The translations under genes were made by a program, and so were the position numbers. From positions 281,542,001 to 281,606,000 of the forward strand of contig OZ024741.1 in NCBI GenBank assembly GCA_964016885.1: a stretch of 64,000 bases of DNA. Direction: 5' to 3'. Positions within the stretch are counted from its first letter, which is position 1; each line of letters opens with the position of its first letter. Below are positions 1 to 64,000 of the stretch, piece after piece. This stretch comes from Eledone cirrhosa. Taxonomy: Eukaryota. The notes below the pieces were generated by a model. It saw nothing but the letters and a program-made list of their open reading frames with translations. It was not told where the DNA came from and ran no database searches.

Positions 1-51
1 ATTGGAAACCATTATTATTATTATTATTATCTTTATCATGCTCTATAAAAA

Positions 52-265
52 AAAGAGCAGTGGATTGGTAGTATCAGTAGAGCGTTGGACACCCCACTTT
101 TCAGCATGGAGTTACGTCCCTTTACGATCTGAGTTCAAATCCCGCAGAGCTTAGCTTTGCCTTTCATCCTTATAGGGTCGATAAAATAAAGCACCAGTAA
201 TGCACTGGGGTTGATTTAATCAACTTTTCCCTCCCCCAAATTGCTGGCCTTGTGCCTATAGTGAC
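52..265 (+). mobile_element. tRNA-derived SINE (family A)
   Basis: A-box-like TGGTAGTATCAG, B-box GAGTTCAAATCCC, central GCCTTTCATCCTT..GGGTCGATAAAATAAAG.ACCAG block and 3' TTGCTGGCCTTGTGCC end; more than 10 homologues in the window. Positions 1-30 are the (ATT)n tail of another copy. Confidence 0.85.
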
Positions 266-373
266 ATCTTTATTCATCATTGAATCGTACATATTTTATT
301 ATGTTTTGTGTAATTAAAATAAACCAACAAAGTATACAATATTTTTTGAAAATTTAGTATTTTCTGCCAACAA

Positions 374-405
<32 letters not shown>

Positions 406-431
406 CAGCTTCCCATCTACATTTTCTCTGT

Positions 432-1854
432 ATAAAGAGGAGTTCAAGACCGCTTGCCCATGGGAACTCCTATATGCAGATGATCTAATGCTCATAGCTG
501 AATCAATGGCTGAACTAGAGAAGAAATTCCAAACATGGAAGCATGGCCTAGAATCAAAAGGCCTTAAAGTTAACTTGTCTAAGACTAAAGTTCTAGTTTG
601 TAGGAAGAAAAATAGGGCACCGGTCCCATCTGGGAAATGGCCATGCTCGGTGTGTAGGAAAGGAGTAGGCAGAAACTCCATTTTATGTCCCAAATGCAAA
701 GTATGGGTGCATAAAAGATGTAGTGGGATCACAGGTAAGCTAACTAAGAATATAGATTTTATATGTGGCCGGTGCTCTGGTGCAATAAGTAGCAGCAAGT
801 GCCCACAGAATACTAGCTCATTCCATTGCACAGATGGTTCTATAGAAATAGTGGACACCTTCTGTTACCTGGGTGACAAAATCAGCAGTGGGGGAGGGTG
901 CACTGAAAATACAGTAGCTAGAGTCAGAACAGGATGGAAAAAGTTCAGAGAGCTTATACCACTTTTGGCCGCTAAAGGGTTCTCTCTAAAAATGAAAGGC
1001 AGGCTGTATGATGCCTGCATACGAACATGGCAGTGAGACTTGGGCATTGTGTGCAGAGGATATACGCAGACTGGAGAGGAACGAAGCTTGCATGCTCCGC
1101 TGGATGTGTAATAGTAATATACGTGAACGGCAAAGCATAAACGAACTAAGGGAGAAATTATGAATAAGAGGGATCAGATGTTTATTCGAGAGAAGACTAC
1201 GTTGGTACGGTCACGTGATGCGCATGAAACCTGGGACGACTTGATAAATTCCGACCTCACACACATACACCTCTCCAAGACAATGTCACTGGACCGAGAT
1301 CTTTGGCGCTACACAGTAATACAGAAGACCCGCCTTGCCTAAGTACAAAGCGAAACCTATAATCAGTAGGCACCGCTAACAAAAATACACCCACCGTCCC
1401 ACTACCCCACCCCATCCACACCACCCCCTTCAATGTGAAGTTATGTTGGTACCACAACATCCAGTCCGAAACAAATGAGGTCGTGTAGGTGTCAACAAAA
1501 AAACACACAGTCCACGATGTAATGTGGCCGTGTAGGTAACACGGTAAAAACCTCCCAGTCCACACTGTAAACGTGGTTGGTGTTAAGAAGGGCATCCAGC
1601 CGTAGAAAACCCGCCAGACGTATAGGTGTCACGACAAAAAAACACACAGTCCACGCTGTTATGTGGCCGTGTAGGTAACACAGTAAAAACCTCCCAGTCG
1701 ACACTGTAAACGTGGTTGGTGTTAGGAAGGGCATCCAGCTGTAGAAAACCCATCAGACAGTCCTATACGAGCAGGACAACCAATCTTGCCTCAAGTAGGA
1801 AAACCCCCATCCAAACCCATGCAAGTGTGGAAGATGGATGTTAAACGATGATGA
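432..1854 (+). mobile_element. 5'-truncated RTE-clade LINE (RT C-terminus, 3'UTR, (GAT)n tail), frameshifted and internally deleted
   Basis: ORF 383-1036 has PWELLYADDL and KTKV; near-identical to the 23334-26818 copy; ends GTTAAACGATGATG. Confidence 0.92.
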
Positions 1855-2624
1855 AAGATATATGTATTTCTGGTTAATTAAATCAAGTAAGTTTAAATTT
1901 TGTTTACGTGACATTAATTCACTATAAAATTACTATTCTCACTTTGAAGCTATATATACTCATTTTGAAATTCTTATTCTCACTTTAAACTGTTATATCC
2001 TCACTTAGAATTACAAATACTGTAGTTAAGAATATAAGTGATTGTCAGTGTGACCTATCAAACTAGATGTAAGCATAGAAATATAGATAATACAGCTTTT
2101 TATAACTATTTAGGACACTGTGATTTCAAAGCAGTCGAAAGGTTTATCAAGTTTTTATACTGTTTACAGTTATGTATGTTACTTTATTCCTTACCATCCT
2201 GTCACCCCATTTCCTCTCTCATACTCATACATCTCTTTCCCCTTCTAGGACATCATTTTAAATCCTGTTTGCCTTGAAAGAATGAGACCAGATGAAATAG
2301 AGAGGATTCTTCAGTCATGTCAAGAAGAAAACAACAGGAGTGTCGGATCAATTTCATAAAAAAGTAGCACAAAACTTTTCAAAAAGTAGTGAATTATGTT
2401 AGAAAGAAAGACAAAATTAAAATTATGCTAGTAAACGAAAAATGCAAACCACCCCCACCTGCCACTTCACCACAACTTTTGTTTATTCAATTTTAGAAAA
2501 TTTATTGAAGATTACAATTCTACAAAAAGAAAAAAGGTGTTTTTTTTTTTTAAATTAAATTTTTACACCACATCCCGATATATATAATGATTACTTTTAG
2601 CTCAATTCTAATTTATATGTATTG

Positions 2625-2901
2625 GTGTACAGGAGAGAAGACTGCATTGGTACGGACATGTGATGCACATGGACGATGATCACTTGGTGAAGAAGTGCCA
2701 GGAAATCCCAGTGGAAAAGAGCCAAGGTAGAGATAGATCAAGAAAGATCTGGGCAGAGGTTGTGAGAGCTGAACTCAAATCACTGAGACTCACAGAGGAG
2801 ATGACAAAGGAACGTGGCAAATAGAGGGATGTTGTGCTGAGAAGGACCCATTTAACCCACGCAAACATGGAAAAGCGAACTTAAAAAATGATGATGATGA
2901 T
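2625..2901 (+). mobile_element. Old RTE LINE 3' fragment
   Basis: Encodes ERRLHWYGHVMHMDD..KKC and ends in (GAT)n. Confidence 0.75.
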
Positions 2902-3639
2902 GTACATATGGACCCATAACTTCTGATGAAGTCATTGGGGTATTGTCATAAAATCATAGCCTGGGTACTTTAAACCTAGCAGAACCAATTTCTTCCAGAG
3001 AGGGAGAGAGATAGTGAGAGAAAGGAACTTCTTTTTACCTCAAAAGGGTGAAAGGCAAAGTTGACCTTGGTTCTAATTTATAATTTATGCAGTTGTTACA
3101 ATATTCAAAAGGAATGCTTCCTTTAAAAATTCAGACTTTAATGCAGCAAGAATTTCATTCTCTTCACTAATTTCATCATCATTGTTTATACATCGATTCT
3201 CCTACAATTTCATGGGTTATTCCTTCCACTGGGATTTCTTGGCAATCACCTTTCATGCATATCACATGTCCATACCAATGCCCACTACTTCGGATTCCTC
3301 TTATACTCAGTTTTTCTTTCAGTTCATCCAATCTTTGACATTCTCTTTCTTACATTAATATTGCACATCCTTATTTTTGTAAATGATTGAGTTGTGCTTC
3401 AGCAAGGTTTTGCAAGAAGTAAAATCGTAGCAGAAAATATTTTGTCCTTAAAATTTTATTTTTATTCTAAAAACTAACAAATGAAGATTCATCCCTGTTC
3501 TATTTCTTAGTTTAATTTTGAAGAAAGTTATTCTAAAAACCATTCATGGCATTAGTGGCACACAGTAAACAGTCAATCCATATTTTGGCACCTCAAGCAC
3601 CGTAGCTGCATTTTTAAGTGTTGCTACTTTTCCTCCCAA

Positions 3640-3945
3640 GGTGGTGAATTGGCAGTCATTAGATCTTCGCAGTATTCATTCCGGTTCTTGACACTTGGTT
3701 CTTGACACCTGTTGGTCAATTTTGCCTTTCATTTTTTTTAAGGTTGATAAATAAAGTACAAGTCCAGTACTGGAGTTGATTCTTCCTGCATATCTCTTTC
3801 TCACTTTCTTTTTCTATCACTTTCTCCTTCACTGGAAGAAATCAGCTGTGTTCAGACTTGAAGAGGGATGGGCTCTACCAGGTTTAAATGGTGCCCAAGA
3901 CATGCAGTATGCCACTACAACACTCCTGTGATTCTCTCAAGAGAT
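3640..3945 (+). mobile_element. Degraded SINE variant (family A head with a different 3' body)
   Basis: GCCTTTCAT...GATAAATAAAGTAC block followed by GAAGAAATCAGCTGTGTTCAGAC...CCAGGTTTAAATGGTGCCCAAGA, shared with 32610-32880 and 44575-44850. Confidence 0.55.
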
Positions 3946-4834
3946 ATGGCCCCATATATACATACTTTCCCTCCCATCCCATGTACACAGGATCTGAATA
4001 GCTCTGTGCATAAATCATAAATGATCAAAGTTCATTAGTAACATCTGAACACCTTGTATAATACTTGTAAATAAGTTATACTACTTGAAAATGTAATTTT
4101 CAAATAGATATCATGTTGAGCGTAATCTACTTCCTTATAAATTCATTTTAAGCAGTTACTTCTTGCTAATGAATTTGTTAATGTTAGAAAGTAAACCTTC
4201 AGTAGAATGAGAACACACTAAAAGGAGAGATTGGCAAATGCATTTTAGGAAAATAAATTTCTGTATTAATATGCAGAGAGAATTATAAATATGACAAAGA
4301 TTTGAAGCTCCATCTACTGCAACAAAAAAAATGTTTTTTAACTGTTGAATTTAAAATCTAAGTGCACATGACATTGATAGTCAATAGAGAACATGGATAA
4401 ATCCCTATATCACTGACTGTTTGCTGTAGGTCTTTGTCAACACAGGCCTGTCTTTTATATTTACTACTAAAGTCCACAATCACTTAAGAATGTAACCCAT
4501 GCATGCAGGGAAAAATGGACATAAAAATGATGATGATAAAGATGAGGAGTGTGGTGATGATGATGATGAAATTGATGATAATGACAAGGCAATATTTTAA
4601 CATTATGCTTTGTAACAGGAAATAGCCATAAAAATTGTTATACAACTTTATTATAACATCTAACACATGTAAATGCTTTTCAAAATTGACATGAGGTAGA
4701 TCAACCAAAATCAAAGACTTACTTTTGTCTTCAATTTCTTCTTCCACTACAGATGGAGTGATACATTTTTTTTTTTTTCATAAGTGTCATTCATTAAACT
4801 CAATGCAGTTTCAAATTAATTGCAATTAGTGAAT

Positions 4835-5094
4835 GAAAGAATCTCTTTATTAATAGGTCTTCCTAAATGATTGTTGCTTCAAACACTTGCATAAAAACAG
4901 CAGCATAGCTAGAGGGGTAATAGTGGGAAGGGAGTCTTCCCAGGTGGTACATTTGGGTTTGTTGTATTTGTTGGGTATAGGATAGGCCTCTGACAAAGTC
5001 AAAGTCTGCCCCAGGGTGACACACACTATAGCTGTGCTACTGTCTGACAAGTTGCTACAATTGCTGTTAACTGTAGTTCTAATTTGGTTATTTT
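4835..5094 (-). other. Putative terminal exon of a minus-strand host transcript
   Basis: Acceptor TTTTTTTCCCGTCAG (AG at 5096-5095), non-repetitive sequence, AATAAA at 4851-4846 on the minus strand. Confidence 0.35.
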
Positions 5095-5637
5095 CTGACG
5101 GGAAAAAAACCCTGCTTTGATAGTTTGTTTCAAATTTAAGTTTATTACATCACTAATATATTTTATAGCTAAACACAGATTTTGTGAATTCATATTTCAT
5201 AATTTACACAAAGCTTTATTGCTATCATATTTTACTTCTCTCACTCAATTTGAAAATTGTGCATCAGTTAGCTAGAATTTCTGGGACTTTTTATCATACT
5301 TTAACCACTTGTTCATTATATGAGTATAGTATTGGAATAGCTGAGATATATTTTTACATTTAAAACAAAATGCTTAACTTATTCAGATTTTGGTGACCTT
5401 TGAGTATAAGGTGCACATTTTACATTGTTATCATCATCATCCTGTTAACATCTGCCTTCCCTGCTAGCAAGGGTTGGTTAGGTATCTCAGATATGGTCTC
5501 ACATTCTACCAAGTGCACAAGAGGGACTGTCATGTCCTTACAAACTGAAGGGTCTCCCCCAACCCATTATTTAGCAAGCTTTCTATGGTTGGATGCCCTT
5601 CCTATCACTTTACAGCATGTACTAGGTTTATCATATA

Positions 5638-6035
5638 CAAGGGTGGGCTGAAAAGTTCATAGGCTGACTAAGAAGAAGTGATGCTAGAGCTGTGAAATCT
5701 TACATGCATTAAATTCAACTCTCCTTATTAATAACTGCATTATTTTTTTTTCTAGGTAAACTGACATTTGACTCTTCAAAGAAGACTTCAAATGTAACTA
5801 GTAGCAACTTCTCTTGAAAATGGTCAAAATTTAGTATCATGGTTTTATCAAGTAACTCCAGAAAAAGGGTTTAGCCTCCAAGGACATTCATGCTGAAATA
5901 GTTGCTTCATTAGGGGATGATGCACCAGCTTTATCAACAGTACAAATACTGGTTCTCAGCCAGTGTTTTTTCATGTTGGGGAACAGATGATAGTTAGATG
6001 AGGCCAAATCAGGAGTATATGGAGGGTGATCGCCA
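5638..6035 (+). mobile_element. Mariner (DD34D-type) transposon relic with an internal inversion
   Basis: TA|CAAGGGTGGGCTGAAAAGTTC terminus; plus strand encodes an HTH-like KDIHAEIVASLGDDAPALSTV; minus strand encodes HPPYTPDLASSNYHLFPNMK (mariner YSPDLAPSDYHLF motif). Confidence 0.8.
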
Positions 6036-6379
6036 ACACTTGATATAACCGAAGGGTCCTCCCATGACACCATATACTTAAAGATCACCCAGACTTCATT
6101 TACATCACTAATTGCTGCTAACTAATTTCAGTTCACTTTATTATAGTAGGGAGCCTCTGTGTGTCTGTTTTAAATGTTAAAAATAGCAACCAAATTTCAC
6201 TCAATTCACAGGCTACAATCTTAATTTGTCTATAAATTTTACAAATTGGCCAACAATATCATGAATGTGAATTTTTAAAATAAAATAGAAAAGTAGTCAA
6301 TTGTAACCAAATTAAAAAAAGAAAGAAAAATACAGCATGAAAAGTAGCATAATAAACTACTCAAAGACCAATTTGGCAA

Positions 6380-6595
6380 CTCTAGTGCTGGTGCCATGAT
6401 AAAATACACTCAATTCATTCTGTAAAGTGGTTGGTATTAGGAGGGGTACCCAGCTGTAGAAACTATGCAAAAGACTGGATAGATGAGCAAGACATGGTCC
6501 TTTGATTCATCTGAATAAGCATTGACTTTGTTCATAACAACCCATCCAACCCAAGCCAGCATAGAAAGCAGATGTAAAATGATGATGATGATGGT
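6380..6595 (+). mobile_element. Non-autonomous RTE-tail repeat (TAGGAAGGGCATCCAGC family)
   Basis: Homologous to the RTE 3'UTR module; ends in (GAT)n. Confidence 0.6.
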
Positions 6596-6954
6596 AATGG
6601 ATAGATCTAGTTAACTTTTTTAATATAACACAGAGCCCATAGTCTAGCAATGACACATTTTCTGTATCATTCAAATGTTTGTCTATTTTTATCAAAATAA
6701 ATTAAAATTTGAACATAGAGACCATAGACTAGAAATGAGTTCACAAACATCTATTTTATCAAAATAAATAAATAAAAACATATTTAACAAATTTCAGCAA
6801 GTTAGAAACAGAAGAGAAAAAAAATTAAAATTAGATTTTCAAAACTCTGTGAGCCAATAAATATTCCTTTAACCAATCAATTTTACTGCCAGTATTTAGA
6901 TTATCATCTCTGGTATAGAGAAAGCCACATCAAAACATTTGATTGTTCACTCAC

Positions 6955-7001
6955 CTGCCATGCTTTAGCTTCTTTATAAAAAGCTGATACATTGCATCAA
7001 G
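6955..7001 (-). other. Putative 47-nt host exon
   Basis: Minus strand TTTATTTTCACCCTTTGAAG|...GGCAG|GTGAGT. Confidence 0.4.
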
Positions 7002-7189
7002 CTTCAAAGGGTGAAAATAAATATTAACTATTTGTCTTGTTTGTATTAATTATGAAACTAGAAACTATTATAAAATAAACACTGTAGGACTACAAAAATA
7101 TCTAATGAAGAATAATGGAAATATGAATAAAACAAAAAAAAATTGTTTTTGTCTTTAAGGAAGCCAACAAATTCAAAACAGAAGCTGAA

Positions 7190-8015
7190 TTGACAGATAA
7201 TCACGAGGAAAATGATAACATAGAAGAAACAGGAACAGAAACTGTGAAAAAAAGAAAATCCAAATTGAAAAGAGATCTCCAAAATGCTATACTAAAACGA
7301 TGGTAAGAAAAAACTCCTACAAGGTCAATATCCAAAAAGACTGAAGTGGATAAACAAAATTCACAAATCTGGTTAAGAAGCACTGGACTGAAAGATTTCT
7401 AATTGTAGTGTAAGATCAAAGCCTCACCACAAGCAACCATCATAAATACAATACAAGTCAGAACACAGTAAATAACTGCAGAATATATGGTGAAAGGGAA
7501 GAAACAATTAACCATATTATCTTGGGCTGTCCAGTCTGAGCCAAAAAACATATCTACAGACATAATAGAGTTGGGATTTACATATACTGGAAGTTATGCC
7601 AATACTATGAAATAATAACAGAAAAAAGGTGGTACAAACATACAGCAGGAAAGGTGTGAGAGGATGACAAAGCAGCCATAGTTTGGGATATGCCAGTATA
7701 CACAGACAGAGAGATCAAACTAGATATTATAGTAAAAAACCACAAAGAAAAAATATGTCTTTTAATTGATGTCTAGATTCCCACAGATGACAATATATCT
7801 ACCAAGGAAATGGAGAAATTATTCAAATATAAAGATCTGGAGATAACAAAAATCCGAATGTGGATGTCAAAAATGGAAACAATCTTTATAATAAGTGCTC
7901 TGGGAATGATAAAAAACAAAACAAAACAAACAGATATACAACCAAAACCCCAGGACTTACAATCATATACAGCATACAGAAAATAGCACTACTGGACACT
8001 GCACATTCCCAGGGC
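7190..8015 (+). mobile_element. R4/Dong-like RLE non-LTR retrotransposon 3' fragment (decayed)
   Basis: Broken frames give CRIYGEREETINHIILGC, RHNRV, WDMPVYTDRE, DII..LLIDV.IP and EKLFKYKDL: CCHC remnant plus PD-(D/E)xK endonuclease. Confidence 0.85.
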
Positions 8016-8065
8016 ACACAGTTGCGTTCGGTAATGCAGTGATGACAACAAGGAAGAGGCAAGTA

Positions 8066-8453
8066 TTGTGGATATTGCTTCAAACATGGGACAATAGGGG
8101 GAAAGTTGAGGAATCCCAGGAGCTGAAGAGAGAAACCAGGAAATTATGTAGAATCAGACACACAGAAAAGTGGTACGGACTTTGGTTGGCACACTGAGAG
8201 CAGTTAGTAAAAGGTTAGATGCATGGTTTAAGGAGCTAAGAATTACCATCAAGACAGGATTGTTGCAGAAAACAACCTTGCTAGGAACAGCAAGGATTCT
8301 AAGAAGGGTGATGGAAAATTGAAAGAAAAAGAATGACCCAAAGGATCTTTGGCCATTGGCTATGGCTTCCTCTTTTGATATAGTGTTGGTATAACATCTG
8401 CCAGACTAAAAGCATTACAAATAAAAATAATAAAATAATAAAAATAATAATAA
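8066..8453 (+). mobile_element. Second RLE-type (R4/Dong-like) 3' fragment with AAT-rich tail
   Basis: Encodes LLQKTTLLGTARILRRVME, followed by a 3'UTR and AATAATAA repeats. Confidence 0.7.
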
Positions 8454-8879
8454 GAAAATCATTTACAAATTAGGAAACAGGAAGATACATTCAATTCATA
8501 TAACATCCCTCTTCTCATGAAATCAAAAAGCTTTTCATACATATTTTCATATACATTCTCCAAGCAATTTACAATTTGGAAATAGCATTTTGACGTGACA
8601 AGTAGATGGATTGAATATCTATGATAGTTCCCAGGAATTAATTGCTAATTTTATTTCAGCCACAAATCAAGTTGGGTTGCTTTCGTTTTACTTCAGATTT
8701 AATATCTGAATGGATTCTGTTTGGGGTTCTGTTTGGCCATCACTTCTCATTTTCCATATCACAAACAGCAATTTCATTTCTTCCAAGCTATCCCAAGCAA
8801 TAAAAGAGAAGAATGGCAGGAGAAAAGAAAAATGAGAGAAAGATATATATATATATACACACACACATTATATATATAT

Positions 8880-8920
<41 letters not shown>

Positions 8921-9679
8921 AAGATCACACAAAAACAAATCACAAGCATTCTAAATTATATCTCCTCAGCAAAGCACTAACATGAAATTGCTTTGAATTT
9001 TATCAGAAACTTTCCATAATACGCTGTAGAATTGTAAAGATTTCTTTATCACATATATAATGTGATTATTTTAAGAGATGTGGATAAGAGGTAGTGTCAT
9101 GCTGAGAGGTATATATTGCATAAAGAAGTCCATCTTTATATGGTGAAACATGAATAAATCTTTGTGTGTGAATATGTTTATATGTGAAAGGAGAAATAGA
9201 TATTTAGTGCTGACACAAGAAAAGAGAAGGGATTCTCTCTCTCTCCACTCTATGCATTAATAAATATTTCAACAAGGAATACAAAATGTAGGCCACCACT
9301 GCTGACACCATTAGCATCATCATCAGCTCTGCAGTATTTAGTTATGTCCTTTTACATGGTCAATTATATATATATGGAAGATGGACGTTAAACGATGATG
9401 ATGATATATACACACACACTTTATGGATAGTGTTAACAAGGGTTTTGTGGACTCTTCAGTTGTGTCTAGCACACTACAACATCACTAGTGCTGAGGTTAT
9501 GATAAAAGCATTCAGAGCACTCTGTAATGTTGTTGGTGATAGGAAGGGCATCTAGCCATAGAAACTAATAGGCTTGCTAAATTTTGATTTGACCATCAAC
9601 AGTTGCCACTGTATGCTCTTCCTATTTTAAACAACTCTGTATAGGTTTTAATATTTTTCAACTTTCTTTTCACAATATT

Positions 9680-10046
9680 GGCTGGAGAGAAATGAAGCAA
9701 GCATGCTCCGTTGGATGTGCAATGTCAATATGCGTGAACTACCAAGCATAGATGAGTTGAGAGAGAAACTGAGTATAAGAGGGATAAGTTGTTGTGTGCG
9801 GGAGAGAAGACTGCGTTGGTATGGACATGTGATGCGCATGGAGGATGACATAAAGAAGTGCCAAGAAATCCCAGTAGAAGACCACGAAAAACACGGGCAG
9901 AGGTGGTGAGAGCTGATCTCAGATCGCTGAAGCTCAAAGAGGAGATGACGAAGGACCGTGATGAATGGAGAGATGCTGTGCAGAATAGGACCTATCCCAC
10001 CCTTGAAAGCAGGGAAAAGTGGATGTATGATGATGATGATGATGAT
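9680..10046 (+). mobile_element. RTE LINE 3' fragment
   Basis: Encodes LERNEASMLRWMC...RRLRWYGHVMRMEDD; (GAT)n tail. Confidence 0.85.
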
Positions 10047-10779
10047 TGATATGTTTATGTATTTGTTTTGCAAGATTCTTGATGTGACACCATGTGTTGA
10101 AACAGACAGGATAGAGTAAACTGATTAAGACTAAAAAAAGAGAAGAGTCATAGAGACAAAGAACAAATGTCATTGAGGGGGCTGCAATAACTATTAATGA
10201 AGCTGAAATGAAAATCAAATAGTGCATGTTTTTATTGGCAAAATCAGCAAAAGAATCATACCCCAAATATAACAATGAATATTGATTTCTATGAAACTAC
10301 AATATTCAATAAAAGCTTAATCATATTACTAAATCCCTCCAAATTTTTGATCTAAAAATTATTTGAAAATCATAAGCAGTGTCTTTTAATAGAAATATAG
10401 TTAAAAAAAGGGGGCACAGCAAATATTGTCTTGAATTTAATAGGAAACTACTTTACAAGAAGCTGAATTGAGAATGCACTGAAGTGATTTCTTATTGTCT
10501 TTTAAAATTACATGGGAGAAACTGAGATTAGCACTTCTAGAAATAGGAAAAAAAAAGCTCTCTATATATGGTATCTATTTAAAGTTAGGTGCACAGAAGT
10601 ATTATTACTTAGTATGATTATCATAGATACAATGCTAGAGGAAATTTAAGAACTGCAGAGAGGACTGCACTTTATAAGTTCAACCAGGTACAATTATACT
10701 ATAACATGTGCAATTCTATTGAGTCTAGAAGTTTCAAAATAGAAATAACTAAATAAATTTCAATAATTTGTTAGAGCAT

Positions 10780-10969
10780 AAGGGTGGTGGATTGGCAGTA
10801 TCGGTAGAGGGTCGGACGCCATGCTTTGCAGCACAGTTACGTCCCTTTACGGACTGAGTTCAAATCCCGCCGAGGTTAACTTTGCCTTTCATCCTTACAG
10901 GGTCGATAAAATAAAGTACCAGTAATGCACTGGGTAATTGCTGGCCTCGTGCCTAAAGTAGAAACAATT
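10780..10969 (+). mobile_element. Full-length family A SINE with 14-bp TSD
   Basis: ATTTGTTAGAGCAT at both 10766-10779 and 10970-10983. Confidence 0.92.
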
Positions 10970-10999
10970 ATTTGTTAGAGCATTAAACACTCTTCTTCG

Positions 11000-11468
11000 C
11001 GGCACATAGTTATAGCCTTTTACGTTTTGAGTTCAAATCCTGCCAAAGTTAGCTTTACAAGGACGATAAAATAAAGTACCAGTTACACACTGAGGTTAAT
11101 TTGATTGATCCCCCCCCCCCAAAAAAAAATCTACTGTCCTTGTGCCTAAATCAGAAGCCATTATTATACATTTACGTTCTGAGTTCAAATTCTGCTTAGG
11201 TTAGCTTTGCCTTTCATCCTTATGGAGGTTGATAAAATAAAGTACCAGTAATGAACTGGGGTCGATTTAATTGACCTTCCCCTCCCCCAAAATTGCTGGT
11301 TTTGTACCTAAATCAGAAACCATTATTATACAATTACATTCTGAGTTCAAATTCCGCTATAGGTTAGCTTTGACTCTCTATCTTTATGGGGGTTAACTGG
11401 CATCGATTTGTTCAACTTTTCTTTTCCCTTCAAGTTGCTGGCCTTGTGTCAAAGGTAGAAACAATTAT
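11000..11468 (+). mobile_element. Three tandem head-truncated family A SINE units
   Basis: Repeated TAC(G/A)TT(C/T)TGAGTTCAAAT...TTGTG/ACC...AGAA.C.ATTATT units of about 130-170 bp. Confidence 0.8.
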
Positions 11469-11565
11469 TTATACTTTGAAGAACAAATTACATTTACAGG
11501 TAATTTCTTCAGAAGATATTTTGCCCAAGTAACAGGCAAATTTACAGGCCATCATCTACTATTAA

Positions 11566-11772
11566 TCCTTTAATGTTCAAACTGGCCAAAACCGGCCAGA
11601 ATTCTCTACCTCTTTCTGTTGAAACTGGCTGTAACTGGTCGCTCAAACTGATGTTAAGGTATTGTTCTCAAAATAAATACTTTCAAAATACCATAGATTC
11701 GATATTATGTGAGGTAAAGCCTTCACCATGAAAATATAATAGTATATATAGAGTAATGTGAATGCTAAAGGG
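11566..11772. mobile_element. piggyBac-like MITE
   Basis: TTAA flanks, right end AATGCTAAAGGG|TTAA; homologous to 32151, 43240 and 47689. Confidence 0.7.
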
Positions 11773-11989
11773 TTAAGTAATTTACTTATTTTTAGATTCC
11801 TTTACACCAGCTATTCCCAATCTATTGGTGCAAGCAATTATATTCTTAATCTTTTGTCAAACCAAAGTCAAATATTTGTTATGACAGGAATACTGGGGTA
11901 AAAATTATTTTAATATATCTTTTCATAGTAGTTTAGTGGTAAGACTTGATTCAACAACCCATCATCTGTTTTGTTTTTAACCCTTTTGT

Positions 11990-12290
11990 TATGAAATCTT
12001 CTCTTCTCCACTTGTCACACTCCTTCCACATCTGTGAGGTTCAGCATTTTCAGATCAGCTTTCACCACTACCACTTAGGTCTTCCGCAGCTTCCTTTTAC
12101 TTGAAACTCCTGCCATTTCTTCACCTAATGACCATTATTCATATGCATCATCTGTCCCTATCAGCATCATCTTAATCTTCTCTCTTTCACACAGTAGAAC
12201 TGATTCCTCTTATCTCCAGTTTTTCTGTTAGTTCATCTGTGCTACATTATTCATACACATTAACATCACATATCCATAAGAGCATGCTCG
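11990..12290 (-). mobile_element. Decayed RTE LINE fragment
   Basis: Reverse complement resembles the SMLxWMC...GISS..VR...GQMMHM region. Confidence 0.6.
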
Positions 12291-12460
12291 ATATTTGTTC
12301 TCTTCACATATCATCTGCAGTCACTGCAAATAATTTACAAACATGCAACACCACACTTCACACATAGATAATAATTCCCAATAAGAACTAATAGGGTAGG
12401 AGGCATTTATTGGAAATATACTTAGCAAAATACACAAATCATCAATGCATTATTTAGATA

Positions 12461-12648
12461 AGAGGGCGGTGGATTGGCAGTATCGGTAGAGGGTCAGACA
12501 CCATGCTTTCCAGCATAGTTACGTCCCTTTACGATCTGAGTTCAAATCCCGCCGAGGTTGACTTTGCCTTTCATCCTTACGGGGTCGATAAAATAAAGTA
12601 CTAGTAATGCACTGGGTAATTGCTGGCCTTGTGCCTAAAGTAGAAACA
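12461..12648 (+). mobile_element. Full-length family A SINE with 12-bp TSD
   Basis: ATTATTTAGATA at both 12449-12460 and 12649-12660. Confidence 0.92.
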
Positions 12649-12739
12649 ATTATTTAGATAGGAATCATTCAGTTGAAAATTGCATTCATAGTGATTGATA
12701 AGTTAGAATACTCTGTATAAATTTAATAATATATATATA

Positions 12740-13081
12740 TAATGTTGGTACCACAAAACATCCAGCCTGCACTGTAAAGTGGTCGTGTAGGTGTCACGAT
12801 AAAAAGCACTCAGCCCACACTGTAATGTGGTCGTGAAGGAAATGCTGCAAAAAGCAGCCAGCCCACACTGTAATGTAGTCGTGTAGGAGATACAGCAAAA
12901 AGCACCCAGTACACATTGTAAATGTGGTTGGCATTAGGAAGGGCATCCAGCCATAGAAAACCAGCCAGAAACAGTCCTATATGAGCGAGACATGGTCATC
13001 CAACCTAACTTACCTCAAATGGGACAAACCTGTCTAACCCATGCTAGTGAGGAAAATACTCATGAAACGATGATGATGATG
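12740..13081 (+). mobile_element. RTE 3'UTR-type repeat with triplicated CAGCCCACACTGTAATGTGG submodule
   Basis: Homology to the RTE 3'UTR; (GAT)n tail. Confidence 0.75.
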
Positions 13082-13239
13082 TTGCTAGTAGTTATATTAA
13101 CTGATGCTGGTAGTTATACTAACTGATTACAAGAAAAAAGATTTTATTAACATCAAATCAAATATTCTAAGGAGTTTGGTGATAGATAATTGAACTCAAT
13201 ATTGAGTCCTATGATGAAATGTTATGCTTCTTGTGCATA

Positions 13240-13400
13240 AATGGTTTCTTATATAGGCACAAGGCCAGCAATTTTGGGGGAGGGGAAAGTCGACACCGTA
13301 AGGATGAAAGGCAAAGTTAACCTTGGCGGGATTTTAACTCAGATCATAAAGAGCCGTAACTCTATGCTGCAAAGCATGGCATCCGACCCTCTACTGATGT
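13240..13400 (-). mobile_element. Family A SINE, internally deleted
   Basis: GGCACAAGGCCAGCAA...GGATGAAAGGCAAAG. Confidence 0.75.
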
Positions 13401-13934
13401 GCATAAATGAGAATAATTTCTACATGGTTGAAAGAGATAAGATTAATTGTCACATCAAGCAGTGATGTTGGGCCTCAATGTTAAGGTGATATTTTGTACT
13501 TAATGCTTTTTAACCCCATTGATACCAACCCACCAAAAATCGCTTAAGGTCCCATGAAATAAAACTAACTATTTTAAAAGGGTTCCTATTTAAATTAAAG
13601 CCTTTCAACATAATTTTATATTAAAAAAAAACCTTTTGTTATGAAAACAAACTTAACAATGAAATAATAATTTTAATAAGTCCCTCCAAATTTTTAATTC
13701 ATTAATTAAAATACAGTGGATTTCAATGGTAATTAAAAATCAAGAAAATATGTACCAAACTGAAATATGTAAAGAAGTTTGTATGATGTTTGATATGACT
13801 GCAGTCCAATGACTGAAATCAGTGAAATAATTTACAAAAATATATATGTGTATGTAAAATATCTTTGTTTCTCTGTACATATCCATAATTGTGGGTGGCA
13901 CCTCAGTTACTCTTATTTTTACAAATCTTTACAA

Positions 13935-14440
13935 TATGTTGGTACAAACACACACTAGAAAAAGTGTCAGAGAATGACAAAGCAACCGTTCTCTGGGATA
14001 TGCCAATACATACAGACAGAGAGATCAAAGCCAACCAACCAGATATTATAGTCAATGACTACAAATAAAAAGAATGCTTTCTAATAGATGTATCAATCCC
14101 CACAGATGACAATATATCTTCCAAGGAAATAGAGAAACTCTCCAAATATAAAGATTTAGAGATAGAAATAACTTGAATGTGGCAAATGAAAACAGAAACA
14201 ATACCTATGATAATAGGTGCTCTAGGAATGATAAAAAAAAAACACACAGACAAATACATAGCCAAAACCCCAGGACTTACAAATATATACAGCATACAAA
14301 AGGTAACACTACTAGGCACTGCACACATATTACGAAAAATACTATCAATACAATAGAAAGAACATCAGCAAAAACTACACTGCACATACCCAAGGCACAC
14401 AGAGCTGTGCTCGGTAAAACAGTAATGATGTGCAATAAAA
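13935..14440 (+). mobile_element. R4/Dong-like RLE 3' fragment ending in (AAT)n
   Basis: Encodes WYKH..VLWDMPIHTDREIKANQPDII..FLIDVSIP..EKLSKYKDLEIEI..IPMIIGALG..QKVTLLGTAHILRK. Confidence 0.9.
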
Positions 14441-14702
14441 ATAATAATGGAAATAATAATAATAATTGAAATAATGCTTTCTTTATTAACCACAAGGGTC
14501 TACATAAAGTAGACATTAAGGACAGTGCAGGACAATACAGCACAGTACAAATGGGCATTTCTGAGTGTAAAAAAAAAATAATGAAAAATTCCTCAATAGG
14601 GGGGGAGACTTCGGAGGGACATTTGTGGAGAAAGCCAATTAAAAGGCCACAGTGACCCTGACCACCAAGGCAAGTGCCCTCTCCCAGTTTTCCACCTTTA
14701 AT

Positions 14703-17700
14703 TTACAGACACATACTCAGAGTAGGCCCATTCACTCGGGCCATTCTTGCTTCTCTCACCCATCTTTCAACAAAATGCTGGGAAGAGAGCACTTCCCTCT
14801 CTACTCTGATTTTCCTTTTCAAATGAAATTTGAAAAAGTCAATCAGGGCATCACTGAAGAGGTAAGTGCTCGTCTTCAGCCCTTTCAAACGTGTCCACCA
14901 TACTATCTCTTTTGCCATGGCCACCAGACAGATAAAAACTGCCTGCCCTTCCCTGCTAAAGGAAGAGGGCGGGGCAATCCTCACGATGGACTCAGCTGAT
15001 AGCCGGATCCGTCCTACACGCGACAGCAAGTGTTCGACATAAACCCACAAGTCAGCAATTTTCGGACACTGGACGAGTGCGTGCAGGACGGTTTCGTCGC
15101 CCTGCGCGCATCTTGGACATGCCCGGCTGACGGCACCTCCATGCTTGTAGAGTTTATCCCGAACTGCCAAGGCTCCTCGGTAGCACTGCCAGGCCAGGGA
15201 TTTCTGGAAGTTGTCCATAGGCCCCGGCCCGAAAGTTCTTCCGAAGAGATTGGCTAGTTGATTTTCGTCGCCGCCTAGAGGTTCCCCAAGTACGTCGTCG
15301 CTCTTCCCCTCCACTAATCCTCTATAGAACGCTGAGGTGGAGTTTCCACCGATCACATTGCCCGATTGGTCGAGGGCTGTGAGCGCCTGAAGACATTCCA
15401 GTCTCCAAGCGCTCCCTCTCGGTCTTCGCTTGACCCAGGACTGCAGCTCCGTCAAGGTAACGAGCTGGGGAAAGACGTGTCTAGCAAACGGCGACCACAC
15501 CTGATCACCGTCGAGGAAGAGGTGGAGATGTCGTAGCCTGAGCGCGTGTCTGCACATCATCAGCCACGGCATGCCCAGCCCTCCACGTAGCGGGTGTTGA
15601 CAACAGATGGACCGCCTGACCATCGGGGCGCATCCCTTCCACAAAAAGCGAAAGAGCAAACGCTCCAGCGCAGTCGGGCGGGGCTTAGGACAAGGTACGA
15701 CGGTCAGGCGGTAGCAGATGACAGACGCGATGTACGCGTTAGTCACCTCTGCTCGCCCTTTCAGGGATAGCTTCCTCTCCGCCCATTTCTGGGTGAGAGA
15801 AGCCACCCTGCTCATCAGCTCGTCCCAGTTTTTGTCCGTCTGGAGGTCCGGACCGAACCAGACCCCTAGCAATTTAACCGGTCCGTCCATCCAGCACCCG
15901 ACGACGTTGTTGGACGGCATGGACCTGCCTCTCCAGGTGCCGAGCTGCAGGCCTACTGATTTTTCCTGGTTGATCATTGCTCCTGTCACCGCTTCGTATT
16001 CTCTTAGTGTAGTGCCGATCGCCTCAATGTATTTGGCGTTCGACACCACTACGGTGACATTGTCCGCATATGCTGACATGGATCTTCCGCATCCTAGTTT
16101 GCGCAGGACGCCCCTCAACGTCTCTAGTTTGTGCAGTAATGGCTCGAGAGTCAATACGTACAAGAGGGACGAGATGGGACATCCTTGGCAGACCGAGCGC
16201 ATGATGTTGAACGGTTCCGAAAGGTGACCGTTCACTCTCACCACAGAGCAGATGTCGCTGTGCATGGCAGCGATCCAGCCTCTGAAGATGGGCCCAAAGC
16301 CAGCCGCTCTCAGGACTGCCGCTAGGTAACGATGGTCGACCCTATCAAAAGCTTTCGACTGATCTAAATTGATCAAGGACCCACCCGTGCCAGGTTCCCT
16401 AGCAACCCTCTCTACGATGTATCGCATGAGGTGGAGGTTGTCGTGGATGGATCTGTCTGGAATGGCGCATGTCTGCGCCTCTCCCACCAGACCACCAACG
16501 ACAAGCACCAACCTCTTTGCTAGCACCTTGGCCAAAATCTTGAACTCTGTGTTTAGCAGAGTTATGGGCCTGAAATTATCTATGTTATCCCCCTTGTTCG
16601 GATCACAGAGTTGGGAATTATCCCGTTCTGTTGCCAGTTCCAGTAGACGTCCACCAAGAGGCCTCCGAACAAGTCTGGCATTTGTACGTAAAGTTCATAG
16701 GGCAGACCATCCAAACCAGGCGATTTACCCCTTGTGCAGCCGGTCATTGCCTCCCCTACTTCAGCAGCTGTTATCGGCTTTTCGCAACACTCTGCCTCAG
16801 TGGCCGAGAGCCGCGGCAGTTCGTCGAGGTAGACACTAAAGTCCATCCCTCGATCCGGCCCGCTGCTGCCTCCGAACAGTTGAGCGAAGTGTCGCTGAAA
16901 AGCTTCACACATTTGCCCGGGATCGAGTAGCATGCGCCCGTCGTGGTCCACCAAAGACCGGATCGTGGCTTTGTTGCTACAACGCGCCTCCGCCACTCAG
17001 GCCCATTGAACGGCTTTCATCCCCTCGTGTCTGAGAGCACGCACCCTTGCTCTGACAACGCAGCCTTCGTGCTTTGCATTGAAGAATTGGTCAAGGGCCA
17101 ATTTCGCCGCAAGTACGTCGGTCGCGATGCCTTTGCTAAGCGCCTCGTCTAATTTTCTAACTAGTTCTCCCTCTGCTCTATTTTTCTCTATAGCTAAAGC
17201 CTTACTAAACCTAATGGACTCTATTCTAATCGCTCTTTTCAGAGCAAACCACCACTTGTTGTTGACGATGGCCCCCGTCAACGCTCACTTAACTAGTTCA
17301 CTAATGCTGTCTCTGTGGGCCTTGCGTGCTGGTAAGGACGCGTTTAGCTTCCAGTAGCCGGGTCCTCGTCTATGAAGCCTATCTAAGTCAAGCACACAGA
17401 TCACGAATTTGTGGTCCGTGTAGCTGACTATCTTGAATTGTGGACAGCTTATGCTAGACCTATCTATTTCCCTACAAAATACTCTATCTAGATATGATCT
17501 GGATGAGCCGATGCGATTTGTCCACGTCCACATTGGCACATTCGGGAAATCCAATTGGTACCTGTCAGACAGTTCAAAACGCCTGAGCAGGTTGGTGAGG
17601 CTCTTGCACCCTCCTCCCCTATCCGCTAATCCCACACAGTCCCAGCGTGCATCTAAGATCCCATTCCAGTCGCCCACTAACACTAAAGAGCTGGACGGTC

Positions 17701-18092
17701 CTAGAAAGGTCTCCAGACGCCGGAAGAAATCAGGCCGCCCTGCTCCTGTCGGGGCATAGACAGCCACTAGCCTGAAAGCTTGCCCTTCTCCGCTGGTCAT
17801 GTCCAGCACCACCAATTTACCTTCTGGGTCCAGGAAGATGGCCCGTATGGCGAGATCCAAACCTCTCCGAAAAAGCACAGCAACTCCTCCTCCCGATCCA
17901 GGACGGCTGGGAGATGCATACACATCGTAGCCGCCGAAGATCATTGCGAAAGGCCCGTGCTCCGGAGATTCTGGTCTCGCTGATGGCCACTACATCTATG
18001 TTTAGTGACCCGAGGTCGTTGAGCAGGTGGCCCTGCTTCCATGACGACCCCAAGCCACGCGCATTTATGCTGCCTATTCTGAGTGAGGTCAT
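14703..18092 (-). pseudogene. Tx1 ORF2: APE endonuclease, reverse transcriptase and C-terminal zinc finger
   Basis: SINARGL, VYAP, GDWN, LDRVF, TDHK, GPGYWKLN; KSPGLDGLPYE, LDQSKAFDRVDH, QGCPISSLLY, YADN; CPRCAQGDETVLHALVQC. Frameshift near 17944, stops near 17285 and 16997, deletion/frameshift near 16600. Confidence 0.93.
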
Positions 18093-18126
18093 GTTGGAAT
18101 GGAGTGGAAAAGATGGGAAAGACCAC

Positions 18127-19448
18127 TTACCTTACTTCTCGCAGAGGAAGGATGGTTTCACCATCCCTTTTCACTTGATCGTCTGGTGAAGGGACCGTTG
18201 AATCGCCCCTTTGGCTGGTCGTCGGCTCTTCTGTGAGTATATCTGAATATACCCTCCGGTTGAGTGTCCCTCCTAGGTCTCTGAAATCACCAACTGCGTT
18301 GGGGAATTTCGTTTTAATGTTTGTGTATTGTTTCTGTGCTATTCTTACCAGTCTTATGTTCGTTGGTGTTTTGATTGGTGCTGGTATTATGTAGTCGTGC
18401 TGTGAAATGTCTGTGTGTTCAATTATGTAAGTCATTAGTTTCTTGTTGTGTGTATTTATTGCCGTGCATTTGTTTTTCTGGGGGTGGGGTGTGGTTCTGC
18501 TATTTTCTTGTCGTTGTTGCTGGGTGTGTGTGTTTTGTTGTTGTGTTTGCGATGTTAGTGCTTGTGGTGGTGGTGTTGAAGGTGTTGTTGTTGTTGGCGG
18601 TGGGGTTGTCGCCGGTGGTGATGGTGGTGCTAGTGTGGGTGGTGATGGTGTTGGTGGTGTTGCTGCTGTGAGTCTCTTTGCAGTAGCCTTTACCCTTTTT
18701 TCATTTCTTTCCTCCCTTTTCGAAGGCGACGATGCACTGCTTCTGCGTTTGTGCCTTCTTGCGACCTTTTGTCATCCCTCTCCCACCTCACACTCCATGT
18801 CTGATTCTGTGAGGTCGGGGAGGGGTACCAGCTCCACTCTTTCACTTGTTGTTGTTGGTGATGTTTGCAGTGGAGTCTCTGTTGCAGCTGCAGTTGGTAT
18901 TACTGTTGTTGTTAATACGTCCACTGCTGCTGCTGTTCTTGATTTCCGTGGCGTGGGTATGGGTGCCACGGACCTATCGTTCCTGGTTTCTGCTTGTCCT
19001 GTTGCTGGTAGCAGTGGAGCCGGTTTCGGAAGGAGGGGGGTTTTCTCCTTTCTCAGGGTCTTCTCATTGCAGAAGGCCCTGAGGTGAGTTTTCGATCCAC
19101 AGTGAAAGCATTTCGGGCGTTTGCCCTCAACACTTATGGGCAGTTGAGTGCCGTTATCAAAGTCTATCACATCCAGGATAGCTTCGATGCACTCCTGGTT
19201 GGTTTGGATTAACATCTCAATGGAGGTGCCGACCCAATCTTCTCGTACTTTTCGGCTGCCTTGCAGATTGCTCGGTGTACGGTTTTCGTCACCATCTTCT
19301 TTGCTTCCTGTAATTCCTCATTTGTTATAAGGATTGTTTCCAGGTTCTTTGTGATACCTGCAAACGAGATTGGTTTTTCTTTGTTGTTGTCGTCGTCAGA
19401 GCTGTTGTTACTTTTGTTGTTGCTGCTGGTACTACGACTGCCGCCGCC

Positions 19449-19481
<33 letters not shown>

Positions 19482-19676
19482 GCTAATGCTGTTGTTGTTT
19501 ATGCTGCTGCTGATGCTGTTGCGGCTGCTACTGTTGTTTTCCCTGTCACTGTTGCTGCTGCTGCTGTTATTACGGCTGCTACTGCTATTATTTATGACGT
19601 CGGACAAATGAAATGGGTTTCGGTATTTACCGCACACATTTTTTGTCGTTGTCGTCGTCGTGGAGAAATGTTCCAT
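18127..19676 (-). pseudogene. Tx1 ORF1 (gag-like nucleic-acid-binding protein), broken
   Basis: CFHCGSKTHLRAFC (CX2CX4HX4C), SFAG motif, Ser/Asn- and Thr/Pro-rich linkers; split across ORFs 19209-19877, 18772-19215 and 18127-18435. Confidence 0.8.
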
Positions 19677-20077
19677 GTTTTGCACGTGATCTTGGAAACT
19701 ATCAGAAATTTTGTTTTCTTTATTGGCGTCGCTTGCGAAAGAGAAGGGAGGTAGAGAGACAATCTTCTCTCTGGTGTAGTGACGATTGAGGAAGAAGAAG
19801 ACGGAATGAGTGGGAGTGACTTGTGAAAATTTTTTTTTGTAGCCAATTTTTTTTGGTTTAAAATAAATATTGGGCACAAAACCCCAATAAGCGGTTATTT
19901 AACCCCGAAGGGCCAAATAACGGACAGAAAGACCCCTCTCGCGAGGAGGAGGGTGTTTTTGTCTACAATTTGGTTAAAGTTTTAAACAATTTACCATTGT
20001 TATAGCGGTTAAAATTTACTATACCTTACAGAGCCGAGCCTCCGTCAACCATGGCATTCAATAATAATAATAATAAT

Positions 20078-20732
20078 GATTTCTTTATTGGCCACAAGGG
20101 CTGACATCAAGAAAAACATTACAGACGGTACGATGTGGGTTTTGTGCGTGTAAATATTTTCATTATTTATATAAGAAAAGAAAAAAAGGACATAGAAACA
20201 TATATATATATATAAACAATAAAAATGAAAATTGAAACAATGAAAAATTCCCCAATAGGGGGGAAACCTCCGAGGGTTACTCGTGGTGAAAACCACACAA
20301 AAGACCACGGCCACCCTGACCACCAGGGCAAGCGCCCTCTCTCAATTTTTCAATTTCTCAAACTACAGATGTATATTCAGAGTGGTCCCGTTCACTCGGA
20401 CCATTCTTGCTACATTCACCCACCTTTCAACAAACTTGCTAGAAGGCAAGTGAAACTTGAAAAAGTTAATTAGGGATTCGCCGAAGAGGAAAGTGTCTGT
20501 CTTTAACCCTTTTAACCATGGCCACCAGGCAGATGAAAACCGCCTGCCCTTCCTCCTCGAAGGAAGACGGCGAGGCCATCTGCACAATGGACTCAGTCGA
20601 CAACCAGATCAGTCCTACATAGCTCCACAAGTCAGCAATGCTCGGGCACTGAACGAGTGCGCGCACGACGGTTTCGTCGCTTGCGTGCATCTCGGACAGG
20701 CACGGCTGATGGCACTTCTGTGCCTGTAGAGC
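20078..20732 (-). mobile_element. 5'-truncated sister Tx1 copy (ORF2 C-terminus and 3'UTR)
   Basis: Encodes DETVVRALVQCP..EGQAVFICLVAM..FVERWVNVARMVRVNG; homologous to 14476-15150. Confidence 0.9.
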
Positions 20733-20753
20733 AATAATAATAATAATAATAAT

Positions 20754-20966
20754 TATGGTTTCTGGTTTAGGCACAAGGCCAGCGATTTTTTTGGGGGGCG
20801 GGGGTCGATTAAAACGACCCAGTGCATTACTGGTACTTTATTTTATCGACCCCCGTAAGGATGAAAGGCAAAGCTAACCTCGGCGGGATTTGAACTCAGA
20901 ACTCAGGGCCATAATGCTATGCTGCGAACCATGTTCATTGCTCTACCGATACTGCCAATCCACTGT
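20754..20966 (-). mobile_element. Family A SINE flanked by (AAT)n on both sides
   Basis: Full head-to-tail homology to the 10780 copy. Confidence 0.9.
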
Positions 20967-21200
20967 ACTAATAACAATAACAAAATAATAATAATAATAA
21001 TAAACCAAGAGAATTAGTACATTTAACCTTTTCTTCACAGTAAAAGACAGAACTTTGACATTTTCCAACAGTGATAGAATAGAAGCACACATTGAGCAGC
21101 CACAATCTAAATGTAAATCAGAAGAAGGCTACATTTTTATAAGTAAAAACATAGCTAAAGAATGTAATTAACACGTTGTTAGCATGATATATTTTCTTAC

Positions 21201-21254
21201 ATTGGAAGAAAGCCACCAATTTCCAAGGAAGCAACACTGTCACTGGGCAAAAGA
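21201..21254 (-). other. Putative 54-nt host exon (LLPSDSVASLEIGGFLP)
   Basis: TTCTACATTTCATTTAG| ... CAAT|GTAAGA; open frame; unique sequence. Confidence 0.45.
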
Positions 21255-21599
21255 CTAAATGAAATGTAGAATTTGAATTCAAAAACAGATTGTGAGCAAG
21301 ATTATAAAGTGAGATGCAGGTCATCTCAGGCCTCCTCAGGCCTCTGCAGCCCATCTGAGAAGTTGGTGGCTCCACATGAGTACTGACTCAGTCTGTGAAG
21401 CCCCATCCAACTTTTGCTGGCAGAAGACAGGAGGAGAAAGAGGATTGTGATTGTGTGCGAGTCTGCCATTGATAAGCAGCACCACACCCTTCTATAGCCA
21501 AGATCGGAACCAATAGCTCACAGAACTAATTAAATGCTGCAAAGCATTTTGTCCAATGCTCTAACAATTTTGCTAATACGTCACCATATATTCCCTCTC

Positions 21600-21770
21600 A
21601 TTAATTGTTTCTACTTTACGCACAAGGCCAAGAGGGGAAAGATGATTAAATCAACCCCAGTGCATTATTGGTGCTATATTTATCGATCCCGTAAGGGTGA
21701 AAGGCAAAGCTAACCTTGGTGGGATTTGAACTCTGAACGGAAACGGCTGTAACTATGCTGCAAAGCATGA
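21600..21770 (-). mobile_element. Family A SINE
   Basis: AATTGTTTCTACTTTACGCACAAGGCC...GGATTTGAACTC. Confidence 0.75.
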
Positions 21771-23233
21771 ATAATGATAATAATTAACTAAATAACTTCA
21801 TAAGTAAAAGGATAGAAAAAAATAATTTTTCTAAATATTCAAACACACTGGTGTCTCCTCTCCTCCCCCATTATTGACCATCCCTCTTAGCTATTCTCAC
21901 CATCATTACATCCTCCCTCCTTATACACTATCGAAGGTCACCCCTTTCCCTTCAACTCATCACCCTGTCATATCTCACCACACTTGCCATACATCTTCAT
22001 TCTTCCCAACTCCCCTGCAGAGCAGTGAGGGTTCCTCAGTTGGGACAATAATTGACAATCATTCTAGTGTTGGTGCTATGAAAACGCACTAAGTAAAGTG
22101 GTTGGAAATAGGAAGGGCATTCTGATGTAAAAACCATGATAAAAATGTCTGAGAGGCACCTTTAGTTGTGTCATCAGCATGGCAACTTCTCTAGTGTTGG
22201 TGACCTATATGATAAATACACCTAGTACAAACTGTGAAATGGCTGGTGATAGGAAGGACATCTAGCCATAGAAAGCTTATCAAACAAAAAACTGAGAAGA
22301 CTCTTTAGTTGGGTCAAAGACATTATGGCCTTCCTAATGCTGGTGTCATGATAAAATGAACTCGATATAGTGTGAGGTTGTACATAATTGAGATGCGGAA
22401 CCTTACCTGTCTGCGGGTGAATACTGGCTGTCTGTGAAGACCCATTCAACCCTTACTAGCAGGTTTAACAGACATTAAATGATGATGATGGAATACAGGA
22501 GGAGACTGATGAGAGAAATAGCCAGTCTTCAAAGATATAGTAACATTTTTTTAATGATAAACTAATGATATACACACAAAAAAAAGCATTATTTACAAAA
22601 GAAAACTATCTACAAAACAACAACACCAAAAATTACCAATAAAAATACAAAACTAAGGAATAAATTAATGGTTGGCACTAACAATAGAAAATACAAATAG
22701 CAGGAAGTTAAGAAAATGAATATATTCAACATTACCAAACCATGGTGAAATGTTATTTATTAGTAGATATATCAAAGTTATCTGACTTTGATATATATTT
22801 TACAGGCCAATAGGAAAAACAAACATTCTTTGCAGAAAATGAATTACTAAAAAAACAACAAAGAAACAAACTTGTGTGTGTGCATATGTGTCCAAAAAGT
22901 AAACGGAAACAACAAAGCAAACAACACAGTACAATGAAAAAATTCATTACTTTAATGCTTGATATAGTAGGAAAAGTCTTCACATTTTGGACACTAGTCC
23001 ATCATCAGAAAATAAAATGAGAAAGAAGAGATGAAATAGAAAGATATAGAGTGAGAAGAGGAAAGAAAGGAGAAAAAAAACTTATGAGAACAAGTATGTG
23101 CATTCAGTCAGCCATTTGGGTTTGCACAAAATCATATTTTCAGGAGGTGACTGAAAAGGAAAATAGATGATTTCGTTGTTTGTCCTCTGTATCTGTTTTC
23201 CATGTGCAAATTTGCTAATATATAATAATATAT

Positions 23234-23333
23234 GTTCTAGTTTGTAGGAAGGAAAATAGGGCACCGGTCCCATCTGGGAAATAGCCATGCTCAGTATGTA
23301 GGAAAGGAGTAGGCAGAAACTCCATTTTATGTC
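23234..23333 (+). mobile_element. 5' piece of an interrupted RTE copy (continues at 26819)
   Basis: Matches 590-689 up to ...CCATTTTATGTC. Confidence 0.9.
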
Positions 23334-26300
23334 ATCATCATCATCATCATCGTTTAACGTCCATGTTCTATGCTTGCATGGGTTTGGACGGGAGTTTTCC
23401 CACTTGAGGCAAGAGTGGTTGTCTTGCTTGCATAGGACTGTCTGGCGGGTTTTCTACAGCTGGATGCCCTTCCTAACACCAACCACATTTACAGTGTGGG
23501 GCTGGGCGGTTTTTACCGTGTTGCCTACACGGCCACATTACAGCGTGGACTGTCTGGTGGGTTTTCTACAGCTGGATGCCCTTCCTAACACCAACCACAT
23601 TTACAGTGTGGGACTGGGAGGTTTTTACCGTGTTGCCTACACGGCCACATTACAGCATGGACTGTGTGTTTTTTGTCGTGACACCTACACGATCTCATTT
23701 GTTTCGGCCTGGATGTTGTGGCACCAACATAACTTTACATTGAAAGGGGCGGTGTGGATGGGGTGGGGGTGGTGTATTTTGTTAGAGATGCCTACTGACT
23801 GTAGTAGGTTTTACTTTGTATTTAGGTAAGGCGGGTCTTCTCTATTACTGAGTACCGCCAAAGGTCTCGGTCCAGTGACATTGTCTTGGAGAGGTGTAAG
23901 TGTGTGAGGTCGGAATTTATCAGCTCGTCCCAGGTTTTTCTGGATCTGCCTACTCCGTGGCTACCGTCTATCTTTATTGCCCTGCACTTTGTTATACAGC
24001 TGTCGTCTTTCATTCGCATCACGTGACCATACCAACGTAGCCTTCTCTCGATTAAACAACATCTGATCCCTCTTATTTCTAATTTTTTCCTTAGTTCGTT
24101 TATGCTTTGCCGTTCACGTATATTACTATTACACATCCAGTGGAGCATGCAAGCTTCGTTCCTCTCTAGTCTGCGTATATCCTCTGCACACAATGCCCAG
24201 GTCTCACTGCCATGCAACATTGCTGTTCGTATGCAGGCATCATACAACCTGCCTTTCATTTTTAGGGTGAACCCTTTAGCGGCTAATAGTGGTATAAGCT
24301 CTCTGAACTTTTTCCATCCAGTTCTGACTCTAGCTACTGTACTTTCAGAGCACCCTCCCCCACTGCTGATTTTGTCACCCAGGTAACGGAAGCTGTCCAC
24401 TATTTCTATAGAACCCTCTGCGCAATTGAAAGAGCTAGTATTCTGTGGGCACTTGCTGCTACTTATTGCACCAGAGCACCGGCCACATGTAAAATCTGTG
24501 TTCTTAGTTAGCTTACCTGTGATCCCACTACATCTTTTATGCACCCATACTTTGCATTTGGGACATAAAATGGAGTTTCTACCTACGCCTTTCCTACACA
24601 CTGAGCATGGCCATTTCCCGGAAGGGACCAGCGCCTTATTTTCTTTCCTACAAACTAGAACTTTAGTCTTAGCCAGGTTAATTTTAAGGCCTTTTGATTC
24701 TAGGCCGTGCTTCCATGTTTGGAATTTCTTCTCTAGCTCGGCCATTGATTCAGCTATGAGCGTTAGATCATCTGCGTATAGGAGTTCCCATGGGCAGCCG
24801 GTCTTGAACTCCTCTGTTATAGCCTGAAGGGCAATAATAAATAGTAGGGGGCTAAGAACAGAACCCTGATGGACACCAACTTTTACGCTAAACTCTTCAC
24901 TATATTCGTTGTTAATTCTAACCTTGCTGACTGTTTCTTTATACATGGCTTGTATAGCTCTCACAAGCCATTCGTCAACACCTAGTTTTCTAAGAGCCCA
25001 CCAGATAATGGAACGGGGGACTCTGTCGAAGGCTTTCTCCAAGTCGACAAAAGCTAAGTATAGGGGTTTACTTTTAGCTAGGTACTTCTCCTGTAGTTGT
25101 CGTACAATGAAAAGAGCGTCTGTGGTACTTTTGCCTGACACAAACCCGAACTCCATTTCATCTAGATCAATTCTCTCTCTGATTAGTTGCGCTATTACTT
25201 TTTCCGTGACCTTCATGACCTGGTCGATTAATTTAATGCCTCTATAGTTACTCCTATCTAGGGCGTCTCCTTTACCCTTGTAACAGTTAACGATGATGCT
25301 GCTACGCCAGTCCTTCGGAACAACCCCATTCTGTATGACTTGGTTTACTATCCGGGTGACCATGGTGTGTCCCACCGTTCCAGAGGCTTTCAGCATCTCA
25401 GCAACTATTTCCGAAGGCCCAGCCGCCTTACCCGTCTTCATATCTTTGATTGCCTTACTTATTATACTACCTTCGACTAACACTGCTGGTCCCTCTATTG
25501 GGTCGATGTGGGGGAGACTGTCTTTCTCCCATTTATTCTCCTCATTTAGTAGCCTTTCGTAGTGACACTTCCAAGCTACCTTCTTATCAGCGTCAGTGAT
25601 GGCAAGTACGCCATCATCGTTAAGTACACACTTCTCCCAGACAATATCACGGTTTTCCTTGACACATTGCCTAGCAATCCTGAACACCTCACGTTTTTGG
25701 TCCTCGCGTTGTAGAACATGCTTGAACTTTCTTTCCTCTGCTTCCCTTCTTGCGAAGTACACTTGTCTCCTAGCTTCCCTCCTGGCCACTTGATAGTCTT
25801 CTCTACTTCCCCCATCCCGCCATGCTTTCCAAGCCTGCTTTTTGGCCTTGATTGACCCCTCCACCTTACTGTTCCACCACCATGTTACTCTCCTCCTGCC
25901 TACAGGCCTGCTCCAGCCACAGACTTTGTCTGCCGCCATCAGCAGGTTTGCTTTCAGGAATTCCTACTGTGCCTCTACCATGTACGACTAATTGCTCTTC
26001 CTTACTGTCGAAAGCATCAAGTAATATGCTTTTAAATTTATTTCTGGCTGTGGGATCCTTTAGCTTCCATATTTTTCTCCTGAGGATAGTCCTCTTCTGC
26101 TGTCTAGTACGTCTCGTCCTGACTATGAGGTCGCTAATTATCAGTCTATGTTGGGCGGTGCATTCTTCATGGGGGAGGGATTTAGTGTTTACAACAGACA
26201 CTCTGTCACGTCTTCTGGTAAGGATATAATCTACCTGGCTGGTATGTTCCCCTGATCTGTAGGTGATCAAGTGATTGTCTCGTTTTTTGAAGTTAGTGTT

Positions 26301-26818
26301 ACAGATAGTTAGGTTGTTTGCATCACAGAATTCCAGGATTCTGGCGCCTTCCTCGTTTCTAGTACCAAACCCATAGCCTTCGTGGATTCCATCATAGCCG
26401 TCACAATGTTGTCCAACGTGGCCATTTAGGTCGCCAGCAATAATTATATAGTCACTGTCGGTTATTTGGGAGGTAGTGAGCATCAGTGTCTCATAGAATC
26501 TGTCTTTTATAGCGCCAGGCAGTCCGGATTGGGGCGCGTATGCAGATATTACTGTCACAGTAGTTCTGTTTAGAACAAGTCTTATTTTAATTATTCTGTC
26601 ATTCACTCTATTTACATCTATTATCTTATCCACCCATTTTTCTGCTAACATGATTCCTACCCCACCTATCCCATTGTCATTTCCCACCCAGAAAAGCTTA
26701 TAGCAACGTTTTTTACCCACAATGAATCTAGCAGACCCGCCCCTCCACCTGGTCTCTTGGATACAGCAAACATCAACCTCCTTACGTTCAAGCAATTCTA
26801 CAACCTCATTAGAGCGGC
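23334..26818 (-). mobile_element. RTE-clade LINE, nearly complete ORF (APE + RT), 5'-truncated within APE
   Basis: CCIQETRW, SAYAPQ, GDLNGHVG, QVDYIL, AQHRL; NYRGIKL, FVDLEKAFDRV, QGSVLSPLLF, YADD, FRYLG; one stop/frameshift near 25960; 3'UTR and (GAT)n tail. Confidence 0.95.
23822..25939 (-). CDS. RTE reverse transcriptase portion (705 aa open frame) with embedded C4HC3 finger
   Basis: ORF track; canonical RT motifs. Confidence 0.85.
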   Translation of the reverse strand: MAADKVCGWSRPVGRRRVTWWWNSKVEGSIKAKKQAWKAWRDGGSREDYQVARREARRQVYFARREAEERKFKHVLQREDQKREVFRIARQCVKENRDIVWEKCVLNDDGVLAITDADKKVAWKCHYERLLNEENKWEKDSLPHIDPIEGPAVLVEGSIISKAIKDMKTGKAAGPSEIVAEMLKASGTVGHTMVTRIVNQVIQNGVVPKDWRSSIIVNCYKGKGDALDRSNYRGIKLIDQVMKVTEKVIAQLIRERIDLDEMEFGFVSGKSTTDALFIVRQLQEKYLAKSKPLYLAFVDLEKAFDRVPRSIIWWALRKLGVDEWLVRAIQAMYKETVSKVRINNEYSEEFSVKVGVHQGSVLSPLLFIIALQAITEEFKTGCPWELLYADDLTLIAESMAELEKKFQTWKHGLESKGLKINLAKTKVLVCRKENKALVPSGKWPCSVCRKGVGRNSILCPKCKVWVHKRCSGITGKLTKNTDFTCGRCSGAISSSKCPQNTSSFNCAEGSIEIVDSFRYLGDKISSGGGCSESTVARVRTGWKKFRELIPLLAAKGFTLKMKGRLYDACIRTAMLHGSETWALCAEDIRRLERNEACMLHWMCNSNIRERQSINELRKKLEIRGIRCCLIERRLRWYGHVMRMKDDSCITKCRAIKIDGSHGVGRSRKTWDELINSDLTHLHLSKTMSLDRDLWRYSVIEKTRLT

Positions 26819-27667
26819 CCAAATGCAAAGTATGGGTGCATAAAAGATGTAGTGGGATCACAGGTAAGCTAACTAAGAATATAGATTTCATATGTGGCCA
26901 GTGCTCTGGTGCAATAAGTAGCAGCAAGTGCTCACAGAATACTAGCTCATTCCATTGCACAGATGGTTCTATAGAAATAGTGGACACCTTCCGTTACCTC
27001 GGTGACAAAATCAGCAGTGGTGGAGGGTGCTCTGAAAGTACAGTAGCTAGAGTCAGAACGGGATGGAAAAAGTTCAGAGAGCTTATACCACTATGTCATG
27101 TGATGCGCATGAAAGACGACAGCTGTATAAAAAAGTGCAGGGCGATAAAAATAGATGGTAGCCACGGAGTAGGCAGACCCAGAAAAACCTGGGACGACTT
27201 GATAAATTCCGACCTCACACACTTACACCTCTCCAAGACAATGTCACTGGACCGAGATCTTTGGCGCTACACAGTAATACAGAAGACCCACCTTACCTAA
27301 GTACAAAGCGAAACCTACAGTCAGTAGGCACCTCTAACAAAATACCCCCTCCCCCGTCCCACTACGCCTTTCAATGTAAAGTTATGTTGCTACCACACCA
27401 TCCAGTGCGAAACAAATGAGGTCGTGTAGGTGTCACGACAAAAAAAAACACACAGTCCATGCTGTAATGTGGCCGTGTAGGTAACACGGTAAAAACCTCC
27501 CAGTCCACACTGTAAACGTGGTTGGTGTTAGGAAGGGCATCCAGCCGTAGAAAACCCGCCAGATAGTCCTATACGAGCAAGACAACCAATCTTGCCTCAA
27601 GTGGGAAAATTCCCATCCAAACCCATGCAAGCGTGGAAGATGGACGTTAAACGATGATGATGATGAT
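26819..27667 (+). mobile_element. 3' piece of the interrupted RTE copy (internal deletion near 27092)
   Basis: Resumes at CCAAATGCAAAGTATGG; ends in (GAT)n. Confidence 0.92.
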
Positions 27668-27670
27668 ATA

Positions 27671-28427
27671 CAGGGTGCAGACGATATTTGTTTGCAAGAT
27701 TACAGTCTAGGAAAAAATAACACAGTAGTTTTATTTTTTAAGATATATTTATCAGTTTGTCTTCATGACTTGTTCTTTCTATCTCACTCGATAAACCCAC
27801 CATTGGCTTTGATGACGGTCTCAAGGCGGCCTCGGTACCGGCTACAGGCCTTCGTCACTGTCCCCTGACTTAGGCCCCTAAAGGCGCTTGTGCTTCAGTC
27901 GCTTTTCTTGCATCACCTTTGACAGAAATTGTCCTTTCCTCATCTTGTATGAAACATAGCGAATGTCTTTATGTACCACCAGCCTAATGAGCTTTTCATC
28001 CATGCCTTTCTCCCTTGCAATGGCACGCATCGACTTGCTAGTTTCATTGTTGATGATATCCTGAACTTCAGCGACGAACTCGGGCGTTCCGAAGGCGTCA
28101 GATCGTCGATCCTGTGTTTTCCTCTCTGATGTTGCTTCATAGTCGAATCCTGAATCTTCCAATTCCTTTCTGACCTTTTCCACCATTCTCCTGCTGACGC
28201 TGAGAAAGTCTGAAATTTCCCTATTTGTCCCCCCGGCCCGGATTCAAAGAAGAACTCCGTGTCTCTTCCACAAATATGGAGGTTCAAAATTATTCATAAT
28301 CAATTATTCTGAAAATAAATAATGGAAATATAGTCACTGTTTTTATGACGACAAGAGTGCAACGGAAGTAAAAAAAAATTTGCATAAAATTACCAGTTGA
28401 AAATTGCAAACAAATATCGTCCACACC

Positions 28428-28430
<3 letters not shown>
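27671..28430 (-). mobile_element. Internally deleted maT/DD37D-like Tc1/mariner element
   Basis: 27-bp TIRs CAGGGTGCAGACGATATTTGTTTGCAA / TTGCAAACAAATATCGTCCACACCCTG; N-terminal transposase SMRAIAREKGMDEKLIR. Confidence 0.88.
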
Positions 28431-28493
<63 letters not shown>

Positions 28494-28501
28494 CAAATAG
28501 T

Positions 28502-28810
28502 AGAGAGGAAAAAGATTTTTTCAGTAGAAAATGCGGAAGAGATTCTATCAGTGTAATGTCAAAATATTTATTTATAAAGTGGATATTTCTGCATTTAATA
28601 ATACCGGTTTCAGCATTATTGGCTTTTTATTATTCCTATAAATATGCAACATAACTACATTATGCATATCCGCAGTTGAAAAAGCATATAATGCTGAACC
28701 TGATACCATTATTAAATGCGGAAATATCCACTTTATAAATAAATGTTTTGATATTATACTGAAAGAATCTCTTCAGCATTTTCTACTGAAAAAATCTTTT
28801 TCCTCTCTGT
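28502..28810. mobile_element. Fold-back MITE-like element with ~120-bp inverted arms, between (TA)n tracts
   Basis: AGAGAGGAAAAAGATTTTTTCAGTAGAAAATGC...TTCAGCATTAT mirrored by ATAATGCTGAA...GCATTTTCTACTGAAAAAATCTTTTTCCTCTCT. Confidence 0.85.
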
Positions 28811-28848
28811 TTTTATATATATCAACTTGTGTGTTACTTTTCTACATT

Positions 28849-28918
<70 letters not shown>

Positions 28919-29543
28919 GGTTCTATGACTCCTTTTGGTGGAGTCATAGAGGCGTATGGCGTATCTTGGGCATTTATACCTGGTGGAGTCCATCTCCTCT
29001 CCAAGTCTGAACATAGATTTCTTCCAGAAAAAAGATAGTAGTGGTAGATTTCCATATTCAAATTAAGCATATATATTAGAGGTATATAAGTGTATTATAT
29101 ACAATAAACATATTGGTAGCCTCTCTATCAAAGAAAAAATATTTTTTTATAACAAAAAAAAAGAATCATTTTTCTATTTTTCTCTGCAAACATGACACAG
29201 AGTGTCAGTAGCAGTTGAGATAGCCAGGCAGCGCTCTTCCAAGATTTGTTAATCTTTCATCAGTGACAGTTACTCAACCAATAGTGTTATGGAAATAGAC
29301 TAGAGTGAATGTCATTAATGAATGATCAGTGAATCTTGAAACAGCACTGTTTTGCATTCTTAGCTGCCACTGACATGTTCACAGAGAAAAATGGAGAAAG
29401 TTAGCAAAAAAAGACTCCAATTGTTTTTCAACATCTTTTTCCTATATTTTACCCATATGGGATATATTGATAGTCTGCAGTACTGGGACCAAGAAAATCA
29501 CAAATAAAAAAGTACTTGGTACAATGGTAAGATGCAGAGTGGG

Positions 29544-29660
29544 TATATTAGTAAAAGTAGGGGAGCTACCAGGAGCTCAGCAGTTTCAGCTAGTTACCTC
29601 TTTGAAGTAACTAGCCGAACCCAACAAGCTCGCAGTAGCTCCCCTACTTCCACTAATATA
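29544..29660. repeat. ~115-bp imperfect hairpin
   Basis: TATATTAGT..AAGTAGGGGAGCTAC / GTAGCTCCCCTACTT..ACTAATATA and inner GCTAGTTAC / GTAACTAGC. Confidence 0.85.
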
Positions 29661-30238
29661 TATATATATATAAATACATACACACACATACATACAACAA
29701 GCTTGTGTGGTTTCTATCTAACAAATTCTACTCACTAAACATTTGTTAACCCAAGGCTATAGTAAAAGACACTATTAAATTTTAAATTATTTCTCTCATA
29801 TGAAGCTATAGCAATTTAGAAATGTATATGGCAAGGAACGGATTTCTTTGTGCTCATTTCAGTGTGAAATCCATTTCAACTTGTTATATTATTATGTAAT
29901 TACTTTAACAACAAGGAATTGCAATTACCCAAGTGCTTTAAGTTTAAACTTCTATGGTGTTGTAGTATTAAAGCCTCAAGTATTCTCTAAAATACTGATT
30001 GCATTGGATTTTTTTGTCCACCTATCACATAAATACTATAACCACACAAAAACATAAAAAGATTTCATGGGACATAAATGTAAGACCAAAAAGAATTGAA
30101 GTGGAGGGATGTTCTAAATTTAAAATGCATTTTCTTACAAAAGTACTGTATACCCCCCCCCCTCTCTCTGTTAGAAAAAAGCACTCAGTCAATTCATGTT
30201 TTAGCTCTATCAGTGCACTATGTTTTAGTAGTATTTAC

Positions 30239-30300
30239 TTAGTTGCATCAAAACTGGTAAGAAGAGAAGATAAAGAATGACTCCTTAGAGGAACATTGAA
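30239..30300 (-). other. Putative 62-nt host exon (FNVPLRSHSLSSLLTSFDAT)
   Basis: TTTCCTGTAG| ... CTAA|GTAAAT; phase-compatible with the flanking candidate exons; donor is weak. Confidence 0.35.
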
Positions 30301-30821
30301 CTACAGGAAACTGATAAATAGTTTGTTGGTCTAGTCTTCCTAGCACAGAGAAGGAAATACAATAGTATAGACTGGTATAATAATATTACTTATTAGACTA
30401 TGATACATATATAGGAAAAAATTAAAGGCTGTTATACACATGTGCAATGTCTGTCGAAACAGTGAGACACATTTGTGAGTGTAAACGGAAGGTGGTAATA
30501 GTGATAGCTGCAAACAAAGAAATGAGTAGTGAAAAAATACGCAAGGTAGAGAAGACTGTAGCATATAATACAAACACATGTGTATGTATGTGTGATTGTA
30601 ATCAGACAAAGGGCCCCTTTAAAATGTTTAACTATACATACAGAGAAATTATTTATGCATACTTGTTTTTGAAATAGGTACATCATATACCTGCATGTTG
30701 TAAGAGTCAACTAAAAGAAAAAGGTTGGCACCAGGAAGGCCACCCAGCTGTAAAACATTTTCTCAAAGCATCCCATCCAACCCATGCCAGAATGAAAAAA
30801 AATCAACTTAAAAACGATGAT

Positions 30822-30859
<38 letters not shown>

Positions 30860-31458
30860 TGTGTGTGTGTGTGTATACACACAACAGTAACAGCAACAAC
30901 CTCAAATTATACCGAGATCAATACTAGTAACTATTTCACCATCTAAATATAGCTTTGTGGTTTTATAATGCAAGTAGCATTTTCCCCCCTCTAAGTTTCC
31001 AAATAGAAACATTTGAGAGGGAGAGAAAGGTATTCAGTGTGAAGTTGATCAGGAAGAATGTAATGAATGTTAGTCTGAAATTTTATAGATCTTGTTCTGC
31101 TTGGGAGAGTACATTCAGTAAAATTTATAGCAAAGCTTACTTAACTGGAACAAGAGCCAGTGTTCCAACAGTGGAAATGTAGAGAGGTATCAGTTAGTTA
31201 CAGAATACTCCTCAACTCCAACAATCAACAACAGTCAATATATTTGGAATAGGACCAGCTTTATTTAAATTGTTGAAATATATAATGAAACAATGACAAC
31301 AAATAAATGAATAGTATCTTTTATACCAATGAAATGATTCTTTAACTCTTTTGATACCAACCTCTAACCAAACCCACCTTTTTAAAAGTGTCCCTGTTTA
31401 AATTTAAACTTTTTAACATTATCAATCATAATAATATGCTACATGTGTTTGTGTTCGA

Positions 31459-31499
<41 letters not shown>

Positions 31500-32150
31500 T
31501 GTTGTTCTTTAAAACTTACAGTCACAGTGATGTTGCCACAATAACTTTACTTTCCAATCACAACCACCTTGATTCCAACCTAACATTTGTTGTCCCTGTA
31601 AATAGTTATTCATACATGCTGAACATTTATGTAACTATATTATTAAAATATCATGCTTTTCTTTAATCACTTCCATGTATCACTAATCAACATATAAACT
31701 GTAAGGTTTCTCTTAAGCAAACCATACATTTATCAAAACACAAATTTCCCAGTGTGTATGATTGCTCATATAACCAATAATCCTGATATATATGACATAC
31801 CAATCCTGGACTCTGAATGCCATCATTACTGATCCACTAGTTATATATAAAAACCTTGTTATAAACACCTTAATAATGAAATCTTCAAAATTCTTCATTA
31901 ATTAAATGAAAAACTGTGTATGTTATTAGAAATATGGTCATGAAAGGGTTAACAAAATAGCAGCAGCTAATGTTATGCTTGCTATTTATTTCATTTTGTG
32001 AATTCACCTTAAACGCAAAGATAATTTCAGATTTAAAGTGTATTTGAAATTATCACCGACATTGTATTTTAGTATCTGCTTTTCTATAATTGCTTCATGT
32101 GTTGGATTAGTTTATCATACAGCTTGAGAAATACATTAGTCATTATTTAA

Positions 32151-32350
32151 CCCTTTAGCATTTAAACTGGCCGTATCCAGCCAGAATTCTCTCACCTCAT
32201 TCTGTTCAAACCAGCTATAATCGGTCACTCATACTGGTATTAAGGTATTGTTCTCAAAATAAATAATCTCAAAATCTCATAGAATTGATACTATGCGAGA
32301 TAATAATGAAAATACAATAGTAAATATAGAGTAACGTAAATGCTAAAAGG
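32151..32350. mobile_element. piggyBac-like MITE
   Basis: TTAA|CCCTTTAGCATTTA ... TAAATGCTAAAAGG|TTAA. Confidence 0.85.
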
Positions 32351-33552
32351 TTAATGTCTGTTTTCTTTGCTAGGAAAAGTTGGGTCGGTATTCAGGTGGA
32401 GCTACTGACCTCTCAGATGGGCCGGGAGCCTGCATCTCACATACACTACTGAATACTCAGACAGGATGGAGGCTTACATCTTACATGCCAGCCCTTGCTA
32501 GCATGAAAACCAGATGTTAAATTACACTGACAGAAAAAAAAGAATGGAAAGTAATTAAATTGTTGTCATTAGTTTTGAAAAGATATTTAAAGATTCCAAA
32601 TGTTATTAAACTAGACAATGAATTGGCAGAATTGTCAAAATGCTGGAGAGAATGATTTGCAGTATCTGTTTCAGCTCTCTGCATTCTGTTTTTAAAACAC
32701 GCTGCCTTTTATCCTTTCAAGATCAATAAAAAAAGTACCAGTTGAGTACTGGGTGGATTCATTCTCTCTCTCTGTCTATCTCCCTCCCTCTCTCTCTTTG
32801 AAAGAAATCGGCTCTGTTCAGACCAGGAGAGAAGATGGATTTCCATTAGGTTTAAAATGCCCAAGAAATGCTGTAGTAACAAGAGCATCCCTACAGATCT
32901 ATCAGTAGTTAAGGGCCCATACATACAAATAGGGACCCAAGTCATCGACATACTCAAGGTGGACCCTGGAAACTGATCTCTGATCTCGATCAGGTTAACA
33001 AAACAACAAGCTGAGACAGCAACAGTCTCATACACAAGAAGAAAAAGAAAGACATACAAATATCATCAAAGGAACAAAAATAGTCAGTGTATGAGTACAA
33101 TGTTATTATTCTCCAATTAAGGATCTGGTTTCTTATATTTCCCTTTTTCAGATGCAATACATAATACAACTAACATAGTTTACAACATTTTCTAGATTAA
33201 TATGTTACACTAAATTTGACCTCTTTCATTCCTGTTGAGATAAGCCCTGATACGCTGTTTTATTCCAGGCTATTTAAGTAGGTTGTATATTTTTATCCCT
33301 CATAATTATGGAAGCTGTAACTAGGAAATCATGATGCTACATAATAACATCAATACAAACTAATTAAAATCACGTGAGAAAGTATCAAGCAACACCAGCT
33401 CAGCAATTGCTACTATTGGTCAACAAGCAACATAGTATATTCATATTACAAAGAGATTAATCTGTAAAATTACTTTATGAGTTTGAAAGTCTTTTACATT
33501 TTATTTTGGGAAAAGGCCATGCATTCTAATAATCATTGCCTGTACAGGTAAT

Positions 33553-33824
33553 GTGAGTGAGTGAGTGAAGAGTGAGTGAGTGAAGAGTGAGTGAGTGAAG
33601 AGTGAAGAGTGAAGAGTGAGTGAGTGAGTGAGTGAGTGAGTGAGTGAGTGAGTGAGTGAGTGAGTGAGTGAGTGAGTGAGTGAGTGAGTGAGTGAGTGAG
33701 TGAGTGAGTGAGTGAGTGAGTGAGTGAGTGAGTGAGTGAGTGAGTGAGTGAGTGAGTGAGTGAGGAGTGAGTGAGGAGTGAGTGAGGAGTGAGTGAGGAG
33801 TGAGTGAGTGAGGAGTGAGTGAGT
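33553..33824. repeat. (GAGT)n microsatellite
   Basis: Direct inspection. Confidence 0.97.
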
Positions 33825-33949
33825 CCGCCTGTGAGCCAATGATGTCTCCCTCACATTTCTTGAGCAGAAAGGACAAGATGAATAATATCAGAGAGAGACT
33901 GTCCCCCTGAAATATGCGTGTGCGTGTGTATATATAGAGAGGGGGGGGG

Positions 33950-34110
33950 GGATAGACCAATAAAGAACTAGGCAGAGGTAGTGAGAGCTGATCTCAAATT
34001 GCTGAGACTCAGAGAGGAGAATTACGAAGGAACGCGGAAAATGGAGGGATGCCATGCTAAGAAGGACCTGTCCTACCCACACAAGCATGGAATCATGGAC
34101 GTAAGACGAT
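33950..34110 (+). mobile_element. RTE 3' end fragment
   Basis: Homologous to 2730-2880 and 9890-10020. Confidence 0.7.
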
Positions 34111-34974
34111 ATACATGTATATATGGTTTTAAAAAAAATGGGGTTTTACATTGAGATTTTTATTCATTCACATTCATTAACAATCCAGTATTGGTATGTG
34201 TGGTATCAGGTGCCAGTGATGAATTAGTACTCTGAGGGGTTTATCTTAGTGAAGTACAATGATTGGGGCAGCAGGTAATTCCTCCTCTTCAAGGGCACCC
34301 AGTTGGTGTGTTGTCATCACTTGCATACATGGTTTGGTGCTCCTAAATCTTTTTACTGTTATTATCCCCACAAGGTGGGTGGGTGAGCGAGCGAGTGAAG
34401 GTAGATAAGGTTTTGTTTATGTATGTCAGGAATGAATGTTTAAACAAGAAAGCTGCTAACCAGAGAGTGACTTGACGGGATCCTGTGAATCGTATAGCAT
34501 AAATATCCAAGCAGCTGAATATAGTATATAGGTTCAGAAGAGATCATGGAGTATATTAAGGTAGTGGAATTCAACAATTCACTACTATAAGCTTTCTGAT
34601 GAAGTGTAATAATTAAGTATTGCATATGATTGAGCAATATATATTGTAGTCAGCATATGTAGACAATTTATAATAGATACAGAAACATATGTCAAAGCAA
34701 ATAAATTTATGTCTTCATGCTGATGTTTTATTTTTCTTGGTGCAATACTTGCTCACACACACACAGAGTTTTTGTTCATTTTCCAAATAATTTACTTTTC
34801 CATTTCTGCCACTGCTCATTCTCCTCTATCTTTCTGTTTCTTTAATTTCTTATTCTATTTTCTGATTAAAGACTAGCATCTGAAACGTTAAGACTCTTTT
34901 CTTACTATATCAAATGTAAAACAAATATATTTCTTCATTGTACTGTGCTTGCTTTGTTATTTCTCTTTGCTTTT

Positions 34975-35012
<38 letters not shown>

Positions 35013-35449
35013 ATGAAAAATTTGGGACCTGGACAGCTGAGCTTTGACCATTTCAGCAACTAGATCTGTGTGTATAGGTGTGGTGTGTCTGATCACGAAT
35101 GCAGCGGCAAGTGAGCTTCCCAGCATGTGTGAGTGTGTGTGTGTCAGTGTGTGCATTGGTTGGTCTATACCCATGTATATATACATTTGAATTGGGATGT
35201 CCTCAGATGAGATTTTAGTTTTGCTTGATTAAACAGCCTGATGAGCAGATTGGGGCTGGAGCCAGGTCTATAACACTGATATGGATCCTGAGCCACCCCT
35301 CTGTGAAATGTTTGTAACGGAGCCTAATCAATAAAAACTTCAATGTGAAACCTCATTTTGTTCTTATAGAGTACTAATGTTGTTGCCTTCTTCAGTGAAC
35401 CACAAATCTACTGAATCACCTAATATATATATATATAAATATATATATC

Positions 35450-35622
35450 ATCACCATCATCATCATCATCATTTTACATCCGCTTTTCCCTGCTTGCAAA
35501 GGTCGGATGGGAACTGATTCTGGCTTGATTTTTACAGCTGGATGCCCTTCCTAACAACAACCTCATTTACAGTGAGTACTGGGTGCTTTTTTGCTGTGGC
35601 ACCTACACGACCACTTTGCAGT
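35450..35622 (-). mobile_element. RTE-tail non-autonomous repeat
   Basis: (CAT)n followed by CAGCTGGATGCCCTTCCTAAC. Confidence 0.7.
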
Positions 35623-35659
35623 GGAATGATAGGGACCCCAGTCCTATCATCTCATTTCT

Positions 35660-35792
35660 ACAGCCGAGTTAACTGGAGCAATGTGAAATAAAGTGTCTTG
35701 CTCAAGGAAACAACACATCACCCGGTCTGAAAATTGAACTCACAACCTTTCGATTGCAAGACCAATGCTCTAACCACTAAGCCATGTGCCTC
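35660..35792 (-). mobile_element. tRNA-derived SINE (family B)
   Basis: Minus strand GGCTTAGTGGTTAGAGC...GAGTTCAATT...TTGAGCAAGACACTTTATTTCAC; copies at 40300-40475 (+) and 43465-43610 (-). Confidence 0.8.
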
Positions 35793-35989
35793 CATATATA
35801 TATATATATGTTCAGTAAAAAAGTTATTTTGGTAAAAACTGGAGTAAGCAGGAGAAAGCTCTCTACATTTGCTTTATGTAATCGCAGCATCTTAATGCTA
35901 TTTATATTTATATATATATATACACACCTACGTATGGGTAGTGTGTGTGTGCGTATATGTTGGCATGACCCAGGACAGGTTTAAAATCA

Positions 35990-36310
35990 GGTTTTATGCA
36001 CATGTTGCTTCTTTTAAGCACTCCGATAAATGAACAGCAACGGCCCCCGCAAGTAAGGTGTGGGAATTCAAGGATAAAAACATCCCGTACTCTATCGATT
36101 GGTCTATTTTAGACCATTCGAGGGAGTACCAAAGGGGCACAAAGAATTGTTCTTTGTGTACCACGGAAAAATATAGGATTTTGCTAAATTTGAAAGCCAC
36201 TTCTGCTTGCCTGAACTCAAAGACCGAGATCTTCAGATGTTGTCCTCATCTGAAATCACATCTGATCTGTAACTGGATTGACATTCCTATGATAACTCAA
36301 CCACCTTGAA
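35990..36310 (+). mobile_element. Penelope-like element, GIY-YIG endonuclease C-terminal fragment
   Basis: SKVWEFK..IDWSIL..Y....NCSLCTTEK..I....LNSKTEIFRCCPH pattern, which I recall from PLE endonuclease tails. Confidence 0.65.
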
Positions 36311-36497
36311 CTCCTCTGCTCTTTACTTCCACTACGGTTTTTTTACCTGCTGAATCCACGTTCTGTACTCTCGTATTCTCTTTCTCCCTTATCTCCCCTT
36401 ATATTTAAACCTTTTCTTATGTCATTTATTTCCCCCCTACTTTCTGCCTTACCCATCACATACCAAATTTTTTTTATTTTTAGATATTTATATTTTT

Positions 36498-36516
36498 TGT
36501 GTGTTGCGTATATGTA

Positions 36517-36579
<63 letters not shown>

Positions 36580-37425
36580 GTGTATGTATATGTGTGTGTA
36601 TATGTATATGTGTGTGTATATGTATATGTGTATGTATATATGTGTGTATATGTTGTTTATATCTATCTGTATGTATATGTATATATAATTGTATATTATA
36701 TATTTCTGTTGTATTTGTGCGTGTGTGTATGTATATATGTATATATGTATATATGTGTATATATATATATATATGTATATATGTGTATGTATGTAAGTAT
36801 ATATAGATTTAATGTGTGTGTATGGGCGTGTGTATATTTGTGCGTGTATATGTATTTTTTATATAATGGTTTTGTGTGTATATATATAATAGCCTCAGAA
36901 ACGGCTTGAGTTCTGTTATTTTTTTATCTTATATTTATTTGTGTGTGTGAGTATGTAGGTGTGTGTATATATTTCTGTATTTGTGTATGCGTGTATATAT
37001 GTGTGTATGTATGTGTATGTATGTACGTGTGTATGTATGTGTGTGTATGTATGTGTGTGTATGTATGTGTATGTATGTACGTGTGTATATATGTTTGATT
37101 GTGTGTATGTATGTGTATGTATATATGTATGTATATGTATGTGTATGTATATATATATATGTATATGTGTGTGTATATATATGTATGTGTGTGTATGTAT
37201 GTATATATATGTTTATATATATATATATATATATATATGCATGTGTGTGTGTGTGTATGCACGTTTGTGTATTTGTATGTATGTGTATGTATGCATATGT
37301 TGATATTTATGTGTGTATGTATGTGTATGTATATATATACACATATGTGTGTGTGTATGTATGTGTGTATGTATATATATATATGTGTATGTATATAATT
37401 GTGTGTGTGTGTGTTTGCATGTGTG
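36498..37425. repeat. Compound (TA)/(TG)/(TATG) microsatellite
   Basis: Direct inspection. Confidence 0.95.
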
Positions 37426-40299
37426 TTTTTATTTTTCCTTTCCTTCTTCCTTTTCCAGCCTCACTTTCATATAGATTATATTTTTGTTTTTTAAAATCCA
37501 ATGCCAATAAATACACCAGGATTTTTTCATTCTGATTGAAAGCAAAATTTGTTTGCTTTTAAGAAACCACTGGTAAATAAAATAATTGGCTTATGTTGTT
37601 TATTACATAACTATTAAGCTCTGTTACCTACATAGAGCACTCTCTTTTCCTGGACTTTTCCGACGGAATTACTTCACATATATATATATATAAATAAAAT
37701 GTTTTGCTAATGCAATTTCATGCAGTGCAGGACGTTAAGAGTTAAAATTTTATTTAACTTTTTAATGTAAAACGACCAAAATCATTTAAGCTAAACCCTA
37801 GTAACATATACACTCAATAATAGAAGGGAAACAAACAAAAAAAAAATCATAAGCAGGCTGTTAACTGTGATAAACTTTAAATGAATTTAAAAAAAAAATT
37901 TTTTTATAGAGATTTAGAAAGAAATTGTTTTTAATAGTTCTAATTTCATGAGTTCATATTGGAATTTAAAATAGACATTTATTTAAGTTGTCTATGCTAA
38001 AATCAAATATTAAAAAATTGAATTGAAATAACAATGTCCAACAATATCAACAAGAATTTCTATTTCATATAATAATAAAACATGTTTTGAAAATGATTGA
38101 AATAATATTTACTTTAATTATAAAACTTACAATGCCTTTCTCTCTGAGGTTAACATAAAAAAAAGAAGAAACTAAGTTTTGTAAAGTAACATATCCTGAA
38201 AACCCATTTCTGTATTATTATATTGATTTTATGGACATTGCTTTTGTTTCTTTTATTTTCGGTTTTATTTTTCTCATACAATTGAATGAATGAAGCAAAC
38301 AAAACAATAGCGGGGTACTCGAACCTACTGTTTTCTTTGTAAAATCTTCATCAATATCTATTGATCTTCAGTAATTTCTTTAAAGGGATAGCATTTGTTT
38401 CATAATGAATAAAGTTAAATTTTATTGAAGTTGAAATCACAGATATTTGAATGTACTCTCCCTCTCTCTCTCTCATTGTGAATAAATATTTGAACAAAGG
38501 TATAAAAAATTATATAGAAGTAAAATGTATTCAAATTCAAACAATGGGATCTTATTTTCTTCAATTGCTAAACTATAGACAATATAGTTTAAATATCTAC
38601 CAAAGTAAAGAAAAAAAGGGAAAATGAGGTTTCTAGTAATAAACATTTTCATAGAATAAGCCTCTTAGTTTAATATTTTGATGGCCAGATTTTGAGTTGA
38701 TTCAGATTCCAATGTGACTAAAGATATTTCCCAAGTAATGTTGTTTACTTGACGGCAAGCAGTGCAGAAAACTGGGTTGTCTATTTATATATTTGAATAC
38801 ATGCCATCAGAAGTAATTATCCCCAAAATCTCAAACTAAATTACTATAAGTTGGTGCCTGAATAAACAAAAATTAACCACATATAATTGTATATACATAT
38901 GTTTAAAGTTGAAGTTTTAATTATCCTGTTTTCTTATGTTGTAGAAATATAGGATCTTCTTAGTTAAAAAAAAAAAAAAAAAAAAAAAACTTTAAATGAG
39001 CACATATTAATAGCTGTTCATCTGTAGAGAATATATGTTTTTTATTGTGATTTTTAGTTGAACAAAGACATTTATGCTTCTAATATAGAGATCATCAGGA
39101 ATTAGCTGCTATCAGATAGCCATATTTTTGTATTTGCAAGTTAATTAGTACAAATTAATAAATAACTCCACTGCACTATTCTCCAATTATACCTTTAAGT
39201 CATTATAAGTAGTTAAATACTCAGATACACTAGTCCAGATGCAGACCCATTTTTACTCAGTGTTAATTTTAACTTCGTTCCTCCTCTACATTAATGGTGT
39301 GTTTATTGGTTTTCTGCTTGCATCTATCTTTATATCCATCTGCTTGTAAAGTTGATTAAGACATTTCTTAAATAAAGTTAAGATGAAAGGTTTTGAAATT
39401 AGTGTGAACATTTTAAAATGGGCAGTTGAGTATCATAAAATCAGGATGGCTTCAGTTGGTTTGATATCAAAAGGGTTTAACAGGGGTTCCAATACATATC
39501 TGAAAATGAATGGTTCTGCCTACAACACACTGGGGTTCTAATACATATCTGAAGATGAATGGTTACACCTACAATGTGGAGGTGGACATAGGAGAGGGAA
39601 GAAGATGACAGTGTGACTTGATAACTGGTGTATCATGCAATCTGGTGGTCTGCATGACTAATGAATACCTAGCACAGAATATTTGCTGGATAAGAAAGAT
39701 GTGGCTCTACCAGAATCAACAGTGAAATTTTCCAGTTTATGAAGTGATTTAAAGAAATGTTGTTGCAATACCAGATGCACAAGTATCTGATTTGAAGAAA
39801 CATTATCTCAAAATTGGTGTGTTCAGGTAGAGATAATACCTTGATATTGGGCAGCAACATATTTATGGGTGGACAGGTGTAACTGGTTCTTAACTGACTC
39901 TCACTTACAGCTTTGGGACATTTTTCAGCCACACCCTGGTAACTACTTCTGCTTACAAACTAAACATAGTGAAAGACTGGACACTTGGATAGCAGATGGA
40001 CACTGCCAGATATTTCTAAGGCCCATTGAAATGCTATGATATAATGCCTATGTGCAGTTGAGGGTTTGTGATTTTCCTGCTTTGATGGATGAGTGATGTT
40101 AATATGCATGGATAGACTGAAAGAAAACTTTGGAATAAGAGGAATCAAATGTAGTGTGCAAGAGAGAACTGCACTGGTAGGGTCAAGTCTTATCCATTCA
40201 CATGCAGACACACACACACAAAATGTATATTACACATGCACACAGATATATATGTATGTGCTTTAGGCATACATCTACAGCCATATATATATAAGCCTG

Positions 40300-40475
40300 C
40301 AAAGGCATGTGGCTTAATGGTTAGAGAGTTTGATTCACAATCGTGAGTTTGTGAAATTGATGTGTTCTTGAGCAAGACACTTTATTTCATGTGGCTCCAG
40401 TTCATTCAGTTGTAGAAATGAGCTGCAACATCTCTGGCACCATGTTGTATTAACCTTTGCCTTTCCCTTGAACAA
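40300..40475 (+). mobile_element. Family B SINE
   Basis: GGCTTAATGGTTAGAG...TTGAGCAAGACACTTTATTTCA. Confidence 0.7.
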
Positions 40476-40992
40476 CATCATATACAGTGTATATCTAGTG
40501 TGTATATGGTGTATATATAATGTATATCATCATTATCATCCCACCATTTAACGTCCATTTTCCATGCTTCCATGGGTAGGACAGGCTGTCTCTTTTTGAG
40601 AGATCTGGTTGGAGGACCGTGTTTCACTCACAGTGTATATATAATGTTGCGACATCACAAGTGTCTTTGTCTTTCCCTTGGACAACATCAATGGCATGGA
40701 GAGGGGAGATTGGTATGTATGGCCAACTGCTGGTTTTCCACAAAAAACAGCTTGCCCGGGCTTGTATTTCGTAGGGGAACTTTCTAGGAGCAAAATCCAT
40801 GATCATTCATGATCGAGAGGGGTCTTTTTTCATAAACCTATCAAAACACACATAGACAAATACATATCTATATACATATGTAAAATCAGTCAGCTGGCCT
40901 GTAATGTCTTAATGAATTTATATTATGAATGTACAGTCCTGAATGATCTAAAATGTTTCCATTCAAACCAGAAGTCTGTTCTCTGCCAAAAG

Positions 40993-40993
<1 letters not shown>

Positions 40994-41058
<65 letters not shown>
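40994..41058. repeat. (GT)n microsatellite
   Basis: Direct inspection. Confidence 0.97.
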
Positions 41059-41066
<8 letters not shown>

Positions 41067-41284
41067 ACACACACATAAATATACATATTATATGCACCAG
41101 TTTTTCACTATTGTTATGTCAGTTGACTAATTTTTCATATCCTAAAGTATTATAATTTCAGTGTGTGTATATATATTCACACACAGCAAAACTATAATAG
41201 TTTTAATATACAGAAAATGAACAAATTGACACAACAATAATGGAAAAATACAGCATATATGTATACATATTTATATATTAGCGA

Positions 41285-41560
41285 TCATCTTCACTGTTTA
41301 ACATCTATTTTCCATGCTTGCATGGCTTAGGCAGGCTGTTACATGCAGAGACCAGGTGGGTCAGGAGACCACATCCAGCTGGTACACATCACTTTGGCTT
41401 GAGTTCTACAGCTGGATGCCCTTCCTAACACCAACCCAATCACTTTATAGCCTGTACTGGCACCAACCAATTTACAATGTGTTCTAGGAGCATGGCTTCT
41501 ATGGCTAGATGCCCTTCCTAATACCAACTGCTTTACAGTGTGTACTGGGGACATTTTATC
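41285..41560 (-). mobile_element. RTE-tail repeat with duplicated GATGCCCTTCCTAA module
   Basis: Two module copies, near 41410 and 41505. Confidence 0.7.
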
Positions 41561-41669
41561 ATGACTCAGGCATAACCACCTTATAAGGTGGACTCGGTGC
41601 TTTTAGTTGAGGCAAGAGCACTACTAGATGTTCCATCAATGTAATTTTTGGGGATATTCAGCATGATAT

Positions 41670-41702
<33 letters not shown>

Positions 41703-43239
41703 TTAAGATTGAAGTAATACTTGGACATTCATAATAAACAAGCAGAAAGTAGAGCGAATGCTGCAGTATTTTTAGTCAGCTCGTCAATTGCCTGCAGAGC
41801 TCAAAGGTAATTTAAAATCTCATGACAGGAAAGAGCAATTATAGGTGCAAGAAGAGGTCAAGCTCTGCAAGGAGCAGACAACCACTATGAGAGAGAGAGA
41901 GAAAGAGAGAGTTACACCAAGAATTGCATGTCTGTGACATGCTCAGCCACTTACATGTTATTCCATTGATCAAACAATTGGAATATTCATCATCAAAACT
42001 GAAAGACATCCATTCCAATTCAAATTCTAAAAAGTACATTTTATCCTGTTCTGAAAAGGAATGGAAGCAACCACTATAAAGATTATGTACCCTCACAACA
42101 AGTCTCCGATATCCAAGTGGTTAAAATGTCTCAGCAGAAGGGCACCTAGAAATCATGATCTGGTCCCCTTACAGTGTAAGAAGTTCAAGGGTGAAACATT
42201 TGCAAGATGGAGGCTTCTTCTCTGAAGACTTTCTGCTGCTCAGCTCTCCTGACAGTTTCTAACTAACAATTCTAATTATAAAATGCCCATTTTATCTCAA
42301 ACTGAGTTTTCTTTTTAGTTTTCTTGCTTCATTACATTTCTTAAACCTCCTTTCACATGATATTCTATGTTATGGGGAAATAATGTTGAATAAATATTCT
42401 CTATTATATCAGCTGGTACAAAAATATACATATAGCTTTTCTATTTACATCTACAGTGGAAGTAAAACACTTTATTATGTACAACTTTAAAATAATCATT
42501 CAAAAATATAAATAAAGGTGGAGGGGGAATTTAGTCTTTTTCCAGAGATGTTTATAACCTAAGTTTTACTAATATAAACTGAATAAATGAGAGAAAATGC
42601 ATGCATTATATCTTTGAAGGAGAAAATGTTAGTGGGCTAACATTAGAGAATCAATGAGAGAAACAGAAAGCGAGAGAAAAAGACAGTGTGGGAGAATCGT
42701 ATATATGAAATGTGTACATATATTCATCTATAAGAGCGTAAAGATGTCAGTATGTATGTAAGTATATATATATATAAAATGTATGTACATATGAAAAACA
42801 AAAAATATTGAGGTTCTTTTAATGCTACTTAAGTCGATATTGAAATGAAATATGAAAAGAGAATTTCAGTTCACATTTCTTTTCCTCTTTCTATAGGACA
42901 GGTATTACTGAAGTATAAAAAATGTTTTACAAAGGAAACTGAAAATAGAACGAAGTAGATACTATTAGGAGATTGTGACACTTAAAATGGAAAAATGTTA
43001 TCAATGTAAATGAAAATAGCTTATTGAGCCCAATCTAAATGAAAGTGTGGGAGTGTGTATGTGTTGTAATGGGTCTCTGTTGGTTCTGATGAAGAGTGTT
43101 TCAGTTGTTTAAACGACAAAACAGCCAGCTTGTGAAATTAACGTGCAAGTGGCTGAGCATTCCACAGACATGTGCACCTTTAGTATAGTTCTGAAGGAAA
43201 TTCAGCACGACACAGTAAGTGTCAAAGCAGGCTCTTTAA

Positions 43240-43458
43240 CCTTCAGCATTTAAACCAGCCATATCCAGCCAGAATTCTCTCACCTCTTTCTGTTCAAACA
43301 GTCTGTAACCAGCTACTCATACTGATGTTAAGGTATTGTTCTCAAAATAAATACTATCAAAATCTCACAGATTCGATATTATGTGAGATATTGTGTGATA
43401 TAAAGCCTTTACCACAAAAATACACTAGTATATATAGAGTAATGTAAATGCTAAAGGG
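43240..43458. mobile_element. piggyBac-like MITE, apparently inserted into a family B SINE
   Basis: TTAA|CCTTCAGCATTTA ... TAAATGCTAAAGGG|TTAA. Confidence 0.85.
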
Positions 43459-43989
43459 TTAAATTACAAGTACAACTCATTTTTGCCAGCTGAGTGGATA
43501 GCAGCAACATTAAAGTGTCTTGACCACAAAACAACACACTGCTGAGAATTAAACCCACAACCTTATTATTGTGAGTTGAACACTTTAACCACTAAGCCAT
43601 ATGCCTTCACAAATGAAATTACTGTAACTCTATGTATGTGTTTGTGTAATTCTTTTTGTGGTGGTGGTGGGGGGACACACACACAAGAGACTCCTAGTCT
43701 TCATTAAGACATCTCTCTAGGAGAAGGTCACTCTGATATAAAACCTCTGACTTCATTTGCATTCAATGATGTAAACCAGTTCTACTTTTTGGGTAAATGT
43801 ATTCGATGTTCAGAGAGTGGGATTGGCCCTGTGTAAAGCCTTTCCTCACTTAAAAAAAGCTTCAAGCACAAGCATCGCTTGATATGTGACATTTTTTGCG
43901 ATGTATGACATGACTGACCATAGGCAAGTCCCCAGTAGGACTAAAAGGGTGGTTGACTGATGACAACACAAAGCACTTAGTCTATGCTA

Positions 43990-44335
43990 TAAGGTGGTAT
44001 TGCGGGTGACATGACAAAAAACACCCAGTCCACACTGTAAGATGGTTATGCTGGTGGTATTTAAAAAGAAAACACCCAGTCCACACTGTAAGGTGGTTGT
44101 GCTGGTGCCATGATGAAAAAGTACCCAGTCCATCTGTTTCATGGTTGTTTTTATACTATGATAAAAAGCACCCAATTCACACTGATGTACTTGGTGTTAG
44201 GAAGGGCATCCAGCCATAGGCAGCAAGCCAAAATACAGATCTGTATGTGCAAGACAGTAACCTGATTTGACTTGTCATATAATGTGACAACTCATCTAAC
44301 CCATGCAAGTATAGAGAATATATGTTAAATGTTGC
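43990..44335 (+). mobile_element. RTE-tail repeat with four ~45-bp submodules
   Basis: Repeated AAAACACCCAGTCCACACTGTAAG then GGTGTTAGGAAGGGCATCCAGCC. Confidence 0.7.
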
Positions 44336-45282
44336 TGCTGCTGATATATCACCAGTCTTTTTATCCATAATTAAAGCTATGTTTATTTAGTATTCTGATT
44401 CATAACAATATCATATGCAAACATAATTTGTTTTTTTATTCTTCTGTAAGCATAATATATAAGGAATAAAAAAGAAACTAAGTTAACAGTTTCAACATGA
44501 ACATATTACTATTTGTAGAAAATAGATTTAGATTTTATGCATACATGCTTTAATAAATATACGAACTAGATAGCATATTGGCAGAGTTGTTAGAATGTCA
44601 CATAGAATGCTTTGTGGTATTTGTTCCAGCTCTTCACTTTTGAGTTCAAATATCACTACAGTCAAGTTTGCCTTACATTCTTTTGATGTCAATAAAATAC
44701 AAGTCAAGTACTGAGAGTTGATTCTTCCTCTAATCTCGCTCTTTCTCTCTTGAAGAAATCAACTGTTTTCAGACCTGCATTGGTGATGAGTTCAACCAGG
44801 TTAAAAATGTCCTTGACATACAGTATGTCACTATGGCACTCTTGACTCTACCTGGGGTTACGAGTACATATTTGCACATGCATGTGTGCAGTCCCACATC
44901 TCATGATGGAGTTGTAGGGGTGCTGAATGAATTGACATACAGCATGTCTAGGGTATTTTTTAAACCTGGCAGTGCCCATCTCTTCTCCAGGTTAGGATAC
45001 AGTTGATTTCTTCCAGAGAAAGATAGAGAATGAGAGAAAGGATATGAGAAAAAGATACAAAGGAAGAATCAACCCCAGTACTACACTGGTACTTTTTTTA
45101 TTGACCTCGAATGGATGTAAGGCAAAGCTGACCTTGGTGGGATTTGAACTCAGAGAGCAGAAATGAATACTGCCAAGCATTCTATCCAACATTCTAATGA
45201 CTCTGCCAATTCACCGCCCTCAAACATATATACATACAAATATGCAACTAGTTCAACAAGAAGCTAACATCTCTGTTGGGTT

Positions 45283-47420
45283 AGTGGTGGGAGGTGTTGA
45301 GCTAGTGGTGGTGGTGGGAGGTGTTGAGCTAGTGGTGGTGGTGGGAGGTGTTGAGATAGTGGTGGTGGGAGGTGTTGTGGTAGCGTGAGGTGTTGAGATA
45401 GTGGTAGCGGGAGGTGTTGAGATAGTGGTAGCGGGAGGTGTTGAGATAGCGGGAGGTGTTGTGATAGTGGGAGGTGTTGTGATAGTGGGAGGTGTTGTGA
45501 TAGCGGGAGGTGTTGTGATAGTGGTAGCGAGAGGTGTTGAGATAGTGGTAGCGGGAGGTGCTGTGATAGTGGTAGCGGGAGGTGTTGAGATAGCGGGAGG
45601 TGTTGAGATAGCGGGAGGTGTTGAGATAGCGGGAGGTGTTGAGATAGCGTGAGGTGTTGAGATAGTGTGAGGTGTTGAGATAGTGTGAGGTGTTGAGATA
45701 GTGTGAGGTGTTGAGATAGTGTGAGGTGTTGAGATAGTGGTAGCGAGAGGTGTTGAGATAGTGGGAGGTGTTGAGATAGTGGGAGGTGTTGAGATAGTGT
45801 GAGGTGTTGAGATAGTGTGAGGTGTTGAGATAGTGTGAGGTGTTGAGATAGTGGGAGGTGTTGAGATAGTGGGAGGTGTTGAGATAGTGTGAGGTGTTGA
45901 GATAGTGTGAGGTGTTGAGATAGTGTGAGGTGTTGAGATAGCGTGAGGTGTTGAGATAGTGGGAGGTGTTGAGAGTGTGGGAGGTGTTGAGAGTGTGGGA
46001 GGTGTTGAGATAGTGGGAGGTGTTGAGATAGTGGGAGGTGTTGAGATAGTGGGAGGTGTTGAGATAGTGGTGGTGGGAGGTGTTGAGAGTGGGAGGTGTT
46101 GAGATAGTGGGAGGTGTTGAGATAGTGGTAGTGTGAGGTAGAGGTAGTGGTAGGTGTTGTGATAGTGGGAGGTGTTGAGATAGTGGTAGTGGGAGGTGTT
46201 GTGATAGTGGGAGGTGTTGTGATAGTGGTAGTGGGAGGTGTTGTGATAGTGGTAGTGGGAGGTGTTGTGATAGTGGTAGTGGGAGGTGTTGTGATAGTGG
46301 TAGTGGGAGGTGTTGTGATAGTGTGAGGCATTGAGAGAGTGGGAGATGTTGAGAGAGTGGGAGGCGTTGAGAGAGTGGGAGGCGTTGAGAGAGTGGGAGG
46401 CGTTGAGAGAGTGGGAGGTGTTGAGAGTGGGAGGCGTTGAGAGAGTGGTAGTGGGAGGCGTTGAGAGAGTGGTAGTGGGAGGCGTTGAGAGAGTGGTAGT
46501 GAGAGGCGTTGAGAGAGTGGTAGTGAGAGGCGTTGAGAGAGTGGTAGTGAGAGGCGTTGAGAGAGTGGTAGTGAGAGGCGTTGTGATAGTGGTAGCGTGA
46601 GGCGTTGTGATAGTGGTAGCGTGAGGCGTTGTGATAGTGGTAGCGTGAGGCGTTGTGATAGTGGTAGCGTGAGGTGTTGTGATAGTGGTAGCGTGAGGTG
46701 TTGTGATAGTGGTAGCGTGAGGTGTTGAGATAGTGGTAGCGTGAGGTGTTGAGATAGTGGTAGCGTGAGGTGTTGAGATAGTGGTAGCGTGAGATGTTGA
46801 GATAGTGGTAGCGTGAGGTGTTGAGATAGTGGTAGCGTGAGGTGTTGAGATAGTGGTAGCGTGAGATGTTGTGATAGTGGTAGCGTGAGATGTTGTGATA
46901 GTGGTAGCGTGAGGTGTTGTGATAGTGGTAGCGTGAGGTGTTGAGATAGTGGTAGCGTGAGGTGTTGTGATAGTGGTAGTGTGAGGTGTTGTGATAGTGG
47001 TAGCGTGAGGTGTTGTGATAGTGGTAGCGTGAGGTGTTGTGATAGTGGTAGCGTGAGGTGTTGAGATAGTGGTAGCGTGAGGTGTTGAGATAGTGGTAGC
47101 GTGAGGTGTTGAGATAGTGGTAGCGTGAGGTGTTGAGATAGTGGTAGCGTGAGGTGTTGAGATAGTGGTAGCGTGAGATGTTGTGATAGTGGTAGCGTGA
47201 GGTGTTGTGATAGTGGTAGCGTGAGGTGTTGAGATAGTGGTAGCGTGAGGTGTTGTGATAGTGGTAGCGTGAGGTGTTGTGATAGTGGTAGCGTGAGGTG
47301 TTGTGATAGTGGCAGCGTGAGGTGTTGAGATAGTGGCAGCGGGAGGTGTTGAGATAGTGGCAGCGGGAGGTGTTGAGATAGTGGCAGCGGGAGGTGTTGA
47401 GATAGTGGTAGTGGGAGGTG
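45283..47420. repeat. 18/24-bp minisatellite (GGTGTTGAGATAGT[GGTAGC]GTGA)
   Basis: About 2.1 kb tandem array with blocks of variants. Confidence 0.97.
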
Positions 47421-47688
47421 TGATTAGTGGGAGTTATATTAGTTTTCCTATCTTAAGAGAAAAGATAGCTGACAGAAATTTCAGCTGTGCCTATCAGCAG
47501 AGCATTAGAGAATACAATAATCATTTTGTCTAGATCATTAGTGTGAATTAAATGAACATTATAGAGTATAAATAACACTCAAGACTGACTTTATATATGA
47601 ACTTTGTCAGTTAACTACTACTGAAATTGGAGCTGACCTGACAGACTCCTGTCGACTGGCTACTTTGCTACATTTTAAAGGTGTTTAA

Positions 47689-47882
47689 TCCTTTAGCATT
47701 TACATTACTCTATATTTTATTATTGTATTTTCATTGTAAAGGCTTGACCTCACATAATTATCTCACATAATATTAAATCTATGAGATTTTGATAACAATA
47801 CCTCAATGTCAGTCATGGCCGGTTTGAACAGAAAGAGGTGAAAGAATTCAGGCCACATATGGCCAGTTTAAATGTTTAAGAG
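47689..47882. mobile_element. piggyBac-like MITE (reverse orientation)
   Basis: TTAA flanks; reverse complement of the 32151 family. Confidence 0.75.
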
Positions 47883-48639
47883 TTAAAATACTATAGTATT
47901 TCAATCATTCAAAAATTAACTGAATGAACACTCAATACTGGTGGATTGTGTGTAGGAATTTATTTTCCAAGTAGAAAATTGACTATGTCTTTGAAGTTTC
48001 TGCTGGGTCACTTCATAGAAAGTACAATTTTTGTGGTGCAGCACTTGGGAGATTGGTTTATCTGTGACATGACTGACATGTCATCTCAATACTTGTCCCA
48101 AGTTAGAATACAGGACAGGGGGAGTAAGAAGGGGACAAAGGAGGAATAAAATAAGTAGGTATTAAATAATAGGTGGTGGGGATAAGAGGGAGGAAGGCAA
48201 GTACGATGTCATGGGTGTATGACAAGTGTTGTGGGATTTAAAGGGGTGGTATGAGAGAGAATGGATGTGGTGAGAAAGTTTGTTGGGATTTAACAAAAGA
48301 AGTGCAAATGATCTTGAACAGAGTGGTTTGATACAGTGATGATGGGGGGAAGGGGTGTATAAGTTGGTCAGAGAGCTGTGTAAAATGGGAGGGGGGATTC
48401 AAGATGTATTCACATACTTTCTACATTTTACAATCTACTCTTTTATGAACATTGAAATAAATCATCACCATTTTACATTGACTTTTCATTGCAGGCATAA
48501 GTTGGACAGGACTTTACAGCCAGACACCCTTCATGCCAACAAACCTTTTAGTCACTTCTTATGACAGACACACTGAGACATAGAATATGAGATGACAGAT
48601 CTCACTGAAAATGAGATTATTTAATAAAGATTACTTTAC

Positions 48640-48700
48640 CTGCACATTACTCCATTTAAACATTATCACTTACCTGAAAAAGAAAACAAAAACAAAATAT
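48640..48700 (-). promoter_or_regulatory. Candidate recursive splice site (YAG|GTAAGT) with 34-nt RS-exon
   Basis: Minus strand TTTTGTTTTTGTTTTCTTTTTCAG|GTAAGTGATAATGTTTAAATGGAGTAATGTGCAG|GTAAAG. Confidence 0.5.
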
Positions 48701-48966
48701 AAAGTCTTTAATAAATATGACAGAAAAAATAAAGATAAAATAATATACACATATATAAAATATATAAGAATATATTTGTAGGTAAAATTATATTTTTCTT
48801 AAAATGTATTTTTTGCTTGCAATGTTTTATATGCTCTACACCTAAATATAATTTGTATAAATAAAGCTCTACAAAATATAGTTGATAACCTGCATAAGTA
48901 TTGAGTTATTTATAGTGTAATATGACTGAAATAGTTTTATTTTAGCCTATATTATATATATATATA

Positions 48967-49813
48967 TGCGGACGATATTTGTTCGCAATTTTCAACTGGT
49001 AATTTTATGCAAATTTTTTTTACTTCCATTGTCACTTTTGTCTTCATAAAAACAGTGACTATATTTCCATTATTTATTTTCAGAATAATTGATTATGAAT
49101 AATTTTGAACCTCCAAATTTGTGGAAGAGACACGGAGTTCTTCTTGGAATCCGTGCCGGGAGGACAAATAAGGAAATTTCAGACTTTCTCAGCGTCAGCA
49201 GGAGAATGGTGGAAAAGGTCAGAAAGGAATTAGAAGATTCAGGATTCGACTACGAAGCAACATCAGAGAGGAAAACACATGATCGACGATCTGACGCCTT
49301 CAGAACGCCCGCAAGCTGAACACTGATGGCTTGTAGTAAAGCCCTGGATCGACCAGGTTGCTGCAGGTAGGCGGTAGATGTGGCAGCAAGACTCAGCGCC
49401 CTGCCATACCAGCTGAAGGACCCAAGCCTGGCTGTCAGAGAACTTCGTCGACCACTTCACCTGACATCTGGCCTCCCAGCTCGCCTGACAGCAACCCCCT
49501 CGACTTCTTTGTGTGGGGCGCAGTGGAACGAGACACCAACAGATCTAGCTGCAATACGAAAGACGATCTGAAGGCCAGGATCACAAGTGCCTTTAGGGGC
49601 CTAAGTCGGGGGACAGTGACGAAGGCCTGTAGCCAGTCCGAGGCCGCCTTGAGGCCGTCATCAAAGCCAATGGCGGGTTTATCGAGTGAGATCGAAAGAA
49701 CAAGTCATGAAGACAAACTGACCCAAGTTTGATAAATAAATCTTAAAAAATAAAACTACTGTGTTACCTTTTCCTAGACAGTAATCTTGCGAACAAATAT
49801 CGTCCGCACCCTG
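48967..49813 (+). mobile_element. Internally deleted maT/DD37D-like Tc1/mariner element
   Basis: Same TIRs as the 27671 copy (left end eroded); WQQDSAPCH...WPPSSPDSNPLD with about 37 residues between the last two Asp after repairing one frameshift. Confidence 0.9.
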
Positions 49814-50034
49814 TATATATATTTCTAGGTACAAATCCCTTAGTCATTCAGAACCATGCAAAAATGGAATGTATGAGCAAGACACATGCAACATCTGACA
49901 TATCAGACCTCAGAATATGACAACCCATCTAACCTATGCAAGTATAGAAAATAGACATAAAATGGAGATGATGATGATGATAAATGTGTTAAACAAATAA
50001 CACTAGAATGGGATGGTAATGATACGAAGATTAA

Positions 50035-50242
50035 CCATTTTGATACCAAACCGCCACTGCTTCTATGACACAAAGTTTTAAAAAACCTTCCATCATAATT
50101 TCATGTAAAAGTCTTTTTGTTATATTCCAAACACTAACCTAATAATGTGGAAGTTTACTAAAATCCTCCAAATTCTTGATTATTTCCAATTTTTGGAAGA
50201 TCATAAGTAGTGTCTTTCATTAGAAGTATGGTAATGAAAGGG
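50035..50242. mobile_element. Second piggyBac-like MITE family
   Basis: TTAA|CCATTTTGATACC ... GGTAATGAAAGGG|TTAA; related pieces near 13510, 31343-31950 and 39350-39480. Confidence 0.7.
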
Positions 50243-51057
50243 TTAAACCAGCCACTGTATTATAGAAATGTTTTGGTTGTTATAGAGGATTCATTGATGT
50301 AAAGAGCTTTAGAGGAAATTCAGTTTGGAAATGTAATTGTAAAGAGATTAAAAGTCATCTTTAGTGATTCTGATCGTAATTTCTTGAGGAGATCTTTACA
50401 AATAGAAATTAATTAGAACAGAAGCAATCCTCTACTTGATTGAAGGAGTGGCTATTGGAAAATTCTAGTTATGAAATTAAATGCATAGAAGACAAGAATT
50501 TTTAAAAGTAAGATGCATTCTAATCTTCATAACTAAGGAACTTAACTGGGCGAACTAGCCTAAAGTAAAATGCTAAGTATCAATTCATTCTACATAAAGA
50601 AAACAAGAATCTACTTACATAAAAGTATTGTTTACTTATTTCAAAGAAAAATAAATCCTTACAGAGAAAGATTTCTGTCATTCTAAGAATTTATAATAAC
50701 CCATGTGCAACAACATAGTAATTATTCTAGAGAGAGGCTGCATTATATAAACTAGTACAATAACTCATTACTTTACAGATGGAATAAGTAAGAGGGTCAA
50801 CAGTATCAGTAATATATAAGTCTTGGGTGGTAGACTTAATCTGTTATCCAGTTTAACACCACCACCTGACTGACCATTGGATGCCTTCATTATAGACCAC
50901 TCTATTGCAAGCATTTGTGCTAGGTTTCCAATTTGAGAATAACTTTGCAATGACTCGTGAATGCCCTTCGTCTTCTGACTAGTTGACAAAGACAGGTTAC
51001 TGTCCTCTAAGGGACTATAAAGACAGTGGTTACTGTCCTCTGACTAGGTGACAATAA

Positions 51058-51385
51058 AGACACTCCAGGAGTCTCTGAAAAGGGTCACCACCTCCCACTA
51101 CTTTAGAAGTCCCTGAAAAGGGGTAATTACCTCCCACCACTCCAGGAATCCCTGAAAAGAGTTCATCATATCCCACCACTCTATGAGTCTCTCAAAAGGA
51201 TTCATCTCCCACCACTCTATGAGTCCCTGAAAAGTGCCAATGCTTCCCATTATAGGAGACCCTGAAAAGGGTCAATGCCTTCCACCACTCTAGGGGTCCC
51301 TGAAAAAAAGTCATCACCTCTCACTACTCCAGGAGTCTCTGAAAAGGGTTATCGCTTCCCACCATTGAAGGAGTCCCTGAAAAGT
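51058..51385. repeat. Diverged ~40-bp minisatellite, about 8 units (CCACTCCAGGAGTCCCTGAAAAGGGTCA...)
   Basis: Recurrent CTGAAAAG at about 40-bp spacing. Confidence 0.85.
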
Positions 51386-52083
51386 TCAACGCCATTATCC
51401 TTTACTTCCTGATTAAACAGTAAAAAAAAAAAAAAAAAAAACTTCTTGTATCCAACGTGTCCTTGATCAGGTGCTGTAAGAGGAAGATATAACTGCTAAA
51501 TGTAGCAGGGTTGAACAATCATATATAGGCATCTTTGTTGGCTTGAAGTCTCAATGTTGCATATGGTATTGATTTATAGCATAAGTATTTCTATCCTGTA
51601 GAGCAGCTAGCAAGCAATTTATTCAATAGCTTGGAAAATTTCCGGTTAAAATCTACCCATGAGCAATTTATTAAATAGGACTTGATTATGTGTGTGTGTG
51701 TGTATATATGTATCTATCTATGTATAATGGTGAAAGCAGCGATTCTTTGCTTAAACTTTAATCTGTTATTTTAATAAATACATACATATATATATATATA
51801 TACATATGTATGTGTGTATATATATATATTTATATATATATATATATATATATTTGGGTTCTCTAACCCCAATTAAGTTGAAATTTGATTGAGTGTGTAT
51901 TTATATATATGTTTGGGCTCTCTACCCTCATTTTTTAAAAGGTATTCCCACCTGGCGTGTTGTTCTTCACATGGCAATGTAAGCGAAAATTACACAAGAA
52001 CATCAAAGAAAGCAGGCTAGCAACCAAGAGAGTGATAAGTCTCTCTCTCTCTAGAGAGATAGGTGTGTGTGTGTGTATATATA

Positions 52084-52200
52084 CGAGGGTTGGCTGAAAA
52101 GTTCATGCAGTTATTAATAAGAGTTAAAATTAATGCAAGATTTCACAGTACTAGCATCACTCCTTCATAGTCAGCCTATGAACTTTTGAGCCTACCCTTA
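52084..52200 (-). mobile_element. Mariner-derived MITE related to the 5638 element
   Basis: TIRs CGAGGGTTGGCTGAAAAGTTCAT / ATGAACTTTTGAGCCTACCCTT in a TA context. Confidence 0.8.
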
Positions 52201-52813
52201 TATATATATATATATGGTGGCTGCCAACTCGTTTTCGAGTACGGCCACTACTTTATATCTATGTAGGAGAACTCCTACCGATGGGCTGAACGAGTGTGAC
52301 TTTTTAGTCCAGCCAACGACTTGAAAACTCTTGTACAAAAACACTACACTTGTGACAATTATTGACACATAGTGCTAGGCCCATGGTACCATGTGACGAC
52401 AAGTGCAGAGAGATCTCCAGATATAAAGCAATGCCTGTGCTGTGAAGCTTTTATAGTGAGCAAAGGCACTGCACAAAGCCAGTCCCACTCTCTTAACCAA
52501 GATGATATTTACTAAAAAGAAGGACAAGTCAACATCATTGGATACCATCAGGGTTACAGGTGTTATATCAGAGTTTTCCTTCTGCTAGAATTCTGCCTTG
52601 ACAAAGGCTAAGGGGTCATCTCTCCCGGTGATTTTGGATGGCCATTGACTCTTAAGAGCTCCTTTGCCCTTTAACAGGTTTTGTTTTTAGTCCTGCAGGA
52701 TGTCCAAAGTCACCCTCCTCACCAAGAAACCTTGGTGGGGTTGCCAGTTTAGTCGCCAACGACCCGACCATGGGACAGGTTGTACTGGGATAGTACCAAC
52801 TGGTGACCTGACC

Positions 52814-52858
<45 letters not shown>

Positions 52859-52870
52859 TACATACATACA

Positions 52871-53403
52871 CAGTGGAACCTCGGTCCACAAACAATTTTA
52901 CCAAACATAAAATGTCTTGTGTGACGAATGTTGTCTCGAGTAATGAACACAAGCCGGCAACAATGGTTGGCAACAAGCTGGAAGTATTGGCAGGATAGCA
53001 TCAGCTGGTGTGTAGTTTTTGTTCAGTGCACATATTTAGTGAGACAGAAACCGAGAGAGTGGTCAGAGGCAGAAAAGAGAAAAAAAAACAAAGCCAGTTA
53101 CTCCTCCTCCAAACAACAACATCTCTTCCCTTCCCCTTCACTCACACCATCAATTCTCTTTTGTACAGGTACAGTAAAATTGAAATAAGTTTTTGCCTAT
53201 GTTTTATTTGTTTAGTGTGTATCCTTTTTTGCGTTAGATTTAATGATTTTCATTGGTTTTAAAAAGCAACCAGCTGGGGTCCAAGAACCGGATTAATCCA
53301 TTTTAGATTGATTTGTATGGAAAATATAGTTTCTGTTTATGAACATTTTGGGTGGAGGACAACCTTCAGGAATGAATTAAATTTGTTAACTGAGCTTTCA
53401 CTC
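52871..53403. mobile_element. Pogo/Tigger-like MITE
   Basis: Degenerate TIRs CAGTGGAACCTCGGT..ACAAA / TTTGTTAACTGAGCTTTCACTC in a TA/CA context. Confidence 0.6.
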
Positions 53404-54509
53404 ATATATATATATATATATGTCTAAGGTGAGCTTGTTTCAGCTCATGATCATGTGCTCACTAGTTCAGCACCCTAATGTAAGTATCTCTCTCTCTCAC
53501 TCCCTCTCTCATATATATATATATGTATATAACAAAGGAGTTGGGGTAAGGAACCAGATGGACCATAACGCACCAACGTACTCAATACTTAGGGTAGTAG
53601 AATGGGTAATAGGAACAAGTATGACCCCGACGGCAGAGCTCAAGCCGTTTCGATGGCTATTTCTGGACTAAATAAGAATTTTTAGCCTGGTAAATAAATA
53701 GCCGAACTTCTCAGGGGGTATTACCTTATATGGGAAGATAGTAATTGTCAAGAGGATTAGTCAAAAATTTGTTGTAAAGACAGATCATGGCATTTGGTGG
53801 GAGGTAGGGTGGCTGAACTTGCCGGTAGAACAAAGAGGGAGTGGGGGAAACCCAGTGAAGCGTTGAAATTGAAATCTATACAGCAGATTCTAAGGATAGT
53901 GTATAAAAGGTCGAAAAAAGTGTACTGGAGAAGAGGAGGGGGTAAATCGAAAGGGAGTAAAAAAAAAAAAAAAAGCCATTATAAAAATAAGGAAATAAAT
54001 ATATAAAAACAATTTCTGGTTACTACATTTCTACAATCACCAAATTTCTCATTGGTATTGCTAAGCTATAGAAAAGTTTTGGAAAAATACTAAATACGAG
54101 ATTGTAGTGAAAGATTTTTATAAAGCCGGCTTTACAGGGGGTCTAACACCACTGCTATAGATAGTTAGTAATCAGCCAATGCTATCTTACAATGACAACA
54201 AAAATACTACTAAAATACTACTACAAAAATACTAATACAAAAATACCACGAAGAAATTTAGAAACCACAGAAATGGAGCAGCAACCAGAAAGAAAAAAAT
54301 TTACTGGGGTCTAACACATCTGCTATAAAAAGCGTAATCGGCCAATTCTATCTTAAAATTAGGGGGGAGGGGGTACTGAGGCTATAGAGGACCGATGGGC
54401 TGCATTGGGATAGGCGAAAGGTGAAAAAAAGAGATGAGGAAGATCTGGTGTGGAAGGACTAGGAAGAGATGGGGGGGGGGGAGGAAACAGAGGAAAAATA
54501 AAAAAGTTA

Positions 54510-54705
54510 CGGGAGGGAGGGAGGGAGGGAGGGAGAGAGGGAGGGAGAGAGGGAGGGAGGGAGGGAGGGAGGGAGGGAGGGAGGGAGAGAGAGAGAGGGA
54601 GAGAGAGAGGTAGAGGGAGAGAGAGAGGTAGGGAGAGAGAGAGGTAGGGAGAGAGAGAGGTAGGGAGAGAGGGATAGAGAGAGGGAGGGAGAGAAAGAGG
54701 AGTAG

Positions 54706-54735
<30 letters not shown>
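54510..54735. repeat. (GGGA)/(GA)/(GT) compound microsatellite
   Basis: Direct inspection. Confidence 0.9.
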
Positions 54736-54737
<2 letters not shown>

Positions 54738-54765
54738 AGAGAGAGGGAGTGAGAGAGAGGCTTAC

Positions 54766-54830
54766 CTTAGGGTGCTGGACTAGTGAGCACATGATCATGA
54801 GTTGAAACAAGCTCACCTTAGACGAATTAG
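54766..54830 (-). other. Putative 65-nt host exon (NSSKVSLFQLMIMCSLVQHPK)
   Basis: CCCCTATTTTTCAG| ... CCTAAG|GTAAGC; one open frame. Confidence 0.45.
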
Positions 54831-55029
54831 CTGAAAAATAGGGGCCAGCCAGCCATTCTTAATGTAGAGTAAAAATGGCAAGAAGAGTTGGTGCGATTAG
54901 TGATCTGTGAAAACACTTGCTAGAATAATATGTAGATGTAGGAATTTGTTAAAATCATCTGAGCCATGATGGGATGGAAAATGTAGAAGATACACACACA
55001 CATGTGTGTGTATATACACATAGATGCAT

Positions 55030-56020
55030 ATACAGACACACGTGTATATATACATATATATATATACACTCATATGTATACACAGACACACGTGTATATA
55101 TACATATATATATATATACACTCATATATGTATACACAGACACACGTGTATATATACATATATATATATACACTCATATATGTATACACAGACACACGTG
55201 TATATATACATATACACTCATATATGTATACACAGACACACATGTATATATACACACTCATATATGTATACACAGACACACGTGTATATATATATACATA
55301 CACTCATATATGTATACACAGACACACGTGTATATATACATATATATATATATACACTCATATATGTATACACAGACACACGTGTATATATACATATATA
55401 TATATACACTCATATATGTATACACAGACACACGTGTATATATACATATACACTCATATATGTATACACAGACACACATGTATATATACACACTCATATA
55501 TGTATACACAGACACACGTGTATATATATATACATACACTCATATATGTATACACAGACACACGTGTATATATACATATATATATATATACACTCATATA
55601 TGTATACACAGACACACGTGTATATATATATATATGTATATATACACGTGTGTCTGTGTATACATATATGAGTGTATATATATATATATGTATATATACA
55701 CGTGTGTCTGTGTATACATATATGAGTGTATGTATATATATATACACGTGTGTCTGTGTATACATATATGAGTGTGTATATATACATGTGTGTCTGTGTA
55801 TACATATATGAGTGTATATGTATATATACACGTGTGTCTGTGTATACATATATGAGTGTATATATATATATGTATATATACACGTGTGTCTGTGTATACA
55901 TATATGAGTGTATATATATATATATGTATATATACACGTGTGTCTGTGTATACATATGAGTGTATATATATATATGTATATACACTCATATATGTATACA
56001 CAGACACACATATACATATA
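55030..56020. repeat. ~40-50-bp CACGTG-containing minisatellite with an internal inversion
   Basis: Unit TATACACAGACACACGTG(TA)nCACTCATATATG; orientation flips near 55632 and again near 55975. Confidence 0.93.
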
Positions 56021-56024
56021 TATA

Positions 56025-57304
56025 AACGAAGCTGGCAAGCTCCGCTGGATGTGTAATAGTAACAGACGTGAACGGCAAAGCATAAACGAACTAAGGAAAA
56101 AATTAGAAATAAGAGGGATCAGATGTTGTTTACTCGAGAGAAGGCTACGTTGGTATGGTCACGTGATGCGCATGAAAGACGATAGCTGTATAACAAAGTG
56201 CAGGGCAATAAAGATAGACGGTAGCCACGGAGTAGGCAGACCCAGAAAAACCTGGGACGACCTGATAAATTCCGACCTCACACACTTACACCTCTCCAAG
56301 ACAATGTCACTGGACCGAGACCTTTGGCGGTACTCAGTAACAGAGAAGACCCAACTTACCTAAATACAAAGTGAAACCTACTACAGTCAGTAGGCATCTC
56401 TAACAAAATACTCCCACGTCCCACCACCCCGACCCCATCCACACCGCCCCTTTCAATGTAAAGTTATGTTGGTGCCACAACATCCAGGCCGAAACAAATG
56501 AGATCGTGTAGGTGTCACGACAAAACACACAGTCCACGCTGTAATGTGGGCGTGTAGGCAACACGGTAAAAACCTCCCAGCCCCACACTGTAAATGTGGT
56601 TGGTGTTAGGAAGGGCATCCAGCTGTAGACAACCCGCCAGACAGTCCACGCTGTAATGTGGCCGTGTAGGCAACACGGTAAAAACCTCCCAGCCCCACAC
56701 TGTAAATGTGGTTGGTGTTAGGAAGGGCATCCAGCTGTAGAAAACACGCCAGACAGTCCACGCTGTAATGTGGCCGTGTAGGCAACACGGTAAAAACCTC
56801 CCAGCCCCACACTGTAAATGTGGTTGGTGTTAGGAAGGGCATCCAGCTGTAGACAACCCGCCAGACAGTCCACGCTGTAATGTGGCCGTGTAGGCAACAC
56901 GGTAAAAACCTCCCAGCCCCACACTGTAAATGTGGTTGGTGTTAGGAAGGGCATCCAGCTGTAGAAAACACGCCAGACAGTCCACGCTGTAATGTGGCCG
57001 TGTAGGCAACACGGTAAAAACCTCCCAGCCCCACACTGTAAATGTGGTTGGTGTTAGGAAGGGCATCCAACTGTAGAAAACCCGCCAGACAGTCCACGCT
57101 GTAATGTGGTCGTGTAGGCAACACGGTAAAAACCTCCCAGCCCCACACTGTAAATGTGGTTGGTGTTAGGAAGGGCATCCAGCTGTAGAAAACACGCCAG
57201 ACAGTCCTATGCGAGCAAGATAATCACTCTTGCCTCAAGTGGGAAAACCCCCGTCCAAACCCATGCAAGCGTGGAACACGGACGTTAAACGTTGATGATG
57301 ATGA
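56025..57304 (+). mobile_element. 5'-truncated RTE LINE inserted in the minisatellite
   Basis: Encodes LRWMC...RRLRWYGHVMRM...TEKTQLT*; 3'UTR; (GAT)n tail. Confidence 0.95.
56530..57201 (+). repeat. Six tandem 112-bp units inside the RTE 3'UTR
   Basis: CAGTCCACGCTG starts at 56530, 56642, 56754, 56866, 56978 and 57090. Confidence 0.95.
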
Positions 57305-57683
57305 CACTCATATATGTATACACAGACACATGTATATATATACATATATATATACACTCATATGTATACAGACACACGTGTATATATACATATATATAGA
57401 CACTCATATATGTATACACAGACACGTGTATATATACATATATATACACTCATATATGTATACACAGACACACGTGTATATATATACATATATACACTCA
57501 TGTATACACAGACACACGTGTATATATATACATATATACACTCATGTATACACAGACACACGTGTATATATACATATATATACACACTCATATGTATACA
57601 GACACGTGTATATATACATATATACACTCATATACACAGACACACGTGTATATATACACTCATATATGTATACACAGACACAC

Positions 57684-57717
<34 letters not shown>

Positions 57718-57890
57718 TCATATATGTATACACAGACACACGTGTATATATACATATATATATACACTCATATATGTATACACAGACACACGTGTGTATA
57801 TACATATATATATATACACTCATATATGTATACACAGACACACGTGTATATATACATATATATATACACTCATATGTATACACAGACACA

Positions 57891-57929
<39 letters not shown>

Positions 57930-57972
57930 TCATATATGTATACACAGACACACGTGTGTATATATATATACA
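57305..57972. repeat. Continuation of the CACGTG minisatellite
   Basis: Same unit as 55030-55620. Confidence 0.93.
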
Positions 57973-58149
57973 TACAGATAATCAAGAGAAAAATATCAAA
58001 ATAATCAAAGCACATATGTAGTGTGAGTACTTGAAGGGTGTTCTGTAGTTAATAGTATTAAAGCTAAGTAAAGTTAATCCAGAAGTGGGAAGAAGACACA
58101 TTGGCTCTTCCATTACAACTGCAAATAACAATAATACTTTCAAGGGGGA

Positions 58150-60857
58150 GGGGAGATAAAGAGAGATGGAGGGAGATAGAGGGAGGTGGTGAGAGAGAGA
58201 TAGAGGGAGGTGGTGAGAGAGAGATAGAGGGAGGTGGTGAGAGAGACAGAGGGTGGTGAGAGAGAGGGGGTGGAGAGGGAGGGGTGGAGAGGGAGGGGTG
58301 GAGAGAGGGAGGTGGAGAGAGAGACACAGAGGGAGGTGGAGAGAGGGGGGGTGGAGAGAGAGGGGGTGGAGAGAGAGGGGGGTGGAGAGAGAAAGAGGGA
58401 GGTGGAGAGAGAAATAGAGGGAGGTGGAGAGAGAAATAGAGGGCGGTGGAGAGAGAAATAGAGGGAGGTGGAGAGAGAAATAGAGGGAGGTGGAGAGAGA
58501 AATAGAGGGAGGTGGAGAGAGAAATAGAGGGAGATGGAGAGAGAAATAGAGGGAGATGGAGAGAGAAATAGAGGGAGATGGAGAGAGAAATAGAGGGAGA
58601 TGGAGCGAGAAATAGAGGGAGGTGGTGCGAGAGATAGAGGGACATGGGGAGAGAGATAGAGGGACATGGTGCGAGAGATAGAGGGAGGTGGTGCGAGAGA
58701 TAGAGGGAGGTGGTGCGAGAGATAGAGGGAGGTGGTGCAAGAGATAGAGGGAGGTGGTGCGAGAGATAGAGGGAGGTGGTGCGAGAGATAGAGGGAGGTG
58801 GTGCGAGAGATAGAGGGACATGGTGCGAGAGATAGAGGGACGTGGTGCGAGAGATAGAGGGAGGTGGTGCGAGAGATAGAGGGACATGGGGAGAGAGATA
58901 GAGGGACATGGGGAGAGAGATAGAGGGAGGTGGTGCGAGAGATAGAGGGACATGGGGAGAGAGATAGAGGGACATGGGGAGAGAGATAGAGGGACATGGG
59001 GAGAGAGATAGAGGGAGGTGGTGCGAGAGATAGAGGGACATGGGGAGAGAGATAGAGGGACATGGGGAGAGAGATAGAGGGACATGGGGAGAGAGATAGA
59101 GGGAGGTGGTGCGAGAGATAGAGGGAGGTGGTGCAAGAGATAGAGGGACGTGGTGCGAGAGATAGAGGGACATGGGGAGAGAGATAGAGGGAGGTGGTGC
59201 GAGAGATAGAGGGAGGTGGTGCGAGAGATAGAGGGAGGTGGAGAGAGAGATAGAGGGAGGTGGAGAGAGAGATAGAGGGAGGTGGAGAGAGAGATAGAGG
59301 GAGGTGGTGCGAGAGATAGAGGGACATGGGGAGAGAGATAGAGGGAGGTGGTGCGAGAGATAGAGGGACATGGGGAGAGAGATAGAGGGAGGTGGTGCGA
59401 GAGATAGAGGGAGGTGGTGCGAGAGATAGAGGGAGGTGGAGAGAGTGATAGAGGGAGGTGGTGCGAGAGATAGAGGGAGGTGGTGCGAGAGATAGAGGGA
59501 GGTGGTGCGAGAGATAGAGGGAGGTGGTGCGAGAGATAGAGGGAGGTGGTGCGAGAGATAGAGGGAGGTGGTGCGAGAGATAGAGGGAGGTGGTGCAAGA
59601 GATAGAGGGAGGTGGTGCAAGAGATAGAGGGAGGTGGTGCAAGAGATAGAGGGAGGTGGTGCGAGAGATAGAGGGAGGTGGTGCGAGAGATAGAGGGACA
59701 TGGGGAGAGAGATAGAGGGAGGTGGTGCGAGAGATAGAGGGAGGTGGAGAGAGTGATAGAGGGAGGTGGTGCGAGAGATAGAGGGAGGTGGTGCAAGAGA
59801 TAGAGGGAGGTGGTGCAAGAGATAGAGGGAGGTGGTGCGAGAGATAGAGGGAGGTGGTGCGAGAGATAGAGGGACATGGGGAGAGAGATAGAGGGAGGTG
59901 GTGCGAGAGATAGAGGGACATGGGGAGAGAGATAGAGGGAGGTGGTGCGAGAGATAGAGGGAGGTGGTGCGAGAGATAGAGGGAGGTGGTGCGAGAGATA
60001 GAGGGAGGTGGTGCGAGAGATAGAGGGAGGTGGTGCGAGAGATAGAGGGAGGTGGTGCGAGAGATAGAGGGAGGTGGTGCGAGAGATAGAGGGAGGTGGA
60101 GAGAGTGATAGAGGGAGGTGGTGCGAGAGATAGAGGGAGGTGGAGAGAGTGATAGAGGGAGGTGGTGCAAGAGATAGAGGGAGGTGGTGCAAGAGATAGA
60201 GGGAGGTGGTGCAAGAGATAGAGGGAGGTGGTGCGAGAGATAGAGGGAGGTGGAGAGAGAGATAGAGGGAGGTGGTGCGAGAGATAGAGGGAGGTGGAGC
60301 GAGAGATAGAGGGACATGGGGAGAGAGATAGAGGGAGGTGGGGAGAGAGATAGAGGGACATGGGGAGAGAGATAGAGGGAGGTGGTGCGAGAGATAGAGG
60401 GAGGTGGTGCGAGAGATAGAGGGAGGTGGTGCGAGAGATAGAGGGAGGTGGTGCGAGAGATAGAGGGAGGTGGAGAGAGAGATAGAGGGAGGTGGAGAGA
60501 GAGATAGAGGGAGGCGGTGCGAGAGAGGGAGGCGGTGCGAGAGATAGAGGGAGGTGGTGCGAGAGATAGAGGGACATGGGGAGAGAGATAGAGGGACGTG
60601 GGGAGAGAGATAGAGGGACGTGGGGAGAGAGATAGAGGGACGTGGGGAGAGAGATAGAGGGACATGGGGAGAGAGATAGAGGGACATGGGGAGAGAGATA
60701 GAGGGACATGGGGAGAGAGATAGAGGGACATGGGGAGAGAGATAGAGGGACATGGGGAGAGAGATAGAGGGACATGGGGAGAGAGATAGAGGGACATGGG
60801 GAGAGAGATAGATGAAGGTGGAGAGAGAGAGATGAAAGTGGAGAGAGAGATAGAGGG
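58150..60857. repeat. 22-bp purine-rich minisatellite (GAGAGATAGAGGGAGGTGGTGC / GAGAGATAGAGGGACATGGGGA)
   Basis: About 2.7 kb tandem array with two interspersed major variants. Confidence 0.97.
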
Positions 60858-61049
60858 AAAAGTAAACAGAAAGAAAGTAAGCAAATAATACAGTACTATG
60901 AATATATGTATTAGTTTAACGCTAGTAGGAAAATAGTCTTAATGTATCAGACGCTAGACTTTCTTCAGTAGATAGAATTGCTGGGGTAGGAGTGATGAGG
61001 TGAAAAGGCATTTGTGTGTTCAGTGAGCCATAGGTAACACACACACACA

Positions 61050-61086
<37 letters not shown>

Positions 61087-61460
61087 TTTTACCTAACCAG
61101 CTATCTCTATAAATATGCCTGTGTCTTTCTCTTTAAAGTGTTGGGTTAACTACCTCTACTTTTGTTCCAGCCTTCTGTTCTCAGTTCAACTTTACTTTTC
61201 AGCTTTCAGCCTTTTAGGGTCAATAAGTTCCAGTTCAGAGGTGTATTTTCAGTATCTATTCTGGTTCTTTTCTTTCTGAGTTCAAATCCCACCTCCTTTT
61301 GCCAAGCAGATAGTATTAGCAATCAGAAAAAAACCCAATGAAAGCATTGTTTCTTTGGTCCAATTTGGGGATCCACTTCCTTTCTTTCATCTACATAATT
61401 ATTAATCAATTGCTACAATTTTTCAGACAGAGACATAAAATACACTTCTCCCAATGCTGT

Positions 61461-61499
<39 letters not shown>

Positions 61500-61934
61500 C
61501 ATAATAAAACTCATGATAAAGTGAACACCTCTTTGTGCATCTAGGAAGTGATATGATAGACAAACAAAAATAGTGGTGATGATGATGATAGGAGTAGTAG
61601 TAGTACTGGTGATGATGAGGACAATGGTGGTGATGATGAGGATGGTGGTAGTCTTGGTGTTGAATATGATGATGGCAGTGGTGGTGATGATAATAATATT
61701 GAACGAGAAATGTAACCATGATCCCCACCACTACAACCACAACCACCACCATCCAAAAAATATTTTAAGCTAGAATGAAATAACAACATTACCATGAATG
61801 ATGCTTTTACACTAATAATGACAGTAGAATTAATAATTATTTAATAAAGTTCACATTAATTCTATCAGTGTGTTTGCTGGTTGTCAGAATTTCCAGTTTT
61901 CTAGTGCACAATAATAAACAAATAACTGAAGATA

Positions 61935-62060
61935 AATAATAATTGTTTCTACTATTGGCACAAGGCCAGCAATTATCCAGTACATTACTGGTACTTTATC
62001 GACTCCGTAAGGATGAAAGGTAAAGTTAACCTCGACGGGATTTGAACTCAGAATGGCAAG
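61935..62060 (-). mobile_element. Family A SINE fragment
   Basis: AATAATAATTGTTTCTACTATTGGCACAAGGCCAGC...GGGATTTGAACTCAG. Confidence 0.85.
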
Positions 62061-62174
62061 GGCCGTAATAATAATATTCTCAAGGGAGCAAAGAACAAAT
62101 GAAAAAGCCATATCAACTAAGAAAACACAAAGTAACAACTGAATTCTTTAGCTTTTGAACACATACACACACCA

Positions 62175-62380
62175 TCATACTTCATCTATTTTCCATGCTC
62201 GCATGGGTTAGATAAGTTATCCCATTTGAGGCAAGTCAGGTCAAGTGACCGTGTCTTGCTCATACAGAACTATTTCTGGCTTGGTTTCCACAGCTGGATG
62301 CCCTTCCTAACACCACCCACATTTACAGTGCTTTTTGTCATGATACCAACATGACCACTTTACGGTGTGGACTGGGGGCT
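62175..62380 (-). mobile_element. RTE-tail repeat (another copy at 62635-62810)
   Basis: CAGCTGGATGCCCTTCCTAACACC module. Confidence 0.7.
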
Positions 62381-62845
62381 TGGGTGAGTGGTGGTGGTGA
62401 AGGGGGTGTTAGGGCATGGGAGGTGTATGGAAGTGGGGAGGGAGGATATATATATATATACATATATATACACATACACCAAGCATGGGCAGCCTTTTTC
62501 AAGTAATGGGCTGCATAGGATGTGGCTCATCATAAGGTAGCTACACTGCTACAGAAATTCAAGGTAATTTTGAAATTAGGTGTGCCATTCAGAAAGCCAA
62601 ACAAGCCACAGTTTGTTCATGGCTGATATACACACATCATCATCATAGTGTAATGTCCATCTGTTCATGCTTGCATGGGTTTCATGGGTTGTCACATTAT
62701 GAGAGAGGCCAGGTTAGGTAACCATGTCTTACCCATATGAAACTGTTTCTGGCTTGGAATCTATAGCTGGATGCCCTCTCTAATGCTAATCATGTTACAG
62801 GGTGGACTGGCTGTTTATATATATATATATATATATATATAAACA

Positions 62846-63182
62846 CAGATTCACAATCTTTTATCCAAAATTCTGAAAAGCTCCAAAGACCAAACATTTT
62901 TCCAGGATGTCTTCTGCACACCAAAACTTGCGTTAGGCACCAAACTTGACCCGAAACAACCCACAATCAACCCAGGCCAGGCAGTTGTGTCTCAGAGCTC
63001 CTCTCAGTCAAACACACGTTGCCTCTGCTGCTCACAGAAATTTTGTTAATTTTTTGCTGAGCCACCCTGTCCCCTGTAATGTTTTATCTAAAAAAACTTT
63101 AAAATTTACACAAAAAATCTTCCATTCCGAAATCCGAAAAGTATCTGGTCCCAAGGTTTTCGGATAAGAGATTGTGAACCTG
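62846..63182. mobile_element. Tc1/pogo-type MITE
   Basis: 26-bp TIRs CAGATTCACAATCTTTTATCCAAAA / TTTTCGGATAAGAGATTGTGAACCTG|TA. Confidence 0.85.
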
Positions 63183-63808
63183 TATGTATGTACACACACA
63201 CACTGAAATTGTCACGACTATGAAATATAGGTTAAAATAACTAACATCATCACCAGAAATAGCTATCATAAAACATTCAGGTATTTAAGCCCAGCTAAAT
63301 TTCAGCTTTACTCTCTTCTCTGCCTTGTTCATTCGTGCTCTTTTCTCGCCCAGACACTGGACAAGAGACTTCGGTTGTGACAGTCACTGATAATTGGTGC
63401 TGCTAAGTTAGCCACTCACCCTAGTGCTATCTAATCTCAACTAATATCTCCACATTCACACATTATTTCACAAATTCCAACCTTTCACCACAAAATGCTT
63501 GTATCTATTAACACTACATTTAACAACCTGTTGCTGAAATACTGTTATATGAATAGAAACTGTTTCCTTGGTCCGATTTGAGAAATCCCACCTCACTCAG
63601 TAAGTGAATGAGGTCCGAGATCTTGTCACTCAAGTCAATCAATCAATGTATATATATATGTATATATATATATATATATATGTTTTTTAAGCTTCATATC
63701 ATGTCTCCCTATTTTATCTGATGAGAACGCAAATATCATCCCATGATGATATTCGTTTTTGAAATGCGCATAATAAAATACATGGAACTTTTTTAACCAT
63801 CTTTTGAT

Positions 63809-63875
<67 letters not shown>

Positions 63876-64000
63876 TTGAGTATGTGTTGGTTAATTACTG
63901 ACACTTCAATATGCAGGGTAGAGCACCCAACGAAGTGTGCAGGGGGGGGGGGCTGTTTACTTCAGAGTAATTAAAAAACAAGACGTGTAATTCAACAGGT

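Follow-up and report, generated by a model that had tools for sequence, protein, structure and literature searches.

A chain of Tx1-type LINE copies and a SINE in ATT repeats of an octopus genome, and its probable origin by insertion at a short motif

How a chain of retroelements came to be strung on AAT repeats, with its Tx1-type members and a SINE in one orientation, is the question raised by positions 13935–21003 of the window, the whole 64,000-nucleotide stretch of Eledone cirrhosa DNA analysed here. With a probability of roughly 70%, the chain consists of separate copies, belonging to two Tx1-type subfamilies and a SINE, that entered ATT repeats in one orientation through an endonuclease nicking Y^ATTAT(T). 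The order, coordinates, and orientation given in the original prediction were borne out on re-reading of the letters, and re-mapping of the parts placed (AAT)n on each side of both Tx1 copies and the SINE, all three on the minus strand.

The chain opens with the 5'-truncated 3' end of an RLE-type LINE (13935–14439, plus strand), whose frame, with two stops, contains an RLE-like PD..ECFLIDV..K..KY motif, read by eye; the piece is putatively R4/Dong-like. It has 2,979 first-look candidates in the genome, the best other copies reaching 93%, and its truncated 5' end lacks (AAT)n. The imperfect (AAT)n behind it (14440–14475), shared tail-to-tail with the adjoining Tx1 copy, is largely the Dong-like LINE's own tail, because part of its motif recurs behind another Dong-like end (locus L251). 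The next member (14476–20059, minus strand) is a Tx1-type LINE of subfamily A1 with Pfam matches to Exo_endo_phos, RVT_1, and zf-RVT, its ORF2 at about 18092–14703 and its ORF1 at about 19850–18127. It had been described as a full Tx1, and both ends are present, but the copy is broken: compared with the intact natural copy L215 (94.5% identity), about 370 bp are missing, and it contains frameshifts and 2+2 stops. The (AAT)6 at 20060–20077 is the tail of the following copy and also serves A1 as an in-phase 5' flank or leader. That following copy (20078–20732, minus strand, 5'-truncated) had been described as a truncated Tx1; it represents a different subfamily, B, being 69% identical to the A1 copy over their overlap and aligning with gaps at 84% to the last ~750 bases of full-length B, and it has 2,442 first-look candidates in the genome. 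The (AAT)7 at 20733–20753 is the tail of an abundant SINE (20754–20969, minus strand), and it likely received the truncated B copy, because truncated copies adjoin ATT far above background. On the 5' side of the SINE, an AAT-rich tract (20970–21003) may be left over either from the original target tract or from the Dong-like tail. The four parts are 93–97% identical to their best relatives, too similar for the order of insertion to be read from these divergences. Four contig sets of unspecified type, compared with the locus, established its presence and no more. Simple tandem duplication is ruled out as the source of the chain, since its parts belong to different families.

The ORFs of these elements have the traits of the Tx1 clade (L1 group). 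ORF2 of L215 (1139 aa) contains Exo_endo_phos, RVT_1, and zf-RVT and nothing else in Pfam, that is, the APE, RT, and C-terminal CCHC zinc finger without RNase H typical of the clade. A separate ORF1 with a CCHC knuckle and RNA-binding domain, a further clade trait, is also found: in the 697-aa ORF1, which had no passing Pfam match, a CX2CX4HX4C knuckle is visible, and the Atlas matches (0.91–0.93) are to CCHC/ZCCHC3-type clusters, the same ZCCHC3 domains occurring in fish relatives named TX1. A quick RT tree with a protein from zebrafish that is named 'transposon TX1 149 kDa' and with no L1 reference left the deep nodes unsettled; in it, zebrafish BAC82621.1 and Takifugu Q76B34 (35–36% identity), presumably the Kibi and Koshi proteins, formed no group with the octopus lineage. 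Exact 3' ends across related Tx1-type families number 16,285 in the genome, and the young A1 copies have a median pairwise identity of 98%, with both ORFs open in 12 of 40 sampled. Several subfamilies (A1, A2, and B) take part in chains.

The original prediction was most exposed at the 5' junctions of other copies, and there the enrichment for (ATT)n is strong. In-phase ATTATTATT stands directly upstream of 2,291 of 2,369 exact A1 head matches genome-wide (96.7%) and of 2,090 of 2,240 A2 heads, that is, 93–97% against about 0.02%, three in-phase ATT units preceding 0.021–0.023% of random positions. Among 40 A1 heads, (CTT)n lay upstream in three, with (ATT)n always at the junction. However, the test on full-length copies is partly circular, because one copy, L139, brought (ATT)12 along into a SINE. 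That it lies within a SINE is shown by 81 alignments with SINE sites lacking the interruption, some of them at overlapping loci; the order there is a target duplication of 19–20 bp, then (ATT)12, and then the Tx1 head, and the 5' (ATT)n of full-length copies was therefore dropped as sufficient proof of targeting. L139 is the single copy among 136 tested that interrupts a host repeat at a site other than ATT, a situation visible only where the host is a repeat in the sample. Together with the way in which full-length copies differ from truncated ones, this one copy suggests that full-length RNAs likely carry the upstream (ATT)n as a 5' leader. An automatic search for duplications at full-length copies returned 2/72, not above the 3–4 in shuffled pairs, nor was a target duplication present at L194 or L269, two full-length copies whose tails are one unit long.

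Truncated copies cannot carry such a leader, and therefore their adjacency to ATT, at about 25–40 times background, is evidence for targeting. Of 44 best-hit truncated A/B copies, 23 had two ATT units within the final 12 nt (background ~1.3%; p = 2e-32; 3/44 on the opposite strand), as did 6 of 19 copies in an unbiased sample collected sequentially along C1 (p = 1e-7). In the latter sample, ATT lay within 28 nt in 9/19 (background 3.8%), and TATC adjoined 0/19. One sequence type thus occupies 93–97% of the flanks of heads and 32–52% of those of truncated copies, compared with the >20% used as a criterion in PMC4494074. The preference is not absolute: 10/19 unbiased and 21/44 best-hit copies had no ATT signal by the rule applied. 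Some of the truncated copies without the signal are internal deletions or adjoin the end of an older element. Informative duplications were rare, surrounding 3/63 truncated Tx1 copies. At L032, a 22-bp duplication extends from the ATT repeat into unique DNA. The predicted strand-specific insertion into (ATT)n thus stands genome-wide as a preference, though not as a fixed rule, and ATT tracts are favoured, though the site itself is likely a shorter motif than the microsatellite.

This motif was derived from the SINE. In 400 kb of arbitrarily chosen DNA, 23/28 SINE ends had an upstream match of at least 11 nt (shuffled pairs, 1–4), the target duplications being 12–23 bp long and starting with Y^ATTAT(T). 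The duplicated site began with ATTAT in 19/23 cases and held three perfect units in 5/23, so the target is not necessarily a microsatellite; it is likely the short motif Y^ATTAT(T), which is commonest in (ATT)n tracts. The base before the motif was a pyrimidine in 27/28 SINE sites, compared with 53% at genomic ATTAT (p = 6e-7). This position is outside the pairing reach of the RNA tail. The last ~25 nt of the SINE match the Tx1 3' end (CCTTGTG...AGAAA..ATTATT), an end also common to families D and E, and these shared bases, with the same insertion signature, are traits of a LINE-partnered SINE and suggest that the SINE is likely mobilised by Tx1-type LINEs. Neither ARAGORN nor Rfam recognised a tRNA in the SINE, and Rfam gave no snRNA match; folding of the 3' ends predicted weak hairpins, with no structure common to Tx1 and the SINE.

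Families D and E have another repeat as target. The A/B and D/E families are sister groups in the tree (support 100/99), with RTs 63–76% identical. TATC lies upstream of 23/25 D heads and ATT of 0/25, and truncated D/E copies adjoin TATC in 10/15 and ATT in 1/15. The split likely arises because the enzyme of each family cuts its own short motif. An alternative that we regard as improbable is that RNA–DNA pairing mainly sets the target: a relaxed endonuclease would nick many T/purine steps, only ends that pair with the tail would prime, and a new tail repeat would bring a new target. Such a mechanism would fit the identity of tail and target repeat in every family, the little difference in hairpin loop between ATT and TATC families, the need of the SINE for only about 5–6 matching bases, and the L1 loop grafts that, in the available text of PMC1950540, altered nicking profiles without transferring specificity. 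However, the –1 pyrimidine of the SINE sites falls outside pairing, the D/E endonuclease domains are only ~55–64% identical to that of A1, which leaves room for change at the protein level, and the endonuclease of Tx1L shows sequence specificity in vitro (PMC1950540, available text). A broader proposal is tentative and less likely than not: the lineage may program part of its targeting through an RNA with the flanking repeat at both ends, whose tail and leader would pair with the target at each junction, the sisters may have switched between ATT and TATC with few endonuclease changes, and the ATT families may drive a major octopus SINE expansion.

The tandem same-strand trains foreseen from the window recur in the genome sample, where all 13 A1 pairs no more than 7.5 kb apart lie on the same strand (0.8 expected). 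In junction counts made on samples of copies, 134 Tx1 tails were followed by 32 Tx1 heads and 11 SINEs in sense, and by Dong-like ends 28 times in antisense and never in sense. It is very unlikely that read-through co-retrotransposition or unequal recombination, and not new insertion into tails, accounts for most trains. Two of seven neighbour pairs are mutually closest copies (L183/L184, which share an interrupted tract, and L192/L193), L139 shows that upstream sequence can travel along, and the B fragment and A1 copy of the window could be a single read-through cDNA; but in the other five pairs the partners rank 3rd to 15th of 34, A1, A2, B, SINE, and antisense Dong occur together in trains, and the motif also occurs at isolated truncated copies and SINEs. 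Hardly credible is a scheme in which Tx1 inserts without preference, with a tail and leader of its own accounting for the ATT at both ends, and all targeting falls to the Dong-like LINE, which would seed the clusters or join them. In its favour, the leader was seen once, TAA repeats are the reported target of Dong (PMC3812793, available text), and both Dong-like 3' ends found in random DNA (2/2) had an (AAT)n tail and met Tx1 ends tail-to-tail. The truncated-copy and SINE data largely refute this scheme. Leaderless copies adjoin ATT, Tx1–Tx1 and SINE–Tx1 junctions without Dong are common (18/40 A1 heads), and only L139 among the 136 tested copies lies in a sampled host repeat at a non-ATT site. 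Trains also occur behind the tails of SINEs and of other Tx1 copies and behind (CTT)n(ATT)n tracts, and at the locus studied seeding by the Dong tail is no more than possible.

Under the preferred reading of separate targeted insertions, the Tx1 endonuclease would nick the top-strand motif Y^ATTAT(T), densest in (ATT)n including the tails of earlier insertions, by cutting the bottom strand at 5'-AATAAT/R-3', and the nicked 3' end, once paired with the (AUU)n terminus of the RNA, would prime reverse transcription. The second nick would mostly fall 12–23 nt downstream, giving a duplication, and sometimes at or before the first, giving none or a small loss. A full-length RNA starting in the upstream (ATT)n would carry the leader and produce the exact in-phase 5' junction, and the new (ATT)n left at the end of each insertion would let trains grow in one orientation. 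The SINE may borrow this machinery through the shared 3' end, the Dong-like LINE would use the same repeat on the other strand and so meet Tx1 tail-to-tail, and the D/E families may act likewise on TATC.

Complementarity between tail and primer is a feature of human L1 and Alu, as it probably is of the octopus elements. Human L1 and Alu target 5'-TTTT/AA (PMC1950540, available text) and resemble the octopus system in an APE with an equally long hairpin loop, a short motif, and duplications of ~12–23 bp; the octopus elements differ in a tail of (ATT)n instead of poly(A), a probable nick at 5'-AATAAT/R, and the in-phase 5' repeat of full-length copies. Microsatellite-targeting Tx1 elements are already known: as far as the available text of PMC4494074 and PMC3812793 goes, the fish families Kibi and Koshi target (TC)n and (TTC)n, and crocodilian families target (TTCC)n and (TTTC)n (PMC4494074). 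The octopus elements are likewise APE-type Tx1-like LINEs with a strong microsatellite preference, but their targets, (ATT)n and (TATC)n, are not pyrimidine-rich, and their host is a cephalopod. Dong, of the R4 clade, targets (TAA)n in Bombyx, Anopheles, and Biomphalaria (PMC3812793, available text), the same microsatellite as the octopus A/B elements, whereas octopus Tx1 has an APE and the Dong-like neighbour an RLE-like motif, and the tails read (ATT)n in the former and (AAT)n in the latter. Crocodilian SINEU, mobilised by Tx1-Mar (PMC4494074, available text), is likewise a SINE with the target preference of a Tx1 family and with tandem insertions, whereas the octopus link consists of a shared 3' end and a microsatellite-type motif, and the octopus SINE lacks an snRNA match in Rfam. 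Our literature search, with Repbase and Dfam outside its scope, found no ATT- or TATC-targeting Tx1 and no octopus Tx1 target described.

The mechanism of microsatellite targeting is called 'not well understood' in the available text of a review (PMC3812793), and how APE-type retrotransposons gain and switch targets is an open question, on which close sisters with different targets in one genome bear directly. The ATT/TATC pair would offer a natural test of target change in jumping genes, and with young intact copies the contributions of endonuclease and RNA tail would be separable by swaps. A likely partner LINE is also named for an abundant octopus SINE; in the O. vulgaris assembly, SINEs account for 11.6% (PMC13282606). 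Insertion of this kind may be one way in which ATT tracts and clusters of repeats increase in number in the genomes of cephalopods.

The retroelement chain at 13935–21003 of the window has the parts and the order along (AAT)n that the original prediction assigned to it. Its long Tx1 copy (14476–20059), described there as full, carries APE, RT, and zf-RVT domains but is broken in comparison with an intact natural copy at the sampled locus L215, which encodes an ORF1 of 697 aa and an ORF2 of 1139 aa. The short element (20078–20732), taken for the same Tx1, belongs to a different subfamily. Three full-length 5′ ends (heads) recur among the ATT-associated copies, namely those of subfamilies A1 (the long copy), A2, and B (the short copy). 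A2 shares its 3′ part with A1 and differs in its 5′ part; between A1 and A2 (L123 vs. L129/L130), ORF2 and the 3′ end are shared at 94–97% and the 5′ regions are unrelated, a contrast that the sequences indicate to be 5′ end replacement. The domain layout fits Tx1. Among named proteins, one from Argonauta hians comes nearest to the element's RT region (70% identity), and a fragment of the element matches an Octopus sinensis record. In a quick tree with its deep nodes open, the octopod lineage was not joined to the fish proteins, which we take to be those of the 2004 survey (Kibi/Koshi). Its sister group comprises ORF2 clusters P0005, P0009, P0128, and P0133 (up to 732 members, 44–53% identical). 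Further ATT-tailed Tx1-like elements (family C and others; L009, L021, L137, L138, L251, L273, L284, L327) were seen as 3′ ends, without a full-length reference.

The association of Tx1 with ATT repeats is real and genome-wide. Among exact matches, 2,291 of 2,369 A1 heads and 2,090 of 2,240 A2 heads lie directly after in-phase ATTATTATT, against a background of 0.021–0.023% in random DNA, and at least four perfect ATT units are present at 70 of the 72 full-length A/B copies examined. The DNA beyond the tract varies: in a consecutive series of 40 A1 copies from contig C1, it was a Tx1 3′ end in 13, a SINE end in five, (CTT)n in three, and other sequence in 19. A full-length A2 copy (L139:1806–6870, element orientation) interrupts a SINE at a point where uninterrupted SINE copies have no ATT tract (81 alignments, some from overlapping loci), and its 5′ side consists of a 19–20 bp duplication, then (ATT)12, then the head. 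The element can therefore bring its 5′ repeat, so that ATT before full-length heads, hugely enriched as it is in the 5′-flank check proposed with the original prediction, is insufficient alone as proof of targeting. This copy was one of 136 tested, and such cases are detectable only where the host site is a collected repeat. The exact phase at full-length junctions and the ragged one at truncated junctions would fit an (AUU)n leader.

Truncated copies cannot carry the leader, and their junctions therefore test targeting apart from it. In 23 of 44 truncated copies collected as best hits, the 12 nt immediately upstream of the junction hold two in-register ATT units (background 1.24%); on the opposite strand this is so in 3/44. 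A second sample, of 60 3′ ends in C1 order, passed over four copies collected before and included one pair with a stretch in common; it gave 19 truncated A/B copies after a divergent-subfamily copy (L274) and three copies without a reference were left out; six of the 19 pass the 12-nt rule (background 1.3%) and nine a 28-nt rule (background 3.8%). Several misses adjoin an older copy that has lost the tail at its 3′ end (L044, L109, L142, L155), and some truncated copies without ATT are probably internal deletions; these two groups do not cover all the misses. At L033, L044, L142, and L155, a truncated copy runs straight into a short piece of Tx1 3′ sequence or the tail-less end of an older copy, as a template jump or target loss would leave it. 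A 22-bp duplication at L032 spans the ATT repeat into unique DNA, but informative duplications are scarce (3/63 truncated copies).

Two sister families, D and E, which end in (TATC)n, turned up in the same C1 sample as A/B and serve as an internal control. TATC precedes 23 of 25 D heads (30 loci, five without a recognisable head; background 0.43%) and ATT none. Truncated D/E copies have TATC in 10/15 and ATT in 1/15, with 11–19 bp duplications at three, and TATC was found at 0/19 truncated A/B copies. A/B and D/E form sister groups (support 100/99) with RTs 63–76% identical, and a 21-nt 3′ motif common to the families, TATC families included, has 16,285 exact matches. The tips of their endonuclease hairpin loops differ (A/B TNRIGSSRS vs. 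D/E T/ANRSGTSRS). In L1, the choice of target is influenced by this loop (PMC1950540); by analogy, the difference may offer a lead to the choice between ATT and TATC. D/E copies with (TATC)n at both ends also build trains in each other's tails (L263, L275, L272, L285, L296, L331–L360).

Same-orientation tandem trains, as originally predicted, are borne out: the first 100 A1 heads on C1 include 13 neighbour pairs within 7.5 kb, all 13 on the same strand (0.8 expected). Five of seven neighbour pairs are not closest relatives and two are, so most trains seem to have been built by independent insertions, with local duplication or read-through possible for some. The sequence that follows 134 distinct A/B tails, drawn from sampled loci biased to Tx1-rich places, was a Tx1 head in 32, a Dong-like end in 28 (all antisense, none sense), a SINE in 12 (11 sense, one antisense), another recurring sequence in six, and something else in 56. 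At L182, L192, L131, and L281, a recurring sequence adjoins (ATT)n in sense behind the tail and is probably the head of yet another family. The two Dong-like 3′ ends seen in random DNA both lie tail-to-tail with a Tx1 end; at least three types of such RLE-type ends adjoin Tx1 tails in this way (L146, L128, window 13935–14439).

The last ~25 nt of the window SINE (20754–20969) align gap-free to Tx1 ends. A match of at least 11 nt lies upstream of 23 of the 28 SINE ends present in 400 kb of arbitrary DNA (shuffled pairs, 1–4); these duplications begin with ATTAT in 19/23, and only five sites have three perfect units. Across all sampled loci, 133 distinct ends gave 40 informative duplications, 36 of them anchored (12–23 bp long in 35), and 28 of these not directly behind another element. 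The base before the motif is a pyrimidine in 27 of these 28 sites, compared with 53% at genomic ATTAT (p = 6e-7). The ATTAT starts and the preceding pyrimidine thus give a working target Y^ATTAT(T), or 5′-AATAAT/R on the strand predicted to be nicked. Judging from its tail, orientation, and motif, the SINE may use the A/B proteins, its 3′ end being also common to D/E, and is a likely partner of the Tx1 lineage. Tandem SINE arrays with repeated target duplications beginning ATTAT between units occur at window 10787–11393, L173, and L179.

Elsewhere in the window, RT-bearing and presumably RTE-like LINE copies (23822–27300, 277–1036, 55908–56363), which show a PHD finger match and, further upstream, an APE-like frame, lie near (GAT)n/(TCA)n repeats. 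Long minisatellite arrays at 45289–47421 (18–27 bp units) and ~58000–60900 hold stop-free frames of 700–970 codons that are likely not genes.

The octopod Tx1 works like Kibi, Koshi, and the Tx1 families that target microsatellites in crocodilians (PMC4494074, PMC3812793). It lacks the (TC)n, (TTC)n, or related pyrimidine-rich target of Kibi and Koshi, and it has the ATT repeat in common with Dong, on the other strand. The accessible parts of octopus repeat papers give L1-Tx1, Dong-R4, and SINE families and no targets (PMC13282606, PMC8967140, PMC4758252, PMC4824008, PMC2684134). No prior description was found in the literature; one could stand in Repbase or Dfam, in the 2004 survey, or in the figure or supplementary files of PMC4494074, all of which lay outside the search. 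ATT appears to be a new target for an already known kind of element, the microsatellite Tx1, and a target switch happened among the sister families A/B and D/E.
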